64,000 nucleotides of DNA from Candidatus Caldarchaeum sp. Lineage in GTDB: Archaea; Thermoproteota; Nitrososphaeria_A; Caldarchaeales; Caldarchaeaceae. Positions 1 to 64,000 of this stretch are shown here, piece after piece. Each line of letters begins with the position of its first letter. The stretch's first letter is position 1. Under the pieces are notes generated by a model that was not told where the DNA came from, did not search any database, and saw nothing but the letters and a program-made list of their open reading frames with translations. The position numbers and the translations under genes are program-made. The stretch is taken from the NCBI GenBank assembly GCA_038885755.1, contig JAVZZH010000001.1, positions 387,155-451,154 of the forward strand, written 5' to 3'.

Positions 1-1
1 C

Positions 2-454
2 GCGATAATGAACATGGTGGATTTGGTCGACGACCCGCGTGTGGTGCCCGGAGGCGGGGCTATCGAGGCGGAGCTTGCGAAGAACTTGAGGCTCAACGCC
101 GGTAAGTTCTCCGGCAAGGAGCAGCTGGCTTTCATGGCTTTCGCTGAAGCGCTCGAAGTCATTCCGAGAACGCTGGCGGAGAACGCTGGTCTCGAGCCTG
201 TTGAGATAATGGCCCAGCTGCGACACGCGCACGAGAACAACGGAAAAAGCGTCGGCGTCAACATATTCGGCGGAGGAGTTGCCGACATGCTCAAAAACGG
301 AGTAATCGAGCCGGCCAAAGTCAAGATACATGCGCTGAGGTCTAGCTTCGAAGCCTCTTCGATGATTCTACGCATCGACGACGTCGTCGCAGCATCCAAG
401 AAGAAAGAGGAGAAGGAGAAGAAGAAGGAGGAATCCGAAACTCCGGAGTTCTAA
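2..454 (+). CDS. ths: Thermosome (group II chaperonin) subunit, C-terminal fragment; gene starts upstream of window
   Basis: The frame is open from the window edge. It carries VPGGGAIEAELA and IEPAKVKIHALRSSFEASSMILRIDDVV equatorial-domain motifs and a Lys/Glu-rich tail typical of thermosomes. Confidence 0.9.
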   Translation, partial: AIMNMVDLVDDPRVVPGGGAIEAELAKNLRLNAGKFSGKEQLAFMAFAEALEVIPRTLAENAGLEPVEIMAQLRHAHENNGKSVGVNIFGGGVADMLKNGVIEPAKVKIHALRSSFEASSMILRIDDVVAASKKKEEKEKKKEESETPEF

Positions 455-456
455 AC

Positions 457-462
457 TTTTTT
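457..462 (+). terminator. T6 tract directly after thermosome stop (archaeal oligo-T terminator candidate)
   Basis: The sequence taaacTTTTTTaaac lies 3 nt after the stop codon. Archaeal termination commonly uses T-runs. Confidence 0.35.
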
Positions 463-505
463 AAACAACTACATATTTATTAGCTGAAATTTGCGACAGA
501 GCTCG

Positions 506-883
506 ATGAAAACGAGCCAAGCCTTGGGAGCTCTAGTGGGAGTCGGTGTTTTCGTGCAGATACTGCTGGGAGAGTCGGGGCTAGCCGCCGGCGTTCTCAG
601 GGACGTGCATGCGACGATAGGTTTGGCGGGTCTTGCGGTCGTCCTAGGTTATGCTTACGTCGGCAGGCGGAGCAGGGTCGCCCTAGCGATGGCTTCCATA
701 GTTGTTGTAATCACAATTGCTCAAGTTTTCCTAGGGCTATCGCTGTATGGCCTTCTTCCCTTGACGATGAGCCATTCAGCTCTGGAGGTAAGCCATAGGT
801 TCACGGCTTACGCTTTGTTCGCTGTAGGAATCGCTGTTAGCATCGTTGCAGTTGTTTTGAGAAGGAGGTCTTCCGCAGCCTAG
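506..883 (+). CDS. Small polytopic membrane protein, unknown function
   Basis: An ATG at 506 lies inside ORF 491..883. The protein has about four hydrophobic helices (LGALVGVGVFVQILLG, IGLAGLAVVLGYAYV, IVVVITIAQVFLGLSLYGLL, YALFAVGIAVSIVAVVL). No family was recognised. Confidence 0.6.
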   Translation: MKTSQALGALVGVGVFVQILLGESGLAAGVLRDVHATIGLAGLAVVLGYAYVGRRSRVALAMASIVVVITIAQVFLGLSLYGLLPLTMSHSALEVSHRFTAYALFAVGIAVSIVAVVLRRRSSAA

Positions 884-921
884 AGTTTCGTTTAAATCCG
901 AGAAATACACAACTACTGTTG

Positions 922-2127
922 ATGGTTTTCCCATTTTTTTCTCTACAAGATTTCAGCGTCGAGCTGACTGAGGAGCATGAAATATTCCGCAAGTCTGTGC
1001 GCGAGTTCGCCGAAAACGTTCTGGAGCGACATGTAGCCGAGATTGAGCGGACGAACAGGATCCCAGACCAGTTGATTGAGAAGGCGGCTGAGATGGGCTA
1101 CTTCGGCCTCGGCATACCTGAGGAATACGGCGGTCAGGGAGTCGACCTTGTCTCGGTCGCCATATACGTTGAGGAAATTTCAAGGGTGTGTCCAGCCTTC
1201 ACAGTCGCTACGCTGGTTCACAGGCTGTTCACCTACCCGGTGATGGTTTACGGGACAGACGAACAGCGACGCAAGTATCTTCCACCCCTTGCCTCTGGAA
1301 AGAAGCACGCAAGCCATGCGACCACCGAGCCGGGCGCTGGCTCAGACGTGGCGGGCATCCAGACGACCGCCGTCAGGAAGAATGGTGGCTGGGTGTTGAA
1401 CGGCCGAAAATACTTCATATCGGGGGCTGATAAAGCCGACTACTTCATAGTTCTAGCTAGGACTTCGCCGCCTCCCAGCAGGAAGGAGAGGAGCAAGGGA
1501 TTGACTTTCTTCATAGTCGAAAAGGGTGCTGAGGGTCTTAAGCTGGGCGAGAGAATTGAAGTGATGGGGATCCGGGGCAGTCATCCGTACGAGCTTATTC
1601 TGGACAACGTCTACGTGTCCGAGGATAGCGTGGTGGGTGAAGAGGGGCAGGGTTTCAAGATTGCGATGGACACCTACGACCATGGCAGGATTGGTGTAGC
1701 AGCGCAAGCGGTCGGCATCGCCCAAGCATGCTTCGAGAAAAGCCTGCAATACACGCTTCAGCGGAGAGCCTTCGAAAGACCTCTGATATACTTCCAAGCC
1801 GTCCAGTTTCACATCAGCGAGATCCTGACATACCTCGAGGCCGCCCGGCTGATGCTCTACTGGTCGTCGACCATGGCGATGAAGAATAGGCAGGGAGCGG
1901 TCATGGCCGCCTCCATGGCTAAGCTGTTCGCCACAGAGGCGGCTGAAAAAGCGGCTCTCAAAGCCATCTCGCTGCACGGCGGCGTGGGCGTGGCCACCGA
2001 CGGCATGGTCGAGAGGTTTCTGAGAGACACTCAGATACTGAAAACCTACGAAGGAGCCAACGACATACAGAAACTAGTAATACTTAGACAGATGCTCAAA
2101 ACAACTTTCGGAATGGATGTGGAATAA
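922..2127 (+). CDS. Acyl-CoA dehydrogenase
   Basis: This is a full-length ACAD-like protein of about 400 aa. Motifs include TEPGAGSDVAGIQTTA, YFISGADKADYFIVLA, the C-terminal GGVG...RFLRDTQILKTYEGANDIQ and the catalytic-base region YEG. Confidence 0.92.
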   Translation: MVFPFFSLQDFSVELTEEHEIFRKSVREFAENVLERHVAEIERTNRIPDQLIEKAAEMGYFGLGIPEEYGGQGVDLVSVAIYVEEISRVCPAFTVATLVHRLFTYPVMVYGTDEQRRKYLPPLASGKKHASHATTEPGAGSDVAGIQTTAVRKNGGWVLNGRKYFISGADKADYFIVLARTSPPPSRKERSKGLTFFIVEKGAEGLKLGERIEVMGIRGSHPYELILDNVYVSEDSVVGEEGQGFKIAMDTYDHGRIGVAAQAVGIAQACFEKSLQYTLQRRAFERPLIYFQAVQFHISEILTYLEAARLMLYWSSTMAMKNRQGAVMAASMAKLFATEAAEKAALKAISLHGGVGVATDGMVERFLRDTQILKTYEGANDIQKLVILRQMLKTTFGMDVE

Positions 2128-2178
2128 CCTTCCACAAACTTTTTTAGTAAACCACTACACGTTTGTCGAGGGAAGCCG

Positions 2179-2724
2179 ATGAACCATCTCCTCAAATTAG
2201 CTTCCGCCGCCTTAGCCAGCTTCGCCATAATATTCCTTCTCTCAACTCTCGAGTTCACAGCGGAGCAGCCCATTCAGCTGGTCGTTGCGGCTGTGGTCTT
2301 AGCAGCCGTAGCAGCCGGCTTCGCTGGAAGATCCCCGTTTAGGGCTGCTGTGGGAGTCTTAATTGGCGGGGCGGCGGCTTTTACGCTGGCGTATTTCTGG
2401 GGCGTTAGGCTCTGGTCTCCTTCACCCGTACCCTCAGACCTACCTGTCGTAAGGATGATGCTCATAGGGGGCACCGCACTTCTGGCCGCCGGAGTCGGGC
2501 TTGTGGCCTCGGAAATTATATCTAAGCCCAAGCCGTCGGGTTTGAAGGAGGAGAAGCCGAAGCCGGTGAAGCAGCCTGTCGTCGAGCTTGAGGTTGTCAA
2601 GAAAGAGGTTCGAGATGTTGTTCAGGAGCCGGGAAACAGAGTTTGCAAGTTCTGCGAAAGCGTGATTCCAGCAGAGTCTGTCTTCTGCCCCATGTGCGGG
2701 GCAAAGCTGGTTGAAGCAGAGTGA
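2179..2724 (+). CDS. Membrane protein with C-terminal zinc-ribbon (CxxC...CxxC)
   Basis: It has four or five hydrophobic segments, a Lys/Pro/Glu linker, then CKFCESVIPAESVFCPMCGAKL. Its stop overlaps the helicase start (gagTGATGATGg). Confidence 0.7.
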   Translation: MNHLLKLASAALASFAIIFLLSTLEFTAEQPIQLVVAAVVLAAVAAGFAGRSPFRAAVGVLIGGAAAFTLAYFWGVRLWSPSPVPSDLPVVRMMLIGGTALLAAGVGLVASEIISKPKPSGLKEEKPKPVKQPVVELEVVKKEVRDVVQEPGNRVCKFCESVIPAESVFCPMCGAKLVEAE

Positions 2725-5573
2725 TGATGGACGGGAAATCTGCATCGGTGCTCAGCCTGCTGGTTAAGCCGCTTCAGGAAGCTGTTCTGGAGAGGTTCAG
2801 CGAGCTCACCGAGCCTCAGATCCAGAGCATTCCGAAGATACTCGAGGGTGAAAACCTCCTGCTGATGGCTCCCACGGGCACTGGGAAGACTGAGGCGGCG
2901 GTCATACCGCTGCTGAACAGGCTTCTGACGCAGCCGGGTGGAGAAGGGGTCAGGATGCTTTACATCACGCCGTTGAGAGCTCTCAACCGAGACCTTCTCG
3001 AAAGGGTGGAGTGGTGGGCCGCAAGGCTAGACATGACAGTGGGCGTGAGGCACGGCGATACGCTCCAGAGGGAGAGAAGAACCCAGACGCTAATGCCTCC
3101 AACCATCCTCATCACAACGCCCGAAACTCTCCAGATACTCCTAACAGCCCGCACCTTCCGTCAACATCTAAGACACGTAGAGGCGGTCGTCGTGGACGAG
3201 GTTCACGAGCTCGCCGGAGACAAAAGAGGCGCACAGCTATCGGTTGCGTTGGAGAGACTGGTCGAGATTACTGGAAGAGATTTTCAGAGGATCGGCCTAT
3301 CCGCCACCGTAGGCAGCCCTCAGAAGGTTGCATCCTTCCTAGCCGGCTGCGGAAGACGATGCAGCATCGTGAGGGTTCCGGTCGTCAGACAACTACAAAT
3401 CACAGTCGAGTATCCCACCCCGTCTCCAGAGGATTACCAGCTGGCTGAGATGCTGTCCATCTATCCGGACGTGGCGGCTCGAATGAGTCTGATCAAAACG
3501 TTAGTCGACAGCCACGAGTCGACGCTTGTATTCACCAACACACGTCCATTAGCCGAGGTTTTGACTAACAGGTTTAGGGCCTGGGACGAAGCTGCCCCCA
3601 TAGGTATTCACCACGGAAGTCTGTCGAAATCAACCCGGGTGGGTGCTGAGCAGGCTCTCAAGACTGGAGGTCTTTCGGGTGTTGTGTGCACGTCCTCTCT
3701 CGAGATGGGAATAGACGTCGGTAGGATCGAGCTCTGCATACAGTACAACTCGCCCCGTGAAGTCTCACGGCTCATCCAGAGGGTTGGAAGAAGCGGCCAT
3801 ACAATAAAACGGACGGCGAAAGGCGTGATAATTGTTGCGGATTCGGATGACGCTCTGGAAAGTCTGGTGATAGTCAGGAGAGCGCTTGAGGACGAGCTGG
3901 AGCCGACCGAGATTTTCGAAAACTCTTTCGACGTTCTGGCCCACCAGATAGCCGGGCTTGTGATAGAACGGGGTGAAATACATGTTGAAAACCTCGTCAA
4001 CATCCTGAGGCGTTCACACTGCTTTAGAAACATAGGGCCAGAGCAGGTCCTCAAGGTTGCTCAGCATCTCGAGAAACTCGGAGCCGTCTTGATAACGACG
4101 GAGAACATCATAACCCGGGGAGTCAAGCGCACGGTCCTGTACGACTACTACTTCAGCAACCTATCCATGATACCTGAGGAGAAACAATACCTTGTTGTGA
4201 ACGAGTCGACAGGCGAAGCCGTGGGAATACTCGACGAAGAGTTTGTAGCAGAGCACGGTGAGCCCGGAACAAGGTTCATACTGATGGGTAAAGCTTGGGA
4301 GATAATTCAGACCTCCAGCGAAAGAATCTATGTTGCGCCGCTGGAAAGCCTTGAAGGAGCTGTTCCCTCTTGGGTGGGCGACGAGATACCCGTACCGTAC
4401 CAAGTCGCTGAAGAAGTTGGAAGAATCAGGCGGGTTTATGCGGAGGCTTTACAGGCTGAAAAAGCCGACACGGCTCTGTCCGAGCTCTCCCAAGTCTATA
4501 GAACAGACATATCTTTGCTTAAAAAATCCCTCAGAGAGGTTGAGCAGCATCTTCGTCTTGGAATTCCAGTCCCCTCGGACAAGGTTTTCGTCCTCGAGGA
4601 GACCCCTCAGTACGTGGTTCTCCACATTACGGGAGGGCTGAAGGCTAACAGGACGATTTCGAGAGTTCTGGCGCATCGTCTAGCTTCGAGAACTGGGGCT
4701 GCGGTTGCGGTTCAGCAGGATGCCTACAGGATTGTCTTCGAGTCGAGGGAGATCGACGCAGACATGGTTGAAGACGAGTTGAAGAAGCTGCTGGAAGGAG
4801 ACTGGGCTGAAACCGTCGCTAGGGCGGTTGAGTCGTCGAGCCTTTTCAGGAGAAGGCTTGTGCACGTGGCTCGCAAGATGGGCGTGCTCAGCCGGGAGGC
4901 CAGCATACTCGACGTCAGCGCAGTCAAGCTCGCTGAGATGCTTAAGGACACGGTTGTCTACGAGGAAGCGGTCAACCACAGCCTCGTCGCAGACTTCGAC
5001 TCCACGACAGCCCTCACACTGGTAAATAGAATCGTCCAAGGGAGTACGGGTCTGGTTAAAGTGCGGCTTGAATCTCCCTCGCCTCTGGCCATGCTTACCA
5101 TAAACAGGTACAGCAGCGACATGGACGTCGTGGCTTCCGACAGGCTTGAGAAGCTTGTGCTTAACGCTGTGAGGGGAAGGCTGAACAACGAACCCATTAC
5201 CTTGGTGTGTGTTTCTTGCTGGAACTGGTACAGGCGATGCTTCGTCAAAGAGCTTGAGTCACGGCCTGTGTGCGGGTCGTGCGAGTCTACGAGGCTTGGA
5301 GTTTTGACCGTGGAGCCGGAGGAGTTGATGAACCTTCTCGCAAGGCGTGGCAAACCCTCCAACAGGAAGGAGCGTGGCATCCGGTCTCAAGCCGTCAAGA
5401 CAGCGGAGTTGGTGGACAGGTATGGGAAGGCAGCTGTTTTCACGCTTGCAAGCAAGTACCTCTCGCTAGGAGACGCCTCCGAGATCCTTGGTCAGGAGTC
5501 AAGCTTGGGGTCTAGGCTTGTCGAGCTCATCGTCGAGAGAGAGCGTAAAAAAATTCAGGAAATGTTCAGATAG
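2721..5573 (+). CDS. lhr: Lhr-like superfamily-2 DEAD/DEAH-box helicase (Lhr-core type, with C-terminal Cys cluster)
   Basis: Helicase motifs are APTGTGKTEAA (I), VVDEVHEL (II), GLSATVG (III), HHGSLS, TSSLEMGIDVG and QRVGRSGH (VI). A long DEAD-associated C-terminal region contains CVSCWNW...CGSCES. The start is ambiguous (GTG 2721, ATG 2724 or ATG 2727). Confidence 0.92.
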   Translation: MMMDGKSASVLSLLVKPLQEAVLERFSELTEPQIQSIPKILEGENLLLMAPTGTGKTEAAVIPLLNRLLTQPGGEGVRMLYITPLRALNRDLLERVEWWAARLDMTVGVRHGDTLQRERRTQTLMPPTILITTPETLQILLTARTFRQHLRHVEAVVVDEVHELAGDKRGAQLSVALERLVEITGRDFQRIGLSATVGSPQKVASFLAGCGRRCSIVRVPVVRQLQITVEYPTPSPEDYQLAEMLSIYPDVAARMSLIKTLVDSHESTLVFTNTRPLAEVLTNRFRAWDEAAPIGIHHGSLSKSTRVGAEQALKTGGLSGVVCTSSLEMGIDVGRIELCIQYNSPREVSRLIQRVGRSGHTIKRTAKGVIIVADSDDALESLVIVRRALEDELEPTEIFENSFDVLAHQIAGLVIERGEIHVENLVNILRRSHCFRNIGPEQVLKVAQHLEKLGAVLITTENIITRGVKRTVLYDYYFSNLSMIPEEKQYLVVNESTGEAVGILDEEFVAEHGEPGTRFILMGKAWEIIQTSSERIYVAPLESLEGAVPSWVGDEIPVPYQVAEEVGRIRRVYAEALQAEKADTALSELSQVYRTDISLLKKSLREVEQHLRLGIPVPSDKVFVLEETPQYVVLHITGGLKANRTISRVLAHRLASRTGAAVAVQQDAYRIVFESREIDADMVEDELKKLLEGDWAETVARAVESSSLFRRRLVHVARKMGVLSREASILDVSAVKLAEMLKDTVVYEEAVNHSLVADFDSTTALTLVNRIVQGSTGLVKVRLESPSPLAMLTINRYSSDMDVVASDRLEKLVLNAVRGRLNNEPITLVCVSCWNWYRRCFVKELESRPVCGSCESTRLGVLTVEPEELMNLLARRGKPSNRKERGIRSQAVKTAELVDRYGKAAVFTLASKYLSLGDASEILGQESSLGSRLVELIVERERKKIQEMFR

Positions 5574-6165
5574 GCTTCTCCTCTCCCAGCCCTTTTGAGA
5601 TGCTTGAGATAGCTTTTATCAACTCTTTCTGGTCGACCTCAGCTAGGGCCCTCCATCCCACGGCGAGCATGCCGTCGCCGAGGTCCATCAGGTATCCACG
5701 TCTGACAAACCTTTCAAGAGCAGCCTCGACACGCCACTTTGGAAGCTTCGACTCCAGCAAATCCGTCAAATCTTTCTTTGGAGCCTTACCGCCGCGAGTA
5801 AACAAGACGGCTAAAGAAGTAGACAACACCGCTAGGTCGTCTATCCTCCAGCCTGCAGCAACTATGTCCGACAAGCTCAGCGGGTCAGCCAGAGTGATGA
5901 AGTACCGAGCCCTGTCGTAGTCCTCCTCCGACGGCTCCTTGTCGGAAGGTGTTTCGAACAGCGTCTTCACCCTCAAGCCGAGCGGTTCGAGCCTATGGTT
6001 CAGGCTCTCCAGCACCTTCAGGTAGTTTTTACCGACTCTTCTCCGCAGCTCGTACCCCCTAACTCCGGGAAGCCTGTGGCTCGTGAACAGAAGCATCGCC
6101 ATAGCCGTCGAAAGCTTCTTCCTCGCAGCCGTCTGCTCTGGAGAGGCCTCAGTCAAGCACCCCAC
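5566..6165 (-). CDS. Tandem winged-helix protein, kite-like (ScpB / Nse3-MAGE-like pattern); third gene of SMC-like operon
   Basis: This 199-aa protein has two wH-like halves (AMAMLLFTSHRLPGVRGYELRRRVGKNYLKVLESLNHRLEPLGLRV and LAVLFTRGGKAPKKDLTDLLESKLPKWRVEAALERFVRRGYLM). It overlaps the upstream kleisin-like gene by 17 nt. The family assignment rests on pattern similarity only. Confidence 0.65.
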   Translation of the reverse strand: MGCLTEASPEQTAARKKLSTAMAMLLFTSHRLPGVRGYELRRRVGKNYLKVLESLNHRLEPLGLRVKTLFETPSDKEPSEEDYDRARYFITLADPLSLSDIVAAGWRIDDLAVLSTSLAVLFTRGGKAPKKDLTDLLESKLPKWRVEAALERFVRRGYLMDLGDGMLAVGWRALAEVDQKELIKAISSISKGLGEEKPI

Positions 6166-6931
6166 CCTTCTTCAGCACTACAACCATCGAGGCAACGTTC
6201 CCTCTCTTAACCTTCTTCTCCAACGGTCTCAGAGTTATTTGGCCAGTCAACGGGTTCCTCGACGCCTCCGCAAGCCCTTCGCTCAGCAGAAAGGCTGTCA
6301 AGTAGGCCCTTTCGAAAACCTTCTCAACGCCCTCCTTCATGACGAAGGACTTGTAGTCGAGGACGCCTTCCTCGTTCCTCTGCTCGAGCATTTCACGGTG
6401 AAGACGCGTCATATCGCTCTCCAGCAAGCTTCTCTCGCTGAAAACCCATCCTGCCACGGTCTCGCCGGTGCCGAGGCCTGTCTCCGAGCTTGACGGTTTC
6501 CATGAAGCTCTTGAGGGGAGGCTCATGAAGTACTCGATGCCTGAAACCGCCATCCCCAACGTTAGCTGCTCAGCGGTAGCTATGGGCCTCCAGCTGCTCG
6601 CCAGCGCTTCAGCCAGAGACTTCTTGTCTGCTTCGAGAACTTTGACGACTATTGTTTGAGCGTCGACGAACAGGGATGAGGCTCTGTCCTTAAGCCATTT
6701 GTGCTGGAGAGCTATGACCGTCGCTATTCTATAAATCGTCTCAGCGTCGAGGACCAGCAGGTCCGTGTTTTCGAATCTTTCAGCGATGGCCCTTAGCTTC
6801 ATCAGCATGTTTTTAATGTCCAGCGAGTAGGGGTCTGTGCCCGTCCTAGCGACAGAGTCGCACAGGGAAATGAGTTTCTCCAACTCCTCCCTAGCTAGTT
6901 TCAAGCTTTTCACTAGGCACCGCCTCCGCAA
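6149..6931 (-). CDS. Kleisin-like protein (ScpA-like architecture); second gene of SMC-like operon
   Basis: This 260-aa protein has an N-terminal helical segment (DPYSLDIKNMLMKLRAI...AETIYRIATVIALQHKWL) and a C-terminal wH-like segment (FERAYLTAFLLSEGLAEASRNPLTGQITLRPL), as in ScpA. It overlaps the SMC-like gene end. Alternative starts are GTG 6913 and TTG 6904. Confidence 0.65.
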   Translation of the reverse strand: MRRRCLVKSLKLAREELEKLISLCDSVARTGTDPYSLDIKNMLMKLRAIAERFENTDLLVLDAETIYRIATVIALQHKWLKDRASSLFVDAQTIVVKVLEADKKSLAEALASSWRPIATAEQLTLGMAVSGIEYFMSLPSRASWKPSSSETGLGTGETVAGWVFSERSLLESDMTRLHREMLEQRNEEGVLDYKSFVMKEGVEKVFERAYLTAFLLSEGLAEASRNPLTGQITLRPLEKKVKRGNVASMVVVLKKGGVLD

Positions 6932-8636
6932 CAGACACCTCAGACCTGCCTCTCACGTTCTGGACGAGTATCACGTTCATGTCGCTGCTGTAGGGAAGCC
7001 TGCCGGGAGTGATGATGATGTACTGGGCTTCGCCATCCCTGCCAGCCGTTGCCGTTAGGATGTTGATTATTCTCTCCCTATTGAGCGGGTCTAGATGAAC
7101 GTCGAACTCGTCGACAGCCCTGAAGGGAGACTTGATGTGTTTCTGGAGAGCGAGCAGAAAAGCCATCGTCGCTACGATCCGCTCGCCTCCGCTCTGCGTG
7201 TGTGCGTTCAGAAGAGTCGGCTCGACACCTCTGAACCCCACGTATATCTCAACAGAGGCCTTGTCTATGTCGTGGAGGTTCCTCAGCTCGATTTTACCCG
7301 AGCCGCCGACCAGAGATAAAATCCTCCTATACTCGGGCTCAACCGACTGTATGAGGTTTCGGACGAAGCTGCGCCACTTCTCCTTCCTGAACTCGGTCTC
7401 CTCCAACGCTTTCCGAGCGTTCTCGCTCAACTGCCTAGCCTTTAGCTCAGCTTCTCGAAACTTCGCCTCAGCCAGCATGAACATTTGCTCAGCCTGCATC
7501 GAAGGCTTACCGAGAGAAGCCAGCTGAAGCTCCACCGCTTTCAGTTCATCCAAAACCTCAACAGGCTTCCGCCCAGTCTCAATCCTCTGACTTCTGGATA
7601 ACGCTTCAGCAACCCTTCTCGCCAACTCTTTCTCAGCCGCCGCCAGCTCGTACTTGATGTCCCTCAACTCCGTCTCACGCATCTCCTTGAATGCTTCAGC
7701 TCTTCCAAGCTTTTGAGCGGCCTTAACTACTGCGTCAACATACTCTTCTAGGCCTGTATTCATGCTCTCTGACCTTATCTGTTGCAGCAACCGTGTACGG
7801 GCCGTTTCAGTCTCGTGAGCCGCGTCGCCAACCTCTCTGCCCAGCTTCTCAACATCCCTAACGACCGCCATCATCCTCTCAGCAAGCCTGTCCCTCGACT
7901 TCTCCGCCTCTCTCACCAAAGACCAGAGATGCTCGGCCTCCAGCACTGATTTACGCTCCTCCAGCTCTCGGACCAGCGTAAGCTTTTTGTATTCCTCCCG
8001 CCAGAAATCAACAGCCGCCCCAGCATCCTCGAGCGTCTTCCTCAACACAGTCTCCTCGGCGAGAAGGGCTGTGAGCTTCTGCTCCGCCTCCTTTATCCTC
8101 TCCCTCAAACCAGAAGCCCCTACAGCTTCCTCTATCATGGCCAGCTTCTCAACGCTGTCCCTGCTGACGAACTGCTCGATCATGTTTTGATGCATTATTA
8201 TCAGAATGTTGTCAGGGTTTATTCCAACCCTGGCCAATAGGTTCTCCACTTCAGCCTTCGTCCTGAACTTGTTGTTGACGTAGTGCCAGTACTCTCCGTT
8301 TTTCTTCAAAAACCTAGCTATCGACACAGAGTCGGACTGGATGGAGGGTATCGGCCTACGACCGTCGACAGGCTTGTTGTCCAGAACCACGACCACCCGG
8401 GCCGCGTCCATCCCTCTTCTTATCAAGTCGCTCAGCCGTTGGCCACGCTCCGTGTACGACTGGCCTAGGGCCACGGATATGGCTAGAAGAATGGATGATT
8501 TGCCTGCGCCGTTAGGGCCTACTATGACGTTGAGGCCGTTGGTCAGCTGGATGCGGCTGTACTCGTGGGACATGAAATTCTCTAGGATAACCTCTCTGAT
8601 GTAGGGCCTTGGCAGGTTCTCCGGGCTGGTCGTCAA
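6891..8636 (-). CDS. Short SMC-family ATPase, SMC5/6-like head, hinge-less (581 aa)
   Basis: The N-terminus reads YIREVILENFMSHEYSRIQL...GPNGAGKSS (Walker A). The signature motif is QSGGER and the Walker B motif is FRAVDEFDVHLD. QYIIITPG sits at the H-loop position. About 275 aa of heptad-rich coiled coil separate the head halves. The protein has no cysteine, so no Rad50 zinc hook, and no globular hinge. Confidence 0.85.
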   Translation of the reverse strand: MTTSPENLPRPYIREVILENFMSHEYSRIQLTNGLNVIVGPNGAGKSSILLAISVALGQSYTERGQRLSDLIRRGMDAARVVVVLDNKPVDGRRPIPSIQSDSVSIARFLKKNGEYWHYVNNKFRTKAEVENLLARVGINPDNILIIMHQNMIEQFVSRDSVEKLAMIEEAVGASGLRERIKEAEQKLTALLAEETVLRKTLEDAGAAVDFWREEYKKLTLVRELEERKSVLEAEHLWSLVREAEKSRDRLAERMMAVVRDVEKLGREVGDAAHETETARTRLLQQIRSESMNTGLEEYVDAVVKAAQKLGRAEAFKEMRETELRDIKYELAAAEKELARRVAEALSRSQRIETGRKPVEVLDELKAVELQLASLGKPSMQAEQMFMLAEAKFREAELKARQLSENARKALEETEFRKEKWRSFVRNLIQSVEPEYRRILSLVGGSGKIELRNLHDIDKASVEIYVGFRGVEPTLLNAHTQSGGERIVATMAFLLALQKHIKSPFRAVDEFDVHLDPLNRERIINILTATAGRDGEAQYIIITPGRLPYSSDMNVILVQNVRGRSEVSVAEAVPSEKLETS

Positions 8637-8776
8637 TCCTTCCGGCCTGCCTACGACTGAGGATAATATAAACTACCATCAACTCTCAAATCATACCGAT
8701 GTATGTCGTGGACAATTATGCCGGCCGCCGAACTCGCTAACATATATAGACACGTTTCAGGCACCCCCGTCTAAGC

Positions 8777-9907
8777 ATGTCGCAGGAGCTCGAAAGAATC
8801 GCAGCCATCAGAGCCCGTGAAGCGGTGAACTACGACAGGTCTGGACAGCGGCTTAAAGCCGTCAAGCTGTACCGGGAGGCGATCGAGTTGTTGTGGAAGC
8901 TTTACCGTCTGGCTCCCGACTCATCGGTCAAAAGGATCTACGCCGACAAGATTAAAGAGTATCAGAATAGGATTGAGGAGCTGTCGAACGAGTCTCCTCC
9001 GCCATTCAAGGATGTTCAGTTTAACCAGCCCGAGCCGCCACACTCCAAATCCAGCCTTTTCTTGGCTGAGAAACCCCGGGTTCGGTGGGACGATATAGTC
9101 AACATCGAGGAGGCTAAGAAAGCCATCAAGGAAAGCATAATATTCCCGACCAGAAGACCAGACCTTTTCCCGCTGGGCTGGCCGAGGGGGATTCTGCTCT
9201 TCGGCCCACCCGGTTGCGGCAAGACCCTCCTAGCGGCTGCGGTTGCGTCGGAGCTTGATGCAGGATTTTACTCCCTCGACGCCGCAAGCATCATGTCTAA
9301 GTGGCTGGGGGAGTCGGAGCGGAACATCTCCAAGATATTCAACACCTGCAGGAGCGAAGCTAGGTCAGGCAAGCCTGTCATCATCTTCATCGACGAGGTT
9401 GACTCACTAACCACCGAGAGGTTCATGGAGGTGGGTGGTGAGGCAAGGGTTAGGAACCAGCTTCTGAAGGAGATGGACAGCATACTTGACAAGGGTAGGA
9501 AAGACTTTCTCTACGTCATCGCGGCGACGAACAAGCCTTGGCTGCTTGATGAGCCCTTCATCAGAAGGTTCCAGAAGAGGGTCTACGTCTCGCTGCCCGA
9601 CATCGACGCAAGGCTGCATCTCTTCAAAATGTACACCAACGGCCTCAACCTCGACAGCGGTGTTGAACTCGCTCAGCTGGCTAAAATAACCGACGGCTAC
9701 TCTGCGGCAGACATCCACGACATATGCGTTGAGGCTCAGCTACGCGTCGTCAGCGAATACTTCTCCTCCTCCAACGGGGATGAGGGAGAGCCCAGACCGA
9801 TTACTATGGATGACTTCATGGAGATTATCAAGAAGAGAAAGCACTCGATTGTTCTGGAGAATTTGAAGAAGCTTCTGGACTGGAACTCGAAGTACGGAAC
9901 TAGCTAG
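8777..9907 (+). CDS. cdvC: Vps4-like AAA+ ATPase CdvC (MIT domain + AAA)
   Basis: It has an N-terminal MIT-like three-helix region (AVKLYREAIELLWKLY...KIKEYQNRIEEL), Walker A GPPGCGKT, Walker B IIFIDEVDS and a Vps4-type C-terminus. Confidence 0.93.
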   Translation: MSQELERIAAIRAREAVNYDRSGQRLKAVKLYREAIELLWKLYRLAPDSSVKRIYADKIKEYQNRIEELSNESPPPFKDVQFNQPEPPHSKSSLFLAEKPRVRWDDIVNIEEAKKAIKESIIFPTRRPDLFPLGWPRGILLFGPPGCGKTLLAAAVASELDAGFYSLDAASIMSKWLGESERNISKIFNTCRSEARSGKPVIIFIDEVDSLTTERFMEVGGEARVRNQLLKEMDSILDKGRKDFLYVIAATNKPWLLDEPFIRRFQKRVYVSLPDIDARLHLFKMYTNGLNLDSGVELAQLAKITDGYSAADIHDICVEAQLRVVSEYFSSSNGDEGEPRPITMDDFMEIIKKRKHSIVLENLKKLLDWNSKYGTS

Positions 9908-10691
9908 CCTCCGCGACCTCCAGCTGTATTAAGCCCTTATCGTGAAGGTTTTTCAAAACTTCCGAAGCTGTCTGAGGGTCTATCTTGAGCTCAGCTGCGA
10001 GAGCGTGAAGGTCGAGCTCCTCATCCTCCCTATCAACGACGTAGCTGTAAACAGTTTTCTCCAAGTCTGTAAGCCTCGGGGCCTCGGGGAACGATTGACG
10101 CACCTTCTCAGCAGCTATCCTCCTAGCTTCGTCGAGGATGAACGAAACTTCCTGAGAGACGTTCGCGTTGCTGTCTGACACGGGCTCGACGTAGACGCCC
10201 GAGCTGGTGATGAAGTCCTCGATCAACACCATTAGGTTCCTCAAGTGTTCAGAAGCCTCGGGTGAGACGTCCGCTATCTCGGCGAGAGTGTTCTGAAGCA
10301 TGGCCGACAAGGGCCGGATGAGGGAGAGGGCCTCGCCCAGCTCAAGGATGCTTTCAAGCCTAATCTTAACCTGCAGCAGTACAAGCTGGCTGTGAAGAAC
10401 TATTCCGGCCAGTTTTTTAATCTCAGCAATCTCCGAGGCATAGATCTTTGCTTTTTCATCGTCCTTCGACTGGAGTGCGTCTACACATTTTTCGAAGTAT
10501 TCACGGCTCCTGGCCAGCATCTCTTTATACTTGTTGTTGAGCCTCTCGATGTGTCCGTTGAGCGAGGATATTGACTTCTCGATCCTCGCAGACATCTCCT
10601 CTTGAATATCCACCAGCAATGGTTCTTCCGCCTTCTGTTCGGGCCAGTCGTTCCTACGTCTCAGAAACCCAATCAATCCGCCTGTCTGCAC
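9900..10691 (-). CDS. cdvB: ESCRT-III-like CdvB with C-terminal winged helix
   Basis: It is collinear with my recollection of Sulfolobus CdvB. Matching segments are AKIYASEIAEIKKLAGIVLHSQLVLLQVKIRLESILELGE, the Pro-rich FPEAPRL (MIM2-like) and the wH DLHALAAELKIDPQTASEVLKNLHDKGLIQLE. Confidence 0.9.
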   Translation of the reverse strand: MQTGGLIGFLRRRNDWPEQKAEEPLLVDIQEEMSARIEKSISSLNGHIERLNNKYKEMLARSREYFEKCVDALQSKDDEKAKIYASEIAEIKKLAGIVLHSQLVLLQVKIRLESILELGEALSLIRPLSAMLQNTLAEIADVSPEASEHLRNLMVLIEDFITSSGVYVEPVSDSNANVSQEVSFILDEARRIAAEKVRQSFPEAPRLTDLEKTVYSYVVDREDEELDLHALAAELKIDPQTASEVLKNLHDKGLIQLEVAEAS

Positions 10692-10763
10692 TTGTCGAGA
10701 TTAATATGCTTCATCATTCCCATGACGGCGGATATTCTCTTGCTATTACTTGGATTATACCTT

Positions 10764-11177
10764 CTAGGAGCATCTGGACAGGTAGATGTCCTCTCTTTCG
10801 TACTCGGCCATCCATGTTTTTGTCGAGCTGGGTTTGAGCCTCAAGCCGACGAGCCTGTAGCCCTCCGGAGTTTCAGCTATGGAGGAGGCAAGCGCCTGTT
10901 CGATAGAGTCTGCGATTCTTTCCTTCACAACGCGCTTCTCGCCGCTCTCCCTCTCGGCACGATAGCATACTAGACACAGCGTTTTTCCACGGAGCACGGT
11001 GGAAGTAAACCTTCTGACCGAGGAACCGCATTTATCGCAGACAACCATCTGGAGACCGCATTTTCGGCAGACAGCTCCGTAGCCTGCGACGTAGTGGAAT
11101 GTCTCGCCCGGCTTTGACTCGGCTCCGCAAGCCCTGCATACGGTTTTCTCGCCGGTTTTCTGGAAGTGTCCAAGCAT
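10764..11177 (-). CDS. Zinc-ribbon protein (four CxxC pairs) with unknown C-terminal domain
   Basis: The four pairs are CRAC, CRKC, CDKC and CLVC, followed by about 60 aa of non-Cys sequence. It lies 72 nt upstream of cdvB on the same strand. No family was recognised. Confidence 0.65.
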   Translation of the reverse strand: MLGHFQKTGEKTVCRACGAESKPGETFHYVAGYGAVCRKCGLQMVVCDKCGSSVRRFTSTVLRGKTLCLVCYRAERESGEKRVVKERIADSIEQALASSIAETPEGYRLVGLRLKPSSTKTWMAEYEREDIYLSRCS

Positions 11178-11257
11178 CTCGAGTTATCTGGATGTTTTTA
11201 TGCATATAAGTTTACCAGAGATACAGCTATTAACGGCTCTGGCTGGAGTTCAACGGG

Positions 11258-12622
11258 TTGACCGAGTTTACGTCCCTCGTGTCTCAAAAGTTCAGCCAAG
11301 AGCCTGATTGGCTTTCAAGGCTTAGGGTCAAGTTTCTCGAGCTGTACAAGTCGATGCCGCCCGAGACCTCCGAGCTCTACATCAGGCATTACGAGGCCCC
11401 TGAATTGAGTGAGGAACGTCTTTACGGCATGCTTCCTGAAGGCTTCGACGCCGATGTCCCCAACGAGTTCAAGCACGTCAAGGAGGACAAGGAGAATCCG
11501 ACCGTCGTTTACGTCGGCGGCAAGCTGGCTCACCTCCACATCCCGCGTGATTTAGTTTTGAAAGGCGTTGAAGTATCGACGCTCTCAGAAGCTTTGAAGA
11601 AGCATGAAGGATTGATTCGTGAAGTTTTTGAGAGGACTGTAAACTCACGAAACCTCGACAAGTACTCAAGCCTCACCCACGCCCTTCTCACCTCCGGCAT
11701 ATTCATAAGAATACCTAGGTCTACTGAACTGAACAAGCCTTTCCGAATCCTCTACATCGTCGACAAGCCCTCGGAAGCCTTCTTCACAAAAACCATCCTG
11801 CTCGCTGAGAGCCAGTCATCCGCCTCAGTCGTTGAGGAGCTTCACGGCCTTCCGGGTTCCGCTGGAAGCGTAATCGGTCAGAACGTCGAGCTGATACTGG
11901 GCGATTCATGCAGCGTTAGACACGGCGTTCTTCAGAACTTGGGCCACGACCACACCTACCTCGCCAACAGGCTTGCCTACGTGGGAAGAAGCTCGTCAGC
12001 CATGGTTGTGGGTTCTTTGATTGGAGCTGGTTTGTCGAAGGTTAGGGTTGACAGTGTGATGGCTGGAGACGGCTCTAGCGTAAACGACTTGGAGCTTGTG
12101 TTCGGCGACGGCGAGCAGAGGATGGATTTAACCGCCAACCTTCATCACGTCGGCTACGGTACGCAGGGTAGGGAAGTGTCGAAAGGAGTCGTCAAGGACA
12201 AGGCCCGGGTTATCTTCAAGGGAATGATAACCATTGAGAAGCAGGCCAAGAACACCAACGCGTATCTTGCGAAGCACGCCATGATAATGAGCCCGGAGGC
12301 CCGAGCTTACGCCATCCCGTCCCTCGAGATCGAGACAGACGAGGTGAAGGCCACGCACTCGGCGAGCGTAAGCCAGATAGACCCGGACCAAGTCTACTAC
12401 CTGATGACTAGGGGAATCCCCTACGAAGAGGCTAGGAAGATGCTTGCCCTAGGGTTCTTCGAGCCTGTGGTTTCGATGATCGACCTCGACGAGGTTAGAT
12501 GGGGTCTTAGAAGCCTGCTGGAGAGCAAATGGGGTGGAACGGTGACGGAGCTCTTTGAGGAGCCTGAGGTCGCGGTCTCAAGCCTTTTCGGAACCCACTA
12601 CAAATACAGGTATGCTAGATAG
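11258..12622 (+). CDS. Fe-S cluster assembly protein, SufB/SufD family
   Basis: It has the C-terminal beta-helix signature ANLHHVGYGTQGREVSKGVV...NTNAYLAKHAMIMSPEARAYAIPSLEIETDEVKATHSASVSQIDPDQVYYLMTRGI. The start is TTG. Confidence 0.9.
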   Translation: MTEFTSLVSQKFSQEPDWLSRLRVKFLELYKSMPPETSELYIRHYEAPELSEERLYGMLPEGFDADVPNEFKHVKEDKENPTVVYVGGKLAHLHIPRDLVLKGVEVSTLSEALKKHEGLIREVFERTVNSRNLDKYSSLTHALLTSGIFIRIPRSTELNKPFRILYIVDKPSEAFFTKTILLAESQSSASVVEELHGLPGSAGSVIGQNVELILGDSCSVRHGVLQNLGHDHTYLANRLAYVGRSSSAMVVGSLIGAGLSKVRVDSVMAGDGSSVNDLELVFGDGEQRMDLTANLHHVGYGTQGREVSKGVVKDKARVIFKGMITIEKQAKNTNAYLAKHAMIMSPEARAYAIPSLEIETDEVKATHSASVSQIDPDQVYYLMTRGIPYEEARKMLALGFFEPVVSMIDLDEVRWGLRSLLESKWGGTVTELFEEPEVAVSSLFGTHYKYRYAR

Positions 12623-13169
12623 GCTGAGGTCTCGCCTACATCCGCTTGAAGAGGGATGTATGGAGACCACCAACGGAGGAAGCTACGCGGCTGTTGCCAT
12701 AGTGTTAAGAAACCTCGAGACGAATCCTGAAGTAATACTTGTAAAGAGGGCTGCGAGGCGTGACGACCCTTGGTCGGGTCAGATAGCTTTTCCGGGAGGA
12801 CGACGAAAGCCATCCGACCAAAACCTCGTCCAGACGGCTCTGAGAGAGTTGGAGGAGGAGACGGGTGTCGGAGGAGATGCTGTCGAGTTTTTAGGGTCCC
12901 TGCCCTATGTGTCGCCGGCCAACTCTCCGAATTTGTTGGTCAAGCCTTTTGTAGGGCTTTTGACTGGGGAAGCTGTTTTCGTCGAAGGCAGTGAAGTTCA
13001 GAAAGTATTCTGGGCTCCTCTGCTAGGGTTGAAGCCTGTGGTTAAGCGGGTTTACTCAAAGTCGGGCAGGTGGGTTAGCAAGCACCTGTGCTACGCTTAC
13101 GGCGATGAGCTGGTCTGGGGAATGACGTCCAAGCTGTTGAAACAGGTCCTGACGAGAGTAGGGCTATGA
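12612..13169 (+). CDS. Nudix hydrolase (CoA pyrophosphatase-like)
   Basis: The Nudix box is GGRRKPSDQNLVQTALRELEEETGV. An ATG at 12612 overlaps the suf stop, and the 12555 extension was judged spurious. Confidence 0.85.
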   Translation: MLDRLRSRLHPLEEGCMETTNGGSYAAVAIVLRNLETNPEVILVKRAARRDDPWSGQIAFPGGRRKPSDQNLVQTALRELEEETGVGGDAVEFLGSLPYVSPANSPNLLVKPFVGLLTGEAVFVEGSEVQKVFWAPLLGLKPVVKRVYSKSGRWVSKHLCYAYGDELVWGMTSKLLKQVLTRVGL

Positions 13170-14435
13170 CCTGTGTGTCTTAGCGAACCTTTCGGCGGCT
13201 TCGACCAGAGCGTCGACGTCTTCCTTTGAGTGGGCCGCTGAGACGAAGAGATGCGGGTTGTAGGGCGGCACATACAGGATTTTCTCCATCACCATGTGTT
13301 TAGAGAACTCGATGGTAAGCTTCAGGTCCTTGGTCCTGTTCGCCGTATGTATGTCGACCGGCTTCTCCTTCGTGAAGTGTACGCAGACAAGCGACCCTAT
13401 TCCCGTGATGTGGGCGTTCAGAGGCTCGAGGGCCTCCTCAAGCCCCTCCCTTGCCCTCCTTCCTAAGCTGTCTAGGTGGTCGTAGACAAGGCCTTTCTCA
13501 AGCTCTTTAAGCAGGACGTAGCCAGCCCTCATGGCCAAGGGGTTGCCGCTGTATGTTCCTCCGTGAAAAACTCTCTCGTAAGGCATAGGCCTCTTCTTGT
13601 GGTCTAGAACCTCCATTATCTCAGACCTGCCGCAGAAGGCTCCTGTCGGGAAAGGCCCTCCGCCGACGCATTTACCCAGCACAGTCATGTCTGGGATAAC
13701 TCCGTAAAGCTTCTGAGCTCCTCCCGGCGAAAGCCTAAACCCGGTGATCACCTCATCGAATATCAGAACAGCCCCGATAGCGTCGCATAACTCTCTCAAC
13801 CCCTTGAGATATTCACGGTCGGCTGGTATGAACCCTCCGGCTCCCAGCACGGGCTCGACGACTATGGCCGCAACCTCCTTCCCCCTCACCCTCCGCTCGA
13901 CTCCTTCGAGGTCGTTGAAGGGTAGAAGCAGGGTGTTGGCTGTGGCTTCTTCAGGCAAACCCAGTGTGGAAGGCTTGTCGACGGGGTAGGAAACACCCAC
14001 CTGCAGCCCGTCGTACCCGCCGTGCCATCCTCCCTCGATCTTGCCCACGAGCTTCCTGCCGGTGAAACCTCTAGCCGTTCGGACGGCGTACATGTTGGCC
14101 TCCGTTCCGCTGTTAGTCGGCCTGACCTTCTCAGCGGAGGGAATCATGCTGCAGACCTGCTTAGCCCACTTGACCTCCCAAGGATGAGCATAACCGAAAT
14201 GAGCACCCTTCCACAGCTGTTCAGAGGCAGCCTCCAGAACAGGCCTGTAGCAGTGGCCCATCAACAGGGCTCCGTGGCCCATCCAGAAGTCGACATACCT
14301 GACCCCGTGCAAGTCCCATACATACGCCCCCTCAGCCCTCTCGACATAAACAGGCCTCGGGTCGATGTATCTGACGCTGTAGGTGACCCCTGCAGGAAGA
14401 TACTTTATTGCTTCCTCAAAAAGCTCCTGCTCCAT
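13164..14435 (-). CDS. hemL: Class-III aminotransferase, glutamate-1-semialdehyde 2,1-aminomutase-like
   Basis: Motifs are NSGTEANMYAVRTARGFTGR, FDEVITGFRLSPGGAQ and the PLP-lysine motif VLGKCVGGG. Confidence 0.85.
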   Translation of the reverse strand: MEQELFEEAIKYLPAGVTYSVRYIDPRPVYVERAEGAYVWDLHGVRYVDFWMGHGALLMGHCYRPVLEAASEQLWKGAHFGYAHPWEVKWAKQVCSMIPSAEKVRPTNSGTEANMYAVRTARGFTGRKLVGKIEGGWHGGYDGLQVGVSYPVDKPSTLGLPEEATANTLLLPFNDLEGVERRVRGKEVAAIVVEPVLGAGGFIPADREYLKGLRELCDAIGAVLIFDEVITGFRLSPGGAQKLYGVIPDMTVLGKCVGGGPFPTGAFCGRSEIMEVLDHKKRPMPYERVFHGGTYSGNPLAMRAGYVLLKELEKGLVYDHLDSLGRRAREGLEEALEPLNAHITGIGSLVCVHFTKEKPVDIHTANRTKDLKLTIEFSKHMVMEKILYVPPYNPHLFVSAAHSKEDVDALVEAAERFAKTHRS

Positions 14436-14687
14436 AGGTTAAGCAGGTCGTATGCAGTTTAAAAACATGAGCGTGTTCCCCCGGTATGTAGGCTGGAATA
14501 TTCGACAACGCTCGAAAAGCAAAAGATTTAATCGCTTCAAAACCAAGCTCCAGCTGGGATGCTTGGTGTGAGGCAGCGCATCACTGCCACAGCGCTTATC
14601 GCAGCCGACCTTCTATTCCTATTCTTCATCATCTATTTCGCATATCTGTAAGATCTTATATAGCGGCGTCCCCACCTGTGGTCAGTC

Positions 14688-16016
14688 ATGGAGACTTTAG
14701 CAGAGCCGCAGCAGGCCTACTTCAGGGTCTTGGAGCTGATGGAGAAGCATCAAGAGTTGTTCAGAAAGTCAATACCGTTAGTTGCCAGCGAGAACGTGGT
14801 CAGCCCGGCAGTAAGGGAGGCGATGGCCAGCGACCTCCAGCACAGGTATGCGGAGGGATGGCCCGGTGAAAGGCTTTACGCTGGATGCAAGTACATAGAC
14901 GAGATAGAGCTGTTGGCTGTAGAGCTGGGTAAGCAGGTTTACAGAGCCGAGTTTGTGGACGTTAGGCCTATTTCAGGAGTTGTGGCAAACCTTGTGGCTT
15001 ACTGCACTTTCGCACGTCCGGGGGACATGATGGTTGCTTTAACGATTCCTCACGGAGGCCACATAAGCCACGGCAAGGAAAAGTGGGGGGGAACCGCTGG
15101 AGTGGTTAGAGGGCTTGAGGTCGAGAGGTACGAGTTCAACGAAGACCTGCACGAGATAGACGTGGACGCAACAGCTCGGAGGCTCAGGCGGATAGAGTCT
15201 GAGACAGGGAAAAAGCCCAGGCTTTTCATGCTGGGAGCCAGCGTCTTCCTCTTCCCCCACCCGGTTAAAGAGATAAGGACGCTGGCCGACGAGTACGGCG
15301 CCTACCTCGTCTACGACGGCGCCCACGTAGCCGGCTTGATAGCTGGCGGTAAGTTTCAAGACCCTCTCAGGGAGGGCGCGGACTGCATGACGTTAAGCAC
15401 TCACAAGACGCTGGCCGGACCCCAGCACGGAATGGTCGTGTCGTGGTCGAAGTACGCCGAACGGCTCAAGCAAGTAGCTTTCCCAGGCCTTCTATCGAAC
15501 CATCATCTACACGCCGTAGCAGGCGTGGCAATAGCTCTGGCTGAAGCTCTCGCATTCTACAGAGAATACGCCATGCAGATCATAAGAAACGCCAAAGTCT
15601 TGGCCGAGTCTCTGTATGAACAGGGTGTCCAAGTCCTTTACGAAAACAGGGGTTTCACCGAATCCCACACCCTGATAGCAGACGTGTCGAAGTACATGGA
15701 CGGCAGGACTGCCGAGGAGAAGCTTGAGAGAGCCGGCATTATTCTGAACAGGAACCTCATCCCAAAAGACTACAAGATGAAGACCGACTACAGGAAGCCA
15801 AGCGGCATAAGGATGGGCACGCAGGAGGTGACACGTCTGGGCATGAACGAGTCCGAGATGAAGCACATAGCGACGCTGATTGCGGACGTTGTTGTGCGGG
15901 GTAGGAACCCGGTGGAGGTTGCTGAAGAGGTCGCCGAGTTCAGGAAAGACTACCGTAAGGTCAGGTTTTGCTTCGAGTCTGCGACAGGCGCCTACGACTA
16001 CGTCAGGATTAGGTGA
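14688..16016 (+). CDS. glyA: Serine hydroxymethyltransferase
   Basis: Motifs are LVASENVVSPAVREA, GGHISHG and the PLP site STHKTLAGPQHG. Confidence 0.93.
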   Translation: METLAEPQQAYFRVLELMEKHQELFRKSIPLVASENVVSPAVREAMASDLQHRYAEGWPGERLYAGCKYIDEIELLAVELGKQVYRAEFVDVRPISGVVANLVAYCTFARPGDMMVALTIPHGGHISHGKEKWGGTAGVVRGLEVERYEFNEDLHEIDVDATARRLRRIESETGKKPRLFMLGASVFLFPHPVKEIRTLADEYGAYLVYDGAHVAGLIAGGKFQDPLREGADCMTLSTHKTLAGPQHGMVVSWSKYAERLKQVAFPGLLSNHHLHAVAGVAIALAEALAFYREYAMQIIRNAKVLAESLYEQGVQVLYENRGFTESHTLIADVSKYMDGRTAEEKLERAGIILNRNLIPKDYKMKTDYRKPSGIRMGTQEVTRLGMNESEMKHIATLIADVVVRGRNPVEVAEEVAEFRKDYRKVRFCFESATGAYDYVRIR

Positions 16017-16023
16017 GCTGAAG

Positions 16024-16737
16024 ATGGATGAGGATTATGTTGTAGTGGTCAAGAACCTCAAGAAGGTTTACAGGAGCAACGGCGTTGAGACAGTGGCTTT
16101 AAACGGCGTGGACCTGAAGATTAAACGGGGTGAGATGATTGCTATCGTCGGGCCGAGCGGAAGCGGCAAATCCACGCTGCTGAACATGCTCGGCGCTCTG
16201 GACAAGCCTACGGAGGGAAGCGTAATCATAGACGGCGTCGACATCAGCAGTATAGACGACAACAAGAGAGCCGAGTTCCGGAACAAGAAGATAGGATTTG
16301 TGTTCCAGTCATACAACCTGATCAACAGGCTGCAGGTTGTGAAGAACGTCGAGCTGCCTCTGATGGTTCTAGAGGTTCCTGAGGACAGGAGGAGAAAACT
16401 AGCCCTCAGCATGCTCAGGGAGGTGGGCCTCGATTCGAAGTCTTTTAAAAAACCAACACAGCTGAGCGGCGGAGAACAGCAGAGAGTAGCGATAGCCAGA
16501 GCTCTGGTAACAGAGCCGAGCATTATTCTGGCGGATGAGCCCACCGGCAACCTTGACTCCAAGTCGGGAGCTGTCGTCGTTAACCTGCTGAGAGAGCTTG
16601 CACGTCGGGGGAACACAGTCATAGTCGTCACCCATAACATGGAGGTCGCCGCGGCGGCTGACCGCATCATCTACATCAAGGACGGTAAGATAGAAAAAGA
16701 GGAGATAGTTCGGTTGCCTCAAGCGGAACAGTCATGA
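16024..16737 (+). CDS. ABC transporter ATP-binding protein (MacB/LolD-like)
   Basis: Motifs are GPSGSGKST, the signature LSGGEQQRVAIARAL and Walker B ILADEPTGNLD. The ATG at 16024 was chosen because the upstream extension overlaps glyA. Confidence 0.92.
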   Translation: MDEDYVVVVKNLKKVYRSNGVETVALNGVDLKIKRGEMIAIVGPSGSGKSTLLNMLGALDKPTEGSVIIDGVDISSIDDNKRAEFRNKKIGFVFQSYNLINRLQVVKNVELPLMVLEVPEDRRRKLALSMLREVGLDSKSFKKPTQLSGGEQQRVAIARALVTEPSIILADEPTGNLDSKSGAVVVNLLRELARRGNTVIVVTHNMEVAAAADRIIYIKDGKIEKEEIVRLPQAEQS

Positions 16738-18698
16738 AAACAATTGTTCTGCTCCTGTCAGCGATGGTGCTGGCGGCCGGGCTTACTGTGTTGCAGGCCC
16801 AAGGCCTTACTCTTCAGGTCGTCGACCTTTCGTGGGGAAGTCCGTCGAACCCTGAGAAAGCTGTCCCCGGAGACAGCAACGTTGAGTTGAGCGTCGTCGT
16901 GGCCAACATAGGCAACAAGCCGGTGTGCTCTCTGGAGGCCGAGATCCTGCCAAAGCTCAACAGAAGCCTGCCGATCACGAGCTGGGAGACGGGCAAGCCC
17001 TTGAAGGCCTTCCTCCAGACTCAGCTAAACCCCGGAGCGATGGGGACGCTGGTCTTCAGGGTAAACGTCCTCGAGGACGTCAGCCCGGGTAGGTACGAGG
17101 CAGACCTCAGGCTCTTCTTCAGGGAATGCAGTTCAACCTCCGACTTCCTGCCGACAGCCCAGACGGTCTCATCCATCGTCATCCAAGTATACCCGCCTCC
17201 ATCCCTGCGGATAGTCAGAACAGCGTGGTTCGTCGACGGCGTCGAGAGGTCGGTTGGGCCGGGCTCCGGGCCAGCGGTATTACGAGTATACTTGGAGGCT
17301 CCCTTAGAAACTTCGATAAGCAACGTCGAGATGAGGATTTCGCCTCCGAGAGGGTTCACGGGAAAGACCCTGTACGACGCCTACCTCGAGAGGGTACCGG
17401 CCGGCAGCGTCTTCACTCTCGAGTTCCCGCTGGTCGTGACTGAAGAAGCACAGGTCGGCGCACACTCTTTCATGGCTGAAATAACATACAGGAATAAGTA
17501 CGGTACGATGTTGAGGAGTGTTCGAGCCTTTGACGTGGACGTTCTGGGGAGGGAGGAGATAGTTGTCGAATCTGCCGCTCAGTCTGTCGCGAAAGGCTCA
17601 TACGGCACTCTCAAACTCTTGTTAAAAAATACAGGCTCAGCCCCCGCGTACAACGTCGAGCTTGTTCTGCGTCCCGAGGATCCTAGAATAGATGTTCTCG
17701 ATGCGAAGCTGTCCGTGGGTATTCTCCAGCCGGGAGAACGGAGGGAGGTTGGCTTCAACGTGTTCACCGACCGTTCAGCCGAAGCATCGGTCTACATCGC
17801 CACAGCCGCCCTAGAGTACAGGGACGGGTACGCCAAAATCAGGTCTAAGGAGTTCAGAATAGCTTTCAACGTCGTTGAGGAGTTCAGGCGAGGGTTCAAG
17901 GCGACGGCAAGCCAGAAATACATCAATGCAGGCTCCTCATCATCCGTCGAGCTTACAGTTCTAAACGAAAACCCCTACACGGTCCGTGAAGTACGGATAT
18001 CTGTGTTGCCCGACGCTCCTTCGATCACAGTGGTTGAGGGCGAAACTAGGGCGGTCTTGGATTCGATGAGGGCCGGCGAGTCTTACGTGATGCCGTTGAA
18101 GATTCTCGCAACATCCCAGGCAGGAGATTCTGTGGCTACGATTACCGCCTCTGTGGAGTACCGGGACCAAGCCGGGGTCAGGGTCGTTGAGAACTTGGCG
18201 GTGTCGTTAGCGGTGAGAGCGGACATAGACATCAAGTTCAAAGGGGTTCAGCTTTCTCCCTCAAGGGTTAGGCCGGGAGAGACTGTCGACGTGGCTGGCG
18301 ATGTTGTAAACGAAGGGTCGAACATAGCCAGAGCCGTGGCGGTCGAGCTTAACGGCGGGCCTCCTTACGAAGCCTTGGGAGAGTCAAGGTCTGTCGTCGG
18401 TCTAGTCAACCCTTCACAGGTCTCCGCATTCACGCTAAACTTTAGAGTCCAGAACAACGCACAGCCGGGCAAGTACAGCGTCGTCGTAAAAGCCTCGTAC
18501 AGAAACGGGTTCGGTGAACTGTTTAGCAAAGAGACTGTATTGGAGTATGAGGTGGTTCAAGGCAGCCAGCAGCCTGCAACAACGGTCTCCCCCGCTGCTC
18601 AGCAGAGGTTCGACCCGCTTCTAGTCGCTGTGGTTGCTGCTGTTGTCCTAGCCCTGACCGGGATTGTTCTTCTTAGGAGAAGAAGGAAGCGGGAATGA
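16734..18698 (+). CDS. Exported repeat protein with signal peptide and C-terminal TM anchor (CARDB / S-layer-domain-like)
   Basis: It has an N-terminal signal (LLLSAMVLAAGLTVLQA), repeated beta-rich modules (GxY...V.V.N.G) and a C-terminal LLVAVVAAVVLALTGIVLLRRRRKRE anchor. It sits between the ABC ATPase and permease genes with 4-nt overlaps. Confidence 0.8.
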   Translation: MKTIVLLLSAMVLAAGLTVLQAQGLTLQVVDLSWGSPSNPEKAVPGDSNVELSVVVANIGNKPVCSLEAEILPKLNRSLPITSWETGKPLKAFLQTQLNPGAMGTLVFRVNVLEDVSPGRYEADLRLFFRECSSTSDFLPTAQTVSSIVIQVYPPPSLRIVRTAWFVDGVERSVGPGSGPAVLRVYLEAPLETSISNVEMRISPPRGFTGKTLYDAYLERVPAGSVFTLEFPLVVTEEAQVGAHSFMAEITYRNKYGTMLRSVRAFDVDVLGREEIVVESAAQSVAKGSYGTLKLLLKNTGSAPAYNVELVLRPEDPRIDVLDAKLSVGILQPGERREVGFNVFTDRSAEASVYIATAALEYRDGYAKIRSKEFRIAFNVVEEFRRGFKATASQKYINAGSSSSVELTVLNENPYTVREVRISVLPDAPSITVVEGETRAVLDSMRAGESYVMPLKILATSQAGDSVATITASVEYRDQAGVRVVENLAVSLAVRADIDIKFKGVQLSPSRVRPGETVDVAGDVVNEGSNIARAVAVELNGGPPYEALGESRSVVGLVNPSQVSAFTLNFRVQNNAQPGKYSVVVKASYRNGFGELFSKETVLEYEVVQGSQQPATTVSPAAQQRFDPLLVAVVAAVVLALTGIVLLRRRRKRE

Positions 18699-19924
18699 AG
18701 ACACATGACTACGTTAGGTTTGCTTGGTCAGCTCTCAAAGACAGGCGGCTGCGAACAACGCTGACAATCCTCGGAATAGTCGTGGGACCTGCCTTGATAA
18801 CGGCTCTTAACGCAACCACCGCAGGCCTGACGCAGAACATTATATCAAACCTCCAGGTCTTCGGCGCCGACATCATACTCATCCAACGCGTAGGCGACTT
18901 CAACCTCGACGACGCCGTGATAAAGAACATACGCCAGATACCTGGAGTGAAAGAGGTTTATCCCTACTACTTGATAGCTTCAGGAGAAATCAAGACTAGG
19001 GGCAAGACCTTCCCCATGGACCCTGTCCGCTCCTACACCATTCTGGCGGTCAACCTCAAGGACCTGCCGAACCTGTTCCCCAACATCAGGCTGGAGGCCG
19101 GGGAGATCATAGACAACCCCTCCTACGCACTAGCAGGGTACAGCGCTTGGAACCCCAAAGACCCAGACATACCGGCGATAGACCTAGGCTCTCTGTTCAC
19201 GGCCTCTACTGGGGCCGCTACAAGGTCTTTCTCGGTCTCCGGAAGGTTTGACAGGTATGGTCAGGCTCTCTTCCTCAACCCCGACACTCAGATATTCGTC
19301 AACCTGGATGCGGGCAGGCTTCTAACCAACCGTAGAAGCTACAGCGGAGCCTTCGTGAGAATAACAGACCCCGGCGTGAGCGACAGCGTGGTTTTAGAGC
19401 TTGAGAACAGGTACGGCGAGAACATCAGGGTCTTCTCCATCACGGCTATATCCGAAACGGTCCAGCAGATTATCGGCACGCTAAACGTTTTCTTCTCATC
19501 CGTCGCTTCGATGAGCCTTCTCGTCGCTTTCCTAGGCATCATGACCACCATGTTCACCTCGGTGAACGAAAGGGTTAGGGAGATCGGGCTGGTGAAGGCG
19601 CTCGGGTTCAAGACGAGAGACGTAATGCTGAATTTCTTGACGGAGGCCTTCATCATAGGGCTCATAGGCGGGGTGGTTGGAACCGCTGCAGGAGTCGCGA
19701 CATCGTTCGTGCTGGCCGATATCTTCTCAGGCCCGCCAGCAGAAAGCAGGCCTGGAACCTTCACCACGGGCGGTCCACAGGAGGTTAGAATAACACCGGT
19801 CATAACTGTTGAGCTGGTGGCCACGGGCGTGCTCGTGGCTGTCTTCGTATCCATTCTCGCCGGTCTCATCCCAGCCTACAGAGCTTCCAAACTAGAGCCG
19901 ATCGAGGCCCTGAGGCGTGAGTAA
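18695..19924 (+). CDS. ABC transporter permease, FtsX/MacB-like
   Basis: It has an N-terminal TM helix, a large extracytoplasmic domain, then the FtsX-type helices (REIGLVKALGFKTRDVMLNFLTEAFIIGLIGGVVG ... PAYRASKLEPIEALRRE). Confidence 0.88.
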   Translation: MKTHDYVRFAWSALKDRRLRTTLTILGIVVGPALITALNATTAGLTQNIISNLQVFGADIILIQRVGDFNLDDAVIKNIRQIPGVKEVYPYYLIASGEIKTRGKTFPMDPVRSYTILAVNLKDLPNLFPNIRLEAGEIIDNPSYALAGYSAWNPKDPDIPAIDLGSLFTASTGAATRSFSVSGRFDRYGQALFLNPDTQIFVNLDAGRLLTNRRSYSGAFVRITDPGVSDSVVLELENRYGENIRVFSITAISETVQQIIGTLNVFFSSVASMSLLVAFLGIMTTMFTSVNERVREIGLVKALGFKTRDVMLNFLTEAFIIGLIGGVVGTAAGVATSFVLADIFSGPPAESRPGTFTTGGPQEVRITPVITVELVATGVLVAVFVSILAGLIPAYRASKLEPIEALRRE

Positions 19925-19964
19925 ACGGTTGTGTTTTTATTGACGTGAGAAGCATTATGTCCGC

Positions 19965-21248
19965 ATGCTGAACATCAAACATATAAGAGCCGACCCAGAC
20001 TACTTCCGGCGCGGGCTCGCTAGAAGGGGGTTAGCGGCTGACGTCGTAGACAGGATTCTGGAGCTGGACGCCAGCAGGAGGTCCCTGCTGAAGAGGGTTG
20101 AAGAGCTAAGGCATCTTAGGAACTTGGCTGCCGAAGCCGTTGCGGCTGCGAAGAAGAGAGGGGAAAAGGCTGATGAGCACTTATCTAGGATGAGGCAGGT
20201 TAACGAGCAGATCGATGCGTGCGAAAAAGAGCTGGAGAACGTAGAGTCGAAGCTCCACAGCCTGCTGTACAACACTCCGAACGTTCCCCATGAATCGGTT
20301 CCGGACGGCGATTCGGAGGAGTTCAACCAGACTGTGAGGGCTTGGGGTGAGGTCAGGAGGGAGGAGTGGATCAGGGACCATGTGGAGGTGTTGAAGGGCT
20401 TGGGGATGGCCGACCTCGAGGCCGCAGCCTCTGTGGCTGGAGCTCGTTTCTACTACTTGTTCGACGACCTCGTCCTCCTCAACATGGCTCTAGCGAGGTA
20501 TGCGCTCGAGTTTCTACGTGCTAAAGGGTTCAGACTAGTCCAGCCGCCTTACATGCTGACCCGGCGTGTGATGGAGGGAGTTGTCTCTTTCCAAGAGTTT
20601 CAAGACATGCTCTACAAGGTGGAGGGTGAGGAGCTTTATCTCATAGGAACGGCGGAGCACGCAATAGCGGGCCTGCACGCGGGCGATGTTCTGGACGGCA
20701 GAACCCTACCCCTTAGATACGCAGGTGTAAGCCCGTGTTTCAGGAGAGAGGCCGGAGCTCACGGCAAAGACACCAAGGGTATTTTCCGTGTCCACCAGTT
20801 CGAGAAGGTTGAACAGTTCAGCTTCACGAAACCAAGCCAGTCATGGAGCGAGCACGAGTATCTCATATCCAACGCCGAGGAAATATACCGTTCTCTGGGA
20901 CTACCCTACAGGGTTGTGAACATCTGCATGGGGGAGCTGGGGTCGATCGCCGCGAAAAAATACGACCTCGAGGTCTGGATGCCTGCTCAGGGAAGATACA
21001 GGGAGCTTGTGTCCTGCAGCAACTGCACCGACTACCAAGCGGTCAGGCTTAACATCAGGTATCGTGAGGAACCGCACGTCGAGGAGACAGAGTTCGTCCA
21101 CACCTTGAACAGCACGGCCGTGGCTACCGAGAGGACGATAGTGGCTATACTCGAAAACTACCAGCGGAGGGACGGCAGCGTCGACGTTCCGGAGGTTCTT
21201 CAGCCCTACATGAACGGGGTATCGGTGATCAGGAGTACTGCTCGATAG
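19965..21248 (+). CDS. serS: Seryl-tRNA synthetase
   Basis: It has an N-terminal coiled-coil arm and class II motifs (FRREAGAHGKDTKGIFRVHQFEKVEQF; TLNSTAVATERTIVAILEN). Confidence 0.95.
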   Translation: MLNIKHIRADPDYFRRGLARRGLAADVVDRILELDASRRSLLKRVEELRHLRNLAAEAVAAAKKRGEKADEHLSRMRQVNEQIDACEKELENVESKLHSLLYNTPNVPHESVPDGDSEEFNQTVRAWGEVRREEWIRDHVEVLKGLGMADLEAAASVAGARFYYLFDDLVLLNMALARYALEFLRAKGFRLVQPPYMLTRRVMEGVVSFQEFQDMLYKVEGEELYLIGTAEHAIAGLHAGDVLDGRTLPLRYAGVSPCFRREAGAHGKDTKGIFRVHQFEKVEQFSFTKPSQSWSEHEYLISNAEEIYRSLGLPYRVVNICMGELGSIAAKKYDLEVWMPAQGRYRELVSCSNCTDYQAVRLNIRYREEPHVEETEFVHTLNSTAVATERTIVAILENYQRRDGSVDVPEVLQPYMNGVSVIRSTAR

Positions 21249-22566
21249 AGCTGGACACGTAAGCGGCGAGCTTTTGCGGCATCTCGAGCGCTGAAGGTTC
21301 GGCGCTTCTCAGCAGATAGCTGGAGGAGGCGGTTGAGAGCAGAGGATCGGCCCCCGACCCGATGAACCATGCCACCAATGCTTGTGCGTATGCGTGGTAA
21401 GCCTGCGTCAAAGGTCTTCCCATCCAGTTGAGGTAGGTTTTCGACCCGTTTGTCATCGAGTCAACCTCGCCCACAACGTATATCGGTGCAGCAAGCTTTC
21501 GGCACAGCTCCTCAACATCTTTCAGAAGCGTCTGATAGCTTTGTCTCAGCTCGCCTGCTAGGGGTTTTTCACTGAACAAAACGTAAACAGGGTTTACGCC
21601 GGCGGTGGCTAGGTTGGAGACGACCACTGGCTGGCTTCGGGGGAGGAAGGGCTTTACGCTTGAAGGGTTCACGTCCCCCGCTAGGAGGACGGACCTAGAG
21701 GCTGCCACGGCGTAGCGGAGCTCAGGGTTTTCGACTAGCATGTCGAGGTTGCAGAAAGCTGTGAAGCCTTTCAACGAGGTGAGGAACTCCCGCACCCTCT
21801 CGTCAGGCCCCTTCTCTCCAAAAATGTATGCAATCCTCCCCGTGTAGAGCTTCTCCTTGCCGGCTCTCTTGACCAGCAGCTTCAACTGCCCAGGCCCTGC
21901 AACAAGTCCCGCCTCAGCGGGTATGCCGATCTTCTCCACGACCGTCTTCTCCTGCAATCTCCGATGGACGGGCTTAGGCATGTGGAGAGCCACGACTAGG
22001 TCGGGCTGGAAAAACCCCTCGCCCTCCCCCGTGTCTGGGTCCAGGCCCGTGGGTATGTCGACCGAGAGTTTGAAGGCTTTGGAGCTGTTGGCCAGGTCTA
22101 CGGCTGTTTTGAATACACCCGAAAGCCCTCCTCTGGCCCCCGTCCCGAGGATTGCGTCGACGATGACGTCGGCTTGGCTGAACGACTCCACGTGCTGCAG
22201 AAGCTCTTCAGCAGAGTCTACGCCGGCAAGCGTTATCGAGAGCTTCATGTTCCTAACAGTCTCGAAGTTTCGCTTGGACTCTTCTGTCTTTATCTTCGAG
22301 GGGTCTGCGAGCATCAGAACCTTCGTCTCAACCCCCATGCCGGCGAGATGTCTTGCAGCGGCCAGCCCGTCTCCGCCGTTGTTCCCCGGCCCGCACAGCA
22401 CGAGCACCTTCCTCCCCCCGGTATCCTTCAAGACGTTTAAAACCGCCTCCGCCACAGCCCTGCCGGCGTTCTCCATAAGAACAACCCGCTTCAAACCCAT
22501 CCATTCACAGTTCTCATCAACAACCGTCATCTCATCAGAACTGATAGTTCCAGGCGCGGAAACCAA
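21229..22566 (-). CDS. nnr: NAD(P)H-hydrate epimerase (YjeF_N) fused to a divergent YjeF_C-like domain
   Basis: The N-domain reads MENAGRAVAEAV...VLVLCGPGNNGGDGLAAARHL. The C-terminal half is kinase-fold-like, but I could not find the usual GxGD motif. Confidence 0.8.
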   Translation of the reverse strand: MVSAPGTISSDEMTVVDENCEWMGLKRVVLMENAGRAVAEAVLNVLKDTGGRKVLVLCGPGNNGGDGLAAARHLAGMGVETKVLMLADPSKIKTEESKRNFETVRNMKLSITLAGVDSAEELLQHVESFSQADVIVDAILGTGARGGLSGVFKTAVDLANSSKAFKLSVDIPTGLDPDTGEGEGFFQPDLVVALHMPKPVHRRLQEKTVVEKIGIPAEAGLVAGPGQLKLLVKRAGKEKLYTGRIAYIFGEKGPDERVREFLTSLKGFTAFCNLDMLVENPELRYAVAASRSVLLAGDVNPSSVKPFLPRSQPVVVSNLATAGVNPVYVLFSEKPLAGELRQSYQTLLKDVEELCRKLAAPIYVVGEVDSMTNGSKTYLNWMGRPLTQAYHAYAQALVAWFIGSGADPLLSTASSSYLLRSAEPSALEMPQKLAAYVSSSIEQYS

Positions 22567-22931
22567 GCCAACAACCCTCTCAAGATATTTTTATATAAAC
22601 ATTACAACAGCAGAACACCAACACACTACGCCGATATGTCTAGTCCTTAACAATACCATTACCTCATCACGCCAAGGCCAACGGACTTCTCGACGACGCA
22701 CCGCCCCCAGCGGCATTAACCCGCCGCCTCGTCCAGCGCAGGTCCGTCGGCCTGCAAGGGTTCCACCCGCCCATAACGTTCAAATCAGCGGCCCTCCGGC
22801 ATCCCGGTTCCTTCACCCCTACAAGAAGCAGCCCGGTATTTGCCCTCACAACAACGTCGCAGCTCCACCCCACTGTTAAAACAGACGAACGGCCGTCTCA
22901 GACCAGAAAGTCTTCGCCGATCATCGCCGCT

Positions 22932-23006
22932 TGGGCCCGGTGGGATTCGAACCCACGGCCACCAGGTTATGAGCCTGGCGCTCTGACCTGGCTGAGCTAC
23001 GGGCCC
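22932..23006 (-). tRNA. tRNA with anticodon CAU (elongator Met or Ile2)
   Basis: The reverse complement is GGGCCCGTAGCTCAGCCAGGTCAGAGCGCCAGGCTCATAACCTGGTGGCCGTGGGTTCGAATCCCACCGGGCCCA. It forms a perfect cloverleaf (acceptor GGGCCCG/CGGGCCC, anticodon loop CTCATAA, T-loop TTCGAAT). No CCA is encoded. Confidence 0.9.
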
Positions 23007-23108
23007 TGCCGTTCATTGTTTGTGAAGGATGTTTTTATGGGTTTGCGTTTTAGGTTGTTTGCTGGTTTATCGTTAAATTGTGGACATGTTTTAAACATAC
23101 GAGTCAAG

Positions 23109-23534
23109 TTGGTTAGGCAAGTTGATTATGCACCTAAACCCATCGACCCAGATTTCCTCAAGAAACCCGATGAATACCCTGTGACCGGCACCCACAACGG
23201 ACATGAGGTAAGGGCTGAGGGGATTACTAGGCTTGACGCGAACGGAAACCCCTACCCCACCAAGCTTGGGATTCATGGAAAGATAGTGGCGGTGGACTGG
23301 GAGGCATGCATCGCCGACGGTATATGCATGGATGTCTGCCCCGTCAACGTATTCGAGTGGGCTTTAAACCCGGGAAGGTCTGGCACTGGCAACGACCTTT
23401 ACCCCCTAGATGGCGAGCTCTACGAAAAATACAGAACAGACAAGTCCGAGCCCATCAGAGAGGCTGACTGCATCTTCTGCATGGCCTGCGAGGCTTCATG
23501 CCCGACAAAAGCGATAAAGATAAACCCGCCGTAA
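23109..23534 (+). CDS. Zinc-containing 2x[4Fe-4S]-type ferredoxin (Sulfolobus Zfx-like)
   Basis: The sequence IDPDF...GTHNGHEV...LGIHGKIVAVDWEACIADGICMDVCPVNVFEW...CIFCMACEASCPTKAIKINPP parallels my recollection of Sulfolobus zinc ferredoxin. The TTG at 23109 is preferred because a TTTTAAACATA box lies about 25 nt upstream. ORF start 23016 is only 9 nt from the tRNA. Confidence 0.8.
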   Translation: MVRQVDYAPKPIDPDFLKKPDEYPVTGTHNGHEVRAEGITRLDANGNPYPTKLGIHGKIVAVDWEACIADGICMDVCPVNVFEWALNPGRSGTGNDLYPLDGELYEKYRTDKSEPIREADCIFCMACEASCPTKAIKINPP

Positions 23535-23564
23535 AACTTTAACACACCCACACCGCTCTATTTT

Positions 23565-24245
23565 ATGAGGTTTTCTATCGCGGGCGAGGTTTCAGCCTTT
23601 TTCAAAGGTCTCGGGGTTAGGCTTGCCCTCGTCCAAGAAGTGTCGGTTGCAGTTGGAGTAGAAGGTCTGGAAGACTACATTTCCGAAGCCGTTTCAAACG
23701 TTAGAAAAACCCTCAAGCTCGATGAATTGACGCGACACCCCCTCGTCAGAGCTTATAGAGACTTTTTCTGGAGAATTGGGGTTGACCCCACCAAGACAAG
23801 GCCCTCTGCTGAAGCGTTGCTGAGGCGTGTTTTGCAGGGGAAGAAATTCCCGAGAGTAAACACGCTCGTAGATGTCTACAACATTGTTTCGATGAAATAC
23901 GTCGTTCCAATAGCCGCCTTCGACGCCGACAGGCTTGCCGGCGATTTGGTCATGCGTTTCGCCCGTAGTGGGGAGAGGTTCCAAGGCATAGGGATGGAGA
24001 AGCCTTTAACATTGTCGGGCGGGGAGGTTGTCGTTGAGGATGGTCAGAAGCTGATAGCGGTTTATCCCTACAGGGATGCTGACAGCTCCAAGGTGACTGA
24101 GCGGAGCAGGAATGTGTTGTTGATGGTCTGCGGCGTCCCGGGCGTTGACATGGAATACCTAAAAAACTGTTCAGACGAGCTGGTTGAAGCGGTTTTAAGC
24201 AAGTGCGGAGGTAGGCTGGCTTGGGAGAGCTCTGCCACAACATAA
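23565..24245 (+). CDS. B3/B4 tRNA-binding domain protein (PheRS-beta B3/4-like, COG3382)
   Basis: The sequence TRPSAEALLRRVLQGKKFPRVNTLVDVYNIVSMKYVVPIAAFDADRL...IAVYPYRDADSSKVTE matches the B3_4 domain pattern. Confidence 0.8.
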   Translation: MRFSIAGEVSAFFKGLGVRLALVQEVSVAVGVEGLEDYISEAVSNVRKTLKLDELTRHPLVRAYRDFFWRIGVDPTKTRPSAEALLRRVLQGKKFPRVNTLVDVYNIVSMKYVVPIAAFDADRLAGDLVMRFARSGERFQGIGMEKPLTLSGGEVVVEDGQKLIAVYPYRDADSSKVTERSRNVLLMVCGVPGVDMEYLKNCSDELVEAVLSKCGGRLAWESSATT

Positions 24246-24582
24246 AATCATGCACATGAGAAAACGGTGTTCCAGCCGAAAATGAAGCCGTCGTCAGATG
24301 GTTGAAAAGTTCTGGGAGTTGTTGGTGTGAAACGACGTTTATGAGAGGAGGTTTTCAGCGGTTGCCCGCGTAAGTCTCTGGCTGTTGTCAGCTATGCGTA
24401 AAGGACGGCTTAGTCGAAATAACGTGATCCACTGGCTGTAGCAACCTACTAGGAGGGGTTTATAAACGCGAAGTCTACAGAGGCCGTCTGAGAGGTTTTG
24501 ACGTCGGCTTTATGCGCCGACAATAGCCACCAGCCAAAAACTCCCCTCATTTCATCCTAAATCATTCTATTCAGATAGTATG

Positions 24583-24656
24583 TGGGGCCGCTGGGATTTG
24601 AACCCCGGACCTACCGCGTGCAAGGCGGTCGTTCTTACAGACTGAGCTACCGGCCC
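24583..24656 (-). tRNA. Aberrant tRNA-like gene, anticodon UGC (Ala-type); possible pseudogene or chimera
   Basis: The reverse complement is GGGCCGGTAGCTCAGTCTGTAAGAACGACCGCCTTGCACGCGGTAGGTCCGGGGTTCAAATCCCAGCGGCCCCA. The anticodon arm and T-loop are good. However, the acceptor 5' strand GGGCCGG faces 3' strand CGGCCCC (two mismatches), the T-stem has a G-A mismatch, the D-stem has a C-A mismatch, G19 is replaced by U, and there is no G3:U70 pair. Confidence 0.6.
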
Positions 24657-24681
24657 AGCAACACAAACAATCCCCACTTTC

Positions 24682-24692
24682 AATATATATTT
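24682..24692 (-). promoter_or_regulatory. TATA-box candidate for the tRNA(UGC)-like gene
   Basis: AAATATATATT on the minus strand is centred about 31 nt upstream of the tRNA 5' end. Confidence 0.45.
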
Positions 24693-25287
24693 ACTGACTG
24701 TTGTTGGTGAACTAGGCCACTAGGAAGACGGCGGTAGTAGAGGTTCTCAACAATCTCACCGGAGGGGAGAGCCACTAACTTTGCAGGCTCGGACTTGTCT
24801 GTCTCCAATCCCCACGCAGGCCTTCTCTATCTCCCCAGCTGTACCACCTCTTGTCTAGATAGGCTGTTGTCGACGTGTTATCCATTAACTTTACCGGCGT
24901 GTTCTAGATATCTTACCTTACTCTATGCCATGAAAGGGTCGGGATACCCATTGCCAGAAACCGTCTATTCTTTGCCGTGGTCGTAAACAATTGTAGATGG
25001 AGAAGTGTTCCGCCTAGGAGGCCGTGCAGTGAAGAACAGTCAGAAAAATGACGATACCACACGGGGCTTAGCAACCGAGACCGCCGTCGCATCTATCGCC
25101 GCAAGAATTATCCCCAAAAGCAGACCTAGGAGAGTGGCTGAGCACGCTCCATATTATAGACTGCTATCGCTCTTATGTGAACAGGTCTGAAGTCGCGTCG
25201 GCTACAGGTGACTCGTGAGTTCACACTTGTTATGGAGCTGCCGTTCCTAGACGACCCAATGGCTAGGCGAGGGACCCTATATTAAGG

Positions 25288-25512
25288 CTACTTTACTTTG
25301 CCCTTCTCCTTGGCCCTTTTCAGATCATCCTGAACGACCGAAGCCGCCTTAACCAATACTTCTCTACACTGAGAAGCCCCGTCTACTGTACATGTTTCAG
25401 AGCCTATGAGAACCTTCAGGTTGATGAGCGCGTTGCCTAAGATGGAGCGGATGACCTCATACTTTTGCTCTTCTGACCTCCTGCCCGGCCTTTGCATAAC
25501 ACGAGGCGGCAA
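25288..25512 (-). CDS. Small hypothetical protein (69-74 aa), weak call
   Basis: This is the only ORF of 60 aa or more with protein-like composition in the 24.66-25.76 kb tract. It has a Lys-rich C-terminus and no recognisable family. Confidence 0.25.
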   Translation of the reverse strand: MPPRVMQRPGRRSEEQKYEVIRSILGNALINLKVLIGSETCTVDGASQCREVLVKAASVVQDDLKRAKEKGKVK

Positions 25513-25758
25513 ACCTGCCGTTTAAACGATCACCTCTACAACCTCTCCTGCATAAAGCCGTTTAATCCCATAATTTACCCTACCTAGCTAGCCCCATGCA
25601 CCACCAACCTCCGCCAGTTTCAAAATATGGACATGACCAGCAACCTGTAGATGCGTGTTATCCCGCAGAGTCGGGTGACAGCCTCGATTTCACTGGCACC
25701 TCCAGTAGAAATCGAACTTACTCCCTAACGACGATCGGTTAGGTATATGCTTGGCTGT

Positions 25759-26337
25759 CTATGGCTCCACCATGATTACCCCTATCATCCCCCTGTCGGC
25801 ATGAATGTCGGGATATGTTGCTGCGAATCTCGGACATATGTAGTAATAAAGCCCCGGACGGTTTATGACTAGGAGGAAATACGCACTCTCTTGAGGCTTG
25901 ACCACCAGGTGGTGCATGAGCTTTCCATCTATGAGGAGCGAAGCAGCCGCGTATCTGTGATGGACCATCTCCAGCCTAGGATCTCTTTCCAGTTCTTCAA
26001 TGCTGATGCTTGGGGAGTAGAGCTCTGAGGCCACCCTCTTCAACTCTCTGGTGAATCCGTCCTTGTCGGTGACTACCATGAACTCGTGGGCCACTCCACC
26101 TCTATTCTCCAAGAATATCCTAACATTCTCTCCGGCTTTGATTTTCAGGACAGGCCCACCACTGAAGTTATTATACCCAAACTCCCGCGCAGTCAAAATT
26201 ATCTCCTGTGGCCGAGAGGATGATAAGATGTAAAACGAGATCATGCCGACGGCTATGATGACCATGGACAAGCCTACTAGAAGCGGAGTCCGGTACCTCA
26301 TGAGTGATGGATATTGTAGCCGATTAAATTTAAGCAT
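25759..26337 (-). CDS. Membrane-anchored cupredoxin-like (type-1 copper) protein
   Basis: It has an N-terminal TM helix (LLVGLSMVIIAVGMISFYIL). Candidate Cu ligands are VAHEF and YYYICPRFAATYPDIHADRGMIG (His, Cys, His, Met spacing), in a beta-rich fold. Confidence 0.7.
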   Translation of the reverse strand: MLKFNRLQYPSLMRYRTPLLVGLSMVIIAVGMISFYILSSSRPQEIILTAREFGYNNFSGGPVLKIKAGENVRIFLENRGGVAHEFMVVTDKDGFTRELKRVASELYSPSISIEELERDPRLEMVHHRYAAASLLIDGKLMHHLVVKPQESAYFLLVINRPGLYYYICPRFAATYPDIHADRGMIGVIMVEP

Positions 26338-26437
26338 GAAGAGAGTTGATTTACATCACTTTTTTTCCGGACGCAGGTTTGAATCGGCTTGACTGATACA
26401 CAAATGTTATAAATTTGACCCGTCATGATCAAAACGT

Positions 26438-27892
26438 ATGACAAGCCCACTTTTGCGCAAAGCTCTGCTGCTTACATTCCTCCTAATCTGTCTCATCCCT
26501 GCAGTCGCAGCTCATGTTTCAGGACGTGGGTTCATCCTTCTCCTTCCCACCAACCTCTTCATTGCTGGCGGCGCTCTAGTGGTAGCGGCTTCTTTCGCAT
26601 TGATGGCGCTCATACCCTTGAAACGAGTTGTGTCGGTGGCGGATTGGAAGAAGGTTTTGGTGATTAGATCCGGCCATATAGGCCTGTGGGTAAGTGTCGC
26701 CTCCCTCCTCGTTTCTGTTTTCTTAATACTTGCAGGGTGGTATGGGTCAAGAGACCCTCTCCGAAACCCTACACCGATGTTCATCTGGTCAGTCTGGTGG
26801 CCTGGGATGACAATAGTCACTGCCCTACTGGGCAATGTGTGGGCCATAGCTAACCCATGGTCCGGCGTTTACAACATGCTTGCGAGTAGGGGTAAAGTCT
26901 ATCCTATCTTGAAGTATCCGGAGAGGCTGGGATATTTTCCGGCAATTGCTATCTTCTCTGGATTTGCATGGGTTGAGCTGGTTCATCCATCGCCCGCCGA
27001 TCCAACGTTCCTATCAAATCTCATCGCAGGCTACCTGATCTACAACTTCGTGGGAATCGTGCTGTTTGGGGAACACCAATGGCTCAAGCATTGTGAAGCT
27101 TTTTCAGTCTTCTTCAGGATGGTGTCTTGGATATCTTCAGTATCCATAGCTGGTACGGACAGGCTCACGGGTGTGGCAGACGGGGAGACTGCAGGTCAAC
27201 GGTCAAGCGGGATAGTAATCAGTCTTCCCACAGCCCATCTGGTTCGCGGGCAGGTACTGAGGCTAGACCACACACTATTCATCATCCTATCCCTATCGAC
27301 AGTATCGTTTGACGGTTTCTCAAGAACTTTCGCTTGGCTTTCTCTAATTGGGGTTAATCCTTTGGAATATCCGGGGAGGACAGCGTTGATGCTGGTTAAC
27401 ACTTTGGGGTTGCTGGCCACCTTCGGCGCCATCACAGCCGCCTACGTGCTGGCCAGCTGGCTGTCAAGAATACTGGTGTTTCAGGATAAGAAAACATGGA
27501 TGGTTATGGGCATGTTTATTCCTTCAATAGTTCCAATAGCGCTTGGATATCATATTGCCCACTACTTCCCGTATGTGGTTGCAGACATTCGAACCGTTTA
27601 TGCCGCCCTCTCAGACCCCTTCGGACGGGGATGGAATCTCTTTAATGTCTCTGACGTGCCCTCTGTCCCATCTTTCCTCAAAGACCCCTACCAGCTATAC
27701 TATGTCTACTATATCCAGGTAGGCCTGATAGTATTGGTTCACATATTGGCGGTATACATCGCACATGTCATAGCGCTGCGGGAGGTGAAGACCATACGCC
27801 ATGCCATGCTGAGCCAGGCACCGCTGACGTTGTTGATGGTGGGCTACACAATGTTTGGTCTGTGGCTGTTGTCATCGCCTTCTGTGGATTAG
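26438..27892 (+). CDS. Polytopic membrane protein of unknown function (484 aa)
   Basis: It has a signal-like N-terminus ending AVAAHVSG and at least 10 hydrophobic helices. The conserved-looking GYHIAHYFPY...SDPFGRGWNLF...VHILAVYIAHVIAL segments resemble an uncharacterised membrane family. Confidence 0.8.
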   Translation: MTSPLLRKALLLTFLLICLIPAVAAHVSGRGFILLLPTNLFIAGGALVVAASFALMALIPLKRVVSVADWKKVLVIRSGHIGLWVSVASLLVSVFLILAGWYGSRDPLRNPTPMFIWSVWWPGMTIVTALLGNVWAIANPWSGVYNMLASRGKVYPILKYPERLGYFPAIAIFSGFAWVELVHPSPADPTFLSNLIAGYLIYNFVGIVLFGEHQWLKHCEAFSVFFRMVSWISSVSIAGTDRLTGVADGETAGQRSSGIVISLPTAHLVRGQVLRLDHTLFIILSLSTVSFDGFSRTFAWLSLIGVNPLEYPGRTALMLVNTLGLLATFGAITAAYVLASWLSRILVFQDKKTWMVMGMFIPSIVPIALGYHIAHYFPYVVADIRTVYAALSDPFGRGWNLFNVSDVPSVPSFLKDPYQLYYVYYIQVGLIVLVHILAVYIAHVIALREVKTIRHAMLSQAPLTLLMVGYTMFGLWLLSSPSVD

Positions 27893-27941
27893 CTTTCCCG
27901 ACGATGGTGATTACCCAACTATCTGATGGCTGGTTGCTCTA

Positions 27942-27963
27942 AACACCAGCATGTATTGGTGTT
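27942..27963. promoter_or_regulatory. Perfect 7-bp inverted repeat AACACCA-N8-TGGTGTT upstream of the Liv-type operon (operator candidate)
   Basis: The repeat was read directly from the sequence. It lies about 60-80 nt upstream of the binding-protein start codon. Confidence 0.3.
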
Positions 27964-27974
27964 ATTCATCATTT

Positions 27975-27996
27975 CTAAAAATTTACTAAAAATTTA
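27975..27996 (+). promoter_or_regulatory. Tandem duplicated 11-nt TATA-like unit CTAAAAATTTA x2
   Basis: This is an exact tandem repeat. The second copy is centred about 30 nt upstream of the ATG at 28022, which is compatible with a leaderless or short-leader archaeal promoter. Confidence 0.4.
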
Positions 27997-28021
27997 TAAG
28001 GGACAAGTATCCCCATGAAAC

Positions 28022-29464
28022 ATGTCCATTAGGAATATTACTAGGAGAAACGCTATAAAGGCTATCTCAACTTCGGCAGCAGCTGGTATCGCTGTAGGTG
28101 TTGGTGTTATAGGTGGAGTGGGTGGATATCTCCTAGGCTCCTCTAGTGCGAGGCCTGGTGCCACCGTTACACAGACAGTAGGCGGAGCCACAGAAACACG
28201 GACTCTGCCAGGTGCGACCGTAACCCAGACCGTCACAGCCCCCGCTTCCACAGCGACCGTCACCAAGACCGTGGGCGGCCCGTCTAAAGAACCGTTAAAG
28301 ATAGGCTTCGAAGCCCATAGAACCGGTATTGGAGCAGTATACGGTGCGTGGTATGAGAGGACAACCAAGGCTGCTGTTGCCCTCATAAATGAGATGGGTG
28401 GGATAGACGGAAGGCCCATCGAGCTGGTTATCGAGGACGATGGAACAGACCCGCAGAGGGGCGTCCAAGCAGTAGAGAAGCTGGTGCTTGAACACAAGGT
28501 GGACTTTATCATAGGAGCACTCTTCTCCAACGTTGTGCTGGCAGCCGCACCACGTGCAGGTGAGCTGAAGAAGCCCTACTTCGCCGTCAGCGAGGGCTAC
28601 CACGTCCCATCGGGAGGACTCAACAGATACAGCTTCCAACCAGGCATCACGGATGTGAGGTCGCAGGTTACATCAATCGCCGGATGGGTGGTTAACAACC
28701 TAGGTAGGAAAATAACGATGATCTATCCAGACTATGCCTTCGGATATGACCATAGGGACTGGTTTGGTAGAGCTGCCACAGAAATGGGTGGAACCATCAT
28801 AGAGAGGATACCCATACCTCCCACCGAGACGTCCTTCACGAAATATTTCCCAAAGGTCCCCTCTGACACGGAGGTCATCTACCACGTGATGGTGGGTCCA
28901 GGGGTTCTAACATTCGTGAAAGAGATGGGAGAGTTCTTCGGTTCCAGAAGGCCGGAAATCTTCGGCTTCGTAGATTCCCTCGAGGGGGTGCCCCTCAACA
29001 GCCCGGGTCTAGAGTTTCTCGAAGGGACATATTTCTGGGAGGCTTTTCCAAGATATCTTGACGGATACGATACGATTTACCACCGCTTCTTCAGGAGCAG
29101 GGTTGGAGTCGATGCGAACGGTGCAGACGTCAACGATCCGAAGAACGTCTCAACGTATTCGCACATGTTCAGCTGCTGGGAGACACTTTTCATTATCAAG
29201 CAGGCGGTTGAGCAGAGCGGTTACAGCCGCCAGACGCCTGAGGACTATAGAGCTTTCATAACCACTCTGGAGAATTTTGAATGGTTTAACGAGGGCAACC
29301 AGCATCCCCAAGGTCCAAAGATGTTTAACGGCAATCTGCACCAGAGCTTTGGGCAGCAATTCATATCGAGGGTCGAAAACTCGAGGTTCAAGGTTGTGCA
29401 TAAAACAAGGATTGAAGACTCGCTCTACGAATCTGATGTCGACTACACGAAGCAGCCCCTCTAG
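28022..29464 (+). CDS. livK: Branched-chain amino acid ABC transporter substrate-binding protein (LivJ/K family)
   Basis: It has a twin-Arg-like N-terminus (TRRNAIKA) with a TM helix and a Thr-rich linker carrying the repeated GATVTQTV. A type-1 periplasmic-binding fold follows (LKIGFEAHRTGIGAVYG...GGIDGRPIELVIEDDGTDPQ). Confidence 0.9.
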   Translation: MSIRNITRRNAIKAISTSAAAGIAVGVGVIGGVGGYLLGSSSARPGATVTQTVGGATETRTLPGATVTQTVTAPASTATVTKTVGGPSKEPLKIGFEAHRTGIGAVYGAWYERTTKAAVALINEMGGIDGRPIELVIEDDGTDPQRGVQAVEKLVLEHKVDFIIGALFSNVVLAAAPRAGELKKPYFAVSEGYHVPSGGLNRYSFQPGITDVRSQVTSIAGWVVNNLGRKITMIYPDYAFGYDHRDWFGRAATEMGGTIIERIPIPPTETSFTKYFPKVPSDTEVIYHVMVGPGVLTFVKEMGEFFGSRRPEIFGFVDSLEGVPLNSPGLEFLEGTYFWEAFPRYLDGYDTIYHRFFRSRVGVDANGADVNDPKNVSTYSHMFSCWETLFIIKQAVEQSGYSRQTPEDYRAFITTLENFEWFNEGNQHPQGPKMFNGNLHQSFGQQFISRVENSRFKVVHKTRIEDSLYESDVDYTKQPL

Positions 29465-29509
29465 GTCATTTATATTAATATTTTTGTTGCAATTAGGTGC
29501 TTCCGACCG

Positions 29510-30379
29510 ATGGGCATAGAGGTTCCTCTAACTCTCGGTATCCTCGATGGGCTAGTGGTCGGTATGGTGTCAGCCCTTACCGCTCTCGGACTTTCGCTTG
29601 TATTCGGGATAATGAGGATAGTGAATGTGTCGCACGGAGAGTTTTACATGCTAGGCGCCGTCATAGCGTGGTTTGTGGTGACATATTCGGGCGGCTTCCT
29701 ACTCGCATTGGTCCTAGCACCTCTTGCGTCAGCGGCATTAGCCACAGTTGTGGAGCGTGTTATACTCCGGAAGATAAGATATGACCCCGAATCCACTATA
29801 GTGGCCACGATAGGCCTCCTGTACGTCATCCAGCAGGTGGTCCTCGCTACTTTCGGACCATATGCGAGAGAGGTTGAACCACCGTTCTACTTTCGGTTGG
29901 ACTTCGGCTACTTTGGCTATTCAGGTTATAGGTTGGGGGTCGCCTTGATTTCAGCCGCGTTGATTGGGGCCGTATATCTCCTCATATTTAGGACAAAGCT
30001 TGGGCTTTTCATGAGGGCTACACAGCAAGACACCGAGATAGCACAGGCCTTCGGCGTTCCGGTGGGAAGAGTCTACACCGTTGCGTTTGCTCTGGGCGCG
30101 GCTTTAGCTGCTGCCGCCGGCGTTCTCATAGTCCCAATCCAGCAAGCCTACTATCTGATGGGTCTCGACGCTCTGCTCATATCGTTCATAATAGTGATAG
30201 TGGGTGGTTTGGGCAGTATCAGGGGTACTCTTGTGGCGGCGCTTATCGTAGGGTTTTTGGATGGTGTTGTATCGGTCTTCTTCTCACCGACCCTCGCCCG
30301 AATACTAGCATCACTGCTGGTGGCTGGCGTAATATTGGTCAGGCCTAGGGGTTTATTCGCCACGGGGAAGACCATGTGA
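29510..30379 (+). CDS. livH: Branched-chain amino acid ABC permease LivH
   Basis: It shows the typical LivH pattern (LSLVFGIMRIVNVSHGEFYMLGA...GGLGSIRGTLVAALIVG). Confidence 0.9.
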   Translation: MGIEVPLTLGILDGLVVGMVSALTALGLSLVFGIMRIVNVSHGEFYMLGAVIAWFVVTYSGGFLLALVLAPLASAALATVVERVILRKIRYDPESTIVATIGLLYVIQQVVLATFGPYAREVEPPFYFRLDFGYFGYSGYRLGVALISAALIGAVYLLIFRTKLGLFMRATQQDTEIAQAFGVPVGRVYTVAFALGAALAAAAGVLIVPIQQAYYLMGLDALLISFIIVIVGGLGSIRGTLVAALIVGFLDGVVSVFFSPTLARILASLLVAGVILVRPRGLFATGKTM

Positions 30380-31338
30380 TGAGGAAAATAGGGAAGCTCA
30401 TAACCATCCTTCACCTCTCCGTCATAGCCATTTTATTCATACTACAGTTTATTCTGCCACCTTTTCACTATTCCATGTTGACTAGAATTATGGTGCTTGC
30501 CACCTATGCAGCTGGATACAATATACTTCTGGGATATACAGGCCTCATGAGCTTGGGACACGCCATGCTGTTCTCCACGGGACTCTACTCAGTAGGTCTA
30601 ACTGTGCTTTACCTCGGCTTTGAACCGCTTCCAGCATTTATTGTAGCTCTGGTGGGCAGCACCATTATCTCCATGCTGGTCGGGGCTATATCACTGAGAA
30701 CCTCCGGCGTATTCTTCCTAATAGTAACCATGATATTCTCCCAGGTCTTCTACCTCGCAACATTGTATTTTAACACCATAACCTATGGGGACCAAGGATT
30801 CGTTATAAGCCAGCGCCTCAGGCCCATAAACGTCGGCCCTCTCCAGATAGATTTGGCGGACAGGTCTGTCAAGTATAATCTATCGCTACTGGTGTTTGGA
30901 ATAGCCTTTCTGCTCAACTTATACATTAGCAAATCTTCCTTGGGGCTCGTGCTGCGGGCCATAAAGGAAAATCCGAACCGTGCCGAGATGCTCGGATACA
31001 ACATATACATGTATAAGCTGTATGCCTTCACATTATCTGGCGTCATAGCAGGTCTATCAGGAGCTGTTTATGCTCTAGTCTTCTCCTACGTCGGCTCTTC
31101 GATGGCATTCATCCTCAACTCCATCAACCCACTGCTGTGGACGTTGATGGGCGGAAGCGGTACGACAATAGGCCCGCTGGTGGGAACTCTGCTCATGACG
31201 TATATCATAGATTTCACTAGTTCATTGACCGAGAGCTATCTTGTGGTGGTGGGCGTGGCGCTGATCCTGATAATATTGGTCTTTCCGAGAGGGATTATGG
31301 GAACTATTAGGAGAAGGTGGATGGGTTGGATACCGTAG
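30376..31338 (+). CDS. livM: Branched-chain amino acid ABC permease LivM
   Basis: It shows the LivM pattern (GYTGLMSLGHAMLFSTGLY...ENPNRAEMLGYNIYMYKL...GGSGTTIGPLVG). Confidence 0.9.
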   Translation: MMRKIGKLITILHLSVIAILFILQFILPPFHYSMLTRIMVLATYAAGYNILLGYTGLMSLGHAMLFSTGLYSVGLTVLYLGFEPLPAFIVALVGSTIISMLVGAISLRTSGVFFLIVTMIFSQVFYLATLYFNTITYGDQGFVISQRLRPINVGPLQIDLADRSVKYNLSLLVFGIAFLLNLYISKSSLGLVLRAIKENPNRAEMLGYNIYMYKLYAFTLSGVIAGLSGAVYALVFSYVGSSMAFILNSINPLLWTLMGGSGTTIGPLVGTLLMTYIIDFTSSLTESYLVVVGVALILIILVFPRGIMGTIRRRWMGWIP

Positions 31339-32069
31339 GAGAGTATCTGCTGGAGACCCGCAACCTTTCAAAAAGGTTTTCAGGGTTGGAGGCTGTCAAG
31401 TCTGTGAATATGAGGCTGGAGAAGGGGGGTGTGCAGGCGATCATAGGGCCCAACGGTGCTGGTAAAACAACTCTAGTCAGCCTCATCAGTGGCCGCCTCA
31501 GGCCCACATCCGGGAGAATCTACTACAGGGGTAAGGATATAACCAACCTACCCGCCCACAAGAGAGCTTCCATGGGCATAGTCTACACATTCCAGATAGT
31601 CAGCCTCTTCCCCTCCCTCACAGTTTTGGAGAATGTTGTGGTGGCGGCTCAGAGAAGGCTGGGGCGGGGCATTTTTCGAAGGGTTGACAGCGACCTAGCG
31701 TATCGCCAAGCTGAAAAGATACTTGGGATGGTGGGGCTTGAAGACGAGGCTGAGCAGGAGGCGGCCTCACTTCCCTACGGACATCAAAGGCTGCTGGATA
31801 TAGGGATAGCCCTAGCCCTCGAACCCGTCCTACTAATTCTTGATGAGCCTACGCAGGGGTTGTCGGTTGATGAGATCGAGAAGATAACGAATCTCGTGAG
31901 AGTGCTCTCGAAACACACCACCATCCTACTGATAGAGCATAACATAAGGGTGGTGATGGAGCTGGCCCAAAGGATAACGGTTATGGCCGGCGGGTCAGTG
32001 ATTCTGGAGGGGACGCCTTCTGAGGTGGAGAATGATGTTCAAGTCCAGCGCATATACCTCGGCGGTTGA
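31317..32069 (+). CDS. livG: Branched-chain amino acid ABC ATPase LivG
   Basis: Motifs are GPNGAGKTT, LPYGHQRLLDIGIAL and ILDEPTQGL. The start is GTG and overlaps livM. Confidence 0.92.
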   Translation: MDGLDTVGEYLLETRNLSKRFSGLEAVKSVNMRLEKGGVQAIIGPNGAGKTTLVSLISGRLRPTSGRIYYRGKDITNLPAHKRASMGIVYTFQIVSLFPSLTVLENVVVAAQRRLGRGIFRRVDSDLAYRQAEKILGMVGLEDEAEQEAASLPYGHQRLLDIGIALALEPVLLILDEPTQGLSVDEIEKITNLVRVLSKHTTILLIEHNIRVVMELAQRITVMAGGSVILEGTPSEVENDVQVQRIYLGG

Positions 32070-32089
32070 GATGCGTGTCGGGGATCAAA

Positions 32090-32806
32090 ATGGAGGAGAG
32101 CAGATCTCTCAGGGTTAGTGGTCTGAACTGCTATTATGGGAAGGCACACATATTGAAGGACGTATCCTTCACAGCCTCGACATCTGAGGTTCTCTGTATA
32201 TTAGGACGGAACGGCGCCGGAAAGACAACCACACTAAAAGCCATCATGGGGCTAGTGAGGCCGAGATCTGGAAAGGTGGTCCTAGATGGCGTGGACCTGA
32301 CTAGGGTGCCGCCTCACACGATAGTCTCCTACGGGCTGTCATACGTGCCTCAGGGTAGACGTCTTTTCCCCGACCTAACGGTGGAGGAGAACCTCCGCAT
32401 CAGCCCATTTGTTAGGAAAGGCAATTCGGAGATACTGCAGGAGATTTGGGAGATATTTCCAGTGCTTAGGGAGAGGGTGCGTCAGAAGGCGGGGACGCTC
32501 AGCGGTGGGGAGCAGCAGATGCTGGCTATAGCTAGGGCTTTGTCCATGAAGCCCAAGTTTCTGCTGATGGATGAGCCGACCGAGGGCCTGATGCCAATCC
32601 TAGTCTCTAGGGTTCTGGAGAGTATCCAAGCACTAAAGAAGAAGGGGTTGGGAATATTGCTAGTGGAGCAGAGGGTTGACGCAGCCTTCAGGGTTGCTGA
32701 CCGGGTTTTAATCATGGAGAACGGCCGGATTGAACATGAGACTACCCCGCAGCAGCTCAATGCCAACAGTGATATTCTCCTCAGGTATTTGGGTATAAGG
32801 CGCTAG
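32090..32806 (+). CDS. livF: Branched-chain amino acid ABC ATPase LivF
   Basis: Motifs are GRNGAGKTT, LSGGEQQMLAIARAL and LLMDEPTEGL. The ATG at 32090 is preferred over the TTG at 32066. Confidence 0.92.
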   Translation: MEESRSLRVSGLNCYYGKAHILKDVSFTASTSEVLCILGRNGAGKTTTLKAIMGLVRPRSGKVVLDGVDLTRVPPHTIVSYGLSYVPQGRRLFPDLTVEENLRISPFVRKGNSEILQEIWEIFPVLRERVRQKAGTLSGGEQQMLAIARALSMKPKFLLMDEPTEGLMPILVSRVLESIQALKKKGLGILLVEQRVDAAFRVADRVLIMENGRIEHETTPQQLNANSDILLRYLGIRR

Positions 32807-32970
32807 ACGCTTAATTTACTTTCTAACGGTTTATAGATATCCTCCGCAATCTTCTCTAGCTGTCTCTCCTCAAACGTGACTGGGTTTAAAACCAGCCAAT
32901 CGGCTCCATCCAGTGCCAATATCTTCTCCTTTATCGCGTCAGACCTTCCCCACCAAGTTTCTCCAGTAGT
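32803..32970 (-). pseudogene. C-terminal remnant of a luciferase-like (LLM-class flavin/F420) oxidoreductase gene
   Basis: The minus-frame translation ...GETWWGRSDAIKEKILALDGADWLVLNPVTFEERQLEKIAEDIYKPLESKLSV* has the LLM C-terminal pattern. There is no start codon. A further ...MDYWRNLVG piece lies upstream in another frame, and the rest of the gene is absent. Confidence 0.35.
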
Positions 32971-33070
32971 CCATGTTCATGCCTGAATAGAGTCTGAACC
33001 TCCTTTCTATCTCGCTTTCCTTACTTTTAAAAACAGCGAAAACATCATGAAGAGTATAATATATAACTTA

Positions 33071-33180
33071 CGCCGGGGGTGGGATTTGAACCCACGCGGC
33101 CCGTGAAAGGCCACCGGCTGTCTTGACCAGCTGCTGCACGATCTCGAGGCCGGCCCACTACCTGGCTGTGGGACCCCGGC
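33071..33180 (-). tRNA. tRNA-Ser (anticodon CGA) with a roughly 23-nt intron at the canonical 37/38 position
   Basis: The reverse complement gives acceptor GCCGGGG/CCCCGGC, D-arm CCAC..GTGG and anticodon stem CCGGC with loop CTCGAG. The sequence is then interrupted by ATCGTGCAGCAGCTGGTCAAGAC before A-GCCGG. It also has a long variable arm (TGGCCTTTCACGGGCC) and T-arm GTGGGTTCAAATCCCAC. Confidence 0.85.
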
Positions 33181-33208
33181 TCCGGATGCTGTTTTGGAAT
33201 TCGTTGTA

Positions 33209-34168
33209 TTAAGTTTGACAGACATAGTCCGAGCGGTCTATTATGTTGCGGGGCTTTTCTCCCCTGAAGTAACGGACTAGATTTTCGACGGCGTGCTTCT
33301 TCATCATAGTCATGACTTCGGGGTTCCCGAAAGCTCCGGCAATCCATGGAGTGCCCATGAAGTTGGGGTGTTCAAACAGCTCGGTCTCCCACGGCTCGTT
33401 CGTCTTGACGCTCCACCACACATCGGTTGCTATGCAGGCGTCTGGGTTTTCCCTCAAGTAAACCATGAGGTCGTTTCTGTCTATCAGGTCAGCCCTCCCC
33501 ACGTTAACCATTACAACGTTCTTCTTCAGCAGACGCAGCCTGCGTAGGTTTATCATGCCACGGGTCTGCTTGGTGAGCGGAGCCGCAAGCACCACGAAGT
33601 CACTTTCTGCCAGAACCTCGTCCAGCCTGTCGGGCCCAACAACCATGTCTACGATGGCGGGAGAGGAGCCTGACCGACTCACCCCCACCACACGCATGCC
33701 GAAAGCCTTCCCAATCTCCGCCACCCTCCTGCCTATCGCACCAATACCCACGACCGTCAAGGTTTTGCCTCCGAGAAGAACAGTCTTGACGTCCTGCCTG
33801 AAGTCCCCCATCCTCAACCTCGGCAGGTATACGTGTAGTCTCTTCGAAGCCGCCAGAAGAAGAGCCCAAGCATGTTCCGCCACCGCCTCGGCGTTGGAGC
33901 CCATGTTTCCGCAGACAACCACGTGCTCGGGGATCGAAGCCCATGGCAGGGAGTCGACGCCGGCGGCCAAACCCTGTATAAGCTTTAGGTTCTTGAGCTT
34001 TCTCAACTCTGCGTCGCTCAATTGGACGCATAGAATAGCCTCGGCCCGCTCCTTAGCAGTCTCCACACCCTCGCTGGAGGGCGTGTATACATCAGCGTAC
34101 GTCCTCAGCTCGGAGACGTCGACGTCATCCAGCTCGACGTATGAAACCACAGACGGTCTGTGCTTCAA
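33209..34168 (-). CDS. D-isomer-specific 2-hydroxyacid dehydrogenase (glyoxylate/hydroxypyruvate reductase-like)
   Basis: The NAD site is VVGIGAIGRRVAEIGKAFGMRV. The catalytic region VNVGRADLID...HP...TPW matches the family. Confidence 0.9.
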   Translation of the reverse strand: MKHRPSVVSYVELDDVDVSELRTYADVYTPSSEGVETAKERAEAILCVQLSDAELRKLKNLKLIQGLAAGVDSLPWASIPEHVVVCGNMGSNAEAVAEHAWALLLAASKRLHVYLPRLRMGDFRQDVKTVLLGGKTLTVVGIGAIGRRVAEIGKAFGMRVVGVSRSGSSPAIVDMVVGPDRLDEVLAESDFVVLAAPLTKQTRGMINLRRLRLLKKNVVMVNVGRADLIDRNDLMVYLRENPDACIATDVWWSVKTNEPWETELFEHPNFMGTPWIAGAFGNPEVMTMMKKHAVENLVRYFRGEKPRNIIDRSDYVCQT

Positions 34169-34743
34169 CCGCTAAACGTATCCTCGGGAGCCGGATAATA
34201 AACCTCAGCCACCAGCTTCCTCGAGCAGTAGATGCAGTAAACAACTGTTTTAGCGCACTCCATGTGGTATACGGCGCCGCAGCTGCACTCGAGCACCACG
34301 TCGGTTTCGGCTTCGGGCGCTGACGCGAGCAGGGGTTTGAGCTGCTTGCCGCAGTAGCTGCACATCCTCGAGAGGGCCAGCACGTCTCTGACCGTGAATA
34401 TGCCGACAACCCTGTTCCCCTCCGTCACCACGACTCTCCGAACCTTTTTCCTGTTCATCAAGTCAACGGCTTCAAGCAGAGACGCCTCTATGTCAATCGT
34501 GAGAAGAGGAGAGCTCATTACGTCTTTGACGAGAGTCTTCGACGGGTCAAGGTTTTTCGCGACAACCCTGGACACGATGTCCCTTTCAGTGATGAGTCCG
34601 AGGGGCACGCCGTTGAGGGACACGACGAGGCCGCTCACTTTTCTGTCGGTCATCATCCTAGCGGCTTCGAGGACTGTTGCATGTCCGTCGATAGATATTA
34701 TGTTCAATCGGACGACGTCCCTTACCTTAGCACCCGGCCACAA
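34165..34743 (-). CDS. CBS-domain pair protein with C-terminal zinc-ribbon
   Basis: It has two CBS repeats (MTDRKVSGLVV..., MNRKKVRRVVVTE...) followed by CSYCGKQL...ECSCGAVYHMECAKTVVYCIYCSRKL. Confidence 0.85.
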   Translation of the reverse strand: MWPGAKVRDVVRLNIISIDGHATVLEAARMMTDRKVSGLVVSLNGVPLGLITERDIVSRVVAKNLDPSKTLVKDVMSSPLLTIDIEASLLEAVDLMNRKKVRRVVVTEGNRVVGIFTVRDVLALSRMCSYCGKQLKPLLASAPEAETDVVLECSCGAVYHMECAKTVVYCIYCSRKLVAEVYYPAPEDTFSG

Positions 34744-34821
34744 CGGTGGGAAGACGCTATGCCGGCTAAAAAGCGTTAAAGCAGGGAAACGTTGAAATAT
34801 TCCGGGCAGTTTTTCAGGCTG

Positions 34822-35472
34822 ATGCGTCTTCTCCAGATCTCAGACGTTCACGGAAGCCTTGAAGCAGTCTCGAGAGCTGTCGCAAGGTCTCAAGGATGCG
34901 ACGCCGTTTTGGTTGCGGGAGACATCACGCATTTCGGCGGAGTTCCGCAGGCGGAGCCTCTGCTGCAGAAGCTGGCTGACAGCGGGCTTAAGGTCTACTT
35001 CGTCGCCGGCAACTGCGACCATCCGGACCTCCTGACGTGGAAGCCTTCAAACCCTAACTTAGTGAATCTCCATCTTAGGGTTGAGGAGTTTGGAGGCCTG
35101 GCGCTTGTCGGGCTTGGAGGAGGAAACCTATCCCCTTTCAACACTTTAATCGAGTTCGACGAGGACGAGATGAACTCGATGCTTTCGGGCCTAAAACCGT
35201 TCCCTGAAAGGTTTATCCTGGTCAGCCACACACCGCCCTACGGAGCCGACGCCGACGTGGCCCGTGGAAGACATCTGGGGAGCCCAGCCGTGAGGAGGTT
35301 TGTCGAGGAGAAAAAGCCGCTCGCGGTCTGCTGCGGACACATTCACGAAGCGCGGTCGGTGTCGTTCATAGGCCGTACCGTGGTTGTCAACGCCGGCCCT
35401 GCGAGGGATGGTTTCTGCGCATACCTAAACATTTCAGGTCAAGAGGTTTCGGCCGAGCTCCGACGTCTGTAG
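34822..35472 (+). CDS. Metallophosphoesterase (calcineurin-like, MJ0936/YfcE type)
   Basis: Motifs are ISDVHG, AGDITHFG, GNCDH, SHTPPYG and GHIHE. The ATG at 34822 lies within ORF 34792. Confidence 0.85.
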   Translation: MRLLQISDVHGSLEAVSRAVARSQGCDAVLVAGDITHFGGVPQAEPLLQKLADSGLKVYFVAGNCDHPDLLTWKPSNPNLVNLHLRVEEFGGLALVGLGGGNLSPFNTLIEFDEDEMNSMLSGLKPFPERFILVSHTPPYGADADVARGRHLGSPAVRRFVEEKKPLAVCCGHIHEARSVSFIGRTVVVNAGPARDGFCAYLNISGQEVSAELRRL

Positions 35473-35482
35473 GGCGTGGAAA

Positions 35483-36268
35483 ATGACAAGGTATGTCGTC
35501 GAGGTCATCAACGTGGGCAACGAGCTGTTAGACGGCAGGACAGTCAACACAAACCTCAACTGGGTCTGCGGAAGGCTCAGCCAGCTCGGCTACACTGTAT
35601 CGAGAGCCGTGGTGGTGAGGGACAGCCTCAAAGACATAACTGCTGCTTTGAGGGAGGCTCTGCGTCGAAGGCCGGGATGGGTCATCATGACCGGCGGTCT
35701 AGGGCCAACACATGACGACAAAACTCTCCAAGCCGTTGCTAAGGCTCTTGGAAGACGCCTTGTCCTACGCAGCGACGTTGTCGAAACTCTGCGACAGCGA
35801 TACCTCAAGCTAGCTGAGAAAGGCTTGATCAAGGAGCCTGTTCTCACAAAGGAGAGGCTTAAGATGGCGAGGCTGCCGGAGGGGTCGACGCCGTTGAGGA
35901 ACCTTGAGGGGGCGGCTCCCGGTGTGTTGCTCGAGCACCGTGGAGTTCGAATCGTCTGTCTGCCGGGCGTTCCGAAAGAGCTGGCGTCGATCTTCGACAA
36001 CGAGGTGGCGCCCGTGCTCCAGAAGGAGGCCCGGGGTAGAGGGTTCATCGTGGAGAACGTTGCTGTTAGGAACGTGGTCGAGTCAAAGCTAGCTCCTCTG
36101 CTCGTCGAAACTATGAAGAAGTATCCCAAGGTATATCTGAAGAGCAACCCGAAGGGCGTCGACAACGGCCCTCTAGTGGTGGTTGACTTTATAGCTGAGA
36201 AACGACACAGGAGCCAGCTGGAGGACGCTGTAAAGTACTTCAACGAGGCCTTGAAGTGGTTGGGTTAG
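35483..36268 (+). CDS. CinA-like / MoCF-biosynthesis (MoaB-MogA fold) domain protein
   Basis: The sequence VINVGNELLDGRTVNTNLNWVCGRLSQLGY...MTGGLGPTHDDKT is the CinA N-terminal domain pattern. Confidence 0.85.
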   Translation: MTRYVVEVINVGNELLDGRTVNTNLNWVCGRLSQLGYTVSRAVVVRDSLKDITAALREALRRRPGWVIMTGGLGPTHDDKTLQAVAKALGRRLVLRSDVVETLRQRYLKLAEKGLIKEPVLTKERLKMARLPEGSTPLRNLEGAAPGVLLEHRGVRIVCLPGVPKELASIFDNEVAPVLQKEARGRGFIVENVAVRNVVESKLAPLLVETMKKYPKVYLKSNPKGVDNGPLVVVDFIAEKRHRSQLEDAVKYFNEALKWLG

Positions 36269-36271
36269 GCT

Positions 36272-37288
36272 TTGGAGTCGTTGAACAAGCTCATCGACAA
36301 GGCTTGGCGGTCTGTCCTATCGTCCCCCGAAATGTACAGACGCGGGCTTGAAAAAGGCTCAGGAGCTGCGGGTTCCCGGGTTGAGGGCTTCCAAAGAGTC
36401 TTGATCTTGGGCGTCGGGGGCTCTGGGATTGTCGGGGACATCGTGTCAAGCTTGAGACAGCCAGAATCAGCGTTAAAAGTTCAGGATGTGAAGGACGTTA
36501 AAACTCCGCATTGGACCGGGCCGGACACCTTGGCCATAGCCGTAAGCTATTCGGGGAACACCGCTGAAACACTCCAAGCAGCCGTCGACGCTCTCTCCAA
36601 GGGCGCAACCGTCGTGGGAGTCTCCTCGGGAGGACGACTAACCTCCTTCCTCCAGTCCAAAGGCCTCAGGGTTGTGGGGGTTTCGGAGGGGCTGGAGCCG
36701 AGGTACGCCGTGCCTGAGATGGTGGGCGTCGTCTACGGAATTTTATCCGCTTTCCGCGGCTTCTCCCGCGAGGTCTTCTTGGAAGCAGTCGACGAACTCG
36801 AAGACTTCCTAAGCTTGTTTAGAGACTTCGGCGACAACTATGCGATGCAAATCGCCTCCACCCTCTTGGACAGGACTGTGGTTGTGCTGTCGTCGGAGCT
36901 TCTCAAGCCCGCCGCCCATCGGCTTAAAACACAGCTCAACGAAAACGCCAAACACCCGGCCTACACGGCTTTCCTGCCCGAGGCCTGCCACAACGAGGTC
37001 GAAACATGGTCGGATACAGACGGCTTCGCCTACGTCATGCAGCGGAGCGTCTACGAACCAGCCGTCTACTCCGACGCATTCGCTTGGATGAAAAGCTTCC
37101 TGAGCGGTATTGGAGCCGTATGCCACGACGTATTCATCGAGTCGAGGACACGTGCGTCGGAGGTTTTGAAGCATGTAGCTTTATCCGACATGGTGAGCGT
37201 CTGCTTAGCCGGCCTCAAGAAAGTCGACCCGTTCAAACTGAGCATCATCCCACAGCTCAGGCCAGTCCTGCGGAAACATCTCCCCTGA
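36272..37288 (+). CDS. Bifunctional phosphoglucose/phosphomannose isomerase (SIS domain, crenarchaeal type)
   Basis: It has the SIS motifs GVGGSGIVGD and SYSGNTAETL, and its size and layout match archaeal PGI/PMI. Confidence 0.85.
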   Translation: MESLNKLIDKAWRSVLSSPEMYRRGLEKGSGAAGSRVEGFQRVLILGVGGSGIVGDIVSSLRQPESALKVQDVKDVKTPHWTGPDTLAIAVSYSGNTAETLQAAVDALSKGATVVGVSSGGRLTSFLQSKGLRVVGVSEGLEPRYAVPEMVGVVYGILSAFRGFSREVFLEAVDELEDFLSLFRDFGDNYAMQIASTLLDRTVVVLSSELLKPAAHRLKTQLNENAKHPAYTAFLPEACHNEVETWSDTDGFAYVMQRSVYEPAVYSDAFAWMKSFLSGIGAVCHDVFIESRTRASEVLKHVALSDMVSVCLAGLKKVDPFKLSIIPQLRPVLRKHLP

Positions 37289-38027
37289 GCTCGGAGAGCA
37301 ACGGTATTGCTCTGATTTTCTCCTCCGGCAACATGCTCCAGATGATACCCTCGGGCTTTTTATTCTTCGGGCAGACGATAGTCTTCGTGTTTGTGTGGAT
37401 GACGTCGACTGGAAGGTCGTAGGGCTCTGACGGAATGTAGTCGACGACTTGGGCGTCGTGGACGGTTGTAGAGACCGGAGTCTCCTCGCTCACCTTCCCA
37501 ATCATCCTCAGCATGGCGTACTCTATCTCCGAATAGCCTTCCCCCTTCCCAACACGCCAGCCCTCAGGCGACACAGCCACGCTTCCGGCGACGAAGAGGT
37601 CTATGCCGGGAAGGTTTCGAGGATGTGTCTTCAAGCCATGCTTGAAGGCTCCTGAGATGGTTGCCGCCTCAGCAAAGCTGTTTCTTGGAATTCTTCGCGG
37701 GTCTAGGACCAGAAAGCCCTGAGATATTCTGGGTGTTGCGACTACGAGAACTTTGCCGTCCTCAAGGACTCGACGCCTCACAGGTGCTTGGGGAGCGTCG
37801 GGGTTTACCTTGACGCAGAAAGCCCGCCGGTATTCGGGTGAAGCAGCCAGCCGGGCGGCGGCCTCTTTCGCTCCCAGAAAGTTGGGAATTCGGCCCTGCA
37901 CGGGTCTGGGGAAAGCAGCTAACCCCTCGTCCTCAAGCCTCCGCCAAACCCGCTCCCTAATCTCCTGCTTAAGCCTTGCTTTTGAAAGCCCTGACAAGCT
38001 CCTCGTAGCTCTGCCTAATCTCCTCAA
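37257..38027 (-). CDS. 5-formyltetrahydrofolate cyclo-ligase family protein
   Basis: The sequence KQEIRERVWRRLEDEG...RIPNFLGAKEAA...GKGEGYSEIEYAMLR matches the MTHFS-like (COG0212) pattern. The 5' end overlaps acs, and an alternative TTG start lies at 37997. Confidence 0.8.
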   Translation of the reverse strand: MRRLGRATRSLSGLSKARLKQEIRERVWRRLEDEGLAAFPRPVQGRIPNFLGAKEAAARLAASPEYRRAFCVKVNPDAPQAPVRRRVLEDGKVLVVATPRISQGFLVLDPRRIPRNSFAEAATISGAFKHGLKTHPRNLPGIDLFVAGSVAVSPEGWRVGKGEGYSEIEYAMLRMIGKVSEETPVSTTVHDAQVVDYIPSEPYDLPVDVIHTNTKTIVCPKNKKPEGIIWSMLPEEKIRAIPLLSELRGDVSAGLA

Positions 38028-39975
38028 CAGCCGCCTCGTCCTCGAGAGTGGTTATGTCCCCGAGGCTTGCTCCAACCGCCACGGCTTTGATGAGACGCCG
38101 CATGATCTTGCCGCTTCTAGTCTTCGGCAGCCTTTCCACGAAAACCACGCCGCTTGGAGCGGCTATAGGGCCGTAAACCTCTCTGACATGACGAATAAGC
38201 TGCTCGGCTGTCTCCGGCCCCGGTCTATGACCGGTCTTCAGGACAACGTAGGCCAGAGGCACCTCGCCCTTAACCTCGTCAGGTATGCCGACGACGGCGG
38301 ACTCCGCTACGGCTGGATGCGATGCTAGGACGGACTCGAGCTCGTAAGTCCCTATCCTGTGTCCCGAGACCTTGAGAACCTCGTCAGCCCTCCCGGCAAC
38401 CCATATGTATCCGTCAGCATCCTTAACAGCGTAATCCCCTGTGAAGAAGAAGCCCCCCACCTTCTCGTAGTAGACTTGACGATACCTCTCCGGCTCCTTC
38501 CACATCCCTGTCGGAGGCCCAGGCATTCCGGGCCATGGCTTGCGGATGACGAGCAGACCTCTCTCGCCTGCTTTGACGGGTTGGCCGTTCTCGTCGACCA
38601 CGTCGGCGTCTATCCCGGGCAGCGGATAGCCGTTGGTTCCCGGCTTGAGCGGCGTCAGATAGAGCCCGGGCGCATGGCTTATCAGTATTCCTCCGGTCTC
38701 GGTCATCCACCAAGTCGAGCCGACCGGGCATCTACCTCCTCCCACGACCTCGAAAAGCCACCGCCATGCGGATGGGTTGATCGGCTCGCCCACGCTGTGT
38801 ATGAGCCTCAAGCTCGACCGGTCGTGCTTCTCGACATGCTGGCTGCCGTGCCGCATAAGCATACGCACAGCAGTCGGAGTCGTGTAAAAAACAGACACGC
38901 CGTACCTCTCGACGATAGACCACCACCTGTCTGGAGCGGGGTAGTCGGGCGTCCCCTCGTACATTACGACGGTGGCGCCTGCTAGGAGGGGGCCGAAGAC
39001 TATGTAGCTGTGGCCTGTCACCCAGCCTATGTCGGCTGTGCAGAAATATGTGTCGTCATCCCTTATGTCGAAGACCCAGCGCATCGTGGCGTTGAGCAGA
39101 ACCGCGTAGCCGCCGTGGTCGTGTATGATTCCCTTTGGCCTGCCGGTTGTCCCAGAGGTGTACAGGACGTATAGGATACTGTCTGAGTCGAGCCTTTCAG
39201 GCTCGATGTAAGCGGTCTCGGGAACCTCTTCGAGAATCCGGTGAAGCCACAGATCCCTGCCCTCGACCATGTCAACTTTGTTGCCCGCCCTCCGGACGAC
39301 CAGAACCTTCTTTATGGACTCGCTTCTCTCAACAGCTTTATCAGCTATTTCCTTCAAGTTGATCAGCCGACCTCTCCTGTAGAACCCGTCGGCAGTGATG
39401 AGAACCGTCGCGCCCAAATCCTCAATCCGTATCTTCAGGTTCTCGGCTGAAAACCCGCTGAATACTACTGTGAAGACCACGCCTATACGGGATAGGGCGA
39501 GCATGGTCATCGGCAGCTCGGGTATCATCGGCAGGTAGATAGCGGCCTTATCACCCCTCATCAGCCCCAGCTTCTTGAAAGCATACGCAAGCCTGTTGAC
39601 GGAGCGCCAGAGGTCGTGGTAAGTTATTCTCCTAACATCGACGGGTTTTCCCCGTTCGTCCACCGGCTCGCCCTCCCAAACATAGGCCAGCTTGTTCCTC
39701 CTCCATCCTCTCACGTGCCTGTCTAGGCAGAGGTAAGACATGTTCGTCTTGGCTCCGACGAACCAGCGGTAAACCCCGGGATAGTCCCCCGGCTCAAGCA
39801 CCTTATCCCAAGGCCTGAACCATTCTAACTTAGAGGCCTCAGACTCCCAGAAGCCGGTGAAGTCTTCAACGCTACGCCTCCATAGACTCAGGTAGCTGCT
39901 GATGTCTATGTGCCTTCCCCTCCACCCCTCGAGCTCGATGTATTCGTTGAAAGGAAGCGGTTCAGACAAAACCAA
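37969..39975 (-). CDS. acs: Acetyl-CoA synthetase (AMP-forming)
   Basis: Motifs are YTSGTTGRPKG, WWMTETGG, FFTGDYAVKDADGYIWVAGRADEV and LPKTRSGKIMRR. Confidence 0.95.
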   Translation of the reverse strand: MVLSEPLPFNEYIELEGWRGRHIDISSYLSLWRRSVEDFTGFWESEASKLEWFRPWDKVLEPGDYPGVYRWFVGAKTNMSYLCLDRHVRGWRRNKLAYVWEGEPVDERGKPVDVRRITYHDLWRSVNRLAYAFKKLGLMRGDKAAIYLPMIPELPMTMLALSRIGVVFTVVFSGFSAENLKIRIEDLGATVLITADGFYRRGRLINLKEIADKAVERSESIKKVLVVRRAGNKVDMVEGRDLWLHRILEEVPETAYIEPERLDSDSILYVLYTSGTTGRPKGIIHDHGGYAVLLNATMRWVFDIRDDDTYFCTADIGWVTGHSYIVFGPLLAGATVVMYEGTPDYPAPDRWWSIVERYGVSVFYTTPTAVRMLMRHGSQHVEKHDRSSLRLIHSVGEPINPSAWRWLFEVVGGGRCPVGSTWWMTETGGILISHAPGLYLTPLKPGTNGYPLPGIDADVVDENGQPVKAGERGLLVIRKPWPGMPGPPTGMWKEPERYRQVYYEKVGGFFFTGDYAVKDADGYIWVAGRADEVLKVSGHRIGTYELESVLASHPAVAESAVVGIPDEVKGEVPLAYVVLKTGHRPGPETAEQLIRHVREVYGPIAAPSGVVFVERLPKTRSGKIMRRLIKAVAVGASLGDITTLEDEAAVEEIRQSYEELVRAFKSKA

Positions 39976-40063
39976 CCATAAACCGTCGTCTCATTTATTA
40001 TGTTTTTTCTCCAATCCACCACCGTCGGTAAAATTTTTAAACAGCTCAGGGGAAAACTACACC

Positions 40064-40816
40064 ATGGAACCTACCTACGCAGATTTTCTGTTCAACGATA
40101 AGCTGGGTGATAAGGTCAACAAACCCCTGCTGCTAGGCTTCCCAGACACAGGGCTTGCTGGGGCCATAGCAGTCTCCTACCTCGTCGACAACCTGAAACC
40201 AGCTGAGAAAGGCTACGTAGACTCGGCTGAACTGCCTCCGATCGTCCCCGTCAGAAGGGGCGAGGCCAAGGAGTTGATAAGAATCTATGAGGGGAAGAAT
40301 TACGTGGCCATCGTGTCCGAGATACCCATCCCCCCTCCGTTGATACGCTCATTTTCGGAGACTCTGCTGACTTGGGTTGAGGAGAAGAAGATCAGGGAAG
40401 TGCGGTGCTTGACAGGGGTTACGGAGCCAAGGAGGCTTGAGATCGAGACGCCCAAAGTCTTCATACTAGCATCCAGCTTAGCTAGGAGCGAGGAGCTAGC
40501 TAGGTCGTTGGACGCAGAGGTTTTCACCGAGGGCTTCGTGACCGGTATACATGCAGAGATACTAAGGCTTGGGGTGAGAAGGGGGATCGACGTCTCCCTG
40601 CTGCTGGCTCAGTCCCACCTAAACTACCCAGACCCCGGTGCGGCTGCCCAGCTTCTCGTAAGGCTGCCGAGGATTGTGAACGAGCAGATCGACGTCAAGC
40701 CACTTCTTGACAGCGAGGAGATGGTTCGGATGCAGCTGAGAGACCTGATGAGAAGAACCGCCGAGTCGATGGTCCAGAAGTCTAGGGAGATGGAGCTTCC
40801 ACCCGTCTACAGGTGA
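40064..40816 (+). CDS. PAC2-family proteasome assembly chaperone-like protein
   Basis: The sequence LLLGFPDTGLAGAIAVSYLVDNL...IPPPL matches PAC2/COG1938. The ATG at 40064 was chosen because the upstream ORF extension runs antisense into acs. Confidence 0.8.
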   Translation: MEPTYADFLFNDKLGDKVNKPLLLGFPDTGLAGAIAVSYLVDNLKPAEKGYVDSAELPPIVPVRRGEAKELIRIYEGKNYVAIVSEIPIPPPLIRSFSETLLTWVEEKKIREVRCLTGVTEPRRLEIETPKVFILASSLARSEELARSLDAEVFTEGFVTGIHAEILRLGVRRGIDVSLLLAQSHLNYPDPGAAAQLLVRLPRIVNEQIDVKPLLDSEEMVRMQLRDLMRRTAESMVQKSREMELPPVYR

Positions 40817-40822
40817 TTAGAG

Positions 40823-41215
40823 ATGTCCGGAGACTGGTTCAGGCGTTTACAGAAGCGGATGGAGATGGAGATCGACGAGATGATGAAGACGATCAAGGAG
40901 GTTGAATCTAGGACCGGCTGCATAATCCCGCTTTACGACGTGGTGGAGACGGAGGACGAATACGTCGTGACCATCGACATGCCCGGAGTCAGGAGGGAGG
41001 ATATAGACCTGCAGGTTTACGAGAACCAGCTAGGCGTCGAGGCTCCCTGCAGCACTAACATACCGAGCAGGAGATACGGCGGAAGATACAGGCTGTTGAT
41101 CGAGCTTCCAAAGCCCATAGACCACTCAGCCGTCAAGGCCAGGTACGTCCACGGCGTGCTAGAAGTGAGGGTAAGCAAGAAAGCCGGGCGTGGCGTCAAG
41201 ATAGCGGTGGAATAG
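40823..41215 (+). CDS. hsp20: Small heat-shock protein (Hsp20 / alpha-crystallin)
   Basis: The alpha-crystallin domain reads PLYDVVETEDEYVVTIDMPGVRREDIDLQV...ARYVHGVLEVRV. Confidence 0.9.
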   Translation: MSGDWFRRLQKRMEMEIDEMMKTIKEVESRTGCIIPLYDVVETEDEYVVTIDMPGVRREDIDLQVYENQLGVEAPCSTNIPSRRYGGRYRLLIELPKPIDHSAVKARYVHGVLEVRVSKKAGRGVKIAVE

Positions 41216-41224
41216 CTTAAATCA
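41216..41224 (+). promoter_or_regulatory. TATA-box candidate for RNase P RNA
   Basis: CTTAAATCA is centred about 26 nt upstream of the proposed RNA 5' end. Confidence 0.35.
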
Positions 41225-41245
41225 ACCCGTGCCGTGGTTTTAAAC

Positions 41246-41540
41246 GGGTGAGCGGCCGGGCGGGCCACCGGGAGCTCCGGAGGAAGTTCCTCCCCCGAGG
41301 GAGGCGTGCGCAGCGCCGAGAGGCGCGTGGGGAGACTCACGGCGACGCCGCAGAAACGAGACCTCCTCCGCACGATGGCCATGACTCGGCGGAGAGCCGT
41401 CGAGGAGTGCGGTGGATTGGTTGAAACGGGCGACCTGCGCAGGGAAAGGCTGCCGGGCTGTGAGCACCCTCCCCGAGCCCGGCGGAAACCGATGAGACGA
41501 ATCCCGCCTAAACAGAAGGAGGGCTACGAGCCGCACACCC
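41246..41540 (+). ncRNA. rnpB: RNase P RNA (type A-like)
   Basis: CR-I-like GGAGGAAGUUCCUCC and CR-V-like AACAGAAGGAGGGCUA can form P4 (AAG-UU-CCUCC with GGAGG-G-CU). Other conserved-looking elements are GCAGAAACGAGACC and GGUUGAAACGGG. The terminal P1 pairing is GGGUGAGCGGC with GCCGCACACCC. The stretch is GC-rich and about 295 nt long, with only implausible ORFs. Confidence 0.8.
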
Positions 41541-41784
41541 CAATATGATTGTTGCCGCCGTGGATGACATCTGTGTCCGGACATTCTCGAACGAAGAGTT
41601 TAAGCGGTATGGTGATTGCTTAAGGATGTGTCGTAGACGAGCATGAATGCAGTAGATGGAATTACTGCGTGCCTGTGTTTAAGGCACTCTACGAGGCATT
41701 CAAGCCGTTGGAGCGGAGTTCGGCGTCATCCATGGCTTGCTGGTCGAGCTGAAGCCTCCGAGGCTCGTCAACAACAAATCCAGA

Positions 41785-42756
41785 TCATGGTTTGAAGATT
41801 CGCTTGAATACACGGAGCATGTCGAAGGCTGTGGGTTTAATCTTCTCCGAAATCTCTGAAAGACGGTTTATCTCTTCCTCGGACAGCGCGACATTTCCCG
41901 CCATAGCGTTCTCCAAAGCCTGTTGCTTGTTCTTAGCTCCCGCGATGGCCGTACATCCCTGATGTCCCGCAACCCATGCCAAGGCAGCCTGACCCATCGA
42001 AACACCATGCTTCACCGCAATCTTCTCCAGCTCCACGAACAACGTCTCCGCCCTCTTCAGGAAAGCCGACGTGTAGAGTATGTTTACTCGCCTAATATAG
42101 TCAAGGGGCCTATGTTGGCTGCTGTACTTTCCCGTGAGAAGACCCTGAGCAAGTGGGCTGTATGCGAGAATCGTTATCTTTTCACGCTGACAGTACGGCA
42201 GAAGGTCTTTTTCGACCTTCCTCTCGAGCAGGTTGTATTTCACCTGATTCGAGACCACGTCCTCTGTCCGTAGACATTCCCTCGCCCTTTTGAGAAGCTT
42301 GAGGGAGAAGTTGCTCACGCCTATGAAACGTATCTTACCCATTTTAACAAGGTCTTCCATCGCCTTCATCGTCTGCCTCAAAGGTATCAACGGGTTGGGA
42401 AAATGTATCTGGTAGAGGTCGATGGTTTTTAGTCCGAGCCTCCGAAGGCTTCTCTCGCATGCTTTGATAACTCCTTGGTAAGTCAGATGCGCGGGCGAGA
42501 CCTTCGACGCAACAAAAACCTCTCCATCGACTTCTTTCAAAGCCTTTCCAACTATTTCCTCCGAAAGGCCTCCGCCGTAGACTTCTGCGGTGTCTATGAG
42601 GTTAACTCCCGCCTCGACCGAGGCCTTCACTGCTTCTACGCAGTCCTCCATAGTATATGACTTCCCGTAACCCCATGAGTTTGAGCCGAACTGCCAAGTT
42701 CCAAGACATACTGAAGAGACCTTTGAGCCAGTCCGCCCGAGCTCGACAAACTTCAT
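41785..42756 (-). CDS. Aldo/keto reductase
   Basis: Motifs are LGTWQFG and IDTAEVYGGGLSEE, and the length matches AKR family patterns. Confidence 0.92.
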   Translation of the reverse strand: MKFVELGRTGSKVSSVCLGTWQFGSNSWGYGKSYTMEDCVEAVKASVEAGVNLIDTAEVYGGGLSEEIVGKALKEVDGEVFVASKVSPAHLTYQGVIKACERSLRRLGLKTIDLYQIHFPNPLIPLRQTMKAMEDLVKMGKIRFIGVSNFSLKLLKRARECLRTEDVVSNQVKYNLLERKVEKDLLPYCQREKITILAYSPLAQGLLTGKYSSQHRPLDYIRRVNILYTSAFLKRAETLFVELEKIAVKHGVSMGQAALAWVAGHQGCTAIAGAKNKQQALENAMAGNVALSEEEINRLSEISEKIKPTAFDMLRVFKRIFKP

Positions 42757-42790
42757 CGAGAGTAGAAATAGAACCTACATATTAAAACAT

Positions 42791-44584
42791 ATGGCTACAC
42801 AGTCGATGAGAATAGCTAGGGTCTTCCTCGACGACAAGACGGTTGAGGATCTTCGGTTTGAGGACAACCTCGAAGGGGGAGTTTGGGGAGGTCGTGTTCT
42901 TGGCGTTGGACTCGTAGCCCGCAACTCAGGCGTCAAAGACCCTCTCGACCCGGAAAGCCCTTTCGTCGTGTCGGTCGGCAGCTTGGCCGGCACCGGCTTC
43001 CTGCTCGGAAACAGGCTTACCATGGTTTTCAGGTCTCCTCTGAGCAGAACGATTGCTTGGGCTCACACAGGAGGGTACGCGGCCTACGAGCTGGCGAGTC
43101 TAGGATATTCAGCCATCTACATCACCGGCAGGTGTGAGACGCTTTCAACGCTCGTCGTTAGCGACGGGGGTATCTCGGTGGTTGAAGCACCAAGCCTTGC
43201 CGGCCTGGGAGCAGTAGAGACCTGTGCAGTCATCCGCGCGGGCGTTGGGGATGCTAGGGTTTTGTCCATAGGAGTGGCCGGCGAGAAATGGTCCCCGATA
43301 GCAACAATCATAAACGACATGGGTAGGTCCAGCGGGGTTAGGCATGGTGCTGGAGCGGTTCTCGGCTCTAAAAACCTCAAAGCCATAATCATCAAGTCCA
43401 AGAAACGCTCCCCTCCACCGCCTAGAAACCCGTCTAAGTTCGCCCAGCTCCTCCGAAGGCTCAAGAAAGCAGTTGACCAGTCTTCCATGCTCAACATGGA
43501 GAGAGGCCTGCTGGCTGTGCACGGAACACCCATCGCTGTTGAAGCGATTGGAGAGCACGAGGCCCTTCCCGTCAAAAACTATACGTTCACAACCGTTGAT
43601 GGATATGCGAGGGTCGGCGGTGTCTCGATGTCCTCATCCGTGCTAGTCTCACGGCTGACTTGTTCGATGTGCCCAGTTTCATGCAGGAGGGAGACGGTTG
43701 GCTACGGGGTTAGGGGCGAGGGCCCTGACTACGCTCAAATCTCGAGCCTTGGAACCAACTGTCTGGTGCTTGACCATGAGAAGATCGCCTACCTTACCCA
43801 GCTTTGCTACGATGCTGGAATCGACCCCATAGAGATGGGCAACGTTCTCGCTGTTTACGCCGACCTGAGCGAGAACGGGTACGCGGACCACCGGCTTTCA
43901 TGGGGTGATTTCAAAGAAATGGCCTCATTAATCGAGCTCGCCGCTAGGAGGGAGGGGCTGGGCGACGTTCTCGCCGGCGGAGCCTACCGTACAGCCAAGG
44001 CCTTCAACAACGAGTATGCGGCGCCCACGGTGAAGAACATCAGCATCCAGAACGCCGACCCGCGTGTCGAGCATGCGTGGGGGTTGATAAACGCCGTCGA
44101 ACCCTTCGGAGGAGGCGTGCACGTCTGGGTCTACCCTAGCCTTGTCAAAAGCTTCGAGAAGATCGGGCTGCAGAGCGTCTTCGCAGGGGCTGCCTCTAAC
44201 GAGGAGCTGGCTCTCCGGGTTTACAGGAAGCAAGCTGAAGTAGCTGCCTTGGACTCGCTTGGAGTCTGCGCATTCTCAAGGATCGCCTTCACACCTAAAG
44301 ACTACGTTGAAGGCCTGTCCGCTCTTTACGGCTGCGAGGTCGGGGAAGAGTTGTTTCACGAAACTGGAGTCCGTGCCCTAGCTTTGGAACGCTGCTTGAA
44401 CAGACTCTACGGGTTTGACGAGGCCTCAGACGTTCTTCCCAAGAAGTTTCTAGAGGAACCCGTCCCGAGTGGAAAACACGCCGGCGCCGTCTGCCCATTG
44501 GACGAACTCGTGAAGCCCTACCACAAACTTTTAAGCGGCACCAGCGTCTCGAGCTACTTGGCCTGCTTTCCAAAGCTAGATTGA
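42791..44584 (+). CDS. aor: Aldehyde:ferredoxin oxidoreductase family (tungstopterin enzyme)
   Basis: The N-terminal AFOR_N pattern (GGRVLGVGLVARN...TGGYAAYELASLGYSAIYITG) is followed by the C-terminal AFOR_C domain, about 600 aa in total. Confidence 0.92.
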   Translation: MATQSMRIARVFLDDKTVEDLRFEDNLEGGVWGGRVLGVGLVARNSGVKDPLDPESPFVVSVGSLAGTGFLLGNRLTMVFRSPLSRTIAWAHTGGYAAYELASLGYSAIYITGRCETLSTLVVSDGGISVVEAPSLAGLGAVETCAVIRAGVGDARVLSIGVAGEKWSPIATIINDMGRSSGVRHGAGAVLGSKNLKAIIIKSKKRSPPPPRNPSKFAQLLRRLKKAVDQSSMLNMERGLLAVHGTPIAVEAIGEHEALPVKNYTFTTVDGYARVGGVSMSSSVLVSRLTCSMCPVSCRRETVGYGVRGEGPDYAQISSLGTNCLVLDHEKIAYLTQLCYDAGIDPIEMGNVLAVYADLSENGYADHRLSWGDFKEMASLIELAARREGLGDVLAGGAYRTAKAFNNEYAAPTVKNISIQNADPRVEHAWGLINAVEPFGGGVHVWVYPSLVKSFEKIGLQSVFAGAASNEELALRVYRKQAEVAALDSLGVCAFSRIAFTPKDYVEGLSALYGCEVGEELFHETGVRALALERCLNRLYGFDEASDVLPKKFLEEPVPSGKHAGAVCPLDELVKPYHKLLSGTSVSSYLACFPKLD

Positions 44585-45019
44585 GCCCACGAAAAGGCTG
44601 AGCAAGCCAACGCCGAAGTCGAGAATGTCCCTCGAAGAAATAACCCCCAACGGCCTTCCCTCTGAATCCACGACAGGAATGTGCCGGATGTTGAAGTCCT
44701 TCATCTTCTCAACCACCGACGCAACCAAGTCGTCGGCTGAAGCCGTGACTACGTTCCTCGTCATCAAAGACTTCGCTTTCACATCCCTGCCCAGCATAAA
44801 GTGCGAGGCGGCGTAGAGGATGTCCCTCTCCGTTATAATGCCGACGAGCTTGCTATCACGGTCGACGATCAACACGCTTCCAACCCCCTTCTCCCACATC
44901 ACCCTCGCGACGTCGTCTATGCTGGCCTCCTCATCGACAGAGACCGGAGGCCTCGACATCAAGTCCCCAGCCTTAAGGGGAGAGTACTTCAGCGTGCGTT
45001 TGAACAAAGGCATAGCCAT
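44576..45019 (-). CDS. CBS-domain pair protein
   Basis: It has two CBS repeats (MWEKGVGSVLIVD..., MKDFNIRHIPVVD...). Confidence 0.88.
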   Translation of the reverse strand: MAMPLFKRTLKYSPLKAGDLMSRPPVSVDEEASIDDVARVMWEKGVGSVLIVDRDSKLVGIITERDILYAASHFMLGRDVKAKSLMTRNVVTASADDLVASVVEKMKDFNIRHIPVVDSEGRPLGVISSRDILDFGVGLLSLFVGSI

Positions 45020-45084
45020 TCAACGTCTAACCTATTAAAAACGATTTTCACCGCATGAACCGGGAAGCTTTACACGCCAAAGAT

Positions 45085-45093
45085 TTAAATTAT
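45085..45093 (+). promoter_or_regulatory. TATA-box candidate for tRNA-Glu
   Basis: TTTAAATTA is centred about 31 nt upstream of the tRNA 5' end. Confidence 0.45.
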
Positions 45094-45119
45094 CAAGCGG
45101 GCTGGAGAAGCTGAAGACA

Positions 45120-45194
45120 GCTCCGGTAGTACAGTCCGGTCAAGTATACCGGCCTTTCGAGCCGGCGACCCGGGTTCAAATCCCGGCCGGAGCA
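45120..45194 (+). tRNA. tRNA-Glu (anticodon UUC)
   Basis: The sequence is GCTCCGGTAGTACAGTCCGGTCAAGTATACCGGCCTTTCGAGCCGGCGACCCGGGTTCAAATCCCGGCCGGAGCA. It forms a perfect cloverleaf with anticodon loop CTTTCGA. Confidence 0.92.
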
Positions 45195-45196
45195 TC

Positions 45197-45885
45197 CACC
45201 AATCCATGAGGAATCCTCCCTCGACTGCCGCAGTAGCGCGGTTAACGCAGCTTGATAGGTCTGACGCAGGAAACAAAACCATACGGGCGACTTTGTCAGG
45301 CTCTCCAAGCCTGCGGAGCGTAATTCCTGAGAGGAACCGACAGCTGGTGAATGGTGTCTTCGTTCCCCAGCCTGACGGTCCCGGGTGTGCGTAGTCATGA
45401 CTGCGTTTACCCGGTATCCTTCCGGGTCTTGTTAACGGGCAAGCGAACGGGCTAGAGCTACGAGATGCTGGTGTGTCAAGCCTTTTACGAGATGGAGCAG
45501 CGACTCGACGGGGCATATGTTAGTCGCGGCGCCGCACTTATCCCCCCTCCTTCATAACATGCGGTTAAGCATGAGGTTGAATGACAGCGTTTTTTTCAAG
45601 GAATGGCTCGCCGAACAGTATGTGCCCATGTTGTTGACCAAAACGTCAGGCACGCCGTCGGAAACGCCTTCCCACAGCTCGTCAATTTCATGCCTACTAG
45701 ACAGGTCAACTACATCGTCCTAGCGTCTCTTGATCGTCTCCGCAACATCTCTCACACCTTTCTCGTTGACGTCGACGAGAACCATGTCAGCACCAGCCTC
45801 AGCAAGCCTAAAAGCAACCGCACCACCAAAGCTCAACCTGTAGCCAACGCCTCCTAACCCTTTAGAGACATATGGTCTGCTAAAG
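45197..45885 (-). pseudogene. Short-chain dehydrogenase/reductase (SDR, FabG-like) pseudogene with in-frame stop and several frameshifts
   Basis: SDR segments appear in different minus-strand frames. The N-terminal part is GG.GY..SFGGAVAFRLAEAGADMVLVDVNEKG...KRR*(TAG)DDVVDLSS..EIDELW...DVLVNNMG. The middle part is AGLESLTKS. The C-terminal part is RLGEPDKVARMVLFPASDLSSCVNRATAAVEGGF. No intact ORF spans the region. Confidence 0.6.
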
Positions 45886-45921
45886 GCTCATGGAATGATG
45901 TTTGAGGTTGTGTTGATAAGG

Positions 45922-46200
45922 TTATCTGCTTGGGTAGATTTTCACGAGGCTTCCCTGACCGAGCCCTGAGGGCCCTCCTTGGGAGATGGCTTCTTCGGAA
46001 AACCTTACCACTAGGTTGTCGGCTTCATAAACCCCGGTCACCACGCCCTCCCATAAGTCGCCTTTGAAGTCTTCGTAGATGACCTTGGAGCCCACGAGCT
46101 TCTGCAGAACTGTCGATTCGAGCGGCGAGGTTGGCGACACTATGCAGTCGTCGCCGTCGAAGGCCACTACTATGGCTGAAACCTCTTCCTCCTCGGACAA
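45922..46200 (-). CDS. Small hypothetical protein (92 aa), beta-rich
   Basis: It has an acidic N-terminus followed by a probable small beta-barrel (VGSKVIYEDFKGDLWEGVVTGVYEADNLVVRF). No family was recognised. Confidence 0.5.
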   Translation of the reverse strand: MSEEEEVSAIVVAFDGDDCIVSPTSPLESTVLQKLVGSKVIYEDFKGDLWEGVVTGVYEADNLVVRFSEEAISQGGPSGLGQGSLVKIYPSR

Positions 46201-46278
46201 CGTCGAAGAGGATTTTTCTCGGGATTTATTAATTGTTTTGACCCAACACTTATTAACTAAACATATAGAGTAAGAACG

Positions 46279-46686
46279 ATGTCCGGAGATGATGAGCTGG
46301 AGCGGATAAAGATGCGGAAGCTCGCTGAGATGCTTTCAAGCAGGCCGCCCGCGGCACAGCAACCCGTCTCCGAGCCCGTCGAGCTCACCGACCTCAGCTT
46401 CAACGACTTTATTTCGAAGCACGAGTTTGCGGTGGTTGATTTTTGGGCGGAGTGGTGCGCTCCATGCAGGGCTATAGCCCCCGTGGTGAAGGAGCTGGCG
46501 CGGCAGTATTCGGGCAGGGTTGTGTTTGGAAAACTCAACGTCGACGAAAACCCAAGAACTGCTGCCATGTTCGGCATAATGAGCATCCCCACGTTGATTT
46601 TCTTCAAGAAGGGTAAGCCCGTAGACATGGTTGTGGGCGCCGTGCCTAAGCGCATGCTCGAAACACGTATAGCTCAACATCTTTAA
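46279..46686 (+). CDS. trxA: Thioredoxin
   Basis: The active site is WAEWCAPCR, and FGIMSIPTLIFFKKGK fits the thioredoxin fold. Confidence 0.92.
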   Translation: MSGDDELERIKMRKLAEMLSSRPPAAQQPVSEPVELTDLSFNDFISKHEFAVVDFWAEWCAPCRAIAPVVKELARQYSGRVVFGKLNVDENPRTAAMFGIMSIPTLIFFKKGKPVDMVVGAVPKRMLETRIAQHL

Positions 46687-46729
46687 CCAGCTAAAAATAT
46701 AATACAATCTTCATCTTTCACGTTGCTGG

Positions 46730-47668
46730 ATGAACACGGTCCTTGAGAGAACACCGCTCGACGACCTCCTCACAGGCTTAAAATCGGATTTGGAGAAGAA
46801 CCTTCTGGACAAAATATCGGGTAGGTCTGACAGGTTTCTGATCGAGAAGGCTGTTTCGGGAGGCAAAAGGCTCAGGCCTATCCTTCTGCTCACGGTGTTC
46901 AAGGCTCTGGGAGGAAGGGAATACCAGAAAGCTCTAGACGTGGCTGTGGCGCTAGAGCTGGCTCACAGCGCCAGCCTCGTCCACGACGACATAATCGACT
47001 TGGACAAGAACCGCAGGGGTGGTAAAACTCTCTGGGCCCAGATAGGCATGGGCAAGGCTGTCCTTCAGGGCCACCGTATCATAAACTTTGCTTTCGAGAT
47101 AGTGCTGGACATAGGCGTTGAGATGGCTCGGATATTTCTTGACGCGTGGGAGAGGGCCTCGAAGGGTATTCTGGACGAAGTGCTGAACAGGTCTGTCCTC
47201 ACCGAGCGGCTTTACATGTTCATGATAAGGGAGAAGACTGCATCCCTGTTCGAAGCCGCAGCACACGCCGGAGCTTTTCTAGCGGGCGCCAGCCCCGAAC
47301 AGGTCGAGCTGATGAGAAGTTACGGACTAGAGGTTGGGACGGTCTACCAGCTCGCCGACGACCTCGAGGAACTATACGTCAAAAAGAGAATGGGCAGAGC
47401 CCTGTACGTCGTTCAGGAGATGAGGGATAGGTTTCTCCATCTGGTTCTCGCCTCCAAGACTGGAAACACCAAGGGAATATTTAGAGCGGTAGCTCCCCTT
47501 AACCCCGGAGAGGAGTTTATGAAGAAACAGATGGTTGAAAAGCTAAAGTCTTCCATCAACCTAGCGTCAAGCCCCTTAATACCTGAAACTCCCTACAAAC
47601 AGCTTCTTCGGCATCTCCCCATGTATTTTGTGAGACAAATGTTCGGCGAAGCCCATCGCCACGTTTAA
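46730..47668 (+). CDS. Polyprenyl (geranylgeranyl) diphosphate synthase
   Basis: The first Asp-rich motif is LVHDDIIDLD, the second is QLADDLEE, and GKRLRP lies upstream. Confidence 0.9.
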   Translation: MNTVLERTPLDDLLTGLKSDLEKNLLDKISGRSDRFLIEKAVSGGKRLRPILLLTVFKALGGREYQKALDVAVALELAHSASLVHDDIIDLDKNRRGGKTLWAQIGMGKAVLQGHRIINFAFEIVLDIGVEMARIFLDAWERASKGILDEVLNRSVLTERLYMFMIREKTASLFEAAAHAGAFLAGASPEQVELMRSYGLEVGTVYQLADDLEELYVKKRMGRALYVVQEMRDRFLHLVLASKTGNTKGIFRAVAPLNPGEEFMKKQMVEKLKSSINLASSPLIPETPYKQLLRHLPMYFVRQMFGEAHRHV

Positions 47669-47696
47669 ACGATGGCTTTCGAAGGGTTAGTCGTCT

Positions 47697-49277
47697 TTGG
47701 ACGTCTTGGCTTACGTCGCAACATCATCGGCGGCTGTGGCCGCGTCTTGGGCACGGATGGGCATAGCCCTCGCCTTCTCAGTCCTGTTCTCGTTCCTAGT
47801 AGGAACCCTGGCGGGAACCAACAAGTTTTTTGAAAGAATAGCCATACCCGTGCTGGACGTGCTCCAGTCAATCCCCATCCTGGGCTTCTTCCCAGTAGCC
47901 ATAACGCTGTTCTACACCATCTTCCCGGTGATAGGGGCTGAGATGGCTGCAATCTTCCTAATCTTCACGAGCCAGGTCTGGAACATCACTTTCGCAGTAT
48001 ACGAAGGAACAAGGCTGATCAAGTCAGAGCTTCTCGACACGGCTAGGTTTCTCGGAATCAGCTGGTTCGAGAAGTTTAGGTATCTTTATGTTCCAGCAAC
48101 TCTTCCACGCGTGCTGTACAACCTCCAGCCTTCCTGGGCTAACGGAATTTTCTTCCTCGTCGGGAGCGAGATACTTACTTTCGGCGAGACTGAGATGGAG
48201 TTGTTCGGACTAGGAACGGTTGTATCAAGATACACGGTTGAAGGCGACACAGTAGGTGTTTTGACAACCCTATTCATGCTTGTTTTGGCGACTTTGATAA
48301 CGACGCTCCTCGTCTTCCTCCCCCTGACGCAGCTCACAGAGCCTAGGAGAAAACCACGTAAAGAGATGCAACGATACGTAAACTTTGTAAGGCGGGTTTT
48401 AGGGCCTGCGTTCAGAACCGTCTACCAACCGTCTCATCTCATCTTCTTCGAGTACAACAAGGCCATAGGGCAGCTTACGAGACGCGTCTCCCTGTCCACG
48501 TCCCTGGCAAGAGGCGTCCTCTTCTTCCTCCTAGGCGGTCTGCTGATAGCTCTTCTCATATCTCGAGGAGAGGAGCTGCTTGCCAGGTTTTCTTTCCTAG
48601 CGCGGGAAGTCAGCGAAGTCGGGCTGGAGACCCTTGCCGTCTCCTCGCTCTACTCGCTCGGACGCGTAGCAGCCGCCGTGTCTTTCTCAGTGGCTTGGAG
48701 CCTCCCAGCAGCTATCTTCATAGCTAGAAGGGAGAGGCTTTCAGCCACAGCGACAACCTTCATTCAGATACTTGCCTCGATACCGGTCACGGTTGTTTAC
48801 CCCGTCTTCGCCAGCCAGCTGGCCGGCCAGCCTGAGCTGAGAGCTTTCCTGATGACTATAGCAGCCACGCAGTACTATGTTTTCTTTCAAGTCTACGCAG
48901 GAGTCAAGAACATTCCTAAGAATGAGCTTGAGTTGACGGAGCTTCTGGGTCTTAAGACGCTGGACAGGATTAGGAATGTTTACATACCTAGGGCGCTTCC
49001 GCCCCTAGTCACAGGATGCATCACAGCTGCCGGCGGTGCTTGGAACAGCCTAGTGGTTTCGGAGAGGCTTGTGCTCGGCGACGTTGTCGCTGAGACGGAT
49101 TTGCCCGGTCTGGGCAAGCTCTTGTCGCTGATGACGTATGAGGGGAATTTGGTGGGCAGCGTCGTCGTCATAACTGTAATGTCCAGCCTGATAGTCTTGA
49201 TGAACAGGCTTTTCTGGAAGAGGCTCTACGATGTTGTTATCTCACGTCTTAAAATTCAAGAAGAAGTTGAGAAGTAG
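47697..49277 (+). CDS. ABC transporter permease, duplicated NitT/TauT-type (two fused permease modules)
   Basis: This 526-aa protein has two sets of about six TM helices. Each has a BPD-transport-like loop (e.g. [35 protein letters not shown] and [26 protein letters not shown]). Confidence 0.88.
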
Positions 49278-49300
49278 CGGAACGAAGGCGGTGGAGGATT

Positions 49301-50062
49301 GTGAGCGAGCCAATACTCAGCGTTGTAGACGTCTCGCACAGTTTTTACACTAGGAAAGGCATGAACATAGATGTTTTAAAGAACATGAACATCAACCTCT
49401 ACTACGGCGAGTTCCTGAGTATAGTCGGGCAGAGCGGCTCAGGCAAGACTACGCTTCTCAAGATTATGGCTGGTCTACTAAAACCAACCTCGGGAAAAGT
49501 TTTGTACAAGTCGAAGCCGCTGACCGGCCCGACGCCTGCCATATCCCTCGTCTTCCAGGAACCGGCCCTTTTTCCATGGCTGACGGTTCTCGAAAACGTT
49601 GTCCTAGCCCTCAAACGGTTTAAGGAGCTCTCGAAACAGGAGGCTGTTGATAGAGCGAGGTCCTATCTCGACATGGTTGGTTTGTCGGGTTTTGAGTATG
49701 TTTACCCGGGCGAGCTGAGCGGCGGGATGAAGCAGAGGGTCGTTCTTGCGAGGGCTTTAGTCACTAACCCGGACGTTTTGTTGATGGATGAGCCGTTCAG
49801 CAACGTCGACCCTCTCACGGCCGTGTCGCTGCGGCGTGAGATCGACATGCTGCGCGCGCATGAAACCCTTCCCCCCTCCTCTGTTCTTCTAGTGTCCCAC
49901 AACGTCGAGGAGATCGTTGAGCTGAGCGACAGGGTCGTAGTGCTCAGCGGCAGGCCCGCCGAAGTCAAGGGGGAGATAAAGATTTTAATGGAGAAGCCAC
50001 GGGACAGGAGAAGTCCCCTGTTTTACGAATACGTCGACCAGATCTTCACGCTGATGAGTTAA
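49301..50062 (+). CDS. ABC transporter ATP-binding protein (NitT/TauT family)
   Basis: Motifs are [24 protein letters not shown] and [11 protein letters not shown]. Confidence 0.92.
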
Positions 50063-50565
50063 ACGGTCTTACGGGCTCTTAGCTTGAAAAGCCCTGAATT
50101 TCCGTCGTAGCTCAGCAGCTCCGTGTAGATCATCCAGTCCATAAGTAGTTCACGCAGTTTCTCCGTGTCCTCCGTGTATTGGACGAGGTTGGGGTCGCTG
50201 GACAGGCGGTTCACCAAGTCGTCTATGCTGAAGCCCCCTGGCATATCTCTAGCCAAATTCAACGCTGTTGAGAAAGGCTCTAGGTGTGGGACTTGCTCCT
50301 TCAAAATCCTCTTCTTCCCTTTCGACAGGCTTTTGCTTACTTTAATCCCCAGCTGGGTGGCAACGCCCTCGCCGTCGTGGATCTCGAGCACGCCCAGCAT
50401 CTCCGCCGCCGTCGAGGCGGGGAGTATCTCGTCAACCTCCATCTGGAGCTCTCGGGCTATGAAAGCTAGGTCAGCCCTCCCTCCATAGGCGACGACGAGC
50501 TCGAGAAGGCCTAGGACGGTTCCTAGCCGGGCGTCGAGGGGGAAGTTTTTCGGCTGTTGCCCCAT
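50059..50565 (-). CDS. Stand-alone AAA-associated C-terminal domain protein (PF09821-like)
   Basis: The sequence [56 protein letters not shown] matches the domain that I recall being fused to NitT/TauT ATPases. Confidence 0.7.
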
Positions 50566-50602
50566 ACGTTTGAGTGGTTGGGTTCGTCCTAAATTAACGC
50601 TT

Positions 50603-51769
50603 CTACGAAAGGTTTAATAAAAGCCTCTCCACGGCTTCGGCTGCACGCCTAGCTCCGCCCAACTCCCACACCCTTCTCCGCAGAGTTTCCGCGGCACGGC
50701 CCATCCGGTCGTTCGAAAGAACATCTGAGACGATGGACTCGAAAGCCGAAGCGTCCAGCCTATCCTGCTCCAAAACCTCGGCGAAACCAAGCCCCTTCGC
50801 CTTCAAAGCATTGGCGGTCTGTTCACCGTGTTGAGGCGTGGGGATCAGCAGCATCTTCTTACCGTAAGCCATGCATTTCGTGATGAGCGTCAACCCGCTC
50901 CTCCCCACCACCATGTCCGAGGCCATCATCAAGCTGTCGAGGTCGTCAACCCAGCTAGAAACATGGACAGGCCCCACTCTGAAAGATTCGCCAACACCGG
51001 GTTGAGCCGTTGAGAGGACGTAGCTGAACCTGCCGCTCAGTCTAGGAGCTATCTCCAAGAACTTTTCGACAAGCCTTCTCTTCTCCTCCAACCCGCCGCT
51101 AACATTTATCAGGACAAGAGGTTTCTCAGAGCCGCCGTATGTCCTCTTCAAACGCATCGTCTCCTGCTCTGAGGACGTCGGCTGGTCGACCAGCGGGCCC
51201 ACGTATAAAACTCTGTCAACGACTTTTTGAGGGAGGTTGAGAGTTGCTTCGGAAATGGTGTCGGGCGGCGGTAGGTCGGGCACGATTATCAAGTCCGACG
51301 AGTCCCAGACGAGCTGAGCCGCTTGGAGGGCTGGCTCGATAAGCCTCGCAGCCCTTCTGTGCCTCCGGGTCTCCAGAAGAAGGTTGTACTGGTTGAGTAT
51401 TGTGGCTACAGGCTTGTTCATCAACTTGGCGGCCGCCACGGCGGAGGCTCTAGTGTCTGAGACTACGCAGTCGGCTCCCGTCTCGGAGATGTTCACGACT
51501 TCTGCGCCAACCTGTGTCAGGAAACGTGCTGGAAGGGTGATGTTTTCCATAATCGTCTTCTTCACGCTGACTACGCCGTCCTCTCCCACTCCATACCGGA
51601 CTCCGGGAACTCTCGAGGGCGAGAACCCCATCCGCTCCAAGTAGGAGACGGCCTGCCCGTAAGCCGAGAACGAGACCACGTGCCCCCTTCTCATCAACTC
51701 CCTCGCCACGACCAAGCTCCTAGACGCATGCCCTAGCCCGATGCCGCAGACGGCTACATGTATGAACAT
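50603..51769 (-). CDS. Glycosyltransferase (GT1/GT28, MurG-like fold)
   Basis: It has the N-terminal GIGLGHASRS motif and a C-terminal sugar-nucleotide binding region (GRSGLTLITKCMAYGKKMLLIPTPQHGEQTANA). Confidence 0.85.
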   Translation of the reverse strand: MFIHVAVCGIGLGHASRSLVVARELMRRGHVVSFSAYGQAVSYLERMGFSPSRVPGVRYGVGEDGVVSVKKTIMENITLPARFLTQVGAEVVNISETGADCVVSDTRASAVAAAKLMNKPVATILNQYNLLLETRRHRRAARLIEPALQAAQLVWDSSDLIIVPDLPPPDTISEATLNLPQKVVDRVLYVGPLVDQPTSSEQETMRLKRTYGGSEKPLVLINVSGGLEEKRRLVEKFLEIAPRLSGRFSYVLSTAQPGVGESFRVGPVHVSSWVDDLDSLMMASDMVVGRSGLTLITKCMAYGKKMLLIPTPQHGEQTANALKAKGLGFAEVLEQDRLDASAFESIVSDVLSNDRMGRAAETLRRRVWELGGARRAAEAVERLLLNLS

Positions 51770-52356
51770 TACTGTCTACGCACCACGGCCCCCCCGGGCT
51801 CAACCTCCGAGAAAACCTCAGCCCTGAACTTGCTCAGACGCATCTTACCGTAAACCCAGTAGGTTGGGTTGAGGCCTGCTTTGACGCATAGATGGGAGAG
51901 GTATTCTTCAGCGTTCCAGCCGTACTCGACTGGCACTTGGGGGAGAAGCAGGCCAGAGCCGTAGGGGGTTTCCAAGATCAGCCCATCCTTCCCCACCTCT
52001 ATCCTAGCCGGCAATTCATGCCTCGACTCGGCGTCAACCGGCTCGGGAGGCGTAAGCACGCTGACCTCGAACACGACCCTAGATAGCTCCTCAGGCGTAA
52101 TCGGCGGAAACCTCGGGTCGTCGAAGGCGGCTGCGAGGGCAGCCCTAGCAGTGGCCTCATCCAGCGGCATGTCCGGGTTGACAAAGCCTATGCATCCACG
52201 CAGGTCCTTGGCTGGATGGGTGTATATCGAGACAAACACTCCTCTCTTCTCAGACGAGCCGCGACCTCCGGGGTTGTAAAGCTTTTCCGTCGCAAAATAG
52301 TGCTCTACGGCTTTTCGGGCTAGAGAGACGAGCAGAGCGCCTTCTTCTAGGTCCAT
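51769..52356 (-). CDS. AMMECR1 domain protein
   Basis: It carries the LRGCIGF motif and matches the AMMECR1 length and pattern. Confidence 0.88.
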   Translation of the reverse strand: MDLEEGALLVSLARKAVEHYFATEKLYNPGGRGSSEKRGVFVSIYTHPAKDLRGCIGFVNPDMPLDEATARAALAAAFDDPRFPPITPEELSRVVFEVSVLTPPEPVDAESRHELPARIEVGKDGLILETPYGSGLLLPQVPVEYGWNAEEYLSHLCVKAGLNPTYWVYGKMRLSKFRAEVFSEVEPGGAVVRRQ

Positions 52357-52363
52357 CTTCGCA

Positions 52364-52783
52364 CTAGGTTAGAAGCTGCTTAAGCGTCTTACTAATGTTT
52401 CTCCAGTGTCCTCCAACCCAGTAGCGCTTACCGCAGAACCCGCACACCCATTCAGGAGGTTGCGTCGACGACCTGTCCAGCAGCGTGTTGCATTCGGGGC
52501 AGCGGCTGTTATCCATGTTGAAGACGAGTTTTATACCTGTCTCGGACTGAATTTTTTTGAGCGACTGGACCACGTCGTCAGAGTTTAGTAGAACATTCCT
52601 CACCGAGTTTTTGACAGCCCTTTGAGCCAGCTCCCTGTCCCTCGTGACTAATATCCTCTCCTCCCTCCTAGCGGCTTCTAAGAGCTCTTCGTCGGAGAGG
52701 TTATAGTTGTACAGAGTGTCGTATCCCAAAAGCCTCAGCCAAGTCACTAGGTGGCCGAGCATCGTGTCTAGGATGAACTTCAT
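52364..52783 (-). CDS. Mut7-C RNase domain protein (PIN-like + zinc ribbon)
   Basis: Motifs are FILDTMLGHLVTWLRLLGYDT, ILVTRDRELA and CPECN...CGFCGKRYWVGGHW. Confidence 0.85.
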   Translation of the reverse strand: MKFILDTMLGHLVTWLRLLGYDTLYNYNLSDEELLEAARREERILVTRDRELAQRAVKNSVRNVLLNSDDVVQSLKKIQSETGIKLVFNMDNSRCPECNTLLDRSSTQPPEWVCGFCGKRYWVGGHWRNISKTLKQLLT

Positions 52784-53370
52784 TCCGACGCGCTGAACTT
52801 CCCCTTACCCTCGAGCTCCAGCCGGCATTCCTCGCACAATAGCTGGTCCTCAACTCTCACCAAAAGGTCCGACCACTCGCCGCAGGAATCGCAGTAGCCT
52901 TCGACAGGGTTTGAAGACGGGTAGGCGGCAGCTCCGCCGATCTTGAGCTTCTCCCTCACGATGGACAAAATCTCGGGGGTGACTTGGAGAATGTCCTTGA
53001 TGGTGACTACTCCGACGAGCTTCTCTTTGTATACCACCGCGAGCCTGCTCAGCTTGAGACGATTCATCTTGCTCAAAGCTTCCTCGATTAGGACGTCGGG
53101 CTCGATCGTCTGGAGAGGCGTGGTCATGATATCCCTAGCCCTCACCTTGTTGGGGTCGCTGCCGTTGGCCACAACTTGGCAGACCACGTCTGTCTTCGTG
53201 ATTATTCCCAGCGGCTTCCCGTTTGAAGTTATGATTATGCTGCCTATGCCGTACTTCCGCATCAGCCCAGCCACTTCAACTATCGTCGCCGATTCGCTCG
53301 CCTCGATGACCGGGCTCGACATCACGTCTCTAACCCTGACCTCGTCGAAAAGGGCTGTCGGCTTTACCAT
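52780..53370 (-). CDS. CBS-domain pair protein with C-terminal zinc-ribbon
   Basis: It has two CBS repeats followed by CDSCGEWSDLLVRVEDQLLCEECRLE. Confidence 0.85.
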   Translation of the reverse strand: MVKPTALFDEVRVRDVMSSPVIEASESATIVEVAGLMRKYGIGSIIITSNGKPLGIITKTDVVCQVVANGSDPNKVRARDIMTTPLQTIEPDVLIEEALSKMNRLKLSRLAVVYKEKLVGVVTIKDILQVTPEILSIVREKLKIGGAAAYPSSNPVEGYCDSCGEWSDLLVRVEDQLLCEECRLELEGKGKFSASE

Positions 53371-53394
53371 CTTCCCCCGAACTACTTATGGCAA

Positions 53395-55284
53395 CTAACG
53401 ACTAATAAGCTTGTCCAAATAATACACAGAGCAACGTCCGAAAGGTATCTGGGCTGCAAGCATTTCGGCTTCCTCGTTGGAGGGTGTCGCGTTCAGCAGC
53501 TTGAAAACCTTAAATGCAGCGTCTCTAGCCAACGTTCCTCCCGGCCTCAGCTCGACGAAACCACGCCCCGACCTGAGACCCGTCAGGTATGGGACGACAG
53601 CGAAGCCTTTATCCGTCTGGACAGCCGCAAGCCTAAGCTCGGCAGAGACGTATCTTCTCTGGCCGTAGACCATGAAAGAACCCTTCGGCAGGAACTGGCC
53701 GGTGGGCGGGGTGAAGGAGACTTGGTCAGCCGCCACGTAGTAAACCGATGCGCTTGAGAACATCTCCCTCCAAGCCCTGCTGTAGCAGGCGGTGAACTGG
53801 GCCGCCTCCATTATGTCTGCTTCAGATGCTCTCAACCCGTCCTTCAGGACCGTCGCCGGCGACCCCGCCACCTCCGTGTGGAAAACGACATCGTTCACGG
53901 CTAGATGCTGTTTGAGCAACTTTATGTTCGACCTGCTGTCTCTGCCTGACATGACTAGAAAACCGCCGGAGGTCGTGAACTCTCTGAAGGGCTTGACCTG
54001 CATACGGGGCGTAGGCTTGGGCAAGTGCTTCTCCAGCTCAACCAACTCGCTGCCGGAAGCAAGGCGTCTAACCCTTTCGTCGATGTTCTCGACCTCGGCT
54101 GAAAGCTTTTCAAGGGATTTTTTGAGGGTTTTAAGCTCGTCGTAAAGCTTTCCAAGCTCTCTATGTATCGAGGAGGTGCGCCTCAGCACAAGCCTGACTT
54201 CTCCCATCTGAAGCGTTAGCGTTTTGTCATCCAGCTCAGCCCTTAATCCCGTTGACGCACAGACTTGTTCAACCTCTTCCTTAGGAGCTTTCCACAGGTC
54301 TTCCAGCATGTAGGTCAACGGCTTGGCTCTGTTGAGGAAGTCCTCTAAATCGTCTATCCTTCTCCTCAGCTTATCGATTGCGAAAAGCTTGTCCCTTCTC
54401 TCCCTCTCCAAGGCCTCTATCTGCCGCTGGATGGACTGCTTCTCCGACTCCATCCGTCTCCTGCCAACTTCATTAATGTAAGCCTCCAAAACGGCTTGGC
54501 AGAAGCTGGTTTTCTCCTCGAAATCGAGGTCATGGAGGGATTTGAGCTCGACGGGGCTGGGCAGCTTCTCCAGCCCACGCATGTAGACTCGGGGACGGGG
54601 CTTGGTCATCTCCTCGAAAAGCTCCTTCAATGCCTCTCCGATCCTGTTCCTCTCCTCCTCAACAAGGCTGGACGTCTTCCTCAATTTCTCGACGCCAGCC
54701 CTGTACAGAACCTCTTCCGCATACTTCCCCCCCAGACCAAGGTCTCTAGAAAGAGACGCAACAACGGGCGAACCGGGGTTTAGCATGTGTAGATGCTCAG
54801 AAGGGTTCATCGAAGGGATTAGGGCGAACTTTTCAGCGGGTTGTTTGTAGGAAGCCCCCTTGACTATCGTTCGTGCGGAAGACTTGACGGGCTCGAGAAG
54901 CCAGACCACGGTATCGTCCTTTATCAGGAAGACACCGCCGGGAGGCATGAGCTCCGCCACAAGCCTAAGACCCTCTCTGTCGAACGCAAGTTCCACGATC
55001 CTCTCGGACCCGCGCTGGCTTAACGCAGTTATTTTCAGGCCTCCGACCATCCTCCTAAGCTGGAGGATGTTGGCCGGCGGTTCGGCTGGCTTGGGATACG
55101 GAGTAGCCGTGTAAGTAATCATCTTACCGGCTGCGACCAAAAGCTCGAACGACTGGAGCTCCGGCTTGTGAAGCTTGAAGACTAATGTTTTCTCCTCTGT
55201 CTGGTAAACGTTTCTAACGTAGGCGTCCTCGACGAGGTTTTTGAGCTCTTTCACGACGACCGTGAGCTCCGCTGACGTGAGCAT
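53395..55284 (-). CDS. NFACT-family protein (FbpA/Rqc2/NEMF homolog, ribosome quality control)
   Basis: It has an NFACT-N region, a central coiled coil and a DUF814/NFACT-R motif (GGFLVMSGRDSRSNIKLLKQHLAVNDVVFHTEVAGSPATVLK). Confidence 0.88.
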   Translation of the reverse strand: MLTSAELTVVVKELKNLVEDAYVRNVYQTEEKTLVFKLHKPELQSFELLVAAGKMITYTATPYPKPAEPPANILQLRRMVGGLKITALSQRGSERIVELAFDREGLRLVAELMPPGGVFLIKDDTVVWLLEPVKSSARTIVKGASYKQPAEKFALIPSMNPSEHLHMLNPGSPVVASLSRDLGLGGKYAEEVLYRAGVEKLRKTSSLVEEERNRIGEALKELFEEMTKPRPRVYMRGLEKLPSPVELKSLHDLDFEEKTSFCQAVLEAYINEVGRRRMESEKQSIQRQIEALERERRDKLFAIDKLRRRIDDLEDFLNRAKPLTYMLEDLWKAPKEEVEQVCASTGLRAELDDKTLTLQMGEVRLVLRRTSSIHRELGKLYDELKTLKKSLEKLSAEVENIDERVRRLASGSELVELEKHLPKPTPRMQVKPFREFTTSGGFLVMSGRDSRSNIKLLKQHLAVNDVVFHTEVAGSPATVLKDGLRASEADIMEAAQFTACYSRAWREMFSSASVYYVAADQVSFTPPTGQFLPKGSFMVYGQRRYVSAELRLAAVQTDKGFAVVPYLTGLRSGRGFVELRPGGTLARDAAFKVFKLLNATPSNEEAEMLAAQIPFGRCSVYYLDKLISR

Positions 55285-55368
55285 CCATCTAAGGCAACGG
55301 CCCTGCTCGGTAAAAACTGTTGACCTGCCAACCTTAAATTAGCGTTTTCACGGAGAGAACGGAGGAGC

Positions 55369-55638
55369 TTGGGCTTCGACTACGTCTACTGGGTTAAAGT
55401 GTTTACAGCCGTAGCTTACGGATACATCTCTGCGTATGGAGCTCTAGCTCTCGACTCCGCTCTATACACCTACGTTTTTTTGTTCACGGCTGTTCTCATC
55501 TACATCGTCCTAGCTGAGATTATCTGGAGGATGGGCGGAATGAAGGTTCGGAGAAGACAGTCCTACCTGAACGGGGCTGGAGGGTACGCGGGTGTTTACC
55601 TTCTAACTTGGATTATGTTCTTCAACCTTCTTGCGTAG
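55369..55638 (+). CDS. Small membrane protein (89 aa, three hydrophobic helices), weak call
   Basis: It starts with TTG and has a strongly hydrophobic pattern. Its 3' end overlaps the convergent 122-aa ORF by 17 nt. Confidence 0.45.
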   Translation: MGFDYVYWVKVFTAVAYGYISAYGALALDSALYTYVFLFTAVLIYIVLAEIIWRMGGMKVRRRQSYLNGAGGYAGVYLLTWIMFFNLLA

Positions 55639-55990
55639 CGGTTATTTTCGCCGGCTTTGGAAGCTTGTCGACAGCTTCTATCACATGCAGCCACGCTTGG
55701 AAGAACCTGTCCTCCTTTCCAAGCATCCGTGATAGACCCTCCATAGACCTTTTGACATAGCCCTTCCTCCTCCTATACTCCTCGTTTAGATAAAGCATGT
55801 AGAGCAGGGAGTCTCTGTCTTCACCGACGTAGGAATGGTACAAACCCTTGAGGGCGTGGATGTACCTCTTGTCGTCGGGGTGCTTCTCCTCCAGTTGTGT
55901 AAGATACTTCTCAGCATCGGATAGCTTGTTCCTGAACAAAATATCTAGGAACTCGAAGGTCTCCTTAGCCGAGACTACCATCGTCATCAA
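55622..55990 (-). CDS. Hypothetical helical protein (122 aa) translationally coupled to radA
   Basis: Its start overlaps the radA stop by 4 nt. It is predicted all-helical ([15 protein letters not shown]...[11 protein letters not shown]...). No family was recognised. Confidence 0.6.
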
Positions 55991-56949
55991 CCCTCTTCAA
56001 CGTCTTCGACGCCGTTCTCAGTTATCTGGAAAACCGCCTCTCCCTCAGGCAGGTACGGGCTCGAAACCAGCCGAGCTATCCTCGTCCTCCTGCCGGGTAC
56101 CTTGCGGAGCAAAACTCTGTTGTGGCTGGTGTGGCCGACGATGTGGCCTCCTATCGGATAGACGGCCGAGCTGCTGAAGATGTCGTCGGGCTTCGCCGCG
56201 ACCTGGTTTGTGGCCACTGCGGCGGCGTTGAAGGCTCTAGCAAGCCTGACGATGCGATGCATGTGTTTGTTCAGCTTCTGCTGCCTTTCAGGAAGCATCT
56301 GCCTTCCAAGATATTCGCTCCTGAAGTGAGCGGTCAACGAGTCGATTATGATTAGCTTAACGTTTCTCTCCTTGATGATCTTGTCAGACTTCTCTATCAG
56401 AATTATTTGATGGTCGCTTGTGTAGGCTTCCGAGTATATTATCCGCTCCATGACCTCGTCGGGTTCAAGCCCTAAATGCTTGGCCATCGACACTATTCTC
56501 TCAGGCCTGAACGTGTTCTCGGTGTCTATGTAGAGCGCAGACCCGTCTAGTCCTCCGCGTCTTACTGGTAGCTGAACGTTTACGGCTAGCTGGTGGCATA
56601 TCTGGGACTTGCCCGTGCCAAACTCTCCGAAGAACTCTGTTATCGCCTGCGTCTCAACACCCCCGCCGAGCAGCATGTCCAGCCTCATGCTTCCCGTGCT
56701 GATGCGGCCTATCGATGTCTTGAGGTCGGCCAACTCCTTTGCAGTCACCCACGTTATCTCGATGCACTCCCTCGCGGTCGAGATTACCTGCGACGCCTGC
56801 TTCTCGTCGAACCCCGCAGCAACAAGCTCAGCCACGGTAGCAGTTGCGACAGACTCGACGGTCGTATACCCCATCTCCTTAAGCTTTTCCGCTAGATGTT
56901 TGCTCACCCCGGGCAAGTCCTCCAAGTATACGTAGCGAGACTCTTTCAA
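55987..56949 (-). CDS. radA: DNA repair and recombination protein RadA
   Basis: It has an N-terminal HhH domain ([20 protein letters not shown]), Walker [10 protein letters not shown], Walker B LIIIDS, and is full length at 320 aa. Confidence 0.96.
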
Positions 56950-57014
56950 TCCTCCGCTCCCTGTTCATGTCTGCAGGGAATAATAAAAACTAATAGCCTC
57001 GGCAGGCTCACACC

Positions 57015-58250
57015 GTGTCGATGAAGGCGGTCTTGGTTGTTCTCGACGGTCTAGGGGACCGGAGATGCAGGTCCTTGAACGGGCTAACACCTCTCCAAGC
57101 TGCAAGTCCTTCTTTGCTCGACAGGCTTGCGGCTGAGGGCGAGACTGGAATAGTGGACGTTGTCTCCCCCGGGGTTCCCAACGGAAGCGACACAGGACAC
57201 CTGGCTTTGCTGGGCTACGACCCTCACAGATACTACACTGGCCGGGGGCCCTTCGAGGCTTTGGGAGCTGGTATAGACCTAGAGAAAGGCGATGTCGCGT
57301 TCAGGTGTAATTTTGGCACAGTCGACTCTGGCTCGGTGCTCGTTGACAGGAGAGCTGGTAGAATATCATCGGAGGAGGCGGGGAAGCTTGCCGAGTCGGT
57401 TGGGGAGATGGAGGTTGAGGGGGTGAAGGTTTTGTTCAAACACACCGTTGAACACAGGGGTGTCCTCCTCCTACGGGGTGAAGGGCTTTCTCACAGAGTT
57501 TCGAACGTTGACCCGCACAGCACGGGGACCGTCGTCGCCTCTCCCAAACCGCTTGACGAAAGCAGAGAAGCGAAATTCACGGCCGAAGTCCTGACGAGGT
57601 ATCTGACGGAGGCCAGAAAGATACTCGCAGCTCATCCAATAAACCTGAGGAGGGTTGAGCTTGGCCTTCCTCCCGCCAACTTCATACTTACCCGGGGTGC
57701 GGGCGTTAAGCCGGACCTTCCGAGCTTCGAGTCGAAATACGGCATGCGGGGGGCTGTCGTCGCTGGAGGTGCTCTCTACAAGGGCGTCTGCAGGGCGGCG
57801 GGGTTGGACGTAGCACGTGTCGAGGGGGCTACGGGAACCGTCAACACAAACCTACATGGCAAGGCTGGGGCTGTGCTGGAGCAGCTTAAAACCCATGACT
57901 TCGTCCTCCTCCACGTAAAGGCCACCGACACGTTGAGCCATGACAAAAAGCCCGCCGAAAAAGCGATGATGATAAAGAAGGTTTCGGATGCTTTGAAGAA
58001 AATGGTGGAGGAGCTTCCCGACGGAACACATCTGGCTATCACCGGAGACCACACGACTCCGTCGGAGTTAGGGGAGCATAGGGGAGACCCGGTTCCGCTG
58101 CTGGTCTGGGGCCCGCAGGTAAGGGGCGACATGGTCACCTCTTTCAACGAAGTTTCATGCAGCCGTGGAGGGCTGGGTAGAATTAGAGGAGTGGACGTAA
58201 TGCCTATATTGGCAAACTACGCGGGAGCTCTAGAGCTGTTCGGCGAGTGA
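57015..58250 (+). CDS. apgM: 2,3-bisphosphoglycerate-independent phosphoglycerate mutase, archaeal type
   Basis: Motifs are VVLDGLGD, GSDTGHLALLGYDP and TGDHTTP. Confidence 0.92.
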   Translation: MSMKAVLVVLDGLGDRRCRSLNGLTPLQAASPSLLDRLAAEGETGIVDVVSPGVPNGSDTGHLALLGYDPHRYYTGRGPFEALGAGIDLEKGDVAFRCNFGTVDSGSVLVDRRAGRISSEEAGKLAESVGEMEVEGVKVLFKHTVEHRGVLLLRGEGLSHRVSNVDPHSTGTVVASPKPLDESREAKFTAEVLTRYLTEARKILAAHPINLRRVELGLPPANFILTRGAGVKPDLPSFESKYGMRGAVVAGGALYKGVCRAAGLDVARVEGATGTVNTNLHGKAGAVLEQLKTHDFVLLHVKATDTLSHDKKPAEKAMMIKKVSDALKKMVEELPDGTHLAITGDHTTPSELGEHRGDPVPLLVWGPQVRGDMVTSFNEVSCSRGGLGRIRGVDVMPILANYAGALELFGE

Positions 58251-58621
58251 CTGGTGCTAGGATTCCGATAGTCATAAGAGTTGAGGGGCTACCTGACGTG
58301 GAGGGTGAGCTACACAGGTTCGCCGCACCCCTCACCGTCGAGGAGGTCGTTAAACGTCTCCCCCTCGAAGGTTTCGTGGCCCGATGGCCCGCAGCAGTCT
58401 ACATCATCACACAAGTCCAGAGAGGTGTGGAGAAATCCAGCGGCATGCTTGCGGCCGGCGACATCTTCTACTGGCCGCCTGAAGGCGTGATCGGCGTAGC
58501 TTTGGCGGAGCACGTGCCTCGATCCCAGACCCTAAAGATCGGATCCGTCGGCAAGGCCTACTCTGTGTTGGAGAAGGCTAGGGTTGGCTCTCGGATGAGG
58601 GTTTCTTTGAAGACTTCTTAG
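58247..58621 (+). CDS. Cyclophilin-like domain protein (TM1367/PF04126-like)
   Basis: The sequence VEGELHRFAAPLTVEEVVKRLPLEG...AAGDIFYWPPEGVIGVAL matches the family pattern. It overlaps apgM by 4 nt. Confidence 0.75.
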   Translation: MTGARIPIVIRVEGLPDVEGELHRFAAPLTVEEVVKRLPLEGFVARWPAAVYIITQVQRGVEKSSGMLAAGDIFYWPPEGVIGVALAEHVPRSQTLKIGSVGKAYSVLEKARVGSRMRVSLKTS

Positions 58622-58958
58622 CCTTCTTTGGCTTGGCTTCAGCCTCGGTTGACGCTTGGGGTGTGGGAGCTGCCGCGGTCTTGAGAAGCGGCTCGTAGAT
58701 TCTTATGCGGTTCACGCCCACAACCTCCCGGACCAAACCTCTCGAAACAAACTGCTTGAGCAAGGCCTTGGCTATTGACACCCTCACCTTCAGACGCTCA
58801 GCCAGAATCGACGGGGTGACGACCTTCAGCCCAGCTAGAGCACCCTTAACATCCTCATCGGAGGGCACCGCAACCCCTAGAACACCCTTCTCCACAGACT
58901 CCTCCTTCTTCTTCTCAGCCGCCTTCTTCCGCTCCTGCTTCTTCTGCTCCCCGCTCAC
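58578..58958 (-). CDS. rps25e: 30S ribosomal protein S25e
   Basis: It has a Lys-rich N-terminus and the wH core VVTPSILAERLKVRVSIAKALLKQFVSRGLVREV...IRIYEP, plus an Ala/Lys/Ser-rich tail. Confidence 0.85.
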   Translation of the reverse strand: MSGEQKKQERKKAAEKKKEESVEKGVLGVAVPSDEDVKGALAGLKVVTPSILAERLKVRVSIAKALLKQFVSRGLVREVVGVNRIRIYEPLLKTAAAPTPQASTEAEAKPKKAKKSSKKPSSESQP

Positions 58959-59023
58959 GGCTCTGGATGAAATGGCTTCATTTATTAAGGCTTAAACCCT
59001 GCCCAGCCAAAACAAATGCAGGA

Positions 59024-59800
59024 ATGACAAAGCCCTCGATAAAATACCTCGGCCACGTGGCTCTCGTAAGGCTTCCGCCCGGCTTCGTCGGCAGCCCAGA
59101 AAAGATCGCCGAAAACCTGCTTGCAAAGAGACCTAGGGTGAAGACGGTCGTGCTAATCGACGGCGTCGAGGGCCCGCTAAGGACTCCGCGTGTGAGCGGT
59201 GTTTTCGGGGAGTCTTCCGCCGAGACGGTTCACAGGGAGAACGGCATGGTTTTCAAGCTTGACGCTTCACGGTTGATGTTCTCTCTGGGGAACAGCTTCG
59301 AGAGGCTTAGGATGATGAATCTTCCCGGAGAAGGCGAGACAGTAGTAGACATGTTTGCGGGAGTTGGGCAGTTCACTATTCCGGCGGCAAAATCCAGAGC
59401 CGAACGCGTCTATTCCTTCGAAATCAACCACAACGCCTACGACTACCTGCTGCAGAACATATGCCTTAACAAGGTTGAGGACAGGGTGAAGCCGTTCTGC
59501 GACGACTGCCGCAACGCCGTAAAACACGGCCTCAGAGAAGCAGCCGACCGGATAATAATGGGATACTTGAAAGGAACCCTCAACTTCCTCCCAACCGCGC
59601 TCGAAGTAGCCAAATCCGAGGCCGTGATTCACTTGCACGAGCTAGCCAGACCAGTCGACGGATGGGCTGAACTCTACAGCCGCTGCAAGGTCTTGGCGCG
59701 TGAGCTGGGTAGGGAGCTGAAGCTAGACGCGTGGAGGGTTGTCAAGACCTACTCGGCTAAGATGTGGCATTACGTTCTAGACCTAAGGCTCGGAGGCTAG
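59024..59800 (+). CDS. trm5: tRNA (guanine37-N1)-methyltransferase Trm5 / Met-10+ family
   Basis: It has the SAM motif VVDMFAGVGQFTIPAA and the Met-10+ layout. The ATG at 59024 is preferred because it leaves a divergent promoter region with rps25e. Confidence 0.85.
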   Translation: MTKPSIKYLGHVALVRLPPGFVGSPEKIAENLLAKRPRVKTVVLIDGVEGPLRTPRVSGVFGESSAETVHRENGMVFKLDASRLMFSLGNSFERLRMMNLPGEGETVVDMFAGVGQFTIPAAKSRAERVYSFEINHNAYDYLLQNICLNKVEDRVKPFCDDCRNAVKHGLREAADRIIMGYLKGTLNFLPTALEVAKSEAVIHLHELARPVDGWAELYSRCKVLARELGRELKLDAWRVVKTYSAKMWHYVLDLRLGG

Positions 59801-60145
59801 ACGCTGCTTCAGCCACTTCGCAACAGCTGAGAAAGTAGGGCTTCTGGAGACGTTGATGACCAAGGCTTCAGGGCCCTTTTCAGCGCTCAGCATCTGGGTG
59901 TAGTTCGGCAGAGGAGCGAAAGAAACGCTCATCCAGTAAACTCTTCCGCTCATCAACTCCTCAACCACCCTCGTGTTGTTCGATGCTAGAGGTATGGGAA
60001 GAAAAACAACACCGTCCGCCCAGTACAGGACAGCCGGCTGACCCGGAGGCAGAAGCATGTTCCGGACCAGCTCGTCAGCTGTCGGATACTTGATGTACTC
60101 CAGCACCACTATCTCCTTGAGCGGGTTGTAGACTATCTCCACCAT
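59783..60145 (-). CDS. Hypothetical protein (about 121 aa)
   Basis: The ORF is open from 60199, but that start overlaps the divergent acyl-CoA ligase ATG by 2 nt. The internal ATG at 60145 leaves a shared AT-rich promoter region (CCTTTTAAGTGTTTTTA). No family was recognised. Confidence 0.5.
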   Translation of the reverse strand: MVEIVYNPLKEIVVLEYIKYPTADELVRNMLLPPGQPAVLYWADGVVFLPIPLASNNTRVVEELMSGRVYWMSVSFAPLPNYTQMLSAEKGPEALVINVSRSPTFSAVAKWLKQRLASEP

Positions 60146-60197
60146 GCAATAAAGAGGATGGAAAATCCTTTTAAGTGTTTTTACACACTTATTCGAC

Positions 60198-61898
60198 ATG
60201 GACGGGCTTGAGTTCGTCTTGAGCAGGCCCTGGACAAGGTTTTACGACAAGTCTGTCAACAGCAACATCACTGCGCCTAAAGCTTCTCTGCCTGACTTTT
60301 TTGAGGCTAACTGCTCAAAATACAGGGATAAAGTAGCCGCAGTCTTCCTCGACACGCAGTTCACTTTCGAGGAGCTCGGCAAGTATGTCAGAAGGTTTGC
60401 AGCCTTCATCTCTAAGCTGGGAATCGGAAAGGGAAGCAGGGTTGTTATTCTCCTTCCTAACAGCGTCCAGTTCATCGTATCATACTACGGAGCTCTCAAG
60501 ACGGGGGCCTCGGTTGTTCCGATAAACCCGCTGAGCACAGCTACCGAGATACAGCAATACTGCTCCATCTCCTCCGCGTCAGCGATAGTTTGTCTCGACC
60601 TGTTCATAGACAACGTCATGACAGCCATGCCCGGCACACAGCTACGCCATGTAATCGTCTCCAACATCGCCGACCACCTACCCGGGTTCAAGAGAACCCT
60701 GGGAAAACTTTTGAGGAAGATACCTTCGAAGAACATCCCAAAGCACGACGCCGTCAAGACTTACAGGGAGGCCTTGGAAACACCTGAAGAGGAGACAACT
60801 GTCGACATCAACCCGGAGAAAGACACGGCCTCGCTCCAGTTCACAGGAGGAACAACGGGCCTTCCAAAAGCCGTCGTCCTAACTCATCACAACATATTGT
60901 CAAACATCGTGCAGATGTACGAGTTCATCAGACCCTACATAGTCGAAGCTGAAGAAACTTTTGCAGCACTGTTACCCTTCTACCACATTTACGGGCAGAC
61001 AGTAATACTCGGAGCTGGACTCAACAAGGGCAACAAGCTGATAATCTTCCCGAGGCTAGAGCTCGAGAAGTTCATGGAAGATGTTGAGAAATACGCCGTA
61101 ACCATTCTGCCAGGAGTTCCCACCCTGTTCAACGTCATGATGAGACACCCCCGAGCCGCTGAATTCAAGTATCCAAAGCTGAAGCTAGTCATATCTGGAG
61201 CGGACATGCTGCCGCCTGAAGTGGCTGAGGAGTTTGAGAGAACTTTCGGCAGGAAGATAGTCGAGGGCTACGGGCTCACTGAAGCATCTCCAGTCACCCA
61301 CGTTAACCCGCCCGACAGGGTCAAGAAAGGCTCGTTCGGAATACCTATCCCATCCACTCTGGCGGCGGTTCTAGATCCCACTACGAAGAAATTCCTCCCG
61401 CCCGGCGAGGTCGGGGAGCTTGTCGTTTCCGGGCCCCAAGTGATGAAGAGCTACTTGAATGATGACTCGGGCGTCTTCGTGATGGAGGCCGGTAGACGGT
61501 GGTTGATGACAGGCGACTTGGTTTGGATGGATGAGGAGGGCTACTTCTACTTCGTGGAGAGGGCGAAGGATGTCATCAAGCACAAAGGGTTTACGGTTTT
61601 TCCGGCAGAGATTGAGAGGGTTCTTTATCAAAGCGAGTCGGTCAAGGAGGCTTCGGTGGTAGGGATCAAGGACGAAGTTGTAGGTGAGAGAATTGTGGCG
61701 GCTGTTGTTCTAAAGCCAGGGGCCGACGAGCGCGCGGAGCTCGATAAACTGCGAGAAACCTGCAGGGCGAAGCTCGCCGAATACAAGCAACCCTCCGAGT
61801 TCATCGTCTTCAGCGAGCTGCCAAAGTCTCTCGTCGGTAAAATGCTCAGAAGACGGGTCAGGGAGATGATATATCAAAGGACATCCGGGAAAAGCTGA
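60198..61898 (+). CDS. AMP-dependent acyl-CoA synthetase (long-chain fatty acid-CoA ligase-like)
   Basis: Motifs are FTGGTTGLPKAV, GYGLTEASP, TGDLVWMDEEGYFYFVERAKD and LPKSLVGKMLRR. Confidence 0.92.
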   Translation: MDGLEFVLSRPWTRFYDKSVNSNITAPKASLPDFFEANCSKYRDKVAAVFLDTQFTFEELGKYVRRFAAFISKLGIGKGSRVVILLPNSVQFIVSYYGALKTGASVVPINPLSTATEIQQYCSISSASAIVCLDLFIDNVMTAMPGTQLRHVIVSNIADHLPGFKRTLGKLLRKIPSKNIPKHDAVKTYREALETPEEETTVDINPEKDTASLQFTGGTTGLPKAVVLTHHNILSNIVQMYEFIRPYIVEAEETFAALLPFYHIYGQTVILGAGLNKGNKLIIFPRLELEKFMEDVEKYAVTILPGVPTLFNVMMRHPRAAEFKYPKLKLVISGADMLPPEVAEEFERTFGRKIVEGYGLTEASPVTHVNPPDRVKKGSFGIPIPSTLAAVLDPTTKKFLPPGEVGELVVSGPQVMKSYLNDDSGVFVMEAGRRWLMTGDLVWMDEEGYFYFVERAKDVIKHKGFTVFPAEIERVLYQSESVKEASVVGIKDEVVGERIVAAVVLKPGADERAELDKLRETCRAKLAEYKQPSEFIVFSELPKSLVGKMLRRRVREMIYQRTSGKS

Positions 61899-61932
61899 AC
61901 ATCTATTTATTGTGATTCTTAACTGAGACAAC

Positions 61933-63069
61933 GTGAGCGTCTCGGGAGTCTACAAAGGGTTGGACAATTTACCCATCAAGGAGACAGTCATCTCAACTAT
62001 TGACGGTGAGAAGGGCAAGCTTTACTACGTCGGGTATTCCGTCGAGGAGCTCGCGGAGAAGTCCACGTATGAAGAGGTATGTTTCCTCCTTCTGAACCAC
62101 AGGCTTCCATCGAGGTCGGAGCTGGCTGAATTCACCAGCAAGCTTGTCGAAGAGAGGAGACTGCACCCCCATGTGTGGGAGGTGTTGAGGAGACTGCCGG
62201 CTGAGGCCTCGTTGATGAACAAGTTGAAGCTCGGCGTTGACCTTCTCGCGCTCTACGACGAGGAAACTGAAAACGTCGACAAGAATTCAAGGATGAGGAC
62301 GGCCGTGCGGATAATATCTAAGATAGCAACGCTAGCCACGGGCCTCTACAGGCTCAGCAAGGGTCTTGAGCCGGTTGAACCCGACCCACAGCTGTCGCAT
62401 TCATCGAACTTCCTTTACATGGCCACTGGAAGAAAACCCGGCAGCCTAGAGTCCAAGATAATGGATGTCGCCTTCATCCTCCACGCAGAGCATGAGCTGC
62501 CAGCCTCCTCGACAGCCGCCCTCGTCGTAGCCTCAACGCTGTCAGACCTCTACTCGGCGGTGTCTGCTGGAATAGGTGCTTTGAAGGGCCCTCTGCACGG
62601 GGGAGCCAACGAGCGTGCTTTGGAGATGCTGATGTCGATTAAATCGCCTGAGGAAGCTCAGCAGTATGTTTTGAGGGAGCTCGGGTCTAAGAGGAAGATT
62701 ATGGGGTTCGGCCACCGCGTCTACAAGACGTTCGACCCGAGGGCGGTTATCTTCAAGTCTTATCTGGAGAAACTCTCCGAGGTCAAGGGAGACAGGAGGC
62801 TGCTGGAGATAGCTAACAAGGTTGAGGAAGTAATGATAAAGCAGCTGGGGTCTAAGATGATATTTCCAAACATAGACCTCTACTCGGGCCCGGTTTTCAC
62901 CCTCCTCGGGCTTGAAAAAGAGTTGTTCACGCCCATATTCGCAGCTGCCAGGTCCGTGGGATGGATCGCTCACGTTCTCGAATACTGGGAGGACAACAGG
63001 CTTATCAGGCCACGAGCGGTTTACGTAGGGCCCGAACCTAGGAAATACGTCTCCATCGACGAACGATAG
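61933..63069 (+). CDS. gltA: Citrate synthase
   Basis: Motifs are GPLHGGANE, GFGHRVYKTFDPR and the C-terminal RP...Y.GP. The start is GTG. Confidence 0.93.
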   Translation: MSVSGVYKGLDNLPIKETVISTIDGEKGKLYYVGYSVEELAEKSTYEEVCFLLLNHRLPSRSELAEFTSKLVEERRLHPHVWEVLRRLPAEASLMNKLKLGVDLLALYDEETENVDKNSRMRTAVRIISKIATLATGLYRLSKGLEPVEPDPQLSHSSNFLYMATGRKPGSLESKIMDVAFILHAEHELPASSTAALVVASTLSDLYSAVSAGIGALKGPLHGGANERALEMLMSIKSPEEAQQYVLRELGSKRKIMGFGHRVYKTFDPRAVIFKSYLEKLSEVKGDRRLLEIANKVEEVMIKQLGSKMIFPNIDLYSGPVFTLLGLEKELFTPIFAAARSVGWIAHVLEYWEDNRLIRPRAVYVGPEPRKYVSIDER

Positions 63070-63070
63070 G

Positions 63071-63778
63071 TTGAAGCCTTTAATCAAGCTTAGGGTGGAG
63101 AAGGCGTTCTTTCTTGAGAGGGTTAACAGGTTTTCTGTCAGGGTTAGGAGCGGCGAAAGGGTTCTGCCGCTTCATCTCACCAACACGGGGAGGCTTCACG
63201 ACCTACTGCGCCGCGGCATAGAGGTCGTCTACCTGAGAAGAAGAACGGCTAAGACGGCTGGAAGGCTTGTGGGCGTTGTCGTCGCCGGCGGAGTGGCCGT
63301 CATAGATACGTGGACGCAGACATATGCTTTTGAGGAGGCTTTTCGTCAAAGGCTGATTCCATGGCTTGGAGATTTTAGGCTTAAAGGCAGAGAGGTCGTC
63401 GTGGGCGGAAGCAGGGTTGACTACGTCTTCGAAGACCCAGCTGGTGGTTCTGTGTATTTAGAGCTCAAGTCAGCTGTTTACATGAACAACTCGGGCGGAG
63501 CCATGTATCCTGACACAGTGTCCGAGCGTGGACGAAAGCACATAAAGCTCATCACACGCCTAGCCAAGAAGCATGGCGCGAAGATAGTGTTCGTGGCCGC
63601 TCACCCCCTAGCGAAGTTTTTCACTCCATGCGACGAGGCAGACCCGCTGGTCAGAAAACTTCTCATCAAGGCTGTTCACGCTGGAGTAGACGTGCGAGCT
63701 GTCAAAACCTTCATGGATTCCTCGGGAGCCGTTTACTGGAGCAGTTCAGACCTCCCCGTCGTGTTAGATCCAGGCTAG
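63071..63778 (+). CDS. sfsA: SfsA family protein (sugar fermentation stimulation protein homolog)
   Basis: The sequence RVNRFSVRV...LHLTNTGRL...GSRVDYVFE...YLELKSA...YPDTVSERGRKHI matches the SfsA pattern. Confidence 0.88.
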   Translation: MKPLIKLRVEKAFFLERVNRFSVRVRSGERVLPLHLTNTGRLHDLLRRGIEVVYLRRRTAKTAGRLVGVVVAGGVAVIDTWTQTYAFEEAFRQRLIPWLGDFRLKGREVVVGGSRVDYVFEDPAGGSVYLELKSAVYMNNSGGAMYPDTVSERGRKHIKLITRLAKKHGAKIVFVAAHPLAKFFTPCDEADPLVRKLLIKAVHAGVDVRAVKTFMDSSGAVYWSSSDLPVVLDPG

Positions 63779-64000
63779 GAGAAGGCCGGCGAACACGACT
63801 GAGAGCCACGGGCTCGAGGCCTTGAATGCGTTCCACGCGTAGTCTCTAGACTGATACTTTATAGTTTTCAGGTTTTCGTGAAGAAGCCACGCTGAGGACG
63901 GAACCACTAAAGCAAGGTATGCTATGGGTGTTGATACGTAGGGCGTCAGCAGAAGAGCAGCCATGACGGACAGCAGGTTGGAGGCTAGGATGGCTCTCGC
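63764..64000 (-). CDS. Membrane protein, C-terminal part (gene continues beyond window end)
   Basis: The minus-strand frame stays open to the window edge and is hydrophobic (LLLTPYVSTPIAYLALVVPSSAWLL, WLSVVFAGLLLAWI). Confidence 0.45.
   Translation of the reverse strand, partial: ARAILASNLLSVMAALLLTPYVSTPIAYLALVVPSSAWLLHENLKTIKYQSRDYAWNAFKASSPWLSVVFAGLLLAWI

Follow-up and report, generated by a model that had tools for sequence, protein, structure and literature searches.

The window analysed here, a 64,000 nucleotide stretch of Candidatus Caldarchaeum DNA, contains three overlapping minus-strand open reading frames which encode an SMC ATPase, an Nse4-like kleisin and an Nse1/3-like kite protein. 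When the longest open reading frames are taken, the genes span 6891-8636 (581 aa), 6149-6931 (260 aa) and 5566-6165 (199 aa), and the overlaps of 41 and 17 nt given in a preliminary description of this DNA were reproduced. Database gene calls and homologue N-termini preferred later starts for the two partner genes, a GTG at 6913 for the kleisin (254 aa, P0121) and a TTG at 6156 for the kite (196 aa, P0179), with which the genes overlap by 23 and 8 nt. Upstream of the SMC gene, with its centre approximately 32 nt from the TTG start, lies the TATA-like box TTTATATTAT; this position suggests a near-leaderless transcript, and the trio is probably transcribed as one such unit. A second TATA-like box was observed at approximately 8741-8750, for the divergent cdvC gene. 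The GC content of the operon is that of its surroundings, and neighbouring genes in the window encode thermosome, SufBD, CdvB/C and Lhr proteins. The coordinates of all features are presented in Table 1.

Table 1. Features of the SMC operon and its flanks in the window, with the evidence for each.
Feature	Residues	Position	Strand	Evidence
SMC5/6-related SMC ATPase, 581 aa, without hinge or zinc hook		6891..8636	-	Pfam SMC_N, PDB matches, AlphaFold2
Walker A, GPNGAGKSS	40-48	8493..8519	-	Nearly all positions invariant in 45-sequence alignment A3
Coiled-coil apex, 7-residue loop in the place of hinge or hook	289-295	7752..7772	-	AlphaFold2
Two breaks in the descending helix (helix 358-375 between them)	349-357 and 376-381	7494..7592	-	AlphaFold2
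ABC signature, QSGGER	481-486	7179..7196	-	S482-R486 invariant in A3
Walker B and D-loop, FRAVDEFDVHLD	505-516	7089..7124	-	Nearly all positions invariant in A3
ITPG at the H-loop position	542-545	7002..7013	-	I542, T543 and P544 invariant in A3
Nse4-like kleisin, 254 aa from GTG 6913 (260 aa from TTG 6931)		6149..6913	-	Family profile, Pfam, position
Nse1/Nse3/MAGE-like kite, tandem winged helix, 196 aa from TTG 6156 (199 aa from GTG 6165)		5566..6156	-	AlphaFold2, Foldseek, Pfam
TATA-like box, TTTATATTAT		8663..8672	-	Read from sequence; consensus-level inference only
Convergent Lhr helicase, aLhr1 type, Cys-rich C-terminus (CVSC...CGSC)		2721..5573	+	Pfam DEAD, Helicase_C, WH_Lhr, DEAD_assoc

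The order SMC, kleisin, kite on one strand is kept in nearly all of 80 related loci, and among species-representative genomes at least 560 stretches have a confirmed relative of the kite. Given this synteny and the number of kite relatives, the arrangement is not a chance effect of open reading frames. The three-gene operon is real, and the earlier observation of it is confirmed.

The SMC ATPase matched Pfam SMC_N with an E-value of 1.1e-34, and its homologues (97% to 49% identical) are approximately 575-620 aa long. All of the ATPase motifs quoted earlier were found and are invariant or nearly so in the alignment of 45 homologues. At the H-loop position the ITPG sequence of the ATPase aligned with QYFLITPKLL in yeast Smc5 and with QTIFITP in a fungal Smc6; both proteins have the T-P pair that the preliminary description had given as the Smc5/6 flavour. 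In phmmer searches of the PDB the best matches were Smc5 (5.6e-35) and Smc6 (2.5e-32), followed by archaeal Smc (2e-26) and Rad50 (approximately 1e-8). A profile search of 1.84 billion proteins, in which the source was looked up for some of the matches, gave eukaryotic proteins, including an annotated Smc6, as the first matches outside the archaeal family among those looked up. Judged by these E-values and by the order of the profile matches, Smc5/6 of eukaryotes is a closer relative of the ATPase than canonical SMC, Rad50 or RecN, as had been proposed. Published trees likewise place such archaeal SMCs with Smc5/6 (van Hooff et al., bioRxiv 10.1101/2024.01.07.573240; Yoshinaga and Inagaki 2021).

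Canonical SMC proteins have a globular hinge between long coiled coils and a total length of approximately 1,100-1,200 aa. The AlphaFold2 model of the window ATPase (mean pLDDT 84.6) contains a head, neck, joint and short arm with a 7-residue end loop, the head halves being separated by approximately 267 residues (175-441) which are predicted to include a helix (175-288), the loop and a second helix (296-348). No globular hinge was detected, either as a Pfam SMC_hinge match or in the model, and no zinc hook is present, the window ATPase having no cysteine and each of the 45 homologues either 0 or 1. The apex loop and the lack of cysteine bear out the earlier claim of an ATPase with neither hinge nor hook. 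The apex is the least conserved block of the protein (0.37) and varies in length by up to approximately 100 residues among relatives, whose insertions all fall after residue 291. We interpret the paired breaks in the modelled descending helix as the SMC joint; residues G349, R356 and G376 at these breaks are invariant or nearly so in the 45-sequence alignment, and the top Foldseek match of the model was the head, coiled coil and joint of P. yayanosii Smc (5xei). Each arm comprises approximately 115 residues and would be approximately 17 nm long, and since such short arms end in a variable loop, a ring cannot be closed through a hinge or zinc hook. The operon SMC is short in all related loci, with 576-620 aa, or 635-690 aa in Bathyarchaeia. 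In the Thermoproteota sampled this corresponds to roughly half to three-fifths of the normal length, and those SMCs examined had a variable apex with neither hinge nor CxxC hook.

The window kleisin alone gave no database match, and its assignment was made through the family profile. This profile (A1) matched yeast Nse4 (7ymd_A, 1.8e-4) and human EID3/NSE4B (3.5e-3); the match spans the C-terminal winged helix only, the N-terminal domain being matched to nothing. Pfam Nse4_C was matched by 13 of 34 family members, with a best E-value of 9.9e-7, and Pfam ScpA by none of the 34. These matches support an Nse4-type kleisin as the middle protein, in line with the initial kleisin reading.

Similarly, the window kite alone gave no significant match and was assigned through family profiles, in which Pfam MAGE was matched by 5 and SMC_Nse1 by 3 of 33 members, and through one AlphaFold2 model (pLDDT 79.7). 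The model consists of two winged-helix units only, with no RING domain. Its top Foldseek matches were Nse3 and Nse1 in 7dg2 (5.4e-7 and 1e-5), MAGE-G1/NSE1 (5hvq), MAGEA4 and yeast Nse3, with TM-scores of approximately 0.5-0.56, while MukE, JetB (2.9e-3) and ScpB ranked below the Nse/MAGE proteins. Fold and Pfam matches together support a kite of Nse1/Nse3/MAGE type, and the tandem winged-helix kite first suggested for this protein was thus upheld.

The convergent aLhr1 helicase gene, which had been described as abutting the 3' end of the operon, overlaps the 3' end of the kite gene by 8 nt and lies outside the operon transcript. It represents the most persistent flanking gene family, being convergent downstream of the operon in 35 of 69 related loci and directly abutting the kite gene in 27, and it is missing from most Bathyarchaeia and Wolframiiraptor loci. 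Genes cdvC and cdvB adjoin the operon in the window. Four Bathyarchaeia loci are similar: three have CdvB-like and CdvC-like neighbours, and the fourth, which is partial, a CdvB-like one. Adjacency to Cdv genes is confined to approximately 10 of the 80 loci. An Asgard relative of the operon was found in Ca. Freyarchaeum deiterrae (locus L082), where an SMC gene is followed by kleisin-like and kite-like genes. This SMC (835 aa, 258 bits against the A3 profile) has a Pfam SMC_hinge match, and because the hinge is kept in this relative the ancestor was probably ring-forming.

The SMC5/6-related clade of archaeal SMCs was first defined by Yoshinaga and Inagaki (2021), and operons of an SMC with Nse4-like and Nse1/3-like genes were described from TACK and Asgard archaea by van Hooff, Raas, Tromer and Eme (bioRxiv 10.1101/2024.01.07.573240, 2024/2025). 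Their Caldarchaeales example, HRbin02 (BEHE01000017.1 genes _4, _3, _2), was recovered in our set as locus L022, with an SMC of 589 aa that is approximately 52% identical to the window SMC. In its three families, gene order and strand the window operon shows no essential difference from the published archaeal SMC5/6-related complex. The preliminary description had stated that dedicated kleisin and kite partners were undescribed; that statement had concerned proteins of ASRP/coalescin type, and for operons such as this one, including those of Caldarchaeales, it is superseded by the same paper. In the table of that paper Caldarchaeum subterraneum_A has the SMC and kite, and the Nse4-related kleisin, the set for which was downsampled, is scored absent, whereas our Caldarchaeum window has a kleisin gene in the middle of the trio. 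For Caldarchaeum the table also records genes of ScpA-like and ScpB-like type, and for HRbin02 the two operons, each complete. The kind of operon is already known, and only details seem new. The short hinge-less architecture and the Lhr neighbour are unmentioned in the text and supplements of that paper, and in the literature we found there seems to be no report of a missing hinge in the Thermoproteota clade as against the hinge of the Asgard relative, of convergent aLhr1 as the most persistent neighbour or of Cdv cell-division genes recurring nearby.

Among solved structures, eukaryotic Smc5/6 is the nearest relative of each of the three proteins, and the T-P pair and the kleisin-plus-kite architecture are common to both systems. 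It consists of Smc5-Smc6-Nse4-Nse1-Nse3 together with Nse2 and Nse5/6, whereas SMC and kite are each encoded by a single gene at the archaeal locus; homodimers are therefore presumed for the archaeal complex in place of the Smc5/Smc6 and Nse1/Nse3 heterodimers. The eukaryotic SMCs are approximately 1,100 aa long in contrast to the hinge-less 581 aa of the archaeal protein, and Nse1 has the RING domain which the archaeal kite lacks. No Nse2, Nse5 or Nse6 gene was found near the operon. With a single SMC and a single kite of two winged helices, the locus does not belong to the eukaryotic-type holocomplex. Smc-ScpAB resembles the predicted complex in the fold of head, neck and joint; it too is encoded in one operon and combines an SMC homodimer with a single kleisin and a kite dimer. 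The window SMC, however, has neither hinge nor long arms and its partners matched Nse4 and Nse1/3/MAGE, not ScpA/ScpB. Canonical SMC was rejected on NCBIfam scores (SMC_prok_A 185 bits against a cut-off of 729, SMC_prok_B 141 against 567) and on the 581 aa length, the 7-residue apex loop and the missing SMC_hinge match. Rad50/SbcC, for which a zinc hook and a neighbouring Mre11/SbcD nuclease gene would be expected, was also rejected: no Rad50 model scored above 74 bits, the cut-offs being 700-1,000, the protein has no cysteine, and its neighbours are kleisin, kite, Lhr and CdvC genes.

The locus very probably encodes the Thermoproteota form of the archaeal SMC5/6-related complex, which by analogy would act as a housekeeping ATP-gated DNA clamp. 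As in the structures of Smc-ScpAB and Smc5/6, two copies of the 581-aa ATPase would engage head to head around two ATP, one Nse4-like kleisin would connect one head, at its neck, with the second head, at its cap, and an Nse1/3-like kite homodimer would be seated on the kleisin. The assembled 2:1:2 complex would be an ATP-gated clamp with DNA held on top of the heads, and a local DNA clamp or sensor appears more likely than a long-range loop extruder. Such a clamp may serve as a housekeeping genome-maintenance factor beside canonical Smc-ScpAB, which the published table lists for related genomes (bioRxiv 10.1101/2024.01.07.573240), possibly at replication or recombination intermediates. The housekeeping character is suggested by the at least 560 stretches with a kite relative, the unexceptional GC content, the housekeeping neighbours, and the absence of plasmid or phage matches to the kite and of defence matches for the partners. 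A role in genome maintenance is hinted at by the conserved aLhr1 gene, a link between genes that are convergent and not co-transcribed. It is possible, though rather unlikely, that this clamp without hinge, hook or closed ring is kept with aLhr1 by selection, as a forerunner of the eukaryotic Smc5/6-helicase partnership in fork or junction processing.

Alternatively, the arm tips could dimerise non-covalently to give a small SMC-kleisin ring, so that the proteins would form a full ring-forming or loop-extruding complex engaged in global chromosome organisation or in coupling segregation to Cdv-based division. We consider this unlikely. The ATPase motifs, neck and joint-like break are all conserved, Cdv genes adjoin the operon in the window and in the four Bathyarchaeia loci, and the ancestor probably formed rings. 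Conversely, a specific dimerisation interface would not be expected to show the low conservation and variable length of the apex; the arms are short, canonical Smc-ScpAB genes are also present in related genomes, and Cdv adjacency is restricted to the minority of loci given above.

A defence role with plasmids or viruses as targets, as for Wadjet, Lamassu or the restriction by eukaryotic Smc5/6, is highly improbable; the complex would then detect extrachromosomal DNA and call in a nuclease whose gene lies in another place. Although the full-length ATPase matched the PADLOC models mad3 (1.5e-30) and LmuB (3.7e-22), and ATPases of LmuB type are of comparable length, these models are generic ones for SMC_N and ABC heads, and no defence family was matched by the partners. 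Restriction of viral DNA by eukaryotic Smc5/6 is described in the literature, and the kite model has its weak match to JetB, but Nse-type proteins rank above JetB and MukE. No effector gene (JetD/Toprim, LmuA or other nuclease) was found in or beside the operon, which agrees with the absence of JetD/Toprim recorded earlier; vertical conservation of the trio extends over hundreds of species, in a setting of housekeeping genes and with a GC content equal to that of its surroundings, and searches of plasmid and phage collections with the kite gave no match. Wadjet (JetABCD)/MksBEF, for which a JetD/Toprim nuclease with MukF-like and MukE-like partners would be expected, was rejected on the lack of partner matches in PADLOC, the lack of an adjoining nuclease gene and the Foldseek ranking of the kite; moreover, none of the 25 top-ranking PADLOC models for the ATPase was a Jet model. 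Lamassu was rejected despite the LmuB match, as neither LmuA nor LmuC was found and the partners are Nse-like.

The suggested kinship with the ASRPs (coalescin ClsN, Sph1/2), according to which the protein would shape chromosome compartments as coalescin does, is scarcely credible; the tests of motif and score already contradict it. The ASRPs are likewise archaeal SMC-superfamily ATPases of approximately 600 aa with short coiled coils, but the NCBIfam ASRP model (NF045487) matched at only 37.3 bits (1.2e-9) against a cut-off of 300, below SMC_prok_A, Rad50 and RecF models, and a zinc-hook motif is carried by the vast majority of ASRPs whereas the window ATPase has no cysteine but has kleisin and kite partners. 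In published trees the SMC5/6-related SMCs of archaea fall within the SMC clade and separate from the ASRPs, and the ASRP paper nowhere mentions a kleisin (PMC9389158).

As already recognized in the literature, which for these operons consists of sequence analysis only, no other prokaryotic systems are as closely related to eukaryotic Smc5/6, and they bear on the origin of the eukaryotic SMC repertoire. A naturally hinge-less SMC with kleisin and kite would offer a compact, thermostable subject for structures of the SMC head module. It would also test models that need a hinge for DNA loading or loop extrusion, and if the clamp indeed works without a closed ring, it would show in minimal form which SMC activities depend on a hinge.

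Two longer paralogues from Bathyarchaeia (P0324 and P0327, 1,016-1,047 aa) scored 511-547 bits against the A3 profile. Their CxxC motif was likewise not met in the literature found; a central CDKCG motif was read in both. At the one such locus examined the paralogue stands alone, without kleisin or kite genes.

The three overlapping minus-strand ORFs of the preliminary description (581, 260 and 199 aa) were reproduced by ORF listing, with overlaps of 41 nt and 17 nt between the longest ORFs (coordinates in the table below). Public gene calls and the N-termini of homologues favoured later starts for the kleisin and kite genes, from which the overlaps are 23 and 8 nt. The position of a TATA-like box relative to the TTG start of the SMC gene suggests a near-leaderless operon transcript. 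A second SMC-like gene was looked for within the window and none was found.

Features of the SMC operon, its flanking genes and the ATPase model
Feature	Position	Strand	Remarks
SMC ATPase ORF	6891-8636	minus	581 aa; TTG start at 8636
Kleisin ORF	6149-6931	minus	260 aa (longest ORF); 254 aa in gene call P0121, later start GTG 6913
Kite ORF	5566-6165	minus	199 aa (longest ORF); 196 aa in gene call P0179, later start TTG 6156
TATA-like box	8663-8672		Centred ~32 nt upstream of SMC TTG 8636; consensus only
Lhr helicase gene, aLhr1 type	2721-5573	plus	Cys-rich C-terminus; converges on kite gene, 3' ends overlap 8 nt
cdvC	8777-9907	plus	NF041006, 3e-145
cdvB-like gene	9900-10691	minus	CdvB1/B2, 2e-28; C-terminal winged helix
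N-terminal head half	residues 1-172		AlphaFold2 model
Ascending single helix	residues 175-288		AlphaFold2 model
Apex loop, 7 residues	residues 289-295		AlphaFold2 model
Return helix with breaks	breaks at residues 349-357 and 376-381		AlphaFold2 model
C-terminal head half	residues 445-569		AlphaFold2 model

The top database match of the ATPase was a 97% identical protein from Candidatus Caldarchaeum, to which the window also belongs (Caldarchaeales, Thermoproteota), and Pfam SMC_N was matched at 1.1e-34. When all PDB sequences were searched, yeast and human Smc5 were the best matches (5.6e-35), followed by Smc6 (2.5e-32), with Pyrococcus Smc (2e-26) and Rad50 (~1e-8) ranking lower. A family profile built from 45 sequences was run on a set of 1.84 billion representative proteins; the archaeal family, mostly 555–685 aa, ranked first, and proteins of ~1,050–1,200 aa appeared from ~200 bits downward. 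All four of the latter for which sources were looked up were eukaryotic (three fungal), one being annotated as Smc6. The ATPase motifs quoted previously were all found and were invariant over the 45 homologues, and the T-P at the H-loop position, which had been called the Smc5/Smc6 flavour, does align with the same dipeptide in both Smc5 and Smc6. Models of canonical SMC, Rad50, RecN, archaea-specific SMC-related proteins (ASRP) and arcadin-4 all scored far under their curated thresholds. ASRP/coalescin, Rad50, RecN, canonical SMC, Wadjet and Lamassu were each considered and rejected on grounds of scores, motifs and context. A proposed kinship with ASRP/coalescin found no support in this cysteine-free protein, and Yoshinaga et al. 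(2022) set the SMC5/6-related archaeal SMCs apart from the ASRPs, the vast majority of which have a zinc hook.

The ATPase had been described as lacking both a globular hinge and a zinc hook, and this was borne out by its AlphaFold2 model (mean pLDDT 84.6), in which a short loop occupies the apex, and by the absence of any cysteine. The top structural match of the model was 5xei, the head, coiled coil and joint of Pyrococcus yayanosii Smc (E = 7e-23, TM 0.59), and the next were Smc5/6 heads. The modelled layout together with these matches indicates that the ATPase is a natural equivalent of an SMC head-neck-joint module that lacks a hinge and has only a short distal arm. Conservation is lowest at the apex, and all insertions in relatives sit within this block. 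Among the aligned operon-encoded SMCs, those of putative Bathyarchaeia and of a small number of further lineages have 40–100 additional apical residues, which read as coiled coil, and in those extended proteins the CxxC motif was absent.

Searched singly, the 260-aa and 199-aa proteins had no significant match in Pfam, NCBIfam, PADLOC or PDB (best SMC_Nse1, E = 0.12), so family alignments were needed. The kleisin profile (34 members) matched yeast Nse4 (7ymd_A) at 1.8e-4 and human EID3/NSE4B at 3.5e-3, both matches spanning the C-terminal winged helix including the previously noted AYLTAFLLSEG segment, and the N-terminal domain had no match. Pfam Nse4_C was matched by 13 of the 34 members and ScpA by none, which places the protein as a kleisin of the Nse4 type. 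The link of the kite to Nse1/3/MAGE comes from Pfam matches of single family members (MAGE in 5/33, SMC_Nse1 in 3/33) and a fold search; the family profile had no match among PDB sequences. An AlphaFold2 model of the kite (pLDDT 79.7) contained two winged-helix units, and its best PDB folds were Nse3 and Nse1 in 7dg2, MAGE-G1/NSE1, MAGEA4 and yeast Nse3, with MukE, JetB and ScpB ranked lower. Model, fold search and Pfam members agree with a two-winged-helix kite of the Nse1/Nse3/MAGE type; Nse3/MAGE was one of the two patterns first proposed, ScpB being the other.

A synteny scan with the kite profile, using one genome per species, gave at least 560 stretches with a confirmed relative, of which the best 80 loci were kept; these came from Caldarchaeales, other Nitrososphaeria, Bathyarchaeia and Methanomethylicia. 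The neighbourhood of the trio is conserved across the sampled Thermoproteota: of the 80 loci, nearly all of those with sufficient upstream DNA have the order SMC-kleisin-kite on one strand. The SMC measured 576–620 aa, or 635–690 aa in Bathyarchaeia. The exceptions in order were L016, in which the SMC gene lies on the other strand 5 kb downstream, and L027 and L030 (Calditenuaceae/Caldarchaeales), in which the kite gene has no SMC or kleisin gene inside 7 kb. A further SMC-like ORF of ~697 aa, weakly related to the family (E ~1e-12 to its profile), is present in several Bathyarchaeia loci (L033, 240-2333 on the minus strand; L035, L058, L059 and L069), on the opposite strand and ~2 kb upstream of the operon.

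In the Asgard archaeon Ca. Freyarchaeum deiterrae (L082, 3625-8632) we found an 835-aa SMC relative with a Pfam SMC_hinge match, followed downstream by a 211-aa gene matching the kleisin profile (3.8e-7) and a 167-aa gene matching the kite profile (2.7e-12). This represents the same operon, with the hinge kept. An AAA gene overlapping its start was tested as a CdvC orthologue, which would have paralleled the cdvC gene beside the present operon, and proved to be a generic AAA ATPase. Long paralogues of the SMC head family, 1,016–1,047 aa, occur in Bathyarchaeia (P0324, P0327; L081, 2105-5248); the two inspected by sequence contain a central CDKCG motif (CxxC, zinc-hook-like), and no kleisin or kite gene adjoined the paralogue at the one locus examined. 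A hinge is present in eukaryotic Smc5/6, in canonical SMCs and in the Asgard relative, so we infer that parsimony favours its loss in Thermoproteota.

SMC5/6-related archaeal SMC homologues were defined in TACK archaea by Yoshinaga and Inagaki (2021). Operons that join such SMCs to Nse4-related kleisins and Nse1/3-related kites were reported from TACK and Asgard archaea by van Hooff et al. (bioRxiv 2024, version May 2025), so that the statement that dedicated partners had not been described was out of date. Their example from Caldarchaeales HRbin02 (BEHE01000017.1 genes _4, _3 and _2) is our locus L022; in their table, compiled from downsampled sets, Caldarchaeum subterraneum_A has the SMC and kite and the kleisin is absent. 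The operon type had thus been described, bioinformatically only, and the claim of novelty was wrong. The three-gene operon itself was confirmed, and its reading as a Smc5/6-like SMC with kleisin and kite was largely right. Hinge loss, protein length and Lhr are not discussed in the preprint and its supplements, and we found neither hinge-less SMC5/6-related archaeal SMCs nor an Lhr link in open-access papers and bioRxiv. The operon's interest lies in its hinge-less state, not discussed in the papers searched, and in its Lhr association.

With the family identities, intact ATPase motifs, hinge-less architecture and conserved operon established, the solved Smc-ScpAB and Smc5/6 structures offer an analogy by which two heads would engage as an ATP-bound homodimer, the Nse4-like kleisin would bridge it and a kite homodimer would clamp DNA on the heads. 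With modelled arms of ~115 residues and an unconserved tip, the ATPase cannot close a ring via hinge or hook. We therefore favour a local DNA clamp that would serve genome maintenance, perhaps jointly with aLhr1. Alternatively, the complex may organise the chromosome globally or take part in its segregation. Defence is unlikely because there is no effector in or next to the operon, inheritance is vertical in a housekeeping context, and the kite had no match in plasmid and phage collections.

A Cys-rich C-terminus like that of the convergent Lhr gene is a mark of aLhr1 (PMC8301817). Among 69 related loci, 35 have Lhr downstream of the operon and facing it from the other strand (L001-L022, L029, L032, L039, L051, L056, L057, L068, L073-L075, L077, L079 and L080), and in 27 it directly abuts the kite gene; this arrangement spans several classes (Caldarchaeales, other Nitrososphaeria, Methanomethylicia). 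No other flanking family came near Lhr in persistence (34 loci vs 15 for the runner-up). A published survey of Lhr context across archaea reported no conserved neighbour, and adjacency to the SMC operon is mentioned neither there nor in the SMC preprint. Upstream of the SMC gene, in divergent arrangement, are the cdvC and cdvB-like genes, with a 140-nt promoter region in common. In Bathyarchaeia such genes are found downstream of the kite instead: three loci (L044, L049 and L053) have both a CdvB-like and a CdvC-like gene there, and the partial locus L041 has a CdvB-like gene alone. A 137-aa cysteine-rich ORF (10764-11177, minus strand) with several CxxC pairs and no family match adjoins the cdvB-like gene, as it also does in Caldarchaeum loci L002 and L004-L008.
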